A stretch of 64,000 nt of DNA from Vicugna vicugna (lineage: Eukaryota), in contig MU059052.1 of NCBI GenBank assembly GCA_013265495.1, positions 7,884,375 to 7,948,374 on the forward strand, in the 5' to 3' direction. This document shows positions 1-64,000 of the stretch, one piece after another. Every line of letters starts with the position of its first letter. The stretch's first letter is position 1. Below the pieces are notes generated by a model, which did not search any database, had not been told where the DNA came from, and saw only the letters and a program-made list of their open reading frames with translations. A program made the translations under genes and the position numbers.

Positions 1-229
1 ATCTGATAATCAAGTTGGCTACTAAGTGACTAACTAACTAGGTAGATAATCTGGACAAAGGGGTAATTCATGTCCAGGGCAGGACNNNNNNNNNNNNNNN
101 NNNNNNNNNNNNNNNNNNNNNNNNNNNNNNNNNNNNNNNNNNNNNNNNNNNNNNNNNNNNNNNNNNNNNNNNNNNNNNNNNNNNNNNNNNNNNNNNNNNN
201 NNNNNNNNNNNNNNNNNNNNTTACTACTG
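1..229. mobile_element. TcMar-Tigger family DNA transposon end (partly in N-run 86-220)
   Basis: ggctactaagtgactaac...ctggacaaaggg..attcatgtcc resembles recalled Tigger-type MITE sequence; ends ...actactg followed by TA (230-231), the Tc1/mariner target duplication. Confidence 0.55.
86..220. other. N-run, 135 bp
   Basis: Direct count. Confidence 0.99.
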
Positions 230-1399
230 TATTATGAAGTCTCAGAGGCAGAAGTAATTAACTTTAATTGAGTGGACTGGGAACAACAACATGGAGGAAA
301 CAACATTCAAACTAACCTCCTACAGAATAGATAAAGTTTCAGTAGGCAAAGAAGGCATTCCAGGAAGAATACATAGCATGAACCAAGAAACATGGCTTGC
401 AAACAGTAAGCCCTTGGTATTCTGGGCTTGGCTCCAAGCTGTGGGTTGGAAGCACTTTGGCGCCACATATCTTTCATCTTCCTTAGTTCACTGGACACCT
501 TAAGCAAAAGTCTGGAGCAGTAGAGTACATGAACCACTGCAGGAGCACATTTTAAGCCTCTCCTTGTGCCACAGCAGTCACATGTCCAAGCTCAAAGTCA
601 AGAGGAGGAAAAGTCCAGTCTAATGACTATGAGGCAAGGGTGTGGATGTTTAATACTTCAACTGGAAAACGAAGAATTGGGATCATTACTTCGGTCTACT
701 GTGTATTCTATAGTATATATGTATTTTTTTTAATTTGGGGGTTTAAGTGTACTTTTCTGAAGATCTCTCACGTGTCAAGAGTCTTTTCTGAGAAGGTATT
801 CTGCATAGTTTCACAGACAACTGATATTTCAAAGCAGGGTAGTCTCTGACCCTTGTGGAAAACTCTGAAGGAAAATTAGCTTTGTAGTATCCCTTACTTG
901 ATTTTTAGAGGGTCCTTTTTAAATCCAGTCACTCTTTTGTTAATTTTGAGACCTTTCCAGATTCATCCCAGCCAGGTCAAATGATCTCCTGGTGAAGAAA
1001 TATAGAACTTATTTCTCAGGAAAATGTCAAGTTGCCATAGGTTTTTAAGAGGAGTTACAAAATCTGACCTTTTAAATACTGCAACAAATTGAAAATAGAG
1101 TCTACAAATATTCAAATGATGCTGTGTGTTCGACTCTGCCAGTGATAGCAGAACAGAATATTATCCCAAGAGAAATAGGCAGAAATTAATGGTAGAGGGA
1201 GGCAAGACAGATTTGTGTGGCCTTAATATCCATATTGCTTTTAAGATGTCACAGGTAAAAACAATAGAGATGTTATTTTTTGGCACTTTTCTCATGGAAC
1301 AGCTGAAATCAAGCCAGAGGATAGAATCATCCAGTGGACCACTCTTGCCCACTCCCCTGGAAAACAGGGAGTTTAGAAGTGAGCAGAACAGAACTTTCA

Positions 1400-1593
1400 T
1401 GGGCTTGAATCCCAGTTTGATACTCCCCTAGAAATTTGGACAAGTTTCTTAGCCTCCTTGGCTTCAGGGAGCTTATCTGTAAAACATGGATGGTACCTCC
1501 TTATTGGGTTATTGTGAGATTAAATAAAGTAATGCATGTAAACACTTAGAACAGTGCCTGACATATAGCAAGTACTTGATCAGTGTTATTATT
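1400..1593 (+). mobile_element. MIR SINE
   Basis: ttgaatcccag...ttatctgtaaaacatgg...gtgagattaaataaagtaatgcatgtaaacacttagaacagtgcctgacatatagcaagtact: MIR core and 3' tail. Confidence 0.8.
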
Positions 1594-1687
1594 AATGTTC
1601 TCTGATTGGTTTTGTTTAGCTAGACCTTAGTATCAATAAGTAAATGTTTGAAGCACCCAAACTGCAGAAAGTTTGATTATCAGCTTT

Positions 1688-1878
1688 AGAATTCTGGGTT
1701 CAGTTCTTAGCCGTGGCACTTACCAGCTGTGTGAATTTGGCAAAATTACTTAACCCTTTAAACCTCAGGATCTTTATCTGAAAATAAGTTACAACTATCT
1801 ATCTCACAGGGGTATAAGGATAATTGAGATGAACATTTTAAAGCACAAAATATGGTGCCTGCACATATAGTAAACAGA
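1688..1878 (+). mobile_element. MIR SINE
   Basis: ctgggttcag...cacttaccagctgtgtgaatttggcaaaattacttaacc...ctcagg..tttatctgaaaat...gtgcctgcacatatagtaaac. Confidence 0.7.
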
Positions 1879-2323
1879 TGTATCACAATCATTAGCAAGA
1901 AATCCAATTTAGAGGGAAGAAAATCCTTTATAGATCTTCAAACCATTTAACAGGCACTTGAATATATCATCAAGAATTTTATGACAGCACACTTTCAGAA
2001 AATTGTTGATACTTGATGCTTTGTTGGACACAAAGGAATATTTGAAGTTTAATAATTGGGATGTATAAAATTATTGGATTTAATTTTTCCTTTTTATAGT
2101 TTGCAGGTTACTGTGATTTTAATTTTTATGATAAAAATACAAATGTATAAGTACTTGTTTTTAGTACTTAATTTGAGTATGTGTCATGCTACTGTGGGAA
2201 TGATTCAAAGCTATATTGATTAGCTTCTCTGAAGGGGGCACTTGATTTAACATTACCAGTTACTCTGGTCCAGTATAGGAAACAGGTATGTTTTCTATAA
2301 CAGACTCTTCTTCAGAGTTTTTT

Positions 2324-2761
2324 TGGTAAATTGCAAAAATGCCCACAATCTTTGCAGCACCTTCCATTAAGAAATGGAATCTGTTTTGCTTCCCTTTGAA
2401 TCTGGGCTGCCAGTAAACTGTGGTAGAAGGGATGTGTATGTGTTCCTCTTGATGCTTGGATCTCAAGAGGGCTTGTTTGTGTCTAACTACTTTGGTGGAA
2501 CCCTGTCACTGCCATGTGAACTAGCCTAGCCCAGCCTGCTGGAGGATGAAAGACCACATGGAACAGACGAAACATCTCAGCTGAGGCTTTCCCACACCAG
2601 CTGTCCCTAGCTGACCTGAAAAGTGACTGCAGATACAGTGAGCCCAACTCAGACCGGAACCATCCAGCTGAACCCATCCCAAGGTGCTAAACTGCAGAAG
2701 CATGAGCAGAATATCATGATCAGAAACTAAAGATAAATGGTTGTTATTTTAAGCCACTAAG
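2324..2761 (+). mobile_element. ERVL-MaLR solo LTR (MLT1 family)
   Basis: ttgcaaaaatgcccacaatctttgcagc...ccctttgaatctgggctg...gccatgtgaa...ccagctgaacccatcccaa...ataaatggttgttattttaagccactaa. Confidence 0.7.
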
Positions 2762-4748
2762 AACACTAGACAAATCTAAAATAATGTCTGTGTACCTTTT
2801 GTAGTGAGGAAGTCCTTGGGCTATAGTTTAAATATAGAATAAAAAGCATGTGAATCCAAACCACTTTTTAAATAGATCAAAAATCGAAGGATGAGTCAAG
2901 AATTAGTTAAAACTCTTATGTTTACAGAGCACACCATGAAACGTAATTCATTTTTTTTCCAGAGTAACGGAAGATATGAAGAGATGGTAAGTAAATAAGC
3001 ATAAAGCATCTGGCAGTAGGATTCCTGCATCTCTCCCCTCCTTTCTCAGTTTCCAAGACCCCTATCTGTGCTATAAGACTTTGGTTTTGTTCTAAGTGCA
3101 CCTGAATCCCAATTGTGGGCACAAGTGGAAAATGAGAAGATTGTCTTTCTGCACCTTTTACCCCTCAATTTTCTGTGCCTTTTCTCCACAGGGCTTTCTC
3201 TCCAGGTTCTCTTGGATGCTCCTGCTTCCCTGGGTGCCTCCTCTTAACAGCTCTGTCAACCATTGCCACAGGCTTTCCCTCATTCTGGCTCTGAAAGCAC
3301 CTCCCCTGTCCTCTTTTCCTGCATATGCCCTGATTAGGTAGGCAGTTAGTGGCAGTAAATCACTTAATTGTACAGTCACCCTCCCCCTGCCCTCACCCAT
3401 CTGTCATAACAGGTTACTCCTACAGAAGTACTACTGTGGCCCTTAGGCATAGCAAAAAATGATGGCAATATTCAAATTTGGGGATATACAGTCAATAAAA
3501 GCTTCTCAGCACACAGTACTATCTGTGGGATCCACTCTATAGAGCCAGCTATGGCGGTAGTGACACAAGACCAAATTAGAATTGTTTGTCATGATCTAAA
3601 TTCTTTGAAGAGACTCCTACAGATGCCTTTTGGAATAGTTTTAAAAATCCCTTTTATAGCTAATAATTGAGAGACTTTGAGGGCTGTATATAAAAAGCAC
3701 ATGCATTACGGAGTCTTTGCACTGAGCCAAAGCTCAGCCAGTCCTAATTAACAGGCCATTTCCTCAGCAGTCCGAGCTGTTAACTGTGGCATTTTTATAG
3801 CCTGCATTGTCTTTCTCAAAATACCAGATTTAGGAGGAGGCCCTTTTTGAGTAGAATTCACAGAAGAGGTATTCTATTGGTGATCATCTCAAGTGACTGC
3901 CTTTATGTAATAGTTTAAAAATAATTTGACAGTAGTCAGTTGGGAAAATGTTTACAAGGAACCAGCAAACTGAACAGACACAATACACTTCTTTTTATAA
4001 TTTGCTTACCTAAAATAAGGGCAATCTTTAAAAAAAAACCCTAAATTATTTTATCCCTAATAATATTGTGAGGACACATTAGGTTTTGAGTAAGTAAGCA
4101 GTACTGAATAGGTAGTTATGAACTGCTAACTGTAAATACTACCTAATTTGAATCAAGTAATTTACACTTTGATATCACAAGGAAATGTTATATATTTTTT
4201 CCTTTACTTTCCACCACCGGGAGTTATGTAATAGAATAAGGTTTATATGAATCTTTTTCCCTTTTTATTCTTTGTTCATTAAGGAGGACTATGGCATATT
4301 ATTCAAATTGTGAAAAACTTCTATTAAATATACTTTTAGAAATTTCTTGCTAATCAAACCTGATATTTTATAACTCTGGTTTGTGACTGTGTTCTAAAAC
4401 ACAAGTATGTATGTGTATATGTGTGTACACAAGTGTGTATATTTGTTGAGACGGTTATAGGATAAAACTTAGAGACTAAAAATCATATTCCAACCTGTCT
4501 TCTAGAAGACAGTTCCCTGGTCCTGACTGAGGAATAGTTAACAAATTAAGGGGAATAAGAGCATTTATAAGGAAGGAGCAAAGTTTTGTTTTCCTATGCA
4601 CATTTGGGTGGGAGACATTTAAATGTTTGAAATGGAAAAAAAATAAAGGCAAGGGTGGTAGATAAGCATACCCTGTATCGCCTCCCTTTGTAAAGTCTGT
4701 CTCATCACAAATCAGTCTTAGCATTTAAAATCAAAATAGAATAGAGAT

Positions 4749-5278
4749 TGTGATGGACAGCCTCTAAGATGGTCTCCATTGATTCCCACTTCCGACAGAG
4801 AATACAAACTTGTGGTTGTCAAGGGATGGGGGTGGGAAGGGATAGACTGGGAGTTCTATCTGTCTGTCTGTAGATACTGACAGGCATATGTAGAATAGAT
4901 AAACGAGATTACACAGTATAGCACAGGGAAATATATACAAGATCCCCTTCTCTTGAGTGTGGCCTGGACCTGGTCAGTTGCTGCCAAGGAATGTAACATG
5001 GCAGAAGTGGTGGTACTCACTTCCAAGATTAAAGACTGCAGCTTCTGCCTTTGGTGCTCTCTGTTGGGATCACTCACACTGGGAAAAACCAGCTGCCATG
5101 TCATAAGGAGCCAGAGACAACTGCAGTCCTGGCTGACCCTAGATTGCAACCTGTAGGAGGCCTTGAGCCAGCCCACCTAGGTAGGGTGCTCTCAGCTGCC
5201 TGACCCACAGAAACTATGTGATGATAAATGTTTGTTATTTTCAGTCCCTAAATTTTAGGGTAATTTGCAACTAATACA
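4749..5278 (+). mobile_element. ERVL-MaLR solo LTR (MLT1F/G-like), interrupted by an L1 fragment
   Basis: TG...CA ends (tgtgatggacagcctctaagatgg ... ctaataca); 5-bp TSD gagat/gaggt (1 mismatch); 3' part ataaatgtttgttattttcagtccctaaattttagggtaatttg. Confidence 0.75.
4794..4944 (+). mobile_element. Young L1 3'-UTR fragment lacking poly(A) and TSD
   Basis: agaatacaaacttgtggttg..aaggg...gggaagggatagac...gtagaatagataaac.agatt..ac.gtatagcacagggaaatata aligns with the second copy at 53170-53290 but stops before the L1 3' end. Confidence 0.8.
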
Positions 5279-5840
5279 GAGGTTTTCCATTATAAGTCTA
5301 GAAATTTAGTGATTCGAAATAAAATTGAAAAGGATTATCGCAGTTTTTGCCTTATTGTATCTCCCCTGGCTACTGCATAAATGTATGGAATCTTCTATAT
5401 AATATAGTCAATAATTTTCAGTACTAGTGATAAGTCTACATGTTTCAAATAAAGATCTTTCGACTTTGAGATTTAATTTGCTCATTTGTATTTGTATTGT
5501 TTCTTTAACATTTTTCCTCTTGCTATAACAGAAAGCTGTTTTGCATCAGGCCCCTTGATATTTACCTTGACCCATGCCCCATTCTTCTGAGGGCCGTCTT
5601 GTGTGTGTAAATAACTACTCAGGGCCTTCAATGCTAATGCAGCTGGTGTGCAGACACTCAGGTTTCTTATAATCAGTCTCAGACTTGTCTAGGAAGGAGG
5701 AGCTACTGACTGGTGATGGATAGGCGCGGTCTTTCAGAGCAAAATCTATAGTCCTGCTGAAGTTACAGATGAGGAATATTGCACATTTAAAATATTACTT
5801 GTCTTCAAAGTCTCATGTTGGAGAAAAAAAAATGGTGACT

Positions 5841-6070
5841 TTGTAGTTAAGAGCTCAGGATTTGGAGTCAGAAATGCCAAGTTTCAGATCTCAGCTCTGC
5901 ACTTGGCAGATTGCCTACGAGATAGCTGGTCAGTGTTAGATAAATAACTCAATCTCTCCAAGTCTCAGTGTCCTTATTTGTGAAATAGGAGTGATAACAC
6001 TTGCCCATGGGCATTAAATGAGATGGTATATGTATTGTGCCTGGCAAGTAGTAATGTCTTAACAAATGGT
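5841..6070 (+). mobile_element. MIR SINE
   Basis: gtagttaagagctcaggatttggagtcaga...agtctcagtgtccttatttgtgaaataggag...attaaatgagat...gtgcctggcaagtagtaatgtcttaacaaatgg. Confidence 0.75.
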
Positions 6071-6881
6071 GGTTGAAGTATTTTTGCTACCACTTCCACC
6101 ATAGCAGCCACCAGTGCTCATTAAAAAAAAAAGCGTAATTAGAATTGCTTCAAGGTATCCTACCAAAACTGAAATTCATTATTGTTTCTTAGGAAAAAAG
6201 CAGCAGGATCTACTTTCGAGCTTCGTCAAAAATGTTACCTTATTTATTGAGGTTGTGTAGATGTTTTAGGTAATCTGCCTGCAGTTTGATTACATCCCAG
6301 ACCAAAGTAGACAAATTGCCTTGGTGATTGTCCCTTTGTCACTTACCTAATACTGGTACTGTCTTAAGAAATGTAGGGGAAGATTGGGTGGGAGTTATCT
6401 GTTTTAATTCATTAAAGTTCCAGGAAGATTGATCGAGTATCTCCAGAATAGAATTTATTATAAACTGCATAGACTGAAAGATCACTTGTTTCCTTTTCTT
6501 TTCCAACACAATGATTTGTTAATGATGATTTACTACTATGTGTGAACAAAAAGGTGTCAGTCCATTTGTCTTACAGTAGGTTTTATGATATAGATTCACA
6601 TAGGGCCCTGGCTTTGTACCTCGTGCACTGAAAAGCTGAAGGGATGTGGAAATGAATCCTAGAATCTGTGAGTTTTCTTCCCACTTGCTTCTGGGTAAGT
6701 GGTCTTGACAACTAAAGGCCCTTATTTGATTAGTTTATTCTTGGCTATAATCCTTTGTTCTCAAGTTAAAAATTATGTTTCTTTCTATTTTAAAAAATTA
6801 ATTTACTAAATATTTATCTAAACCAGGATCTTTCCATGACCTATGTTTCGTGGTTAAGAAACAGGCATTCTGCAGTGCACC

Positions 6882-7065
6882 TGACCTTGGGCCACTTAAT
6901 AGTTTTCTGCCTTAGTTTCTTCATCTGGATGAAAATGCAGATAATAATCAATGGCTTTCATAGGATTGTTATGAAGATAAGGTGAGATGATCCATATAAA
7001 AATCTCATAACCATGCCTGACAATATAGTTGCTCATAAATACTTGCTGCTGTTATTATCATCATC
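6882..7065 (+). mobile_element. MIR SINE
   Basis: tgaccttgggccacttaa...ccttagtttcttcatctg...gataataa...ggattgttatgaagataag.tgagatga...atgcctgacaatatagttgctcataaat. Confidence 0.75.
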
Positions 7066-7496
7066 ACCATCCCTACCATCAATTTTTGTTGGTGGTGTTG
7101 TTGTTGAAAAACAGTGGGAGTTCCCTGGAGTAAAGGTGCTATGTCATAGATCATTTGATAATTAAAACAAGTATTAAATAGACAAAACTTGTGGCATTTC
7201 TACAAATCGCAGGCTCTGCGGCAGGCATCAGGATTTCAAATATGAAGAAAAAACTCAGTGTAGTGGGTAAACTGATGTATAAACAGTTACAGTATAGAAA
7301 AAGACTAAATAATAGAATTTGGATCAAGACCAACTAGAATTCAGAGGAACTCTGCTGAGAATAGTTCAGGAAATGTATCATGGGGTAACTGATACTTGAA
7401 TTGGGTCTATAGAGAGTAGGATTTTACCAGACAGAGGAGAGAGGAAATGAGATCCAGGCAAGAGAAAAGCTCCTTTAGAAGGAGAGCACGGCTGGA

Positions 7497-7517
7497 GGGG
7501 AGGGGTGAGGGGAAGGG
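7497..7517 (+). other. Canonical G-quadruplex motif
   Basis: GGGG-A-GGGG-TGA-GGGG-AA-GGG. Confidence 0.6.
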
Positions 7518-7535
7518 AGTCGTAGGAACGAGGGT

Positions 7536-7574
7536 GGTGCCAGGTCGAAGGGTGCCAGGTCGAAGGGTGCCAGG
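7536..7574. repeat. 15-bp tandem repeat (ggtgccaggtcgaag) x2.6
   Basis: Perfect copies at 7536-7550 and 7551-7565, partial copy 7566-7574. Confidence 0.95.
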
Positions 7575-10500
7575 CCCTTCTCTGCCTGGCTAAGAGCTGT
7601 GAAATTCATTGAACTCATTAAAAGCACCTATTGAGGGGGATGCTGTGATCATCCTTGGGTTTTATTAAATTTGGGAAGCAGGACTATGATGTCATACAAA
7701 GGGAGTGATCAGTTTGGAGGGTGTGGTGATAAAAGTTTGAACATGAAGAGTGGAGGGATGAGGGAACAAACTGTGTAGTTTCTAGAGAAGAGACCAACAA
7801 GACTTAGAATAAAAAACATGGCATAGACAAGGATAAAGGGGCCTCCTGGTCCTGGTTTGGGTGACTAGGTGGGTGGTGATGAATTTTTCTTCATTCTTCC
7901 TCATGTATTTCAGACTTAAGTGAGAGATGGAAAGTTTTTGTTCTTATGAACCAGGAAAAAGATACAGCAATTTTACTAGGAATGATTATAGTAGCTCTTA
8001 ATCACAATAAATTATTTCTTTGTATTCTCACCTAAAATACTTGGCAAACTGTGTAAAAGTTGCAGGGTACCTCTGTTTTTATATTTAAGACTCGTTTTCT
8101 GTGTAACGTAACCTTTTTTGTGGGGATGGTTACTAAAAATTTTAGTAGATACTGAAAAACAAGCAATGGGCTAAAAATCTAAAACAGTTTAAAATCTTAT
8201 GTCAGAGATTAATCAAAATATATCAATTTGAGGTAGGGAATACTTCACAGATTTTACCAGGTTTCTAAAAGAGCCTTGTGCTGAGAGGAATTTTTTATTT
8301 AGAAATACAGTTCCTTTGTCCAGAATATTCATTTGTGTGAAAAGGATCTAAATGCTTCTTTAAGAGTGTAAAGTGAAGTTATGTGTGTATACATATATAT
8401 GTACAGTTAGATGAATAGATGTGCACATGTACAGAGAGAATATATGTGTATTTCATATAATCTACCTTGGTCAGATTCATTCCAAGATGATTAAAGAAGT
8501 CTTAGTAACACTTGCTTATTTAGTAACCACATATGATTTTTTGCTCCAGAGGGAAATTTGGTCATGAAAACAGCATGAATCAGATGATCTCACCGTGAAT
8601 ACTGAATAATATCTTCCAGACCCAAATTGTCTTGAAATCAACTTAGACTGTGTTTGAAATACCAGATGTTTCCTACTCTTCTTTCCTTTTTCTTTAAGTT
8701 ATCTGACATGCAATACCCTTTCCTGTATCAGAAGGGTCACCTGAAATGTTGCCAACCTATCTGGTTGCCTGAAATTATGAATATGGAGAAATTGATCCCA
8801 TTCCCATTGCTTACCCTAAAGCAAGCAGGAGATGAAGGATGTTTGAAGGCACAGATCATAGTGCTATAAGTTTAGTATCTGGATCCTATAGTTAAAGATA
8901 CTTAAAAAGTCTTACTTGTCTATGACTAGTATTTCAGGATAAATATTGTACAGTCATTTTAAGTTTTTCAAAGGACCTTGATAGGTATTCCTAAAGCGTG
9001 ACTGTAGTTTTTCCGAATATAGTCAATCCAAAGGGCCTGTTTTCTTGGACACTGAAGAAGAAAAATTAATCTGTCATATCTTTGTATTGATGCTGGCCAG
9101 AATGTGTTACTAAAATTATATGAAGTAGACAGCTTTGGGACTTGTGTGCTTATGAAAAACATGTGTTTTTAGGCACCAAGTGTTGACTCTGCAGGGAATA
9201 CTGTATCACATTTGCTGTTGAAATAATTATGTGCAACAGAACTGTGTCTTACCCCTCAGAACTTAAATATTTTGTTTCCTGTGTGTACGTTATAAACTAC
9301 TCTTCCAAACTGAATTCCAAATGATTGTGACCTGTAAGAGCCAATAATATATTAGTTTTCTCAAAAAGTTATTTTCTGTGCTTAAATGTTGAGCAGATGA
9401 CCATGCTGGATAACAGCTAAGATGAAGTTAATCTGAAACATGATTTTCAGTCATAATTTTAGAATTAAAAGGTGTCTTAGAATTGAACTAGTTCAATGCC
9501 TTCATTATCTGGAAGAAGCCCAGAGAAGAAAAATGACTTCTTAAATCACTGGACTTGGCAGTGACACTTCGGGACCAGATCACAGTTTCCTGACTCTCTT
9601 CAAGTGCTCATTCTACATTTTTACCATTCTCTGTTTAGCCATATAATTCTTGATCATTTCCTTAGTACCTGATGTAGCTAATTCTCATGACATGTTATAA
9701 ATAAGAATACATATCTTGGTGTTTATATTAGTCCTGGGATATGAACTTGACTTTCTAAACAGCCAGGCTGCTTTAGCTAAGGAGCTAACACTTTCTGGGT
9801 TCCACTTCCTCTCTATCACCCCTTCCCACACACCCTGGGTATCATTAAATAACACCTTCCCTGTTCTTACCCCTACCAACAATTCTCCAGTCCAGCAACC
9901 TGGGCAGAAACTAACCTATAAGGTCTGGATGTCTAAGAAGTAACAGCCATGGCTCTTGAAGAAAGGAGACCATAGGATGCAGTCTGTGCTGCGGGAGAAG
10001 GGAAAAGGAGAATTCTGGGTCCTGGACTTAAGGGAATCCTGAACACAGAATAAGGAGGAAGAGAAATTGGCTGAGCCCTTCAGACAGATGGGGTCCCAGA
10101 CCCTTGAACTGAGACCAGGAAGGGTTGGGAAATCCCAGCTCCTGTGACCTCTGCCCAAAAGGGTATGGAAATAGGTCCTGAGAAACTGTGCTGGGGGCAG
10201 CTCTGGCTCTGAAACTTATTTTACTACAGAGTAGAACTTTCACTTCATTTGATATATATTTAACTTGTGAAACAGGATAGCAAGTACTTAGATGCCTAAA
10301 TTGGAGTGGGAAGTTGCCTCACACCAGTAGAGATGTCTGCTGGGGTGCAATTTTACCATATAAATTGAACTGAACAGGATTAGAGAGCACATTGCATTCT
10401 GGATCATAACTCGGTCTGAAACTAGGCATATCTACAAAACAGGGAAAACGCTGGAGTGAATCACAGATCTCTGTTGTTTGAGTGGTTTTGTGCTTGTATA

Positions 10501-13486
10501 TCTAACAGAGGTTGATAAAAGAAGGTAAGATTATGGAAGAAGTTCCCATCCAGTAAGTGGCATAAGTTAAAGTTCTTCAATGCTAGGTGTCAGGGAGGTT
10601 GAGTTTTTATAGCTTCATTTCTAGCTACAAAATCATTTCTCTTAATGAAATTCCCCTAAGGAAAATAGGTTCATTGCCAGTCTGAAACTCTCTAATCACT
10701 TTAGCTGCTAACGGTAGTTTTGAAAACTAGGTTCTTTTTTTCTCATGTGTTTATTTTTAATTAGAACTGCTTCTATTGGGTTATAGCAGGAAAGAGTGTA
10801 TCATATTGCTGTGACCTCACTGCACTCTCATTTACTTGTCTCTTTATGATGTTTTCAGAGTCCCCTCACTCCTTATGTTTGAGCACTTGGGGAGAGGAAA
10901 GTGTGTGTGTTTGGAAAGGTGGGAAGGGACATGTTCTTCAGCAGTCATAAACCCAAACTGCTGGAAAGGGCCTGTATGGAGATTAAATTGATCTTCCAGG
11001 CAGGCTGACGGGGTGGAAGAACATTGGAGCAGTGCTTCCCGAGCTTTCCAGGGGGTACTGCAGAGCCATTTTCTCAAATTACTGCTGTTCTCAGAGTCAG
11101 GTCTCCTGGTCTCCCTGAGTCTCCCCCTGAGGTTTGGCTAGCAGAATTTGAGAGGGGCTCTTGCCTCGCCACCCCCTCCGCCCCACTCATTGCTTGCATG
11201 GCTTTTCTATAGAGCTTCCTCCTTACAGTCTCATCTACTCTGGGAACACCTTCTCTGTTAAATCTGGTGGCCTAAGACATAGTGCCAAATGCTTTCGGAG
11301 ATTTATTTCTTCCTTAGGAAAAGGAAAGAAGAGGACCAGCCGTGTAGAAGACCAAGTGGGTTTTCTCTTCTGTCACCTCTCAAGTGCTCTAAGATGTCCT
11401 CAGCTCTAACCATCCCTCTTCTGCCACAGGCTTCAAATATGTTATCCTCTCTGCCTGAATGTACTGCCACCTCCTCTGTACTGAGTTAGATGCTGCTCAT
11501 CCTTTCTAGCTCAGTTCAAGTATCACTTGTTCAAAAGAGCTTTCCCAACCTCCCTGCCTGATTCAAGGCATCTCTTAATAAAGCTTTCAAAGTCATCTCC
11601 ATTGAGAGGTGTTGCAGGAGGCTTGAGGCTTGTATTCCTTTTCCTTGAAGCAGAAATGAGCCAGGGAATCTATTTGGAAGACTGAGGGGCTCCTGCTGGA
11701 CACTCTGCAGAGTCTGCCCCAGCAGTACAGTGGAGCACAAAGTCAGACACTCAGTTTAGGTTAGCTTGCTGTTGACTAGCTGTGCAACCAGGAGCAAAAT
11801 CATCTCTCCTCTGGATTTTAGTTTTCTGATCTCTTAAACCAGAGGTATCCCTAGGCCTGTCTAGCACTAAGAATATGTAGTATACTTTAAAAGAGTTAAT
11901 GTCCAGGAAACATCACTAGTTTTAATAATTCTAATAAATAAACTGATAACTATTTTAAGAAGATAAAAAGCAGGTAGGAAAGAACTTGTCTCTTTCCAAG
12001 GCTGACTTTATAAATCAGCAATGAGCTACACTGAGGCCTTAGTGTAAACTCTGTGGTAACTGAGGTTCTAATTATATTAGCTAAGCTTCCAAGTTTCATT
12101 CAGAAATAGAGAATGAAATGGTATTGTTCCAGTATGTTCCTGGTATTTTATTAAGGCCACTGTTGCTCAGACCAGGTAATTCAGATTTGAAGGCAGGCAA
12201 GAATTTGTTTAGGTGGCCATTTAACATAGAGGCAAAACCATAGTTCTCCAAATTACATAAGCCAGTAGTAAATCTTTGCTTCAGGACTTTACACAGACTT
12301 ACACACACACAAGTTTATGTATGTGTGTACATGTTCTTTGTCATGTGATAAAATGTATTTCTTACTGTGAATTATATGCAAGAGTGTTTAGAAGCAGCTG
12401 ACTTAAGCTAAGCTATGTGATTAAATCTTAATGTAATCTTAATTTTCATTTGGGATCAGATTTTAGCAGTAGGTACATGGAACACATCATGCAAATCTAT
12501 ATACCAGGCAGATTCAGGGTTGTTAATTCTCCTGTAATGAAAAGCTAGACAGGGGCTGAAAAAGAATTCACCTTTTCAGATTTGCTGTTCATTTTACTAT
12601 GGATATCATAATGGAGGAGACTCTTTAATTATGTTCCTTGCAAAAGACAAAGAAACTAAATAGACTACCTGTCTTCTGCATAACCCACTTTGTTTCCATG
12701 CTGTGAAATATAATAATCAGTGATTAAGAGATAACTTGATTCTTATAAAAAATTCCATCTAGTGTTAAAGTTATACTATTTAGAGAATTTAAATCTTTTG
12801 AACATTGATAATGGAGACATGGCAAAGGTGACAAAGTTTAATTAATGCTGGACAGGTTTTTATCACCTTTTGAAAGTATGCTTGAATCAGTCTGACTTAA
12901 AAATATTATCGGTTCTCCTAAGGAGCTGGGTGGACCAACTGGTTTTGAATATGCCCTTAATTATGGTTAGAGTATGTGGTAATTTTCTTCAGAAAAAAAA
13001 GGAAGGGCTTAATTTAAACTTTAGGGCATGGTCAGGCTGATCTTTCAGGGAACAAGTTACAATGTGGTTTTGATAGTATAGTGACCAACACAACTTGGTA
13101 AAGTTACAAAAGGGAGCCACTGAAAGGAAAAACAAAAACAAAACAAAAAAAAAACTTTTGACTGGCTTGAACTTTAACTCCAGGCACTAAGCAGTAATGA
13201 ATTTGTCAGCAGTCACTGATGTGATAATTAAAATACAGAATAACTGAGTCACCGGTGATTTGGCGATATGCTGATACAAAGCCAGTTGATTCTTTTTTAC
13301 TCTAATATCAGTAGTTGGGTAAAAGAGCTTACATTGCCTTCTTGTGTCCTTCCCTCATCTGCACCCCTTCCTATTCTTATTAAGTCATGTCTGAGCAGTT
13401 CCCGAGGATTATTGTTTAATATGGTAAAGAAAAAGCATGGTTTTCTATAATAAGGGCAGTAGTATAACCTCTCCACCCCAACCCTG

Positions 13487-13680
13487 GGCATAAGAGCACA
13501 GGCCTTGGAGTCAGACCTGGAGTCAGATCTCTTCTCTGCCACTTATTAACACTTTACTTTTAAGCAAGTTCTGTAACCTCTCTGAATTTCATTTGTCATC
13601 TCTAAAATGGAGAATAATATTGCCTACTTTATAAGCATTTTATGAGGTTCTATAAGATTTCATTAAGTGCTTATTATCTC
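13487..13680 (+). mobile_element. MIR SINE
   Basis: taagagcacaggccttggagtcagacc...ctctgccacttatt...gcaagtt..gtaacctctctgaatttcattt.tcatctctaaaatggagaataatattgcctac. Confidence 0.75.
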
Positions 13681-14177
13681 TATTCCTGGCATTCAGTATG
13701 TTTGTTGTTGCTATTATTATTATATTTATCAAAAAATAAAATAATATTTAAATTATATTTCCTGGAATTGTTGGCATATTCCTTGTTTGCCCAAAAATAT
13801 GTCATTTGGGGCCAGGCTTGCTTTTCAAGCTCTGCCTCTTTTGACTGCTCCCTTTGCCGATTGTATACAAGGTACTGTGGCCAAAAAGATAAATTCATGA
13901 CTTTTTGTGACTTGCAATATTTGTAGTTTTCTATATAGTTGTGTTCTGATGCTTTTCTATTTGTGGAAAAAAAATATAAAGTGTGTTGTGTATGTACTTG
14001 GAATCACCATATAGTATACCTGGGTGTCATCATTGACTGAAAAAATGTGATACTCATAAAAGATTTGTTTGGAAGTTATATCAACAGGAGTGGTAAATGG
14101 AATTTAAGGTGTAATTTATTGAATTTTTTAGATTAAAAAAATGTAATAATAGATCCATGTTGTTTTCTCTTTAACAG

Positions 14178-14263
14178 ATGGGCTTAGGTCATGAGCAAGG
14201 ATTTGGAGCCCCCTGTTTAAAATGCAAAGAAAAATGTGAGGGATTTGAACTGCACTTCTGGAG
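14178..14263 (+). CDS. TES: TES exon 2 (86 bp)
   Basis: Acceptor ttttctctttaacag|ATG at 14178; translates [29 protein letters not shown]; donor AG|gtaatg at 14264. Confidence 0.97.
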
Positions 14264-17200
14264 GTAATGTTTTGAAAACTACAACCACATTAGTAATTTC
14301 TACTTTTTGGCCCTGCTTCCTCAGACAGTAGAGATCGCTTATAAGTTATCCAGCATGGTTGCTAAGTCGTGGATCTTTTCTATTGTTTTCTAAGAAATAA
14401 ATTAAAAAATAAAGGTATTCTGACTTCATATCATTATTTTAGCTAATTGAGCCATAGTATCTATATTTAGAATTGTTTGATTTATTTGCCGTCCTTCAGG
14501 TTTACTGTGAGACTAAAATACTGAATGTCTCTTTTCTGAGTGGCAGATAAGTTTGTGGTAATCTTGAAGGACTGTTTATTAATCTCTTATTCCTTTCTTA
14601 AAAATTGATAACTTTGCAATCTCATCTGTATACTTGTGATAATAAATATGAATTGAGCATTCATGTCCTTGTTGTCAGGACACAGACTTGAATCTAGGTC
14701 TTTCCAAATTTTCAGCTGTAAATTTAATACTGAAAAACTTTGAAACATTTGAATTTAAAGAAATAATAACTCGGAGGTTAGAGTATAGCTCAGTGGCACG
14801 AGGTCCTGGGTTCAATCCCCAGTACCTTTATTAAAATAAATAAATAAATGTAATTACCTCCCTCCTGCAAATAAATAAATAAAAGACAAAGCTAAATAGC
14901 TTTAATTAAAAAAAAAGAAATAGTAACTCATGGCCATTGTCTTGGTTTGAATCAAGTGCCTATATATGGAGGATGAAGGTTAATGGATCAAAAATGTGAA
15001 TATTGTAGAGCTCTTATTTGCATGTTTTTTAAAAAGTAATATCATATGTCATATAAACCTAAAATCAGTATTTTAAGCATGTTCTTTTGAAGAACGTAAA
15101 TGTTGTTCATCAGTGGTTGTCAAACCATAATGTTAGTTTATAAGTCTGTTCAAAGTTAGAATTAGCATATTCTTTTTAGAAGGAAAAAAAATGATCAACT
15201 ATACATTATTAGGATGGCAGCTGCCTCGTTAGAATCAGTCTCACTTGGGAATCACTTCCGTATTGCATACTTCCATAGGAAATGGAGTTGTATACAGTGT
15301 AAGTTAAAGGAGAATGCAAACAAAATTTGGGATATTAGTCTCTTTTAAAGTCTTATTTATTTAGTAAGTTTTAGGGAACAAAGAAAGTTGTTTTAAATAG
15401 TGAAGGCAACATAAACCTTAGTCCTTCCCAAATGATGATAGAGTTGTTTATCTGTAGGGAGCTAAAATGTTCCAGGGAATTTTAAAATTACAAGACTTTA
15501 ATAACTTCCTTGTGCTACTCTTCAAGGGATATAGCAATTTGTCGATATGTCTGTTATGTTTTAGAAAGGGAAAGTCACTAGTCATTAGAAAGGGAAACTA
15601 TCACAAGATAGTTTTCATGGATTAGAATATTTCAGCTCTTTTTAAAAGTTGTATTTATTTATTTATTTATTTTTTGAATATATGTATTTCAGCTCTTAAC
15701 GTTAGCACCACTTTCTCTATTGTACTCAGTGGGCTTTGTGGAGAGCTGCACTGCCCTCTGCTGGGCACAGTTCTTACTTTACAGTCTTAAAATGTACTCT
15801 AGTTTGACTGCGACACTAGCCAGAAACTGCGAATTAAAGCCCATTCCTAAGTGATCTTTTGTCTAAAACTGAAGGTTAGTTTATAGTAGTTTTTTTTTTT
15901 GCTCTGTATTATCTTTATATTGCAGGTAACTTTCATCTTATACTTTCAGATAAAAATGTCAGATAAGAGCAGATCTCTATGGTATGAAATCCACTTATTT
16001 ATTTTAATTTTTCTACAGAGTCTCATCTGTTTACCTGGGTATGACCTGAGACTCTATTAAGAATGATAAAAGCCTAGGGTTTTGCCACAGCCTCCAATCT
16101 AGCTTGGGTTTATACAGTCTGTCCAGATGGTGTTACTTAGTAGTTCTTCCCGACGTGAGTCCAGACACATTTCTCAGAATTTTTGATAATTCCCTGCCCT
16201 TTTCACCAGAGCTGGAAGGCTTGAGGCTTGGGGCCTTTGACCTCCATATGAGCCATTTTCAGTACAGTCTTTGAAGTAAAATATTCTAAGCCTGATTGTC
16301 CTGAATGTAACGAAGTTTCCAGGTCTGGTCCAGGGCCACAGAACTGCTGATTGAAGTGGATGTGGGGTCCCAGGACCCCTCCTCTTCCATCTTCATGATG
16401 ACTCTGGACTTCTGAGATCCTGAGGGCTTCATGGATCATACTATGGAAATCAGAGCCTAATTCTTCTTCACTTTTACCAGTCTGGCCTTCTTTGCAGCCA
16501 CAAGAATGGTCTTTTGAAAATGGATACTATTAGGCAAACTTCCCAATAGCTTAAGAACCTTCAGTGCTTTCCCTCTGGACTTGATGTTAAACCTCAGCAT
16601 CTGGCTTCTGCTTACTCCACCAGCCTCCCCTCCCATTTCAAGTACCCTGTGCGTCGACTACTTGGACATATGCTGTTTCCTGAAATTTCTGTGCCTTGTT
16701 TCATGTTCCCTTTGCCTGGAAAGACCCTACATCTCACCCTACATCTCACACCTGAAAAAAAGTCCTTCCCATTCTCTTCAAGCCTCTGCTCAAGCACTGT
16801 CTCTGAGAAGTCTCCTTTGCTCTCTGTGTCAGTTAGCTTGGGCTTCCATGGCAAAATACCATAGACTGGGTGGCCTAAACAACAGAAGTTTATTGTCTTA
16901 CAGTTCTGGAGGCTAGAAGTCCAAGAAGTCCAGGATCTAAGCATCAGCATGGTTGGCTTCTGGTGAGGACCTGCTTCCTGGTTTGCAGATGGCCGCCTTC
17001 TAGCAGTATCTTGACATGTCTTTTCACTGTGTGTGCACGTGGAGAGAGAGATCTCTCTCTTCCTCTTCTTATATGGCCACTAGTCCTATCAGATAGGACC
17101 CCATCCTCATGATCTCATTTAACTTTAGCTCCTAAAAGCTCTATCTCTAAATACAGTCACATTGGGGGTTAGAGCTTCAACATATGAATTTGGGAAGGGA

Positions 17201-20200
17201 CACAATTCAGTCCATAGCACTCACTTTCCCTGCTTCCATACACCTCAGGTAAAGTGATTCCCCTTAACACGTCATACACTTGTAAGGAGCCAGAAAATAC
17301 TCAGACCTCATTTTCTTCATCATCTGGACCTCTTGCTGGTGCCTTCCATTGCTGGGAATTAGGTAGAGCACTGCTGCAGTCCTCAGGGGTCAGTCTCCTA
17401 GGACACAGCACAGGGTACTGTGCAGAAGGGTGCAGAATGGGTTTAGAGAGTGGAAGAGATCCAACAGGCATGACTGCCTGTTCAAGGTGTGTCTCAGCAA
17501 TTGTAAAAAGCTGAAGGTGAACTCTTAGACATACAGAAGTTTAGAGTGGAACTCATAAATTAGCTAGCCAAACCTCATTTTACAGATCAAGGGACTAAGA
17601 CCTGAGGAAGTTAAAAAATGACTTTGAGCGTATTATTTATTAATAAGAAATATAATTTATGAACATCTCCTATGTGTCATACACCGATAAACATTTGTGC
17701 TAGTTTGCTGTTGCCACATAACAAATTACTACAAATATAGCAGGTTAAAACAACACCTTTAATTATCTCAACATCCATTTGTGCTTTAGGTGGCCAGGCT
17801 TAGCTGGATTCTCTTTTTCAGGTCCCAAAAGACTGAAATTAGAGTTTGACCAGGTGGAGCTCTAATCTGGACACTCATGGGGAAGAGCCTGCTTCCAGGC
17901 TCAGTTATGTTGGTAGAATTCATTTCCTTGTGGTTGTAGGCCTGAGGTCCCTGTTTCCTTGCTGGCTGTCAGCCAGGTGCTGCTCTCAGCTTCTAGAAGC
18001 CACTCACTTTCCTTAGCACACGGTAACCTCTATGTTCTAAGTCAGCAACAGTGTTTAGAATCCTTTCTGCACTTCACATATCTCCGAATTCCTCTTATGC
18101 TCCCAACCAGATAAAACTTACTGTTTTTTAAGGGCTCTTGTGATTAGATTGGGCACACGTTAATAATCTCCCTTTTTCCATATAAAGAAATGTAATAGAA
18201 ATAACATCAGGGGTGAAGGTCATAGGGACCACCTTAAAATTCTGCTTACCACAGCACTTTATCTACCTGATTGCACCTAATCCTCAAAATACCTTTTAAG
18301 GTAAGTGGTAGTATTCCTATTTTATATATGAGACGTCAAAGACTTAGGAAAGTTAAATAACTTACTAAGGCATGGCTTATAGACGGCAGAGCTGGAATTT
18401 GGACCCAAAGCTTGCTAAAACCTTGCTTAATCACCTTTCTACAGGACAGAACAGAAACTAGAACCCATGTTTACACTCTCCTGCCCAGTGAACTGTGATC
18501 TGCACCAGGCTGTCTACCCTACAGTGTGGCTCTTTTATGGCACTTTTGTGGCACAGACATCTTTGTGGATAATGATATTTTAACTGTGAGCTCTCCTTTT
18601 CTTTAATGCACCAATGATTGCAAGACTAGAAGAGAATAAAAGGTCAAGGATGCCTGATACCATAGAAGAACTACTATCTTCTGGGCACACTATTAAGTAA
18701 TATTTATAGATAACAAATATTTATAAAATGCAAGACACAAACCCAAGGTATCAAGGAGTTTACAGACAATTATTCATATTGGAAATAATACTGGAACCAT
18801 AGAACATTTATCATATAAGTAGTAGAATTACTCTTTTGTCTTATCTGTGATAAATCCTTCCAATAAAACAGTTGCTTTTTACAAGAAATGTGTTACCTGA
18901 ATATAGCATACATCTGTCCAGAGAATTTCTGATTAGTTTAGAGCTAGCTGAAAACTGAAAATTCCCCACCATAAATGGATTAACGCTTGTGTTGCATTCT
19001 ATAACAGAGGCCCGTGCTTAAGTCCATATATGTATATCCCTGTTGTAAAAGGGCAGTTTCCAGCCCTTTTAAGTTATTGGTTTGTAGCAGTGCCATGACC
19101 ATCCCTTTAAATCACTGTGAATGCTGGCGGCATGTCAAAGCACTCCAGTTGCTATTACTTGCCTTGGAAAATTAATAATTTTTACAAATAGTGATGTAAA
19201 AATAATTTCTCTTCAGAGGGGATGAGGGGTAGTTTCTTGACTGCTTTCAGCTTGAAACTAAATCTGTCTTCTTTTCTGAGGCAGTGCTTTTGGTAAATTT
19301 TGGCACTCTCTTAGACTTAACTCAAGAACTCTGAATTGTAATGTAAAATTTTGAGTATACAGTTCTGATTTGTCATGCATATTAATCTTTGCATGTGTAT
19401 GTGTTAGCAACGTTAAACTTTTTTGTACAAAGAGCTTTTAGTACAAATAACCCTGCTTTCCCCACATCTTGGAACTTCCCAGTCCACCAGCCTACCCTTG
19501 AATCTTTTTTTAAAAAGTCATTAAAAGACTATTTTAAACTAACTTAATTCAGAACCTCTCCACCCTGTCTTTTTTTATCCAATACAGCTTTTATTAACAT
19601 CCCATGGAGAGTCTGGAGAGAATTGCTCTAGGGCAGTTTAGAAGATTTAGGGATATGACAACTGTGCTAAGTATGGGGACTGATTTCCTCTAAAACTGCT
19701 ATCAAATTGGTATAGCTCAAATATATTTAATAAAAATAAACTGTTAAGTCTCCACATATTATCAAAAGTTATGTGTGAATCATCTGAGGAAAGATACTGT
19801 ACAAACACTACAGCACAGCCCCTAGCACTTGGGTCACTGTGCTCCCCTGTGCCCTGGTTTTGTTTTGTTTCAGGTTGGTATAAAACCAGTTTTTAAAAGT
19901 TCCTTGTTTTCTTAAGAATGATGGAATCTGGGTTATTTTAGGGTGAAATTAAGTATGTGGTATATGTTCCATTCATTCTCATGCCTTCTCTCAGATACCA
20001 AGATAATGGTATCCCTTTCTTCCCAATTCTTCAACAAAATTTCCCTTTTAATACATTTAAAAGTTCTTAAAAGATACTTCTAAAAATAAAAAATTTTGGT
20101 ATAAATATGGGAGATTCAAATATAAAACACTGCAGACAAAAACCCCCAAAAGAGGATTTTAAACATTTTTTTAAAAACCTAGATAAGTAGTAAATAGGAC

Positions 20201-23200
20201 AGATTGACACAGTGGATAGCTCTTGATTTTATAGGTTTTTTTCTTGCCTAGTGGTTTGCAGCTGTCCCTTTTTATTGTAGAAATGCACCACTAGTGTTAG
20301 GGGTCTGGAAGGGATGTGGTCATTCCAGCTGCTTCAGTGATGACAACTCTAACTAAAAGAACCACCCTACCCTTCTTGAGTCACATTCCTGCTAAGTACT
20401 CTCTTATTGCAGGTCACCGTGTTGAAGTGAGGATGCAGATGAGGCTTATAATATATTTGTGATTTTAAAGACTGTCATGAATCAATCATAGGTTTTCTCC
20501 AATTAGAAAACTGATAATCAGGCATCATCTGACTTCTTTAGTTACTTCTTTTTCCCTCATCACTGCTGCTGTTGGTTTTACTTGCTTAATAAAGGTATGC
20601 AGGGTGGGTGAAGAGATGGAGAATGTAGATTTTTTCAGAATGTAAATCTTCTAAGAATAGCCAAGACAAATAATAAGAAAAGGTATAGAGATGGCTCTTA
20701 TGTCATTGGTTAATATACCTTTTAATATATAAACATTTTCTAACTATATTTAACCATGCTATATAGCTTGTCATAGTTCATGCTTTAGAAAACCAGCAGG
20801 CTTTAATTCACTTACTCTTTTACTATTTGTCTTTCAAATTCTAGAGTCTCACTCCCCTCATTTCATGGTGTACATGTTGTACTGCTAGAATTGGATAATA
20901 ATTTCCAAAGGAAGTTTAGTATTCATCACGTCCTTGTAACATTATTACTTCCTTTTTTAGTCAATCACTTTCCTAATTATTAGGATGCATACCATAGTTT
21001 ACAGCCATATAAGGATCTGTTTATCTATGTTAAGAACTAAGTTCCCACACCACCTCTTTCCCCTCAGGAGGATGTGATTTTAAACTTGATGCAAAAGCAA
21101 TGTGATCATTTTATGAATCATCACATTGTTTTTGTTAACTGAAGAACAAGAATGAAGAACATACTGTAGTAGGATAGTACGCTCCTTTCCACTAGATGGA
21201 AGTATGAGATAGCCAGATGTCTTTTATAGTTGAACTAGAACATGCAAACTATTCAGTGAATTCTTACCAAATAAAGAATTCTGACCAGTGTGTGCGCAAG
21301 GAAAGTAGTTTGCCTCCCCACGCCTCCTGTCTCTGATTGTCTGTCTCCTTCTCTAACTCTTTCAGGGACTGTACAAGTCAGATCTAATGTTTTCAGTTTG
21401 CATACCTTGCCTTAAGAAAACAGGACACCAAAAAAACTATAATTACTTAATAATTTGTTATTTGACAAAGAGATTTATTTAAGAGTTTTTCCTAATTTTG
21501 TATGTAGAGAAATCCAGTGATTTATATTAATTTTAAATCCAGAAAACTTAATAAACTCATACTGATGCTAATACATTTTTAAATGATCAGTCATAGCATT
21601 TGTGATTAACAGCAGTTTAGTTTCTTCCTTTCTGATGAATCCTTACAACTTCTATTTCTTTGATCTTACTGCTCTGCCTAGTACCCACAGGACAAAATGA
21701 ATGAAGTGGTGATGGCAAAGTTGCTTTCTTGCTTCAGATCCTAAAATGAATGCACTACGTATGATGGATGCTGAGTACTTGCGGGATTTTTTTCCCCAGG
21801 AAACCCTTCCCTAAAATCCTAATTCCCTTCTACAGCTAAAATTACTTTAATAATGTAAACAGAATAGATGTTGAAATTCATTGAATGCTTTTTGTGGATC
21901 TGATGACAAGCAAACATTTACTTTATCAGCTTCTGCTATTATCTTTATTTTTCTTCTTTTTTCTTTATACTTAGTCTGAATTTTTCCTAGCTTTCTGAGT
22001 TAAACACTTATCTTATTAAAAATCTTTCTTCCTTCTAATTTGAGCATACTTAACTGTAAATTTCCTCCTCAGCATCCTGTTAGTTGTGTTCTACAGGTTT
22101 TCAGGAAGTAATAATTTTGTTTTCTTTTTTCTCTAAAATGCTTTTTGTTTTAATTTCTGTTGCAATTTTTTTCTTTCAACATTGAATTTTTTAGGAGTCT
22201 TTTCTTTTTTAAGTACTTTATAGTTACTTTTTAGCTGGTGATTTCTAACATAATTGCATTCTGTTCTGATAATGTGGTTGATGATCAGCCCTTGGGCATT
22301 TCTTGAGTCTTGCTCTGTGGCATAGGAGGTGTTCAGTTTTCCAGAGTGTTTCAAATACTCACAAAAATAATGTATGTTCAGTCATTGGATATGATATTTT
22401 TATGTGTCTGTTAGGTCAAGCTTGACAATTGTATTATTCAAATCCTTATTCTAATTTTTTGGTCTCACTATAATGATGGGTTTGTCCATTTATTTCTTAT
22501 AGTTCTGTTACTTTTGCTTATATATGTTGAAGTTAGGTTATTTGACTGTACTAAGTTCAGAATTGTTAAATCATAGAGGTGTTTTTAGATGTTTGTTACT
22601 ATATAATGACTCTCTTTAATAGACATTAAGGGAAAAAGCATTAAATGTGTGATAGTAATATAGATAGGTATCTAACTTAATATCTTACTGGTTTGCCTGG
22701 TTTATCTTTTTGCATCCTTACACTTTCATCCTTTCTATGTGCTTAAAATGTAAGCATTTCTTACAAATAGCATATAGTTTGACTTTGTTGTATTACCTTT
22801 CTGAAAGCCTTTATCTTTTAACTGGAGGATTGAGTCAATTTATTGTGACTGTTGATATATTTGGATAATATCAACTGTCTAATTTGTGCTTTCTACATGT
22901 CCTGATTTCCTAGGTTTCTTTTTTCTCCTCTTTCATTGCCTTCTGTTTGACTAACTACGTTTTTATATTTTCATTCCTTTTTCTATTACTTTAGAAATTA
23001 TATTTCTTTCTTTAGTTATCTAGATATTTTAAAATACATGCTTAACAACGTCTAATGTCAATCTATATTTTCAGTATCTTCCTGAACAATGTAAGGATAT
23101 TAGAATATTTTAAAAACTCTCAGATTCCTCTGTCTAACTTATATAAGTATATATGTCATTCCCCCACTTTCGAATTTACCCTTTTTACCAGGCTACAGTT

Positions 23201-26200
23201 TTTAACACTAGATCTGTGTATCCTATAATCTACTTGATATCTTTACACTGTCTAATAGATATTTCAAACTTAACAGTAGTTCAGTTTTGGATACCTTTCA
23301 CCAACGTTTTTCCCCCATACCTTAAATCTGTTCCTCTTTTGCATTTGCACTCTAATAAATCACATTCCCTCTACCAACATACTCATCCCTGAAACCTGGG
23401 TTCATTTTTTAGCAGACTGGGTCTTCCCTTCACCATCACTACATCCACAAAGTTTAGTCAGTTTCACATTCAGGGATATCTTAAATCTGTTCCTTTCTTT
23501 TTATCTCCACTGTCAAATAGTCTAGTCCAAGCTATTATACATCTTACCTAGGACAAAACAGTAACCATCCAAGATGTAAATTTGACTCTTGAAGTAGCAG
23601 TAGAATCCCTGTTACTTAGAACTTTGCCATTGCAAACTGGATGCACCATTGACATGTTAATTGGTCTCTCTACTTCCATCTACCTCTAATCCATTCTCCA
23701 CATGTCAGGTATTGCAATTTTTGAAAACGATAGGTCTAATCATGTTATTCCATTACTTAAAAGCCTTCAGTGCCTCCTGATTCCTCGTATACCTAAGCCA
23801 AATTTCTTAATGTGCCCTACATACCCTTGCATGGTCTCATGCTTGCCTGCCTCTCCAGCCTTGCCACCACCCCCTGACTTACCTCACTGCAGTTGTACAG
23901 ACTTCTCCGATCATGGGACCTAAGGGTACAATCTCTTTCCTAATTCAGAACCACCACAAACATTCTTTCTACCCAGGATGTTTGGAAGCTTTTCTTCTGC
24001 TTTCTTTACCCCTTCTCAAATACACAAACACAATTCACACCTGTTGTACACATCTTTCAGATTCAACCTACATGTCACTTTCTTATGGAGTAATGTTCTT
24101 AAGGAGTCCTTTCTTCACTAGTTCCAAGTTAAAATTATATCCTGGCAAAGTATCCTTTGAGATACTTTCTTATCACAAATGCAGTTATACATGTGTGTGT
24201 ATATATGCTTGTGTTTTTATTTGTTTAATGTCTGTCTCCCCAGCAGGTGGTAAGTTCTAGAATGTCAGAAACTGGGCCTAATTTTTTTCACCATTATGTC
24301 CTAGTATCAAGTACATTGCTTGGCACATGGACACTCATATATTTTGCATGAATGAAAGATTACATGCCAGACCAAATTGGAGAAAGGGGATGGTGTCCCT
24401 CAACTATAAGAAGGCCAGAGATGTTCATTTATCTGTCATCTTATGTATAAGGGAGCATGTGATAGGTAATCACTAAATATTTGAAGAAATAAAAGGAGGA
24501 AGGAAAGGGAGAGAAAGAGGAAGAAGAAAGGAAATGGGAAATGAGAAAGGAGAGGAAAGGAAATTGGAAAGGAGACAGGAAAGGAAAGGAGAAAAGCTAA
24601 ACCTCAGTCTAGGATTACCATCCTTGATCAGAGAAGTTGTATTAACCTCCTTATCTCACTTAAAAAGAGACCAAAAAAAAAAAAGAAAAAGAAAAAGGTG
24701 AGTAATGGCTATGAACTATTATCATACAGTAAAATAGAAACCACTTGCTGTGATAGTTTTTTGGTGATTTTGTTTTATTTATCTGGTTGAGCGAATGAAG
24801 ACTACCAGGTCAGGTTACCCTCAGGGATGCCCCCTTGAGCATGCACTTTTTAATCAAAACCCAACTTTTTCAAAGTCTTATAAAACGAAGGTACACTATG
24901 TTTCCTTGCTTAAGTTTATGGATAAGCTACTTGTAATTCCCTCGCCCCCCGCACCTCCCCGCAATACTTGCCTTTGCATACCATTATATAGAATATGTGT
25001 AAAAGTATATTATGAACTATGTATGTATGATTGATTAGGTATAATTAATCATATAATTAATCTTGNNNNNNNNNNNNNNNNNNNNNNNNNNNNNNNNNNN
25101 NNNNNNNNNNNNNNNNNNNNNNNNNNNNNNNNNNNNNNNNNNNNNNNNNNNNNNNNNNNNNNNNNNNNNNNNNNNNNNNNNNNNNNNNNNNNNNNNNNNN
25201 NNNNNAAAGCTAAAGTCAGATGGAATTCCCATGTATAAACGCAATGTTATGATACTGACCAATCCAGTTGCTGCCAAGAAGAATGTCTCCATCAATACAG
25301 TTACCTATGAATGGGCTCCTCCTGTCCAGAATCAGGCATTGGTAAATATTAAGGGGGAGGGAAGTCCCTTAATTAAAGTTCCTGGGCTACTTATTTAGGG
25401 CTATTCCTTCAGTGACCTAACTGATCTCAGATCTGATATTTTTCTGGGGTTCCCATTACTCTGACTTCTAACTCCTATTAGTCTTTTGAAAGTAAGATTA
25501 GATAACTCATAGAATTTTTCCGACTACCTATATCTGTTAACCTTTTGGAAGAAATGGCCTGACATTTTTAATTAGATGAAAACCACATGTTTTATATAAA
25601 TCTAGTAACTTCTATCTTACTCTAAAGTTTTCTCTTAAGATGATAAAGAATATCTAAAGAATAGAATTTGTCATCTTTTTAGAACTCAAAAATATTCAAC
25701 ATTAAAGTTCTTTTACTATGTAAGGCAAAAACAATGCCATTTTGTGTCAAGTTCCTTCCACTATTATTAAACAACTAGATGAAACATTTGGAAATCTTCT
25801 AAGAAATTTAGTTAAATCATTGAAGTGAATCTTGTGATGATATCATTTTCTTATAATGATGAAAATACTAATGATCCTTAGGCCATTCTAAACATGCTGC
25901 CTAAAAAATTGTGTTCTCTTGCCATTGTATAATTGGAACAAGTAAACATTAGTAACCCAAGTCTTTTTGCAAATTGAAAAAAAAAGCTTTAATTTCATGA
26001 AGAAAAATGTGTTCATTTTTACTGACCTAAGCCGATTTAGTACCACTTAATGTGTTAACATCCCAAGATATTTATATTATGAAGATCAGCTGTTATTAAT
26101 GGATAAAACAGGCTTCTTTCTTAAGTTATTTGATTCTGATGAGTGTTATAAAATATTGTTTATCTGATGGCCAAGGCATCTCCCAGTTAACACTAGTCTC

Positions 26201-28724
26201 CCTGTGGTCCAGGCCAGGCAGTACATGCAGATGCTGCCCAAGGAGAAGCAGCCAGTGGCAGGCTNNNNNNNNNNNNNNNNNNNNNNNNNNNNNNNNNNNN
26301 NNNNNNNNNNNNNNNNNNNNNNNNNNNNNNNNNNNNNNNNNNNNNNNNNNNNNNNNNNNNNNNNNNNNNNNNNNNNNNNNNNNNNNNNNNNNNNNNNNNN
26401 NNNNNNNNNNNNNNNNNNNNNNNNNNNNNNNNNNNNNNNNNNNNCTCAGGGCTCCAATAGAACATACCTTCCTGGCGGGGATAGAAGCACCATGACAGCG
26501 GCAGGGGCCATGGAGGACAAATCGACCGAACAAAAAAGAACTCAGTATGTAAGTGAAGTGGTCATGATATTGGTCCAATTGGTGTATATTATGGGGTCAT
26601 TCCATTCGAATTTCGGGAGGGGGTGTATCCCTCTGTTTCCAAAAGGGAGTAGATGAAAAAAATGAATTATAATTCAGTTCAGGCTTATTTTAGAGAATCA
26701 TCATGTTTGAAACCTTAGTCTAAAGCCAAGTTTTCTCATTATCTGTTGTCAAAGATAATTGAGTTTTATGTATATATAGTAGTTAGCATTGGTGTCATGC
26801 TGAAATACGACATACAATCTAGAATCTGTTTCTAAACGTAATTTTGGTGTTAATTTTTGATCCATTCCCATAAATAAGAATAATATATACTTAGGTTAAT
26901 TCAGTTTTGCTTGTGAGAATGTGCCTAAAATTCAAACTTAAATTTATGTGGATAAAAGGTCAATCATATTTTTTTAAATCTCTCCTAGAGAGGGAAATTA
27001 AATCTTTTTTTATGCCTTGAAAGTAGAAGAAAATTGTGACACAGATGAACAACAACAACAAAAAGAACTAAACTTACTGTAATGTATTTCTCATAGATCC
27101 AGTTAGCATATCAACCACCAAGGTTTAGTCCTGTTAAAAAAAAAAAGTACTAATCAGTTCTAAGATAATCATTTTTGCGAGAACTACTTAAAATTGAGGT
27201 GAAAATTACTATTAGTCTTTTTCCATAAGCAGCTTTAATTCAATAAACAATGCTCTGTTACACATTAGGTACAAGAATTAGGTTTGGAGAGCCTGGAGAA
27301 AGCCAAGAGATTCCCTTTCACAGAAATACTAATACTGTATTGCCTACAAGAACAAATTACTAACTTCAGTAGAGTTTGTTTGTTTGTTTGTTTAAGTGGT
27401 TTCTTTGAATTCCTACTAAAACTGTTGATGAGAAATGCCAGCCTTAGGGTGACTAGATTGTTTTGGCTGGTTTCCCTTTCAGTCCTGCTACTGCTGCAAA
27501 CTGAGTATGAAGGAAGGAGACCCGGCCATCTATGCTGAAAGGGCCGGCTATGATAAACTGTGGCACCCAGCTTGCTTCGTCTGCAGTACCTGCCATGAAC
27601 TCCTGGTCGACATGATTTATTTCTGGAAGAATGGCAAGCTGTACTGTGGCAGACATTACTGTGACAGTGAGAAACCCCGGTGTGCTGGCTGTGATGAGGT
27701 ATGTTTTCTGGGGCCGCCTGCAGGCAGACTCCTTTCTGTATCCTTATATGGTCTCACCACGCTACCCAGGCCACCCATAGAGAGATGGCAACATGAGTTA
27801 ACCAAGCATCAGTTGCTTATTTACATCCAAAGAAGCTGAATTAAAAAACCTTTTAATTTCAGTCATTCTGAGTATCCATGTTAATTGTGCTGACCAATGA
27901 AAGACAGTCCAGAAGCAAAAGATTGATTTGAACTAATAACTTCAGTTCGAACTTTAGGTTATTTTCAGACTTCAGACCCAAGAAAAGTAGGCTGATTCTC
28001 CTTGTGGATCTAAATTCCTTATTGATCTAAAAAACCTGGCTTGGTCATTTGTAGCAAAAAGGAAAAAACCTGATTCATCTTATTTTTATCCTCTTTCCAG
28101 CTGATATTCAGCAATGAGTATACCCAGGCAGAAAACCAAAACTGGCATCTGAAACACTTCTGCTGCTTTGATTGTGACAACATCCTAGCTGGGGAAATAT
28201 ACGTGATGGTCAATGACAAGCCCGTGTGCAAGCCCTGCTATGTGAAGAACCATGCTGTGGTAAGGGGCATCCTTGGGATGTGGTGGCCTTGACCTGCTTT
28301 ATTTAAGCCCCTTACGAAGGAGAAACAGAAAGTAATACTGTCAGATAGGAAACATGTGATTCCTACCATAGGATGTTAAAATCCAGGTAATTTAAAAATA
28401 ATACATGCACTGATGATGATGAACAACCTCAGGGTTCTGTCTGCTCAGCTTACACTATAAAGTGCTACTTGATAATTAAAATGAAACAGATTAAGGTTTT
28501 TGGGGGTATCTTCATATTCTTGAGCTCTGTTTGAGTGTTTATGTTTCTGTTCATGTTACCAGGTCACCCACTAGGGCTTTGTTTTTGTTACCTAGAAATT
28601 ATACAGGGCCTGTTTCTTAAACCCTCATTGAATCAATATATATCAACAAAATTTTATAACAAAATTTGACTTCCATATTTAGATTTATTTGCATGAGTCA
28701 AACATTAAAACATTTAATGTGAGA

Positions 28725-28771
<47 letters not shown>

Positions 28772-31700
28772 GATCTACCCTGTTCATACAGAGCTTCTGC
28801 TGCATGATGGCCCAGAGACAGATAAATTAGATAAAGAAAGAGTTGACCATATATGGTAAAGCTTATACTACAGGGGGTATTAAAAGGGTAGATGTTTACT
28901 TTATATGCAGAAAAATAAGTTCTAATTAAAGATCCCCCTGATCTTTCAAGTAGAGGAGACTCCTGGCTAAGGGATAAAATGGCATATTTATATAGTTCTA
29001 GGAGTATGATGCTATGAAAATAAGGAAAAAAAATTTGATGTTAGTGCCAATTTTCAACCTTTAGCCATTGCCCCCCCAATATAATCTATCAGGTATCATT
29101 TTCTATCAACTCTGCGTCATCAATATATCTCAGATACTCACAATTACAACTACTCTACCTCGGATTTTTTTTATTTATCCTTTGAATTGTGGTAGTGACC
29201 TCAAATTTGATCTCCCCACTTCCATTCTTTTTATTCAAAGCCATCTTCCATGATGATGGAAGATAGTCTTTCTATAATGTAAAACTGATCATTAAGCCTT
29301 TGTTTAATAGATCCAGCCACTTCTACTTGTTATCTAACCCAAATCATACACTTTCACAAGTTACCTGCATTTTCTAGTTTATACACTGTTCTTTGTCTTT
29401 GCTCACACTAATTCCTTTGTCTGGTACACCCTCCTATTCCCTGTTTTACCTAACCATGCCTGCACATTCCCCCAGACTCACTTGAGGCTTAACCTTTTTC
29501 AGAACACCTGTCCTGCTGCCCCAGGCTCTACCCCTTTCACTCTGGCTAGGCTGGCTGCCTCTCTGTTCTCATGGGGCTCTGTGTATGTGTGCTTGCCCAC
29601 ATGAGTGTAATTATTACTATCACTCATCTGTGTCTTCCACCACACTATAAACAGCTGGAGGATAGAGCTTTCCTCTTTATTTCCATACCCTCAGTGTCTG
29701 CGCTTATCAAGTGTTTGAGTAACTGACTTGTGTTTTACATTTCTCACTTGCTTTGGGGTCAGTGTGGACCCTCCCTATACCTGGGGAAAAGACGTTGAAT
29801 CACCATGTGACTTGATATATAATTTACCTAAAAACGGTTCTCTGAATACTGTTGCAACAGTTTCTCTACAAAAAAGGGTTATCATAATGTCCATTTTACT
29901 GTAGGGCGTGTGACCTTGATCTCAAGGACTGGAATGTAAACTCCATGAAGGCAGGGTTTCTGTCTGTTTTGTTTTTTTCTATTCTATTTCCAACACTAGA
30001 ATAACACAGAGGATACTCAAATATTTATTGAATAAAGCTTTAAGCAGACAAAGCTATTTTATTTAATTGTTATAAGCTTCTCTCCATTACATTGCAATAA
30101 TCAGTGGGGAGAAATAACCTCAGATAAGATTAGAAAGAGAATGAGAGAATCTCTTAATTATTTAGCTTTATAATAAGGCATGATTTTTTTTTTAGAAGGT
30201 TTACTTTCTCAGTAGGATTCACTGTTGCCCTTTGCCTAACATTAAAATGAACATATCTTTCCGTCACCTGAATAAACCTTAGCTGATGGCAAAGACAGCT
30301 ACCCATGAAATATGTTAAATGATAGAAAAATTTGAGGATTATCTACTTCAGGGCATTGATCTGCAGTGATCTTTAAAAAAAAAAAAAAAAGGAGTAAGAA
30401 TATGAATTTTTTTCAGACCTAGACCCGAAGCCAAGAACTCAACTCAAAATAGGGCATTTCCAAGGAAAAAAATTAACCTGGGAGGAGGATAATGGGAAAT
30501 ACACTTAGTTTGTCTCTGAATGGGCTCTGGAATTCCAATGTCAAATGGCTCCTTTCCCCACCCTGCCAGAATTCACATCTCTGAGATTTCATAGGACTCT
30601 CCTGCCAACCCATACTACAAGTGTCATTAACAATTTTGTTATATATTACAGATAAAATAAAAGAAGTAGGAGGGATTGAAGGAAATAACTCATTGAATTA
30701 TTAGCAGTTTAAGAACCCAGGAAAATTGAATGCCAGGCAGAAAGTGGTGAAGCACATATCTCCCTGACCAGTCCTGAGTCTCTAGACCCTCAGTTGAGGC
30801 CTGGCCAGCTTTAAGATTTATGAAGAATTAGGAATCAGTAGTTTTTACCTTTGGGATCAATGGCAATCAAATTATTAATAAAACTAAATTTTATGAAACC
30901 CACAAACCCTAAATTCCTGTATCATTCAGTATGTTCATTGTTATTTTTTTTACCAAAACAATTTCCTTAATTTTATGTAGAATTGAACAGTAGTTACCAC
31001 TTTTTTAAAACTGCAAATGAAAAAGTGGATTTTAAAATATTATAAAAAGATCCACAAATATTATTAGAGGGCTGAGATAATGAAGCAATTGAATAAAAAA
31101 TTGAGTGTGAAATGCTTCTATTTTACACAAACAGGTTTTAAAATATTGAAAAATTAATATGAAATATAGAAAACTACAAAGAACAACATTCTAAATGAAT
31201 TACAAAGCTATAAAAAATGAGTATCTACAATAGCAATTGCTTTCATGGTGCAGCTAAAAATAAGTATGTTTGTGATCAGAACACTCCTTTTTGTTGTATT
31301 CAGGAATATTGAGAACACGAAGATAGTATCTCCCTTGCTCCTCAGGGAAGACTGGGTTGATGTAATGTGTGAATTAAGGAGCAACAATCTCTAATTAAAA
31401 GCCCTGTGGTTCTAAAAAATACGGGAATTATATTGCAGGTCTGAAATGGATATTTGTAGCAAGGCCTCCCTTCACACCCTAAACCAGTTCACCCACTGAG
31501 TGGCAGCCACATTTTGAGATCTTTTCAAGTGAGAAGGCTCAGGCTAAATGACTCCCTCAACCCACCCACACAACCCACCCACTCTCATCTCTCAGTAATT
31601 CCTGACAATCACATTAAGAGACCAAGGGTAAAGAAGATTAGTCACTTTGATGTAATGCTGGACAGTCTTTTTGGTTTCTTCACTTGTTATAAAATATTTA

Positions 31701-33603
31701 AAACAAACACTTCAGGCACATTCATTCATAACATGTACAAACAAGAAGGCATATGGACTGTCTAGTGTTTTGTAGCTCTCAACTGGGTGGTTTATTTTCT
31801 GCTATAATATAAGGGTTATTCATTTTTTTTCTTCCTATACATGTCCAGCTAAAGAAGCAAATATGTGTGTTTGTGTGGATGTGTGTATGTCATATATTTA
31901 TTTGTATATAACATGCATATATACTAAATGGTATATGGAATGTAAGTGGTAGTATTCCATGATACTAGACTACACGTAAATTATGACTTATGACAGAACA
32001 GAAGCCAGTTAACTGCAAGTTATAGTTTTAGTGCAAACTAATTATTCTCAGACACTGTAAGTATTTTTGATTGAGTCCTTAATTACTTTGAACATGACTT
32101 TCATTTACTACTGTCTGGAAATTAGTGGTGTTAATAATCTCATGTGTCATAAGTAAGTCTGATAAAATTATCACTGCAAAGCTTTAATGAATGAGGAAAA
32201 TTCTTTAAGACTTTTTTAGAGCAGTTTCAGGTTTTCAACAAAATTGAAGAGATACAGAGATTTCCCATATCCTCCCTCCCCCTACACATGCACAGCCTTG
32301 CACATTATCAGCATTACTCACTGGAAGGGTATGTGTTTGTTTGTTTTTTAACCAAGGATGAATCTACATGGACATAATCATAATCACTCAAAGTCCACAG
32401 TTTATCTTAGGATTCATTCTTGATGTTGTGTATTCTGTGGGCTTGGACAAATGTATAGAATGGACAAATGACATAAATCTATCATTGTAATATCATAAAG
32501 AATATTTTCATTGGCCTGTATAAGCCCTCTGTGCTCTGCCTATTCATCTGTCTCACTGCCCCCAGCTGCTTACTCCTTGCAACCACTGATCTTTTTATTT
32601 TCTCCATAGTTTTGCCTTTGCTAGAATGCCATATAGTCATATAGTACATAGCTTTTTCATATTGGCTACTTTCACAGTGTTTAAGGGCCCTACATGACTT
32701 GATAGCTCATTTCTTTCTAGCTCTGAATAGTNNNNNNNNNNNNNNNNNNNNNNNNNNNNNNNNNNNNNNNNNNNNNNNNNNNNNNNNNNNNNNNNNNNNN
32801 NNNNNNNNNNNNNNNNNNNNNNNNNNNNNNNNNNNNNNNNNNNNNNNNNNNNNNNNNNNNNNNNNNNNNNNNNNNNNNNNNNNNNNNNNNNNNNNNNNNN
32901 NNNNNNNNNNNNNNNNNNNNNNNNNNNNNNNNNNNNNNNNNNNNNNNNNNNNNNNNNNNNNNNNNNNNNNNNNNNNNNNNNNNNNNNNNNNNNNNNNNNN
33001 NNNNNNNNNNNNNNNNNNNNNNNNNNNNNNNNNNNNNNNNNNNNTAAAACTTTTCTTTTTTAAAACTACTAATGTGAGATCCAGTAGAATATGCTGGAAC
33101 TAAACACACTGCTTTAGAACTCATCATCAAGACCTTCTGCCTTTAACGCCATGGGGATATCTTATAAGCATCAAATCACCTGTTTGGACTTCAACTGTTA
33201 TTTCTCACAGTGCTTCACATATAGACCCCCATTAATAGCTGTTAGCTATGAAGGTTAGCTAGAAGGTCATTCTCAGTTGTGTATCTTTGAGGTTGTCATT
33301 CTTAGTTTAATTTACCATCTGAAGAGATACTCTGAGTTTGCTCTAACATAGAAATGCTGCCATCACAATTTGATCTCTCATCCTTTTCTCTTCTTTGCAT
33401 AATTGACTTAACAGGTATGTCAAGGATGCCACAATGCCATTGATCCCGAAGTGCAGCGGGTGACCTATAACAACTTCAGCTGGCATGCGTCCACAGAGTG
33501 CTTTCTGTGCTCCTGCTGCAGCAAGTGTCTCATTGGGCAGAAGTTCATGCCAGTAGAAGGGATGGTTTTCTGTTCAGTGGAGTGCAAAAAGATGATGTCT
33601 TAA
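14178..33603 (+). CDS. TES: Testin (PET domain + three LIM domains), spliced CDS of exons 2-7 (M10-S421 equivalent, 412 aa); exon 1 lies upstream of the window
   Basis: Six exons with GT-AG boundaries (exon 3 acceptor hidden in Ns) translate in one continuous frame to [29 protein letters not shown]...[14 protein letters not shown]...[17 protein letters not shown]...[17 protein letters not shown]...[20 protein letters not shown]...[13 protein letters not shown]...[10 protein letters not shown], matching the recalled testin sequence. Confidence 0.98.
14773..14913 (+). mobile_element. tRNA-derived lineage-specific SINE (camelid Vic-1-like), internally deleted
   Basis: A-box tatagctcagtgg, B-box gggttcaatcc, (aaat)n tail; 16-bp TSD aaagaaataataactc (14757-14772) / aaagaaatagtaactc (14914-14929). 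Confidence 0.9.
16825..17219 (-). mobile_element. ERVL-MaLR solo LTR (MLT1A/B-like)
   Basis: gcttgggcttccatggcaaaataccatagactgggtggcctaaacaacagaagtttattgtcttacagttctggaggctagaagtccaag...acagtcacattgggggttagagcttcaacatatgaatttggg...acacaattcagtccatagca. Confidence 0.85.
17696..18253 (-). mobile_element. ERVL-MaLR solo LTR (MLT1D/E-like) inserted in a MIR
   Basis: tgtgctagttt...acaaattactacaaat..agcaggttaaaacaacac...ggtagaattcatttccttgtggttgtagg...aagggctcttgtgattagattgggcacac...aattctgcttaccaca. Confidence 0.8.
18254..18420 (-). mobile_element. MIR SINE (continues at ~17630-17695 on the other side of the LTR)
   Basis: taatcctcaaaatacc...tattcctattttatatatgag...gacttaggaaagttaaataacttactaagg...ggcagagctggaatttggacccaa. 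Confidence 0.7.
21575..23150 (-). mobile_element. Ancient L1 (L1M-type) fragment
   Basis: T-rich strand with decayed antisense-L1 motifs, e.g. tttttctttatacttagtctgaatttttcctagc, tttgagcatacttaactgtaaatttcctc, tatgtgtctgttaggtcaagcttgacaattgtattattcaaatcc. Confidence 0.6.
23190..24355 (+). mobile_element. L2 LINE 3' region
   Basis: atctccactg...ctagtccaagcta..atcttaccta; catgttattccattacttaaaagccttcagtgcctcc; tgtctgtctccccagcagg..taagttctagaatgtcaga; ends acattgcttggcacatggacactcatatattttgcatgaatgaa. Confidence 0.65.
24490..24597. repeat. Polypurine low-complexity tract (GGAAA-rich)
   Basis: ~105 bp almost entirely A/G on the + strand. Confidence 0.85.
25066..25205. other. N-run, 140 bp, covering the TES exon 3 acceptor and first 117 coding bases
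   Basis: Direct count; position relative to visible exon 3. Confidence 0.97.
25089..25341 (+). CDS. TES: TES exon 3 (5' part hidden by N-run 25066-25205; start inferred)
   Basis: Visible 25206-25341 reads [45 protein letters not shown], then donor TTG|gtaaat at 25342. Start 25089 assumes the same number of codons as the recalled human protein (253-bp exon). Confidence 0.88.
26213..26548 (+). CDS. TES: TES exon 4 (336 bp; PET domain and linker; 180 Ns internal)
   Basis: Acceptor gtctccctgtggtccag|GCC; [17 protein letters not shown]...(N)...[34 protein letters not shown]; donor TAT|gtaagt at 26549; frame is preserved across the gap. Confidence 0.95.
26265..26444. other. N-run, 180 bp, inside TES exon 4
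   Basis: Direct count; flanks are in frame. Confidence 0.99.
27483..27698 (+). CDS. TES: TES exon 5 (216 bp; LIM1 and start of LIM2)
   Basis: Acceptor tttccctttcag|TCC; [72 protein letters not shown]; donor GAG|gtatgt. Confidence 0.98.
28101..28259 (+). CDS. TES: TES exon 6 (159 bp; LIM2)
   Basis: Acceptor tttttatcctctttccag|CTG; [53 protein letters not shown]; donor GTG|gtaagg. Confidence 0.98.
28728..28768. repeat. (TG)20 microsatellite in TES intron 6
   Basis: Uninterrupted TG run of 41 bp. Confidence 0.97.
29065..29720 (+). mobile_element. L2 LINE fragment
   Basis: ccacttccattctttttattcaaagcca...tttctataatgtaaaactgatcatt...gtctggtacaccctcc...actcacttgagg...ctataaacagctggaggatagagc...tttccataccctcagtgtctg. 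Confidence 0.5.
32211..32731 (-). mobile_element. L1 3' end (L1MC-like), runs into N-run 32732-33044
   Basis: tttttagagcagtttcaggttt.caacaaaattga...tacagagatttcccatat...actcaaagtccacagtttatcttaggattcattcttgatgttgtgtattctgtgggcttggacaaatgtata...caaccactgatctttttatt.tctccatagttttgcctttgctagaatgccatatag. Confidence 0.85.
32732..33044. other. N-run, 313 bp
   Basis: Direct count. Confidence 0.99.
33415..33603 (+). CDS. TES: TES exon 7 coding part (LIM3, stop TAA 33601-33603)
   Basis: Acceptor ttaacag|GTA; [62 protein letters not shown]. Confidence 0.98.
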
Positions 33604-34650
33604 AAGGAGAGCACCAAGCATTATTGAGCCAGAGCTATCCAGAGTGGTCTGCATTTCTACTGTAAAATGCAATTTGGAAAAAATAAATGGAAAAAAAGAA
33701 ACTATAAAGGAAACAAGGAAATTTTATTCAGTATCTTTCTTTGCTGTTTTTTCCGTATCAGTCTTTTTTCGTCTCAATTTTTCAAGCCTGCTTTAAGCAT
33801 TTGATTTTTAAAACGGTAAAGAATTATACCTTTCCTTAGCTTTCCAGACAAAATATTTTGAGTTGAAAGCTTGGGTTTAATCAATCTACATATCCCTATC
33901 CCCTTTCTGCTAAACACAGTATATATGAAACACTTAAAAGTTAATGTTTGAATGGAAAAAATGAACATTTCATGTTGTTTATTCTTTGTCTCTTCTTGTA
34001 TAAAATGAAAAGGAAATTAAACTTGCCCTAATGCCAAGGCTGTACACTATTGCCTCATCTTATTCACTGAATTTTGTAGGGATACACAGTGAATTCTTTT
34101 GACAGAGAAAATAGAAATGCAGCATAGTAAGCGCTATTATCATTTTAATGCCTGTGCATTTGCTATTCCCTAACCTAGGTGGAGGTGGCTTCATTGCATA
34201 TCTCTATTTTTTTAGTTTGCCCTACCTCTCAGTATTCTCTTTGTAAGCTGGTGACCTCCATCTGTGGCCTTGAATATTTTATTGCCACCTGTGGCATCCA
34301 CACTTTTTACTTCTATAGATGATAATATACTCATTTATATTGTTTTCAATCCAAAGAACATGTATACTTTTGTATTCAAGGAACTATAAATTGTACTATT
34401 TGCACTTGCCTGCTATGGTTTGGATAGACTTTTTGCATGGTTTTCATTTTCTAATGGATACCGTCCTATGATGCCTGTTCATGGGTATATATCAAATGTC
34501 TTCTTTGCCTGTATACTTCCATCCTTAGGTATTTCTAATGTTTGTTTTTCCCTGTATACTTCCATACATAGCTGTGCACTATGAAAGTTAAATTGAATGA
34601 ATGATATGTATATTATTATTCAAAATAAAGTCTCTTTCACGTTAATAATT
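33604..34650 (+). other. TES: TES 3' UTR (end approximate)
   Basis: Repeat-free AU-rich sequence after the stop codon, up to AATAAA at 34624-34629 with U-rich sequence downstream. Confidence 0.6.
34624..34629 (+). terminator. Candidate TES polyadenylation signal AATAAA
   Basis: caaAATAAAgtctctttcacg followed by pyrimidine/U-rich sequence, ~1 kb after the stop. Other AATAAA at 33682-33687 and 35741-35746. Confidence 0.55.
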
Positions 34651-36460
34651 GTACCTTTATTCTTCATACCCTTTTCATTTCAGAGCAAAAAAAAAAAAAT
34701 CCTTCTGCAATTAAACATTTGTTACAGCAGGGGGCGGTGTTTCCAAGGATAAAAACTACCCCCCAAAATGAAAGCTATTTATGACAAAACAGGACAGGAC
34801 AGAAATTAGGCTTCTCATTATGGTGAAGGGATAAGTTTTATGAAACTTTATAATAAATCAGTGCATTTAAATTGTTGGTTTTCAAGTCATGCAGGAGTTT
34901 TCTTTCAGAAAAAAAAGGAAAAGTGTCATTTTAGTTGAAGTTTGGGAACGCTATATTCTCTTGAGGTGAATCTAACAAGTATTACTCTTACACTCAAATT
35001 GCAACTCTATTTGGTTTTCTAAGAAATTTTTTCATGGCAATCTGTTGTGAAAAAATGAAGCAAAAGTGGAATAGTCGTAGCTTCATTCTTCCTAATAATA
35101 GCAGGTCATGAGATTTTTTTTTTTCAGTCTGAAGTATTTCTGTCATAGTGAGAGTAACATTTTTCTTTGACACATACCCAGAATAATTTTTTTTTAAGTT
35201 CATGTTTGTTTGGCTAGTAGTGCTCCTAAATTCCATACTCCACTCATATTCCCCCCAATACACACTAACATACAGATATACACATTTATTCCCTCTGCAC
35301 TGTGCCTTCCCCAGCCATGAAAAAGTGTCTTTTGGAGCTTGAACACGTCACCTTATCTAAATAAGTAATCTAACCCTGCAAACAATTTTAAATGCTAATA
35401 TCACAAATACCCATCATTGTCTATAAATACCACTTTGTGCTTGCTTTTTTTTTTTTAAACCTTTATCTCAAATGACAACAGATATATTTTCCATTGCATT
35501 TTTTCCACAAAGTTGAACAACTTAACTTTTCCAGACATGGTTAAGTGGAGACCAGTTGAACCAATTTCTCTGCATGCTAATATGACCATTGTTCACATGT
35601 CTGCCTGCGCAGCCTCCACTGTTCTGAGACTGAGATTGAATCAAGCTGTTTTGGGGATGTAGAGGCTCAAGAAATTTGACTAAATCCATCATTCACTACC
35701 CAAGATACTGATTGCATGGATATTAGGCATTTCCTAGATGAATAAACTTATCTTGCCTGGGAAATAGAGAGCCACTTGGTTTGTCTCTTTACCCTGACTT
35801 ATTTTCAGTTTGGCCTTGCAATACAACAGAACAAAGTGTAATGAAATGTAAGACAAGAGAATGTATGCCATTTTTGTTAATCAGGTTAAAAAAGGGGGTC
35901 TTTCAAATACTTTGTCCTATAAATCTCAACAAGAGAGTACGATGGTTACTAGATTTGATAAGATTTATTTTTCCTCTAGCAGCTATGATATGCTCCCCCC
36001 CAATCATTTTATATTTTGCATTGACCTCAATTCTAAATAGTGGCTTACTTGGTACAGGAACCAAAGTTAAATCCTTCCCTTGCATTGAGGAAAAGGTGGG
36101 AAGTAATATTTCTACCTATACGTGTGCATTTTTTTTTCTTCAAAAGTTGATAATGAAGAATAATCGTCAGGTCTACTTATTTCCTATGGGGTTAATAGAT
36201 GGAAATTTCTATCATCCAAATCTCATTTAAATTCTATTTTTCAGCGATACACCTCATCCTTTTTGTATTCAATGTAGCAAGCATTTAACTACCACATCTA
36301 TGCAGTTAGCAGTAGAGGGACCTTTACCCTGGAAGGGGCTAGATTGGGAGGGAAAGAATACCAGAATATGAGCCATGATAAAGGCACCATAGACAGTAAG
36401 AAAAGAAATGCCTTTTTCCTTTCTGCAGGAGCCAACATCTTGGATATTAAAAGGTATAGT

Positions 36461-36592
36461 GGGGGGAGGGTATAGTTGAGCAGTAGAGTGTATACCTAGA
36501 ATGCACGAGGTCCTTGGTTCAATCCCCAGTACTGAATTAAAAATAAATAAATAAACCTAATTGCTCCCCCATCAAAACAAAACAACAAAAAT
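36461..36592 (+). mobile_element. tRNA-derived lineage-specific SINE (camelid Vic-1-like)
   Basis: ggggggagggtatagttgagcagtagag...gcacgaggtccttggttcaatccccagtac...aaataaataaataaacctaattgctccccc; 11-bp TSD aaaggtatagt (36450-36460) / aaaggtataat (36593-36603). Confidence 0.92.
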
Positions 36593-37899
36593 AAAGGTAT
36601 AATGATGACTTCTGATTCCCTTATCCCCTGTTCAGAAGTAAGTACTTGAGAACAGAGAGGTTGGATTAGGAAAGAAGGGAGATATTTCTTTCCTGAGACC
36701 CAGGAAATTCAAAAGATTTTGACACATCAGTTGCTGGGGTATACTGAGGTAATGCACTTAGCATCCTTATTGGAAGAATCAGAGATACTAGAGTGACTAA
36801 TCATGAACTCATTCCCAGAATCTGCACATATCCAGTTCATCTCTAAGCAGAAGGATTTTGCTCTTAACCGTTGGATACAGTTTTAATTTTGAGAAATCAG
36901 TGGATTTTGATTATTCAATCCCATTAAGAAATACACATTGCTCAAGAGACTCTCTAGTCATATTTTTTTATATTAAAAGAACTTTTTTGGAATGAGGGGC
37001 TAGGGATTTTTCTTTAATCAATGCTAGCTGAAATTTCTGTGACTCTAAAGTCTTTAAGTATAGGTTTCTAAATCTGACTCTGAAGTATTTCAGCCCAATT
37101 TCACCAAAGGCAAGACTCATTCTTAAGGAATTTCCAACATGCAGTCTTTAAGCTCATCCAACTTCACCATGGTTACCAAAGAGACACCACAACTCAAGAT
37201 CAGTATTAAGCCTTTGTCTCAAGATGCCCTGGCATATCTGAACTTGTCTTCTGGCTGTTCACTTAATTCCTTGGGAAAGTTATGACTCCATCAATGTCTC
37301 CATAAAATAACACTTTACCACAAATTCTTACCAGATATGCCCTGCCCTCCTTGACCTCTCCTTATTTAACTGCTCAATGACAACTCTGATGATGGTACTG
37401 AATACTTACATATATGAAAAGGACCCACTGGGGTATATGGGTGTGTTTTGAGCCAACAACCTGAAACACATTCTTGTTTGATTAATAGATTTTATTCATA
37501 TATTTACTAAATGTTTAAATAGCTTTAGCTAATTAGTTTGTCTCTTCATGGGGGATAACATGTCACTGTAGCTTTTATTTAATCTGATAATTATTTTGAA
37601 ACACTCAAAACAAGATATCATTAACCTTTTATACTTGCTTTGAATGGCATTTTGTGCTGACATTTATGAAGGGTGCTATTGATTTTTCTTTAATAATACT
37701 TCTCCCCAGGATATCTTGACCTTCAGACAATAACAAAAACAACTTGTATCCAGTTATCTTTACTAGAGTAATCCATTATTGAATGCAGAGACATTCGAGT
37801 TGACATCCTTGTAAATAGTGACTGACTGTGAAGGCATTGTGGCATAGTTCAAAGGAGGGCTGGGGTTAGGAGTCTAGAGACCTTCTGGCTGAGTCCCAT

Positions 37900-38480
37900 T
37901 GATCCTCTCTTTCTTCCTCACAGTTACACTGAGTAGGACAGAGGACAACATTGTTGGATTTGAAGAGTTGAGGAAATAACAGGACAAAGACAGTGGATAT
38001 CTATGAATATGTGGAAGTCACCAAGAATAACAACAGGGAAACTGGCAGAGAGAAGTGTGAGACAGAAGCTAAAGTCAGCAAAAAAACATGAAAGAGTGTC
38101 CTGGAGTTTGATAGAAGATGGCAACTAAGAGTAGAAAGGCGTGGTAAAGTCTGAGGCCATGTACTAGATATACTTCAAAGAGCTGTGACTGAAGAAATAA
38201 AAAGGAATTCATAGAAGTAGCAATGGAAAATGAGGAAGATACCTACCCCATTGGCACTGTGGAATGCCCATATGGGAGAAAAAGTAGCTGGCCTCTTGCT
38301 TGAAAGACCTGGAGGGATAACCACGAATCAGTTGGAGCAAGGAGATGAAGCTGTTGAGAGTACAAGGGAGTCTGCAGTTTACAGAAGTTGAATTTCAGAG
38401 GGCACAGAGTAAAGTTAGGGAGTGTAGGAAGGCATAGAGTCAGATTAGGGGCTTTACAAAGAAGTATGGATATCAGGTTT
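37900..38480 (-). mobile_element. L2 LINE fragment
   Basis: Purine-rich antisense L2-like sequence: gagtaggacagagg...ggatttgaagagttgaggaaataacagg...atgtggaagtcaccaagaataacaacaggga...tatacttcaaagagctgtgactgaag. Confidence 0.5.
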
Positions 38481-38572
38481 CCAAATGAGGACAGAAAGAG
38501 AAAAAAAATCTAGATGCCTGGGGTAAACAGGACTGAGAAGCAAGGTTAGTTTGCTAGAGAAGGATGAGTAAT

Positions 38573-39045
38573 CAATTGGGAATGCTTTTGGCAGTAAGTA
38601 ACTAAAAACACAGCTAAGAGTGGCTTAAAGACAAGAGATAGGCTAGCCCAAATCTGACTCAGAACAAGCTCTTTTTAATCTCTATGCTCTGCTATCCTCT
38701 ATGTGTTGCATTCCATTCTCAGGTTTGTCCTTTCATTCAAGCACCACTCCTTCACATAACAGCATCCAAGACACAAAACAGAGATGGGGCAAAAGGTTAT
38801 TTTACTCTCTTAACAAGGAGAAAATTCCTTCCCAGGAGGCCCAGCAGACCTACATACCCTTCCATTTCATTCGTTAGAACTAGTTCACATGCTCATCCCC
38901 ATCAGAGGAGAAGGAAAACAATAGCTATGGGTTGACTTATCAGATCATAATTTATACTCTGAGAGCTGGGCACATGGCAACCCAGAACAGAATTAATGTT
39001 CTGCTGTAGGAAAAGAAGAAATGGCTGTTGAGTTGGTAAATGACA
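38573..39045 (-). mobile_element. Old ERVL-MaLR LTR (MLT1K/L-like)
   Basis: ttgggaatgcttttggcagtaagtaac..aaaacacagctaagagtggcttaaa...cttcccaggaggcccagcagacc...cattcgttagaactagttcacatgctcatcccc...aacagaattaatgttctg...ggaaaagaagaaatggctgttg. Confidence 0.55.
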
Positions 39046-39570
39046 AAGACTACTAAGGTAAATAATTGTTTAGAGTGTAAAGTCTTTAGCTAGAAGGTAT
39101 GGGATGGCCAGACAGCTCTTTAGTTCTGAAGTTTAGGGCTTCTGTTGGCTTATGAGATGAGACCACGGCATCAGTTAGGGTCATCTTTCTTAGGCAGGAT
39201 GCCACTTACATGGCCAGAGATGATGTAGAGTAAGAGACACTGTGAAGTCTTTGAAGTGACATTAATGGATTTTGCTTGGTTTGCTCCCCCCACCAACTCA
39301 TTCTATTTATTCAGTCCATGGGACATAGTTACTTCCTCTGTCAAGCGCTTTCTCTCTCTCTCTCAACCTATAACATTTCTTGGTGCCCCTGCCATGCTGA
39401 CTTATCCAGCCATCTGAAATACTCATTTGAATCTGCCTGTGCCTGTCCCTCCAATACCATAATCTAATCAACACTTTAGTTGATAACCTCATCTTTTTTC
39501 ACTAGGGATATTATAAGTTCCTATCAGCTCCTCCTGTTGATAGTCTCACCCTCTCATCCTCATTCTAACT

Positions 39571-39758
39571 CAGTGGTTCACAAATTTTAGTATGCAATAA
39601 AATCACCTGGAGGGCTTGTTAGACACAGATTACCAGATCCCACTCCCCAGAGTTTCTGAGTCAGTAGGTCTTGGGTGGGGCTCTGATTATTTGCATTCCT
39701 AACAAGGTCCCAGGTGATGCTAATGCTGATGTCTAGGTCCACACTTTAAGAAACATTG
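39571..39758. mobile_element. MER5A-like hAT-Charlie MITE
   Basis: cagtggttcacaaatttt...aatcacctggagggcttgttagacacagatt...cagagtttctgagtcagtaggtcttgggtggggc...tttgcattcctaacaaggtcccaggtgatgctaatgctg...cacactttaagaaacattg; imperfect TIRs. Confidence 0.88.
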
Positions 39759-40496
39759 TACTGATCCATTCTCTATTCTTCTGCCAGAATGCAATACAAA
39801 GGTGACATTTCTATTCTCCTACTTAAAAATCTAACAATGATCTGACCTCTTTTTCTAACCCTCTATACATGCACATTATTATCCAGCCACACCTAAATGC
39901 TTGCAGTTTCTTGAAGTTAGTATCTTCTTTCATTCCTCCATGACGTTGCAAAGGTAGCTATCTCTAAGAAGCTGACCCATGACACCCTTGAACCCCACCA
40001 AGTTTGTGACCCATGCTCTGTGCTTACAGAAGTCTTGACCTTTATTACTAGTTTACTTATATCATTGCCCTACATGAATGCAAAAACAATTTTATTCATG
40101 TTTGTTTCCCTAGAACCCAATAGAGTGCTTAACACATAATATGTGTCTCCAAAATGGTGAATAACAAAATGAATTAAGTGACATCTGAATAAGTCATGAA
40201 AATTAGGTAAGAAATTTACCCGTCTGGATGGAATTCATCTGGTCAAGTTTCTAACGAATGAAGCGGTAGAAGAAACATAGCTCAGTAACTGCAAGTAAAA
40301 TAAAAAATAAAATCAAAGTTTACTTAAAATTTTAAGAAGTATTGCTACAAGGATCAAAGTACATTACCCTCAGCAATACTTATTCCCTTTTCTCTCCTGC
40401 CTGTTTTCCTCAGACCTCCAGCTGCTCTTTCTACAAGTCCCCCAAACCTCAATCTTGCCCATCTTCTCTTCTCCTGAACTCGGCCATCTCCACTTC

Positions 40497-40680
40497 TCTT
40501 CATTGCTTCATTCATTCATTCACTCACTCACTCACTCACTCAGTCAATTAATATTTATTAAGCACCTACTATATGTCTGGAATGGTTGCAATTTACAAAG
40601 TGGTGAATTTGACAAACAAGATCCCTGCTGTCATGGTACTTTATGTTCTAGAGAGAATAGAATTAAAGAATTTTAACACA
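40497..40680 (-). mobile_element. L2 3' end
   Basis: (ttca)n/(ctca)n tail then aatatttattaagcacctactatatgtctgg...acaagatccctgctgtcatgg.actttatgttctag. Confidence 0.75.
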
Positions 40681-41789
40681 CAAAATGAAATGTGACCAAA
40701 TAGGGCAAATAAGATTCAACATCAGAAAATATACAAATAACAAGTGGAGGTCAAAGCCATTAAAAATATTAGATAATAAGGGCCTAAACATAATAGAGGT
40801 TCAAATTGTCCCACGATTCCAAGCATTGCCCTTTATCTTTACCTGTGAGAATTGGGATCCTCTTTGACAGTTTGAGTGAATTGAGGGAAGGCTGTGAACT
40901 CTCTCACATGAATCATTTACCCTACTGTCTAAGAAAATGCTATTAGATCTCAGTGCTAACAGAGCTTCACTCTCCAAAGGAAAGAATGCATTTCCTCATT
41001 TCTGAAATTGAGAGTGACATAAATAACTATATCTCCCTTTCATTTTTACTTTCAGGAAGATTTAAGCAAATTCTGACCCTCCACTAACATAGTAACTATG
41101 ACATAAATATTTCTGTTATTTTTCCAGACTGCATTATTGTATGAGTTCTCCTTTTGACCTTTTTCAAATTCTTTGTGGAACTAGATACAGTGTATTTTTG
41201 GTTAGCATTATTTTGGAGGCTTTTCCAAATAACCAGTAGGGTTACTTATCATAAGGGTAAAGGCAGGAAGTCATCAGCCTAAGGAAAAAACAGAAACTGT
41301 CTGGGCAACCATCTAATCTCTTCCCATCTTCCCATATTGTTCTCATTCAAGGTCCTCCCTGCATATCTGCTCCATTTTTCTTTTTGCTGTGGACGTGTTC
41401 TCTCTGGTCCTCAGTCCACATGGTTAGTGAAAGATGACTGACTGCCCTAACACTTCTGGGTTCATGTTTATAAATCCAGCCATAATGAGAGACCAGTGGA
41501 CTGTCTCTAGGTTCTGACTTCAAATTCACCCAAAAGAAAATCTGGCTGACCCCAATTGTTTCATACTGGATAAAACATTTTAACAATTTATGCTCAGGGG
41601 ACAGAGTCATGCAACCTAAATGAAACAGTTAAAAACCTCCCCAAATGAGGTTTGTGGGAGAAACTGGGAATAAGGGGGATGGGATCAGCAGTTTAGAGAG
41701 TCATTGTGAGCAGAAAGATGTTCTACAGAATGACAGTTATAATTGCAAATATGTAGATAGTTAGAATGATAGTGCAATGGATACTAGCT

Positions 41790-42091
41790 ACATAATCACC
41801 AAACTTATTTCCAGTGGGACTATATTTCCCAGAATCCATTACAGTTGTGTAGGGCTTTTTGATTGAGTTTTTTCCAATAAAACATGAACAAAAATATTAC
41901 AGTCTCCTTCTAGGGTTGGCCATTAAAACTCAAAATTCCCTAGAAGATGGTGGAACCAAGAGATAAAGGAGGCCCAATCCCCCACACTGCTGCACATTGG
42001 AACATGATGTGAGCAAGAAACAAGCTTTTATTGTTTTAAGTCACTGAGGTTAGGTTTGTTTGTCATAGGACTTAGCCTTTCTTAACTAGTA
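41790..42091 (+). mobile_element. ERVL-MaLR LTR fragment (MLT1J-like)
   Basis: actatatttcccagaatcc...gaagatggtggaaccaaga...acattggaacatgatgtgagcaagaaacaagcttttattgttttaagtcactgag...ttaactagtaca. Confidence 0.55.
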
Positions 42092-42959
42092 CAGATAAAT
42101 AAAGCAGACCATTTATTCATTCTACAAACAGCCCTTGACTAGGTCATGTGTTACATTGGGATGCTAGGGAACTGGGGGTGAACAAGGCAATTCTAAATTC
42201 TCCATGGTCTCAGGGAGGAGACAGACAAGTACACGGGAAATTAAAGAAGACCTGTCACCGAGAGAAGACAATGGACATGATCCCAGAGTGACCATGATAC
42301 TGAAATGTTTTCTCTGACAGTGGAAGTCATTTTCACTATATTCTTAAGTAAGTAAATGGATAAATAGAAATACTGCAAAAACAGTCTAAAAGATCTGTCA
42401 CAGTTGGGCAGAAGGACAGGGAGGAGTCAAGCACAAACCCGAAGACCCCGTCCTGCCAGTTGGAAGGATGATGGTTAACATCCACAGAAATGGGAAATCT
42501 GCTTATGGAGGAGCTGGGTTGAGAGAAAAATGATAAGCTTGCTTTGGAAGATGTTGAGGTGGAAGGGTATAGTTTGGAACTTCAAATCTGATGCTCAAGA
42601 AAAACCTCTGGCTGCAGATGTAGATAAAGAAGTCACTGGATAAAAGTTACATTAACAGCTCATGTTAACTTACAAAAAGGGACCCTAGTCTCCTTATGAA
42701 ATGTGACTATATGTCAAAAATACTTTTGAAATGCTTTTCATGTTACTCTATTTTTTTCTGGGGTAAAATTAAGACATGTTTAGTATATTTTCTCTTTTTT
42801 GAGGAAATAAAAATTATACTAACAGTTTTGTTACTTTCACAATAGACACTGAAAGTTCTGAACAACCACTTAACCTCTCTGTGTCTCAGTTTCTCATCTA
42901 TAAAATGGGAACATCATTCCCTATGTGGAAAATTGCATTTTTAAAAACAGCAATAATAA

Positions 42960-43426
42960 TAGTCCTGGTCCCATATTCTCTACCAGAACCTTGCCACTCA
43001 CGATCTGGAGTCTATCTTCCCTCCCCTTGAATCTGAGTAGGACTTGGCACTATCTGGGTGAATAGAATGTGGCTTGCATGCTTTCCTAGGCTAAGTCATA
43101 ACAGTGATATGACCTCTGAAGACTCTCTGTTTCAAGGGTTGTACCCAGTCATCATATTGTGAGGAAGCCCAAAAAAGCCCACTTAGTCCACACGGAGGGA
43201 AACTAAGACTCCCAGCCCAGTAGTAGCATCAATTACCAGAAATGTAAATGAATGATTTTTTAAATAATTCCAGTCCCCAGCCCTGAGTTTTCCAGCTGAA
43301 ATCCTGACATCAGCACTGAGTCCTGTCCAAATTCTGGAACCATAGACTACATGAATATAATTAATGGCTTTTTGACACCATAAGATTTTGGGGTAATTTA
43401 ATATGCAGCCAGGATATCTATAACAC
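42960..43426 (+). mobile_element. ERVL-MaLR LTR (MLT1F/G/H-like)
   Basis: tggagtctatcttcctccccttgaatctgagtaggacttgg...gaatagaatgtggc...atcatattgtgaggaagccc...ttccagtccccagccctgag.tttccagctga...cctgtccaaattctggaaccataga...gattttggggtaattt..tatgcagcc. Confidence 0.65.
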
Positions 43427-45149
43427 CTATTGAACAGAATTATTATATATATGTTTTGCAGGAATTCTTCTTTATGTATTTTTAAATGTACTTTATATGT
43501 ATTCTTCTTCTGTATGTATCATGAATATATATTATGATAATACATATATGCATATATATCTTACGCATAATAATACAGAAAGGAACATGTGAATTTGCAC
43601 CATACACTACAGAACGTTATTTATACAAATGTATTACTTAGGAAATTAACTTTCATCCTTTTATCCACCTTTCCTCTCCTTTTGCTTAAGAGTTTCTACA
43701 GATGTGCAGTCTTAATACATGTAAACCCATAAACTCCATCTGTAGAGTTTATAAACATCATAAATATTTATACTAATCTAGACTCGGAAAACCTGGTGAG
43801 CACTATTTCAAGACAGTACATTCCATGGTTAGGATCACGGGCCTGGAGCCAGTGGAAGGCTTATATTCCAATGAGGAGTCTTCATTTCTTGATCCCTATG
43901 CTGGACAAATGGAATCCTCAGCATTCCAGTTGCCAAGGTGAGAAAACATCTCCAGTGCTGCCGAAGATTCAGCAGGAAAGAAATGAGAATACCAGCTTTG
44001 TTTATTCTCCAAATTCTATGAAATAAAAGTCACTTACTTCAGGAAGATTGAGGGGGAAGTTTATTAATCATCCACAAGTTCCCAAGTCCTGTAGGTATAA
44101 GACTATATACAATATGGGCCTGGCCCTAAAGAAGTACACAATCTCATAAAGGAAACAGGTATTTAAACAAACTAGCAATCTATTAGATAGACAGAAGAGT
44201 TCAGATAAAATCTGTTGATTAGCCCAGAAGTTTGTCAAAACTTACAGTTTATCAAAGAATAACAGTGTGTGATACTACTTTATAATCAGTGATTTACTCA
44301 ATTTCTTAACAATTTTTTCCTCAAATTTAAGATGCATTACAGTGAGAATGTAAGAATGACTTGTAAGAGAGTATGTGAGTAATGATAGTCCTGTTTGACA
44401 AAGGCATATAGTAGATTATTTTTTTTTCCCACACACATTTTCTCTCTCTTCCCTTTTCCAAACTAAGCTTTGCTAATGGACTTGAAATAGGAAGGTGAAG
44501 GAACAGAGGGAAAAAGATGGAGGACAACATAGGACCATAGCAACATACAGGGCTTTCATTCTCAATTGATTTTCCATGACTCACTCTATTTTCCATCAAA
44601 TGGCACTGCAGTCAACATTTTCCAATATCAGGAAATACTCTTTGCAGTTTTGCAAAATCTGTGAAGTAACCGTAGGACACTATTGTGAAATCATCATCAT
44701 CATCACCATTTAATATTTATTAAGGATCCCTCCCTGCTCATTCCTATCTATGGCATCACAAAGCAGAGGAAGCAGGGCAGGCGAAGCCCTGACATAAAGG
44801 GTTTTATCCCGGAGGAAGGGTTCAGTATTCTCATCGAAGGCTAAGAATAATTCTTGCTTCTTCACTTATAAAATGAACATAGGAACTTCCATTACTTATC
44901 TCCAGCCCAAAAGTCTTTGGGGGATAATCACAGAGCCTTTTTCAGATAATTTAATATGGGTTTTACCAAAGGTAGAGTTAATAGCTTTAGAATGACCTTT
45001 CTTACTTGTGTGTGTTGGGGCAAGCATTATTAAGTGAGAGCAAATTTGGGTGGAACTTTTTTTTTAAAACAAAGTTCATTCTTAGTCACTGTCTCCTTTT
45101 AAAAATTGCCTTAACATTCTTTTGAACAACTGAACAGTGACTACACTGG

Positions 45150-45355
45150 TCTAAATGCATTATACATATACACTCACTTAATCGTCACAACATTTTCTTC
45201 ACTTACTTTAAAAAGTAGGTACTTTTATTACATCATTTAACAGATGAGGAAACTGAGGACAGCAGAATGAGGAAATCTGGCCCAAACCACAGAACTAGGA
45301 AGGGGAAGAACTGGATTTCAAACTCTGGCAATCTGGCCTCACAGTCTGACTTCTC
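45150..45355 (-). mobile_element. MIR SINE
   Basis: cttaatcgtcacaaca...agtaggtacttttattacatcatttaacagatgaggaaactgagg...aaatctggcccaaaccacagaactagg...ggatttcaaactctggcaatctggc. Confidence 0.75.
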
Positions 45356-48041
45356 ATTCACCTCACCATACTGCCATAGTGAGCACATGTCTCTTCCCTT
45401 TCATATGAACTCTGTCAGGACCACATGAAAAAATAGTTTTCTTTGGCTTGTTCACTCTTGTACACGGATTTCTCCCATGCACTTTTGCAACTCCCAAAAG
45501 CTTTAGCTCATCCTTTAAAGAAAGTTCTTGTCTCCTTAAGGAATTGCTCCACATCACATTCATTCTGGGTCATGCAGCCAGCAGCAGCCCCATGTCAGCC
45601 TGCTAAAGACAAAACCCTTTCTGTTTCTGTACCAAATTCCTCATATTTTGAGCTGAAAACAAGAACTGCCCTGCTGAGGTGCCAAGGGAAACATACGTAC
45701 GTTACGAACTGTTTCTAACAAATGTTTTGGAGATTTTAAAGGGACAGCTTTCTAAATATCCGAGACATTTGCAAACAACCCAGAAACAAAGGCCAGATTT
45801 GCAGCTCGAGCATTGCTTCTGGGTTGTATAATCTTCTTTCTGAAAACAGCTGCTGTGATCATTCCTGATTATCAATTGTACAGTGATAACAACAAATGTT
45901 TTCTAGGGTTGAAGTAATCAAAATAATCCAGGTCTTTGATTTTGAAATGTGTATTGTTAATATAATTTTGGCATTCTTTAACAGAATTCAAAGCGGAATC
46001 AAAGGTTTATGTTCATAAAGTTTATAATCATTCCACAAAGTTCAACATTTGGCAGTGCTAAGGAAACTTAAAAAGAGTAATAAAAGATCACCATGAGGAA
46101 TTCAAAGCTGCCTTGTATGGTAATGCCGATTCAAATCACCACATAGCTCAGCACTGTAAGTTTCGCTGTAACTTTAGGGATGGATCAGTGTGTAGCTGCA
46201 GAGATTGCTAAGTATAACACAGAGGCTTGTCTGTTAACAATGAATAAGGGACTACGGAAAATTTACAATCAATGCCTCAGTTTTGAAAAATATTGGAGAA
46301 AAGAGAGAGAGTAAAACAGAGAGAGAGAAAGACAGAGACAGAGAGAACCATTCAATTTTTGGCTTCATTTGCTAAGTATTTATTAGCCTCTTTGACTGTT
46401 CTTCAGCACCAGCAGCTCCACTTTGCCTTGTAATCGTAAACTGTACACTTTTGCCAACCTGGAATGCACACTGTGTTCCTGCCCAGCCCAAGTTCACTCT
46501 GAATCCAAGTGCTCTCAAACCCTGCTCTCCCAAGCTCTTGATTTGTTGGCAGCCAGTAAAAGGGGTTTCCTTATGAATCATAGTGTGTGGGGAGGCTGAG
46601 TGGTATACCCTACACTTGTGCCATAATCTGTATGGAATGCATTTGAAACAGAAGACAGAAATCTAGAGTTAAGTTCAACATCTGACTTCAAGCACAATCT
46701 AAAAAATTGGAGTGTAATACGGAAAAATCACTGTGTCTCTACTGCTGTGGAAAAGTTTACTCCCGTTAAGATTGTATCCAAAGGAACAGGAACTAAGTTG
46801 CACACTTCAGGACTCTGAGATCTCCGATTAGGAAGGAGTCCATCTCTTGACCCTTTTAGAGGACACAGCTTTATGTGCAGTTAATATACTTTTATTCTGT
46901 CCTGTGGTGAGCTAAAGTGGGAAAGCTTTGGTTACACAGTTGCCATGGACAAATGTTTTCATCAATTCTATGGAACAAATGTAAAGTCTAATGGATCACA
47001 TATTTAACTGCAAGACGAAGGCTAAAGAATATTACAAGATAGGTGTGTTTATAAAAGTCAGAAGAGATGTGAGAACAATGTTTCCCACCACCTGTCATCA
47101 CCTGTTTGTTACACTGAAGAAGATGGGTTTACTTATCAGCTTTATGCATGTACTTGGCAAAATGAATTATGAACAGCTATCAAGCTCGAAACTTCATTTC
47201 AAAGGAACGAGATACACTGTACTAACCAAATCTTTTTTTCTTATTAAACTGGCTAAATATTCAAATATTTTATATTAAAAAAATAGACTGGTGAAGGCAC
47301 TTTCAATGAACAGAAAAACTGGAAAATCTGTAACTATAAACTTAGAATTTGTCCTAAAAGCTAAATGTATCAAACACACATATTCTTCCAAACTGTAGAG
47401 AGTAAGTCATGTTTCAGAAATGTAGAATGCACAAATGTCACAAAGTTTTCTCTGGTTACTAGGCAATAAAATGATCACACCTTCTTAATTCACAAATCTT
47501 AGAAATAAGTCTGATACCTGCTGATTTTGATTAATATTTTAAAAAATGAGTCAAAAATTATTTTGCTCATATACCTTGTAACGTATATTTCCAAATACAG
47601 ATGGGTAGTGTGAGAAAAGGGGAATGAATAATAAATAATCTATTTTGGATACGTATAATTTTGGCTTGGTAGAAAAGTCCCTTCACTATCAGTCGTCTGA
47701 TATGGTCACTGGGCTTGGCTGTCAGCATTTTCATCAGTACACAGAAAATATCAAGGCTGTGTTCACTCATTTATTCAACAATCAATCTCTCAGGGCTTAC
47801 CAAATTCTGTGATGGTTACAAAGTATACAAGGAACCCATAAGCTCAAGAAGCTCACCATGTGGGGAGAGAGGCAGGCATGCCAACAAGTAATTAGCACAG
47901 AATGTGTTAAGCCCTCAATAGAGGGGATCATGAAGGGAGCAGAGAGGAGACTAGCAGGGCAGACTTTGGGGAGAAAGGCAATATTTGAACTGGGTCATTA
48001 ACAAGAGTGTAAGTGACCCAGGAGGAGAAGGGGTGGGAGGT

Positions 48042-48860
48042 TGTGACATTGTGATTTATAATAAGAAATACATATTTGATCTTTGTCCAGTTCTTAGCAC
48101 AGGGCTCCAAAAACCCTTGGAATTCTCTAAGTGATAACAGAGATAAAGAAGTCTATAGTTATTCACAACAAGCCCCTCTCGACCACATTTGAGTCTTTCA
48201 GGTGAACCAACCACGTGATTAGAGGGTTGGAACTCTCAGCTCCACTCCTTGACCTCTGGGGATTGCAGAGGGGCTGGAGATGAGATGAATCACCAATGGC
48301 CAATGATTTAGTCAATCATACCTAGGTAATTAAGCCTCTGTAAAAAAAGGATTGATTCTGATTGCTTCCAAGTTGGGGAACATGTGGAGATGCTAGGAGG
48401 GTGGTGTGCCCAGAGAGAACACCGAAGCTCCATATTCCTTTCCACATACCTTGCCCCATTCATCTCTTCCATCTGGCTATTCCTGAGTTCTATTCTTTTA
48501 TAATAAACCAGTTATCCAGTAATTAAACTCCTTTCCAAGTTCCATGAGCCTTCCTAGCAAATTAATTAACCCAAGGAGTAGGTTGTAGCCAGTGGTCAGG
48601 GCACAGATAACAACCTGGACTTGTGACTGACATCTGAATTGGAGGGGAGGCAGTCTTGGACTAGGCCTTTGAGTTGTGGGATCTGGTACTCTCTCCAGGT
48701 AGACAGTATTAGAATTGAATTAAATTGTAGGATACCCAACTGGTGTCACACAATTGTCTGGTGTGGGAAGAACTACTGCACATTTGGTGACAGAAATGCC
48801 AGAAGTGAAGTAGTGCCACGTGAGAGTGAGGAAACACACATCTGACCACTGAAATGTTCT
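48042..48860 (+). mobile_element. MER21-family LTR inserted into an L2 fragment
   Basis: tgtgacattgtgatttataataagaaatacatatttgatct...gctccaaaaacccttggaattctctaagtgata...gtgattagagggttggaactctcagc...atcaccaatggccaatgatttagtcaatcatacct...ttttataataaaccag...attagaattgaattaaattgtaggatacccaactggtgtc. Confidence 0.75.
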
Positions 48861-49119
48861 CTGTAAGCATGAAAAGGAACATTGGAATGTGTTTTTTTTT
48901 TCCTGTAAGACAGATGGAGCAGTAAAGGGCATTTCACATAGATGACATTGTTTGTGTAGTAACAAGACATGTGAGTACAGGGTGAGAAGAAATAATAGTA
49001 GTAGTTTGATTAATAAAAGAGAGGGAATATTGGTGGAGAGAGTGATAGACTTTGGGCTGGCAAAGAAGAGAGGCAAGGTGTGAGTTTCACTGGAAGGCTT
49101 GCTAAAGAGTATGGACTAC

Positions 49120-49378
49120 ACAGCAATATTTTCCCAAAGGTGTTTTAATTTCATAGACCACTTATTTCTTGAGTTATTTCTAATGAACTGAGTTAAACAA
49201 AAGGTTTCTTATTCAAATAAGTTTGAGAAAGGCTGGATTTCTTTTCTGCAGAAGTTCTCACAGTCTTCAGTATGCTAATCCATATGTCTGTACAAGACAG
49301 GGTAATCAAGATAGAATTTCCTACACTTTTTTGACCAAGGAATCCTCTTTTGCACAGGTTATTTTGAAGAACCAGTGC
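49120..49378. mobile_element. Probable hAT-Charlie DNA transposon fragment
   Basis: ttttcccaaaggtgtt...ggtttcttattcaaataagtttgagaaaggctgg...ttctcacagtcttcagtatgctaa...tttcctacacttttttgaccaaggaatcc. Confidence 0.4.
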
Positions 49379-49723
49379 TCTACATAGGGTAATTTGGAAA
49401 TGCTACTATAAGCAACTGGGTGGAAATGAAAGTCTTAATTGTTAAAAGCCAGGAAGATCCATGGCCAAATGTGTATTTCAGAAATGCAACTTTGGCAAGA
49501 TTAGGGCAGAAGGATTGGAAGCGAGACAGAGTTGGAAGATGAGTAGGGAAGCTAAGGCAAAAATCTAAGCAAAGGCCATGGGAATGGAGGAAAAAGTCTG
49601 AATTTGGATTCAAATATAGGCAAAGTGTAAGCAGTGACCACAGTCACTTCAAGAAGCTTCTTGAGGTGATGACAGAAGTGACAACAGTCACAGCAGCAGC
49701 ACAGAGGGCATTTGTCTCTGGAA

Positions 49724-50048
49724 TTGCCAGCGTATAAACAGTTTTGGTGGAATTCTCTTGTCCCAAGAAATCCTGCCTGAATGTAGTTGCAAAAAAAGGG
49801 GAATCACCCTTTGGAGATAAGTAAGCACCTCTGTAGCTTCTTGATGATACTAGGGATGGGCCCCTGGAGGAAGCTGGAACCCCTATTCATCTAGGCAGGT
49901 GGAATTAATTTTTACTTTGGCAAATTGATATGGCACATGGTGTGACCGAAGCTCTAAGGACAGTCATTGCTCCATTTTACAGACAGGAAAACAAGGCACA
50001 AAGAGATTCAACTCGTCCAAGATGACAGTTAATAAGTGACAAAGACAG
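49724..50048 (+). repeat. Left arm of long inverted repeat (325 bp)
   Basis: Reverse complement of 51169-51497; 49796-50012 is base-for-base identical to revcomp(51208-51424). Confidence 0.97.
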
Positions 50049-51168
50049 TGATGGATGGAGCATACAGGCTAGGGAAGAGCAGATTGAGAGAAGATAGTAG
50101 TTCTGTTTGGGGCATGTTTCTCTAAAATACCAATATTATGTCTCAAGGGACACAGCTGGTAAGATGTGCCTGAAGATCTGGAAAGAGGGGACCATAGCGC
50201 CTAAGATTTAGAAGACATCTTTACCTATGATAGTCTCACCTGCTGGTGTTTTAAATTACATAACAGTTTCTCTTTTCATTCAGACAACTTCAGTTGAGCC
50301 AGAGCAAATTTATAACTTTAGCTTGGGCTTAATCTTTAATCTCTAAATATGACATATGAAATTTTACCACATTTTGATGAGCCAGACTCTCCCAAAAAGG
50401 GTACTGACATAAATGGCTTACTTATAATCAAGTTTAGAAGAAAAATTCAGGCATATTATAAATAATACATTCTCAATGGATATTAGAGATCAATAGTCAC
50501 AACCTGGCATCTAGACATTAACAACAACGAAGATTTTGTATATGTTCTCCAAAAGCTGACTGAAAATAATAACATACTAGTTGAGATTGAGATGAATTGA
50601 CTCAAAAATACCAGTCATGCGTTTTTAACCTTCCTAAACTTCATGATCTACAGAGCTTGTGTTCCAGGAGCAACTTGGATATTGGTTTGGTTACGTTAAA
50701 CAGCATTACAGTGAAAACATTTGCTTTAATAAAGACTTTCCTTTAACCTAAACCTCTGATTTCATTAGAAAATGGAGAACACTAGTGCTAAAGTAGATGA
50801 AACTAGCCAGGCTAAGAAAATGTCTGGCTTTCCAAACCTCAGGGTATAAAAATGAACAGGCTCAGAATATTTTGCAGAAATAAATATTATCTCAATTTTG
50901 TGTACGTAAGGCAGTTTCAACTTTTCCAAGACCAAATGCAAGATATTCTTGATGACTCTTGCCTGTTGTAACATGCCAGAGATACCTTCCTGTCATGCTG
51001 GGACACCAACTCACCCTAACACATAAATAGCTCACACATGATTTCTTTCATTTCTTGAAGCAATTATTTGAATAACAGCAGAGTAATTCTTTCAGTCTCT
51101 TTACTGGATCTAAAAGCTACTCAAATCATATCAAACAGAATATCTAGCCAGACAGCCTAGGTTTAATT

Positions 51169-51497
51169 CTGTCTTTGTCCCTTATTAACTGTCACCTTGG
51201 ACAAGATGTTGAATCTCTTTGTGCCTTGTTTTCCTGTCTGTAAAATGGAGCAATGACTGTCCTTAGAGCTTCGGTCACACCATGTGCCATATCAATTTGC
51301 CAAAGTAAAAATTAATTCCACCTGCCTAGATGAATAGGGGTTCCAGCTTCCTCCAGGGGCCCATCCCTAGTATCATCAAGAAGCTACAGAGGTGCTTACT
51401 TATCTCCAAAGGGTGATTCCCCTTATTTTGCAACTACAATTCAGGCAGAATTTCCTGGGACAAGAGAACTCTACCAATATTGTTTATATGCTGGCAA
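51169..51497 (-). repeat. Right arm of long inverted repeat (329 bp)
   Basis: Reverse complement of 49724-50048; 1120-bp spacer; inner end lies inside a MIR that continues to ~51146 only on this side. Confidence 0.97.
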
Positions 51498-52247
51498 GAA
51501 ACTGCAAAGAGCAAACTGTGACCTGAAGTGAGCGGAAGAAAATCTCTCAAAATGTTTGTGACCTCTCAAAAAGTAGTGTGTTAGAGAGTTAATAAAAATG
51601 AAGCTCAAATAGACAAACACAGGAACTTAGGATAATCCTAAACCCAAATATAGAAAGCAGCAAAGCATTTCTACCTCCATCTACCACCTTGTCAGGGTCT
51701 TTTATATTGTGATCAAAGAATGTCTAAATGGAAACCAAAATGAAAGCTGGAAATATTTTCTTATGGGTGATTTCCCTGATACTCATATTTTCTCCTAAAA
51801 TATGATTCAACATGAATTCATATTTTTCCCCTGAAAGCTATGGATTTTTTTTTATAGAAAGTGATTTGCTTTTTCACCACGAAGAGTCAGTAACCCAGTG
51901 AGAAGAAACTGCATCATAACCAGAACATGAGTTAAATACTACTAGCAGCCCTATGTGACAGCATCCAGGACAGTGTGTCCAGAGGCACTAAGTGGGCGTG
52001 CTACAATATACCCTGTCCACCTGGACCCTGAACCCTGGAGCAGCTCTCAAGGCCAGGAGTGACTCTCATGGCTCATCTGGAGCTTCTCAGAAGGCAGCTA
52101 GAATCCTGCTATGGTCCATGCAGGGGGCATATACAACAGCCATTCCTGACACTCTGCACAGATGGGATGCAGCAGCCAGTGCACCCCTTCACTTTAGCAG
52201 GCAGCTACCAGGTTCCTGTTGCTCACCAGGGATAGGGACAAAGGCCC

Positions 52248-52725
52248 TGTATTAGTTTCCTGTGGCTACTGTATGCATTACCACAAATGTGGCAGCTTAA
52301 AATAGCAGAAATTTATTCTCTTGTGGTTCTGGAGGTCAGAAGTCTGAAATCGAGGTGTCATTTGGGTTACATTCCCTCTGGAGACTCTAGGGAAGACTCT
52401 TCCTTTGCCTCTTCTGTCTTTTGCCTCTGCTGTTGGCATGTATTCCTTGACTTGTGGCCTTGTGGCTGCATCACTCCAATATCTGCCTCTGTGGCCATAT
52501 CATCTCTTCCTCTTCTTTCTGTCAAATNNNNNNNNNNNNNNNNNNNNNNNNNNNNNNNNNNNNNNNNNNNNNNNNNNNNNNNNNNNNNNNNNNNNNNNNN
52601 NNNNNNNNNNNNNNNNNNNNNNNNNNNNNNNNNNNNNNNNNNNNNNNNNNNNNNNNNNNNNNNNNNNNNNNNNNNNNNNNNNNNNNNNNNNNNNNNNNTT
52701 TAGGAGGTCATTATTCAACTTACCA
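52248..52725 (-). mobile_element. ERVL-MaLR solo LTR (MLT1C-like) spanning N-run 52528-52698
   Basis: tgtattagtttcctgtggct...attaccacaaatgtggcagcttaaaatagcagaaatttattctc...gttctggaggtcagaagtctgaaatc...ctctagggaaga..cttcctttgcctcttc...ggctgcatcactccaatatctgcctc; resumes ggaggtcattattcaacttacca. Confidence 0.85.
52528..52698. other. N-run, 171 bp
   Basis: Direct count. Confidence 0.99.
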
Positions 52726-53168
52726 TGGGACACATGAAGCTGCTGAAGGAATTGATGCTGGAAATGCCAAACAGCTTAAGGTGAACCTGGTAGAGGGTCA
52801 GGAGAGAGGCAGGAAGAGGAAGGAAGCCTAAGTGGAATTTGGGGAAGGGGTAGCTCCAGGCAATGGCCCCCCATTTCTTCACATACATTGAGTGTTTCTT
52901 TCTGTTTTCAGTTGATGTGCTGGCTGCCTGGTAGATTTTCTGACTTGTATATCTGGCCCTAAATAGAGCTTTGCCATTATCTCAAGAAACTTAATATGAA
53001 AAAATTCTATTGGATTAAAAAATCTGTTTTCTTTAACAAAGAAAATTTCAGTGTTACAGTTGTGAGTAGAGAAAGAAGAGGTTGCTAAAATTTTCAAATA
53101 TAATTTTAACTTGCAGTATTTTGATGGTTTTATTTTTCATCATCTATGCAAAAAAAAAGTGTCTAACC

Positions 53169-53422
53169 CATAGAATACAAACTTGTGATTGCCAAGGGGG
53201 CGGAGGGTGGGAAGGGATAGACAGGATTTCAAAATTGTAGAATAGATAAACAAGATTATACTGTATAGCACAGGGAAATATACACAAAATCTTATGGTAG
53301 CTCACAGAGAAAAAGATGTAACAATGAATATATATATGCTCATGTATAACTGAAAAATCGTGCTGAACACTGGAATTTGACACAACATTGTAAAATGATT
53401 ATAAATCAATAAAAAATGTTTT
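53169..53422 (+). mobile_element. 5'-truncated young L1 (3' UTR only) with perfect TSD
   Basis: 18-bp perfect TSD aaaaaaaagtgtctaacc at 53151-53168 and 53423-53440; L1-type end acaacattgtaaaatgattataaatcaataaaaaa. Confidence 0.92.
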
Positions 53423-53810
53423 AAAAAAAAGTGTCTAACCAACGATGATTATCAAGAGTTTGCAGCGTTCATCATTCAAAAGGCTCAAACAGAAAGTGCG
53501 TAGCCACTTTAGGTATAAAAGAAAGATCCAAAAAATTCAGGCTCACCAAAGCAAACTTAAGTTTCTCATTTTAAAAACAGCAAAGGTTTACCAGCTTTAT
53601 ATGATGGCAATAGTCAACTTCTTCATTAACACTTTGTGTTTTTACCATAATTACATAAATAAAGAATATAATCAGTTTTTTCAACAAATTATCTCCCTAA
53701 AGATGCCTCCAAATTACCTCCAATTTAGCTCAATGTGAAAAAGTTGGGAAAACTAATACATGAGTTAAGCATAAAAAAAAAGTGTGCTATATAAAATATA
53801 TATGTAGCTC

Positions 53811-53814
<4 letters not shown>

Positions 53815-53857
<43 letters not shown>

Positions 53858-53921
53858 CATTTATATAACACATACCTAGATACATACACACACCTATATA
53901 TGCTTTTATATGTCTATATCA

Positions 53922-53960
<39 letters not shown>
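53815..53960. repeat. Compound microsatellite: (TA)n 53815-53857 and (TCTA)9 53923-53960
   Basis: Directly visible; TA run interrupted once by G at 53844. Confidence 0.95.
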
Positions 53961-54254
53961 AGCAATAGCAGAAGAGTTCGGGAAAGAAGGAGCAAAGAAA
54001 ACAAGAAGATAACTATGATTAGATTTGCCTCAGATCCAGCAAAGCCCTTGCAGAAATTTGATGACTGAAAACCACAAAAAGGAAGTAGTCAGAAGTGAAT
54101 ATAAGGAGTGAGAAGTAAAAGAAAACTGATCAAAAGGAACAGAACAGCAATTACATAAGAAAACATTTTCTCTCTCTCAAGGCAATAGGGATTAGTGGTC
54201 AAAAATGAACCCAAACCTAAAACACTATTAACATTCACATTAAAAAATCTAATA

Positions 54255-54595
54255 GTGTGACTAGACTATTCACACAGTGCAATATTATAGGAATTACAGT
54301 GAACAACATAATAGCATAACATAATGACATAAAACTTCATATAATGCTGAGCAAAAAAATTATGGCATAAAAGAATGTATATTGTGTGATTCCATTTATA
54401 TAAAATACAATGCATTTATGGCATTGATGGGCAGGGTAGTGGTGGTCTTTAGGAGGTTATAGACTAGAAATGGATTCTGAGTTGTTGACAATATTTTATT
54501 TCTTAATCTGAGGGTTTGGTTACCTAGGTATGGTCAGTTTGTGAAAATTCATTGAACTTCACACTACTGATCTGTGACCTTTCTATCAAATTAAA
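54255..54595 (+). mobile_element. Ancient L1 (L1ME-like) 3' end
   Basis: tattcacacagtgcaatattataggaat...ataatgctgagcaaaaaaa...aaaagaatgtatattgtgtgattccatttatataaaatacaa...tttatttcttaatctgaggg..tggttacctaggtatggtcagtttgtgaaaattcattgaact. Confidence 0.65.
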
Positions 54596-56478
54596 ACAGC
54601 AGGACAAACTGTAAAATAAATGCCTCTCTTACTTTTCTTACTGAGGCTTCCTTTTTTGGGGAAATGTTATTTATTGGAATAAAACACCACTGCTCTCGAT
54701 GAAAATAAAAACAATAAACCAAGGGCTTATATGTCCTTCAGTAACAAGTGTCTATTTAAAGGTTAGGTGTAGGAGCATGATAGTAAATGTGACTGGGACT
54801 ATGGGGAAGTAGAGAATGATTTTTGATCAAAGATGAACAGTGCTGTTTCCTCTGTTGAGTTTGAGGTAGATTGGAATCCAGATTTTCTGTACTCAAAGAC
54901 TTATTTAGCTACCCCAAGTGTGGCAGGGGCTGTTGATGCTCCCTTCATCCCCCAGACTCTCTTAGAGTTCCGGCAGGGCTATGTGACCAGTTATCTCTGG
55001 TGAGTTGGGAGTGGGAATGGCACATGTCACTTTGAGACCAGCCTTATTCTCCTACCTCTCTTTCTAACACATTAGGAAACAAGATTTTATGTAGCAGAAA
55101 TTGAGAACAGGGTGGGAATAAATTTAAGGAAATCACTCATTCACATCAAAATGTGAAAGGTTAGTAGAAACAAAAGAACCATTGTTATACACAATAATTG
55201 CATGATTTAAAAATTGTTTTCTTTATCTTCTGCTACTTTCTTCAAACTTCACTAAAAGTAGCTTTGATAGCTTGGGTTTTATTGTGTTTTGAATATGGTC
55301 AAATAAAAAAGATAACATTCATTTGAAACCTCTCTCTGTCTCTGACCCTTTCTGTCCCTGTCTCTCTGTCTCTCTGTCTCTGTCTCTCTCACAAACAAAC
55401 ACACAAATATACCCACTCTTTTTCTACGTTTATTCTTAATATTTCAAAATCTTCTACCACCATGAAGAAATATGAGCAAAAAGTCAAAAAAATTTAGACC
55501 TAAATGTTGCTTATGGATTGCTAACTGAGAGCAACCCAGCATCCAGGATGATTCAATAATTAACATTGCTCTTCCATTTAATGGTAAAAGAAGAAAATGT
55601 GGGCAATGGGGAGAGGGAAGAAGGAAGGGAGAGAAAGAACAGGGAGTGATTGGGTTTAAGAGGAGGTGGGAGTCTTAGAAATACAGAAGTACAAGTTCTT
55701 AGGAAAAGAAAAAGGCTATTTTTAGAGAAAGTTATATGGCAGAAAGGAGTCCACTATCAAAGCACTGGGTTTATAGTTTAATGCTTATTCTTCTATATAC
55801 TTCTTTGTTAATTTCTTCAATTTATTTAGCTGGCTCACAAAATTGCACCACTCTCTTCAAACAGGCAGACAAAGTACAGTCAAGAAAGATAACTAGGAAA
55901 CTGTCCAAGACTTTATATTGCTCGTTACAGCAGGGTCCCTTGTAACAGTTTTTTTTTTAATAGAAATATGTAGGCCAGTGGTTTCTTAGGAAGAAAGCAG
56001 CCTTCATGCTCCAGAAACTCATGGTGAGGTCGCTGAAAAGAACAAGCCATGCACACAGAAACATGCCCAGAAGAAACAGTCATTCCCTGGATTGAAATGT
56101 TAGATCTGCTTTGAAATAGCTGAGGTGATGCCAAGCTCTCTGGGAAAAAGTGGGAGTAAAACCCAGCAAGGTCATTCACCTTGGGAGCTCAGGTAAGAGT
56201 GGGTTTGGCCAATCAGTTTACAGCCATACTCTTATTCAATCTAGTTGATTCCTCAGTGGGTGGGACTTAGGATTCCATACCCAAGAAATTAACAGGTGAA
56301 GAAACCAATTTAAGAAGAGGAAAAAAATAAAAATTAAAAAAAAAAACCTGACTACTAGGAGCAAATAGAAGACTTGGTTTTGGGCAAACAGAATGCTAGA
56401 GGTTGGCGTGACATGAGGGTGAAAGTTGACCAGATCTGGAGACCAGAATCCTAGACTCTATCTAGTTTGCACCTTGTG

Positions 56479-57043
56479 TGAGTCACTTTTTATGTCTGAT
56501 CTTCATTTTCCTCATCTTTTAAAATGAGTAGACTTTTATTAGATGAGCCATGAGACTTCCTGTCATCCAAAACAATAAACACTATGCCCAGTTTTCTGAT
56601 TGGGTCAAAAGTCTGACTCAATATGACTCACAGAGTGTGGCTTTGTTCTGGCTTATCCTTGGCCCTGGAACATCCAGAAGCCTAGTTAATTCCTCCTCTG
56701 GGCTCTCTACTGCTTGTATAATGGTAAGACTTCTCACAACACAGTGCTCATGCCCCAAGCCCCAAGCCCCATCCTTACTGCTGGGAATTTGGCTCTAACT
56801 CTGGCCATCTCTCTGGTGATCCAAACCTCTAGAGATTTGCCTAACCATGTTTGCTGTAGAAAGCTGAACCCTCATGCTGGATTGGGATTTAGATGGTCAA
56901 TGCTGTTTTCTCTTCCTTAAAAACTGAGTGTAAAATATTTCTGAATTGAAATGATTGATATAATGTGTTAACATTTATTTCTGAGGCATTATTCTAGCAA
57001 TTAATGAGTCACATGGGAGCTCCAAAATAGCAATCCAGGAATG
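56479..57043. promoter_or_regulatory. Candidate AP-1/TEAD enhancer
   Basis: TGAGTCA 56479-56485, TGACTCA 56614-56620, TGACTCA 56624-56630, TGAGTCA 57005-57011, GGAATG 57038-57043. Confidence 0.4.
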
Positions 57044-57464
57044 AATGTTGAACAAGCTATAAAAGAAATGTCAGAGTTTTAACAAGTGGTGGCCTCGAGT
57101 AAATCACACCAGCCTAGGAAATAGCAATGCTTATCATACACTGAACTAACTATATACAGCCCCCACCACAATTCAAGATGTACATCTTTTGAAAACAACT
57201 GAATTTAGTAAATATAAGAAACAATAGATCAGTAGATCTTCACTCTGGCTACATATTCACTCAGGGAAATTTTTTAAAGTATACTTTTGCCCCCAACCAA
57301 TTAAGTTAGGTTCTCTGCGATGAGGCCAAGGTGCTGGTATAAGTGTTAAGTTTCCCAGGTGACAATGCTTCTTCAGCAGACACAGTTGGCAAACATGCAT
57401 TTTATGGCCTCTTCCAGGGCAGCTTCCATAGAGTGGGTAGTAGTAGGAATTGAAATGAATAGGT

Positions 57465-57620
57465 TTAGGGGTCAAATTATGACTCTCATTTACAAGCTGT
57501 GTGTCCTTAGGCAAATCATCTAACCTTTCTTAGACTCAATTTCCCCAAATAATAAGGAGACAAATTGTTGAGAAAGCATAGTTAGGCATATTTGAAAATA
57601 TTTGATACATAATAGATGTT
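57465..57620 (+). mobile_element. MIR SINE
   Basis: ggggtcaaattatgactctcatttacaagctgtgtgtccttaggcaaatcatctaacctttcttagactcaatttcccc. Confidence 0.7.
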
Positions 57621-58440
57621 CAAAAGGTATTCGTCAAATGTTGGATTTGTTTTCTTCTACTTTGTTAGTTTAATTTTAAATGGCAGGAAGTAGCTAGTTA
57701 TTTCAAGTGGGACAATCTCAGTATTGAGCATGGTCACTATAGTAAATAAGCTGCCTGTAAAATATATGTGAAAAATGAATGTAGATGTTGATTTTGTTCT
57801 CATTTCCCTCCAGCTGAGATATCTAGTTGCAGATCTGCGGTCAGACTAATTCAAGTGGGCGTTCTGGTAAACAAGGAGGTTAGAGCCTACTTCTGAGCGG
57901 ATGATGGAGATGCATGAGGCTGACCTCCAACGTGTGGATGTGGTGGCAGCACTGAGGTCAAATGGAGAGGCGGATGCCTCCTCGGCCTCTTAGGCCCATC
58001 TCCATCACTGTTGAGATCTACAGAGTCAAGAATCCATGGTAATGAAAGCATGAACTATGCTTTTTCTTTTTTTATATAAGAGTTGTCCTGGCTGTGATCT
58101 TTGAGGGAGGTGAATAAATAAGGAAAATAAAAATGTAGGGAAAAGGGAAATAATTACATAAATACTTAAGAAAATTGCAGACAAAATTGTCTGAGAACCA
58201 TTTTCCCAAATGACTGCTTTGTATTTTCCAGGTTGTTGTTATTTTAGTTTATCTTTTTTTTTTTAAGTTTCCTTAGTATGTGTATTTTAGAAATTTAGAA
58301 AGTAAGAGCTGTCCAAATGAAAATTAAAATGTAGTACATCCTGCTTCATAGTGAATGCTCCCCCACCTTAAATCTGGATGGTTTTTCAAAACTTGGTTCC
58401 ACAAACAGTGTGGAAAACTCCTCAAAGTTAGTACAACCAG

Positions 58441-58565
58441 TTTTTTGTTGTTGTTTTGGAGGGGAGGTATTTAGGTTTATTTATTTATTTTTAATAGCAG
58501 TACTGAGGACTGAACCCAGTATGCATGCTTGGCATGCACTCTACCACTGAGCCACATCCTCCCCA
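58441..58565 (-). mobile_element. tRNA-derived lineage-specific SINE (camelid Vic-1-like)
   Basis: Revcomp ggggaggatgtggctcagtggtagagtgcatgccaagcatgcatactgggttcagtcc..agtact..tattaaaaataaataaataaacctaaatacctcccc; TSD ttagtacaacc (58428-58438) / ttagcacaacc (58567-58577). Confidence 0.9.
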
Positions 58566-58910
58566 CTTAGCACAACCTGTTTTCAGTCTGCTACATTAGC
58601 GATATGTTGCTGCAATATACAAAACAACAAGCTTTCTGGTTATTCCACAGAAATTTAAATCTTAAAGATATCTGTAGAAATCAGCTATCTAATCTCTCTT
58701 GTTGAGTTACATAAAAGCTAAACAACCTTTCAACTTATCAATAGCAGTGCTAGTAAGAACAGAATCTAGGTATTTTAATTTCATTGATGCTGTTATTACA
58801 GCTACCTGGCATCTGGGTTTGAAGCAGGCTTCTATGTGGTCTTTATTTTTTGAGAAATAGATTATATTGCTTCAAAAGAAATAACTTCCAGCTGTATTAA
58901 AAGTTGGTAT

Positions 58911-59179
58911 CAATGAATACAGTCTAAGGATCTAATGTGTAACATTGGAACTATAGTTGATAATAATGAATTATATAATTGGAATTTTCTAAGAAAGTAA
59001 AACTAAAATGTTCTTAGCCCCACATACACAAAGATAAATCTGTGAGATGATAGATTTGTTAATTAACTAGATAGGAGGAATCCTTTCACAATGTATACAT
59101 ATGTCAAATCATCATGACATATTATTTAAATATTTTATTATTTTATTTGTCAATTATACCTTGATAAAGTAAAAAAAAA
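58911..59179 (+). mobile_element. L1 3' end (L1MA/MB-like)
   Basis: aagtctaaggatctaatgtgtaacatt..aactatagttgataataatgaattatata...gtgagatgatagatttgttaattaactagat..gaggaatcctttcacaatgtatacatatgtcaaatcatca...tttatttgtcaattataccttgataaagt + A tail. Confidence 0.8.
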
Positions 59180-59769
59180 GTTGCTATCAGTTTTCTTCCA
59201 GAAGGATACCTGGATTCTGTATTCCCTGCATCCTCTTATACTTGAAAATTTGCCTGTGACTTTTATAAATGAGTAATATTTTGGCATCTTGTAATATTTC
59301 TGTAAAATCTCTGACCTCAGAATTCTGTAGATACTATTTGTCTGTCTCCTGACATTGACTGCTACTAGAGACAAGTCAGAAGCTGTCTTAATTCCTGTTC
59401 TCATCAGTAACTTCCTTTGTTTTCCAGGTGTGTGAAGAATTATTTTCTTCTTGAAGTTCAAATACTTCAATAACATATCTCAAAGTATTAATTATCCTTT
59501 ATTATTTTTTCAGAGGAAAGTTCCTATTATATATTTTGAATACATTTCTATTCCTTTTGTTGGCATTTCTATTTTAGGGACATCTAGAATCCTTATATTG
59601 AATTTTATCTGTTCATCTTCTATATTTATCATCATTTCTCTAATTCTTTTAATCTCTATGGGCACTGTGGTTATCTAAAATTTTCCACTGTACCAGAATT
59701 TAGATCTCCAGTCATATATATTTTTTCCATTTATTGTACAGTAGTGTTCTAGTTAACAATATGCTTACT

Positions 59770-61372
59770 TGGCTAAAGGCACCACCAAAAAGACTACTAG
59801 AGTTCATCAATGAATTCAGTAAAGTTGCAGGATACAAAATTAACATACAAATATTTCTTGTATTATTATACACTAACAATAAACTATCAGAAAGAGACAC
59901 TAAGGGAAGAATCCCATTTATAATAACAGCAAAAAGAATAAAATACCCAGGAATAAATCTAATAAGGAGGTAAAAGACCTGTACTAAGAANNNNNNNNNN
60001 NNNNNNNNNNNNNNNNNNNNNNNNNNNNNNNNNNNNNNNNNNNNNNNNNNNNNNNNNNNNNNNNNNNNNNNNNNNNNNNNNNNNNNNNNNNNNNNNNNNN
60101 NNNNNNNNNNNNNNNNNNNNNNNNNNNNNNNNNNNNNNNNNNNNNNATTTTTCACAGAACTAGAACAAATAAATTTAAAATTTATATGGAAACACAAAAG
60201 ACCCCTAATAGCCAAAACAATCTTAAGAAAGAAAAACAGAATGGTGGTATCATGCTCCCTGACTTCAGAATATACTACAGTAATCAAAATAGCATGGTAC
60301 TGGCACAAAAATAGATACATAGATCAATGGAACAGGATAGAAAGTCCAGAAATAAACCCATGGACTTATGGTCAATTTATGACAAAGAAGGCAAGAATAT
60401 ACAATGAGAAAGACACAGTCTCATCAATAAATGGTGCTGGGAAACTTGGACAGCTATATGTAAAAGAATGAAATTAGAACATTTTCTCACAACATATACA
60501 AAAATAAACTCAAAAGAGATGAAAAGTCTAAAAGTAAGACCTGAAACAATAAAACTCCTAGAAGAAAACATGGAGAACACACTTTGACATAAATCATAGC
60601 AATATTTTTTGGATCTGTCTCCTAAGGCAAAGGAAACAGAAGTAAAAATAAGCAAATGGGACCTAATTAAACTTAAAAGTTTTTGCACAGCAAAGGAAAT
60701 CAGTGACAAAATAAAAAGACAACCTACTGAATGGGAAAAAAATACTTGCAAATGATATGACTGATAAGGGGTTAATATCCAAAATATAAAAACAACTCAT
60801 ACAACTCAATATCAAAAAAGCAAACTGCCCAATTAAGAAATGGGCACATCTAAATAGACATTTTTCCAAAGAAGACTTACAATGACTGACAGGGACATGA
60901 AGAGATGCTCAACATCGATCATCATCAGGCAAATGCAGTCATAAAAAGAATGAAATTTTGCCATTTGCAACAACATGGATGGACCTGGAGTATTTATCCT
61001 TAGTGTGATAAGTGAGACAGAGAAAGACAAATACTGTATGTTATCACTTATATGTGGAATCTAAAAAATAAAACAAAGGAATAAATATAACAAAACAGAG
61101 ACAGACTCACCAATATAGAGAACAAACAAATGTTTACCAGTGTGGAAGGGGAAGGAGAGAAGGAGGGGCAAGAGAGGGGTAGGAACAAACAACTATGTAA
61201 ATAAACAAGCTACAAAGATAATGCACAGGGCAGGGAATACAGCTAGTACTTTATAATACATTTACATGGAGTATAATCTATAAAAATTTTGAATCACTAT
61301 GTTGTACACCTGAAACTAATATTATATTGTTAATCAACTATATCATAATTAAAAATAATTTAAAAATTAAAA
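59770..61372 (+). mobile_element. L1 ORF2 C-terminal part + 3' UTR, decayed, with internal deletion near 60937
   Basis: Translates KRLLEFINEFSKVAGYKINIQ..LYTNN...IPF.IT.KRIKYPGINL and [25 protein letters not shown] (L1 ORF2 motifs); 3' end atgttgtacacctgaaactaatattatattgttaatcaactata; contains N-run 59991-60146. Confidence 0.93.
59991..60146. other. N-run, 156 bp, inside L1 ORF2
   Basis: Direct count. Confidence 0.99.
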
Positions 61373-62353
61373 GTTACCCAAATAAAGTTAGCAAGAGGCA
61401 AAAACAAACAAAATGTTAATTGATAAGTGAGTGGATGAAGAAAATGTGGTTTATACATATATTTTCAATGAAAAATAAAAACTATTGATACATGAGGAAT
61501 ATTAAGGATATTCTAAACTTTTTTTGCTATTCATCAGTATGTCAGAATTAATATATTATAGTTTTGCTCAAGATAGATTAAATCACTACTTTGATATCAG
61601 CTCACCAACACTTCATGCATTCTTGTTAAGATACTGCTGCCTGAGGCACTTAGGAAAAGTAAGGCTTGCTAAATTATGTGACATAATTCTTTTTCTCTAT
61701 TGTATATAACCTCTGGTTTCCTAATTACCTATTTTGAAATATGTTCTTCTCACACTTTGCCTTGTCAGCTGATTTTAGATAAAATCTTATAAGATTCATT
61801 TACATTAAAAAAAAAGAGTAGGTAACCCAGTTTGGTTAAAATTTTGAGATTTATATTCCCTGACTCCTTCAAATTCTGCAGGCATATGATAAAAAATTCA
61901 CTAGATGAGGAAAACCAATCTTGTTGCCAATAAATACAATAAATGAAAGTCTACACTAAATAAAATCAACAAATAAGGCCTATAATAAAACTAATACATA
62001 AATTTACTTAATAAATTATTTTTTATCCTGATGGGGTTTCGATGGGAAATTTAATCCACTTGGATCATCTAAAATGGTTCTTTTCATGGCCTTAAACCAA
62101 TCATTGGGCTGATGAGGTAACAGGAAGAGAGGCAGGAATTTCACCAGCTCTATATAAATAGAGATATTTCAGCTTAAGGCACAGTTTGAGATCCAGTACC
62201 AGACTTGAGGAGGCTGAAGGCAAGCGGACTCAAAGGAGAATTCTGAATAAACAGTGAATCTACTACTAATGAAAGCCAGAGTGAATTCCTTTCTACAGTC
62301 ACCAGTTCTAGAAGATTTTGCTCAGAATCACATTCAAAAATTCTCCAGTAAAT

Positions 62354-63682
62354 ATGGCCACAGGCTAGATATTTTCATGGGGTCATGGAAAATCCCAAGA
62401 CAGCCCTGGATCAGAGCCACCACAGTGTCTGTACCATCCCAAGGAACACTTACTGAAAAGTAAGACTATAACTCAGATTTGGTGTATTAGCTTCAAAGCT
62501 GTTACTAGCTTGAAAGAATCCAACCCTATCAAGGAGTCTGAGGACACTCTAAACTCTGCCTTCTGTGGCTGAGGCCAGATCTTCACAGATCAGATTGTAG
62601 ATAAGCTGGTGAATGGAGCAGTTTATGATCTCCATGCAGCAAGAGTTCCAGGTCTTAGTTAAGGAAAGTGGTGTGGAGAGTTGCAAAGACCTTGAGGGCA
62701 TGCTAAGAAATAATAAGAAACCCAAGAAATAGACCATAGTCAGCTTACAAGGAGATAATTTTCTTCTATGAAATTTGAATATTTACATGGTAGACAGAGG
62801 TTAGTGATGAAGGTGATGGAAGAGACTTATTCAGGAAGCCCAAATCCTCCATAAGATACATCCAGAGAACAGCCAGAAGGTACAGAATATTCTCCTGCCA
62901 GAGACCATTCCTGAAAAATATGAACTGGAGGGTCTGAGGCTTAAGTAGAAATTGGAGAAGAGCCTGATGGAAGTCAGGGAAGAGGCAAAGATACTTATAT
63001 GTCAAGAGCCTCACCTTCCCAAGGGTCCTGAGAGAGAAGACTAGACTCAGAGTGAACACAGAAGAGATTCTCAGAAAAGTCTAAGAATTTCCAAAAGAAA
63101 ACAGGACAACAGTTCCATTTCCCAAGAAGTGCCTCAAGAAAGAGCTACATATTTGGACAAAGGAGAATTCTCAGGATAACTTGAGTCAAATTTATTTCCT
63201 TCACAGAGTACAGTGGGACCAACTGGTCATCCTATTGGGAAAAAAAGCTAAGGGACATACACTGTATGAATGTATGTTATGTTAAAAAAACAAACAAACA
63301 AAAAAGATTTCATTAGAAATCTCAGTTTGACATTCACCAGAGAGCACATACCAGGAGAGAGACCCTTTAAATGCAGTATCTGCCCCAAAGATTTCATGAA
63401 GCCTCCAGATCTCCCAGTTCACTAGCGAATCCACACAAGCAGAAAGTGAACTCTGCACCAAGGAGTTCATTCACGACTCCACAAGAGGATCCACACAAAG
63501 GAGAAGGCTTACCAAAGTGAAGACTACAAGAAAGCTTTCAGCCACAAAGGGAACCTCAAAATTCAAATGAACCCACTCTGGACTAAAACCTTATGTGTAT
63601 CCTCAAGGTAACAGCACCTTCTATTGGCTGGGAACTTTCAAACACCATGAAAAAAACACAATTAAAAATGACTTCCCAGTGA
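62354..63682 (+). pseudogene. Decayed processed pseudogene of a ZSCAN5-family SCAN + C2H2 zinc-finger gene (mRNA-derived extent ~62180-64000)
   Basis: ATG 62354 MATG*IFSWGHGKSQDSPGSEPPQ; SCAN motif LCLLWLRPDLH-/-DQIVDKLV-/[39 protein letters not shown] (62554-62732); linker ...EPHLPKGP...PKRKQDNSSISQEVPQ; fingers [85 protein letters not shown]; ends MTSQ* (TGA 63680-63682). Many stops and frameshifts, no introns, ATTAAA 63956-63961 then an A-rich tail from 63974. Confidence 0.9.
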
Positions 63683-64000
63683 TTCCACTATCAGGTCCAA
63701 GTCCCTTTTGCTCCAAGTTGGAAATTAAGCTAAGTTATAAAAATGATATATGACATGTTGAGTGCTTAATGAGGTGTCTGGAACATAATGTGGGTTCCAC
63801 AAATATTAAGTATGAGGATCTTAGAATAATTACTTATCTTCTCTATTTTTGTTTTCTGCTTCATTATATCCTGTTGTTCTCTCGTAAGTTTTTTGGTTTA
63901 TGCTGCTATTGTTCTTCCAGTGAGTGCAAGGCTCATGAGTTTTCAATATTTCATAATTAAACTGAGGCTGCTGAAAATAAATAAAATAAAATAAAATAAA

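Follow-up and report, generated by a model that had tools for sequence, protein, structure and literature searches.

Gene conversion within the chromosome keeps the two arms of sex-chromosome palindromes far more alike than the age of the duplication would predict, and inversion is much rarer (PMC3723533, PMC8981503). In the Y-chromosome palindrome P6, 56 conversions were recorded against 3 inversions, and conversion tracts in mammals can be as short as tens of bp or as long as about 1 kb (PMC3723533). In mouse cells, recombination is efficient only where more than 200 bp are identical without interruption (PMC3966225), and NAHR inversions have their breakpoints where the identity of the repeats is highest (PMC3961182). 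The instability of inverted repeats falls with a longer spacer, and it is short spacers that drive instability (PMC12887540). The pair of repeats described here, at positions 49724–51497 of the window (by which we mean the whole 64,000-nt stretch of Vicugna vicugna DNA that was analyzed), shares with the sex-chromosome palindromes (human P1–P8) the arrangement of inverted arms around a unique spacer. It is also like the palindromes in that the identity of its core exceeds what the divergence of its edges predicts (0 differences in 217 sites versus 10 in 108). We read the pair as an old inverted duplication, the centre of which would have been homogenised by gene conversion, and we give this reading a probability of about 0.7; the cause, the polarity and the age are inferred.

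The repeat was located with a repeat finder and by local alignment, in which 49724–50048 is the reverse complement of 51169–51497. The arms are 326 and 329 nt long, respectively, and the spacer between them measures 1120 bp. In an in-window blastn comparison the arms match each other with E = 5e-150, which, together with the alignment, bears out the inverted repeat and the spacer length given in a preliminary description of this sequence. The pair is the sole inverted repeat of at least 60 nt within the 64-kb window. Local alignment also reproduced the core, in which, within the window, all 217 nt of the left copy agree with the reverse complement of the right copy (Table 1), as well as the 8 substitutions and one single-base indel that had been reported for the outer 72 nt of the arms; the indel, at 49781, is private to the reference. 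At the inner edge, where 36 nt on the left face 39 nt on the right, the 3 nt of indel noted earlier was found again, but the substitutions number 2 rather than about 3. Seven of the outer substitutions crowd into 49732–49772, and between 49773 and 50012 only one mismatch is left, at 49795.

Past the ends of either arm, both inside the spacer and outside the repeat, no homology rose above the level of shuffled sequence, and the duplicated piece was thus only about 0.33 kb long. A formerly longer palindrome was considered and dropped, as the sequence past the arms aligns no better than shuffles do. The junctions show neither microhomology nor a target-site duplication; the sequence is ...CTCTGGAA ahead of 49724 and GAAACTGC... 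behind 51497, with neither a direct repeat nor a TA. A DNA transposon or MITE with long terminal repeats was rejected because there is no target-site duplication, no other copy occurs in the window, and the arm carries a MIR-like piece (recognized by eye). A search for further copies of the arms in the 64-kb window found none. The spacer shows no internal symmetry, no further copy in the 64-kb window and no ORF longer than 69 aa, and a comparison of 47000–54000 with Rfam matched no family. At the repeat-search threshold, the only other repeat family in the window is a pair of tRNA-derived SINE heads at 14780–14862 and 36487–36569, which are 77% alike and have a tail of the (AAAT)n type.

Table 1. 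Coordinates of the arms, core copies, spacer, neighbouring TES exons and N runs in the window.
Feature	Position	Strand	Remark
LIM-domain ORF, TES exon	27453–27836	+	Pfam LIM
LIM-domain ORF, TES exon	28074–28289	+	Pfam LIM
Last TES coding exon, LIM3, ends in stop codon	33412–33600	+	Pfam LIM, E = 6e-7
Left arm, outer diverged edge	49724–49795	.	8 substitutions versus right arm
Left copy of 217-nt core	49796–50012	.	Identical to right copy in window
Left arm, inner diverged edge	50013–50048	.	2 substitutions and 3 nt of indel; homology ends abruptly at 50048, within MIR-like sequence (by eye)
Unique 1120-bp spacer	50049–51168	.	35.6% G+C
MIR-like continuation past right arm into spacer	51147–51168	.	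By eye, against MIR consensus
Right arm, inner diverged edge	51169–51207	.	Alignment
Right copy of 217-nt core	51208–51424	.	Alignment and contigs
Right arm, outer diverged edge	51425–51497	.	Alignment and contig starting at 51395
Six N runs, 135–313 nt, irregular	86–220, 25066–25205, 26265–26444, 32732–33044, 52528–52698, 59991–60146		

Contigs from three DNA runs that belong to three different studies (X1, organism A; X6, organism B; X7, organism C) were aligned to 49300–51900, as were those of an RNA-library run (X25). All are Logan contigs with k = 31, in which bubbles have been popped and variants may have been dropped, and contigs of this kind cannot join an outer edge to an inner edge over 217 identical bases. 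In X1, X6 and X7 alike, the outer-left contig stops at 49825, a single contig of 1255 nt (49983–51237) carries the spacer together with both inner edges, and the outer-right contig begins at 51395. The core is a contig of 217 nt in organism A and of 213 nt in organisms B and C, and in all three runs each neighbouring contig overlaps it by exactly 30 nt, that is, by k−1. Both ends of the spacer contig join the same end of the core contig in opposite senses. The walk through the contig graph is arm, spacer, inverted arm, and no other walk fits. All four arm junctions, with the edge differences specific to each arm, were found in 3 of 3 independent DNA runs. The depth of the core contig, divided by the mean of its three single-copy neighbours, is 1.61 in X1, 1.68 in X6 and 1.63 in X7, which amounts to about two copies.

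These results bear on whether one arm was created during assembly, by a mis-join or by the filling of a gap. The six N runs of the window look like estimated short-read scaffold gaps, or masking, and one of them (52528–52698), the nearest to the repeat, lies 1 kb to its right; no N run lies inside it. In addition, a 1-nt error or private allele of the reference lies in the left arm. However, the four arm-specific junctions and the two-copy-like core in three independent runs exclude a mis-join in the reference, and an artefact of assembly, refuted as far as contigs can refute it, is almost certainly the wrong explanation. The repeat is a true feature of these genomes, as had been supposed.

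The private 1-nt difference is at 49781, where the reference lacks a T that X1, X6 and X7 all have and that matches the right arm; the gap reflects an allele private to the reference or a small error in it. Two further positions in the aligned region differ from the window, 51853 (C in all three DNA runs versus T) and 51717 (G in X1 and X7 versus A), which points to minor or private alleles of the reference, or to errors in it. The 34 nt at 49660–49693 also match inside long unrelated contigs of X1 and X7, with 3 mismatches each, which indicates that a similar short sequence occurs elsewhere in the genome.

The divergence between the arms is distributed very unevenly. The edges hold 10 differences over 108 aligned sites, which corresponds to a K2P distance of 0.10, and the core holds 0 over 217; the two counts differ with p = 1.2e-5 in Fisher's test. 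At the rate of the edges, the probability of finding 0 differences over the 217 sites of the core is 7e-10, and among 200,000 random placements of 13 difference events none left a clean run of 217 nt. Even with 4 hidden differences allowed in the core, the contrast is retained (P = 8e-6). This unevenness supports the older duplication with a later homogenised centre that the preliminary description had put forward. The core has a G+C content of 44.7%, against 35.6% for the spacer and 37–41% for the edges, and the GC-richer core fits weakly with GC-biased conversion.

Of the 10 changes at the edges, 7 are transitions and 3 are transversions, a ratio in keeping with ordinary neutral change. A different origin for the same pattern would be a young inverted duplication made by template switching (MMBIR), in which error-prone synthesis produced the diverged edges at birth and conversion is not needed. 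The differences do cluster at both ends of the copy, and template switching between inverted sequences is described as homogenising arms and as making clustered changes (PMC8604942). However, the 7:3 transition bias resembles ordinary drift. Furthermore, seven substitutions in 41 nt lie far above the mutation density usually associated with breakpoints.

The contigs of X25 provide a view of the age of the repeat. Over 1114 nt they show 20 differences from the window (1.8%), about ten times the value for organism B or C, and thus come from a much more distant relative. An X25 contig begins at 49981 and its 31st letter, 50011, differs from the window; the corresponding positions in the alpaca-type runs are 49983 for the start of the spacer contig and 50013 for its first arm-specific letter. 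Because the X25 contig starts within 2 nt of the predicted place, the junction with the adjoining identical stretch is suggested to exist in this relative as well, with the proviso that at low depth the ends of contigs can be coverage gaps. Given that the arms differ at their edges (0.10) several times as much as the two lineages do (0.018), the duplication probably predates the split between the lineage of the window and that of X25. An X25 contig also departs from the window behind 49555, where a run of A is followed by unlike letters; this departure is probably a lineage-specific insertion or deletion and may be a retroposon tail.

The polarity of the duplication is suggested by the stretch 51147–51260, which we take for the central part of a reversed MIR element, as judged by eye against the MIR consensus. 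By the same visual comparison, the MIR-like stretch crosses 51169 into the spacer on the right only, and the left arm ends at 50048. Because this sequence runs past the arm on the right only, the left arm would appear to be the copy and the right arm the original, in agreement with what had been proposed beforehand. Against the MIR consensus, again by eye, the difference at 50022 is presumably derived in the left arm and that at 50037 in the right arm. Such a split of derived states between the arms is what drift in both copies would produce, and not what copying errors would. Both this split, read by eye from the consensus, and the apparent presence of the junction in a relative that is 1.8% diverged argue against the young duplication by template switching, which we consider highly unlikely. 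A search of the 64-kb window for other MIR copies yielded marginal matches only (E of 0.06–0.1). An exact-pattern scan of metagenome contigs for host contamination found no orthologous copies, and a search of public assemblies for exact proteins of the local ORFs gave no match.

The core had been called perfectly homogenised. It is identical in the window reference, but its depth in the contigs is 1.6–1.7x rather than 2x, which leaves room for one or two arm-specific variants in the core. The core contig of organisms B and C has a 4-nt deletion (AGGC at 49893, in the context AGGCAGG) and a C>T change at 49882, and organism C (X7) is additionally changed at 51387. Should these changes be located in both arms, they would be the arm-shared, species-specific substitutions that the preliminary description named as a sign of concerted evolution. 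Organism A and organisms B and C are thus separated by 2–3 events in the 217-nt core, compared with 2–3 (about 0.1%) in the single-copy flanks and spacer, which together measure about 2290 nt. The depth ratio would be 2.0 for identical arms and 1.76 for a single arm-specific cluster made up of the 49882 SNP and the 4-nt indel, and the extra change in X7 brings the expected value to 1.60. Barring a technical loss common to the runs, the observed 1.61–1.68 fits the model with arm-specific variants at least as well. Because bubbles are popped and the depth is 1.6–1.7x, the core changes of B and C could sit in one arm only. The excess of events in the core would be explained more simply by old arm-to-arm differences, of which each run kept one branch of the bubble, and we place roughly even odds on this and on changes shared by both arms. 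In addition, if the N runs are gaps, a single collapsed node of the assembly graph may appear at both places in the reference.

These observations open the possibility that homogenisation lies in the past and is no longer ongoing. The arms would then be about 99% alike, and the C/T site at 49882, the AGGC indel at 49893 and perhaps 49833 would be fixed differences between them in all three taxa, hidden because the reference and each set of contigs retained a single branch of the bubble; no change would then be concerted between species. Besides the depth ratios and the excess of core events over the flanks, this is in line with the boundaries of the core, which are the same in A, B and C, and with the known tendency of contigs to drop variants. 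On the other hand, both cores are identical in the reference, and the same 1.6x is found in X1, in which no variant is seen; the shortfall could therefore be a technical loss, in which case B and C were changed in both arms. The comparison also covers three runs only and has no statistical power. We regard fixed arm differences as a serious possibility, somewhat short of an even chance. That the core is still converting, with the AGGC indel placed in both arms within the last few million years, and that the spacer occurs in both orientations among camelids, appears unlikely; if true, few segments that flip naturally in a mammal would be smaller than this spacer, and the repeat would be only just long enough for homologous recombination. 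The "perfect" identity of a core may itself arise from the method of assembly in short-read references and k-mer contigs, and long reads are needed before recent homogenisation or flipping is claimed.

The genes near the repeat were identified from their coding sequence. The exon at 33412–33600 matches the C-terminal end of human Testin (PDB 2iyb/2xqn) with E = 8e-41. As judged from this match, TES ends near 33.6 kb plus UTR, and the repeat, about 16 kb downstream, is intergenic. RNA-library runs contain 6–22% of the sampled sequence words, and RNA libraries can contain DNA. In X25, the one RNA run that was aligned, the core is uncovered except for about 30 nt at its inner end, and the 16 changes in the aligned pieces include 4 A>G and 2 T>C, with no A>G excess.

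This setting has consequences for the possibility that the repeat is a functional or dynamic element, either because crossing-over in the core flips the spacer or because the repeat is the source of a long hairpin RNA. The geometry allows both. The two arms, as RNA, would pair in a duplex with a computed energy of about −596 kcal/mol, and conversion implies recombination intermediates, some of which resolve as inversions (PMC3723533, PMC3961182). However, inversions are about 20 times rarer than conversions in P6 (PMC3723533), and a core of 217 nt is at the lower limit for efficient recombination (PMC3966225). The location about 16 kb past TES, the absence of an Rfam family, and a spacer that shows nothing gene-like also weigh against an element of this type, as does the RNA run, in which the core is missing beyond about 30 nt at the inner end and no excess of A>G is seen. 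The perfect dsRNA envisaged in the preliminary description would require a transcript, but the repeat lies far past the last TES coding exon, and the RNA fragments reach only about 30 nt of the core and, in the single RNA-library run aligned (X25), show no A>G excess. Because the spacer is 1.1 kb long, the suggested hairpin or cruciform and the link to the fragile site FRA7G are unlikely as well (PMC12887540). Overall, we find a functional or dynamic element scarcely probable, and nothing points to an influence on TES or on a phenotype.

In the reading that we prefer, a small piece of ordinary intergenic DNA (about 326–329 bp) would have been duplicated in inverted orientation, which placed the left copy 1.1 kb upstream of the right arm. 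The copies would then have drifted to about 10% divergence, which now survives at the edges only, and the central 217–240 bp would later have been overwritten, once or repeatedly, by non-allelic intrachromosomal gene conversion. The edges would have escaped because tracts must end within homology and because mismatches suppress exchange. Sites near the end of the homology would be converted least, and the mismatches that build up there would block further exchange. The sharp edges of the identical core could be a consequence of this block. A function is unnecessary to explain the repeat, and we propose that it is a neutral by-product of recombinational repair. The case would then illustrate, at a very small scale, how conversion holds the centre of a repeat identical while the edges escape. 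This identical tract sits just above the threshold of roughly 200 bp for efficient recombination in mammals.

The likeness to described systems extends to several classes of repeat. Ectopic conversion between short repeats likewise leaves a tract of identity with sharp edges inside more diverged homology, and the 217 nt of uninterrupted identity seen here slightly exceed the mouse-cell requirement of more than 200 bp (PMC3966225). The documented cases mostly concern duplicated genes or pairs of Alu elements, whereas here the copies are a lone pair of otherwise unique non-coding sequences, and the conversion event is seen through its footprint. The inverted repeats behind human NAHR inversions also contain a highly identical stretch and bracket a unique segment. 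Those inversions span 5.1–226 kb, and the repeats given as an example measure 7 kb (PMC3961182), whereas the repeats here are 0.2–0.3 kb and the segment is 1.1 kb. Fragile palindromes of the PATRR type have a spacer of near-zero length and usually AT-rich arms, in contrast to the spacer of 1120 nt and the arms of 37–45% G+C at this locus.

The comparison with sex-chromosome palindromes goes further in mechanism than in form. Their arms range from 9 kb to 1.45 Mb, whereas the arms here are 0.33 kb long and contain no genes, and, unlike in the palindromes, only the central two thirds have been homogenised. Ampliconic palindromes in particular have arms of many kb with testis-expressed genes; the present arms, of 326–329 nt, are gene-free and intergenic near TES, which is not known to be sex-linked. 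Thus, judged by its sequence features, the repeat would be a gene-converting inverted repeat in the manner of the palindromes rather than a member of the ampliconic class, and in kind it is already known, as gene conversion between neighbouring repeats with the biology that would be expected of it.
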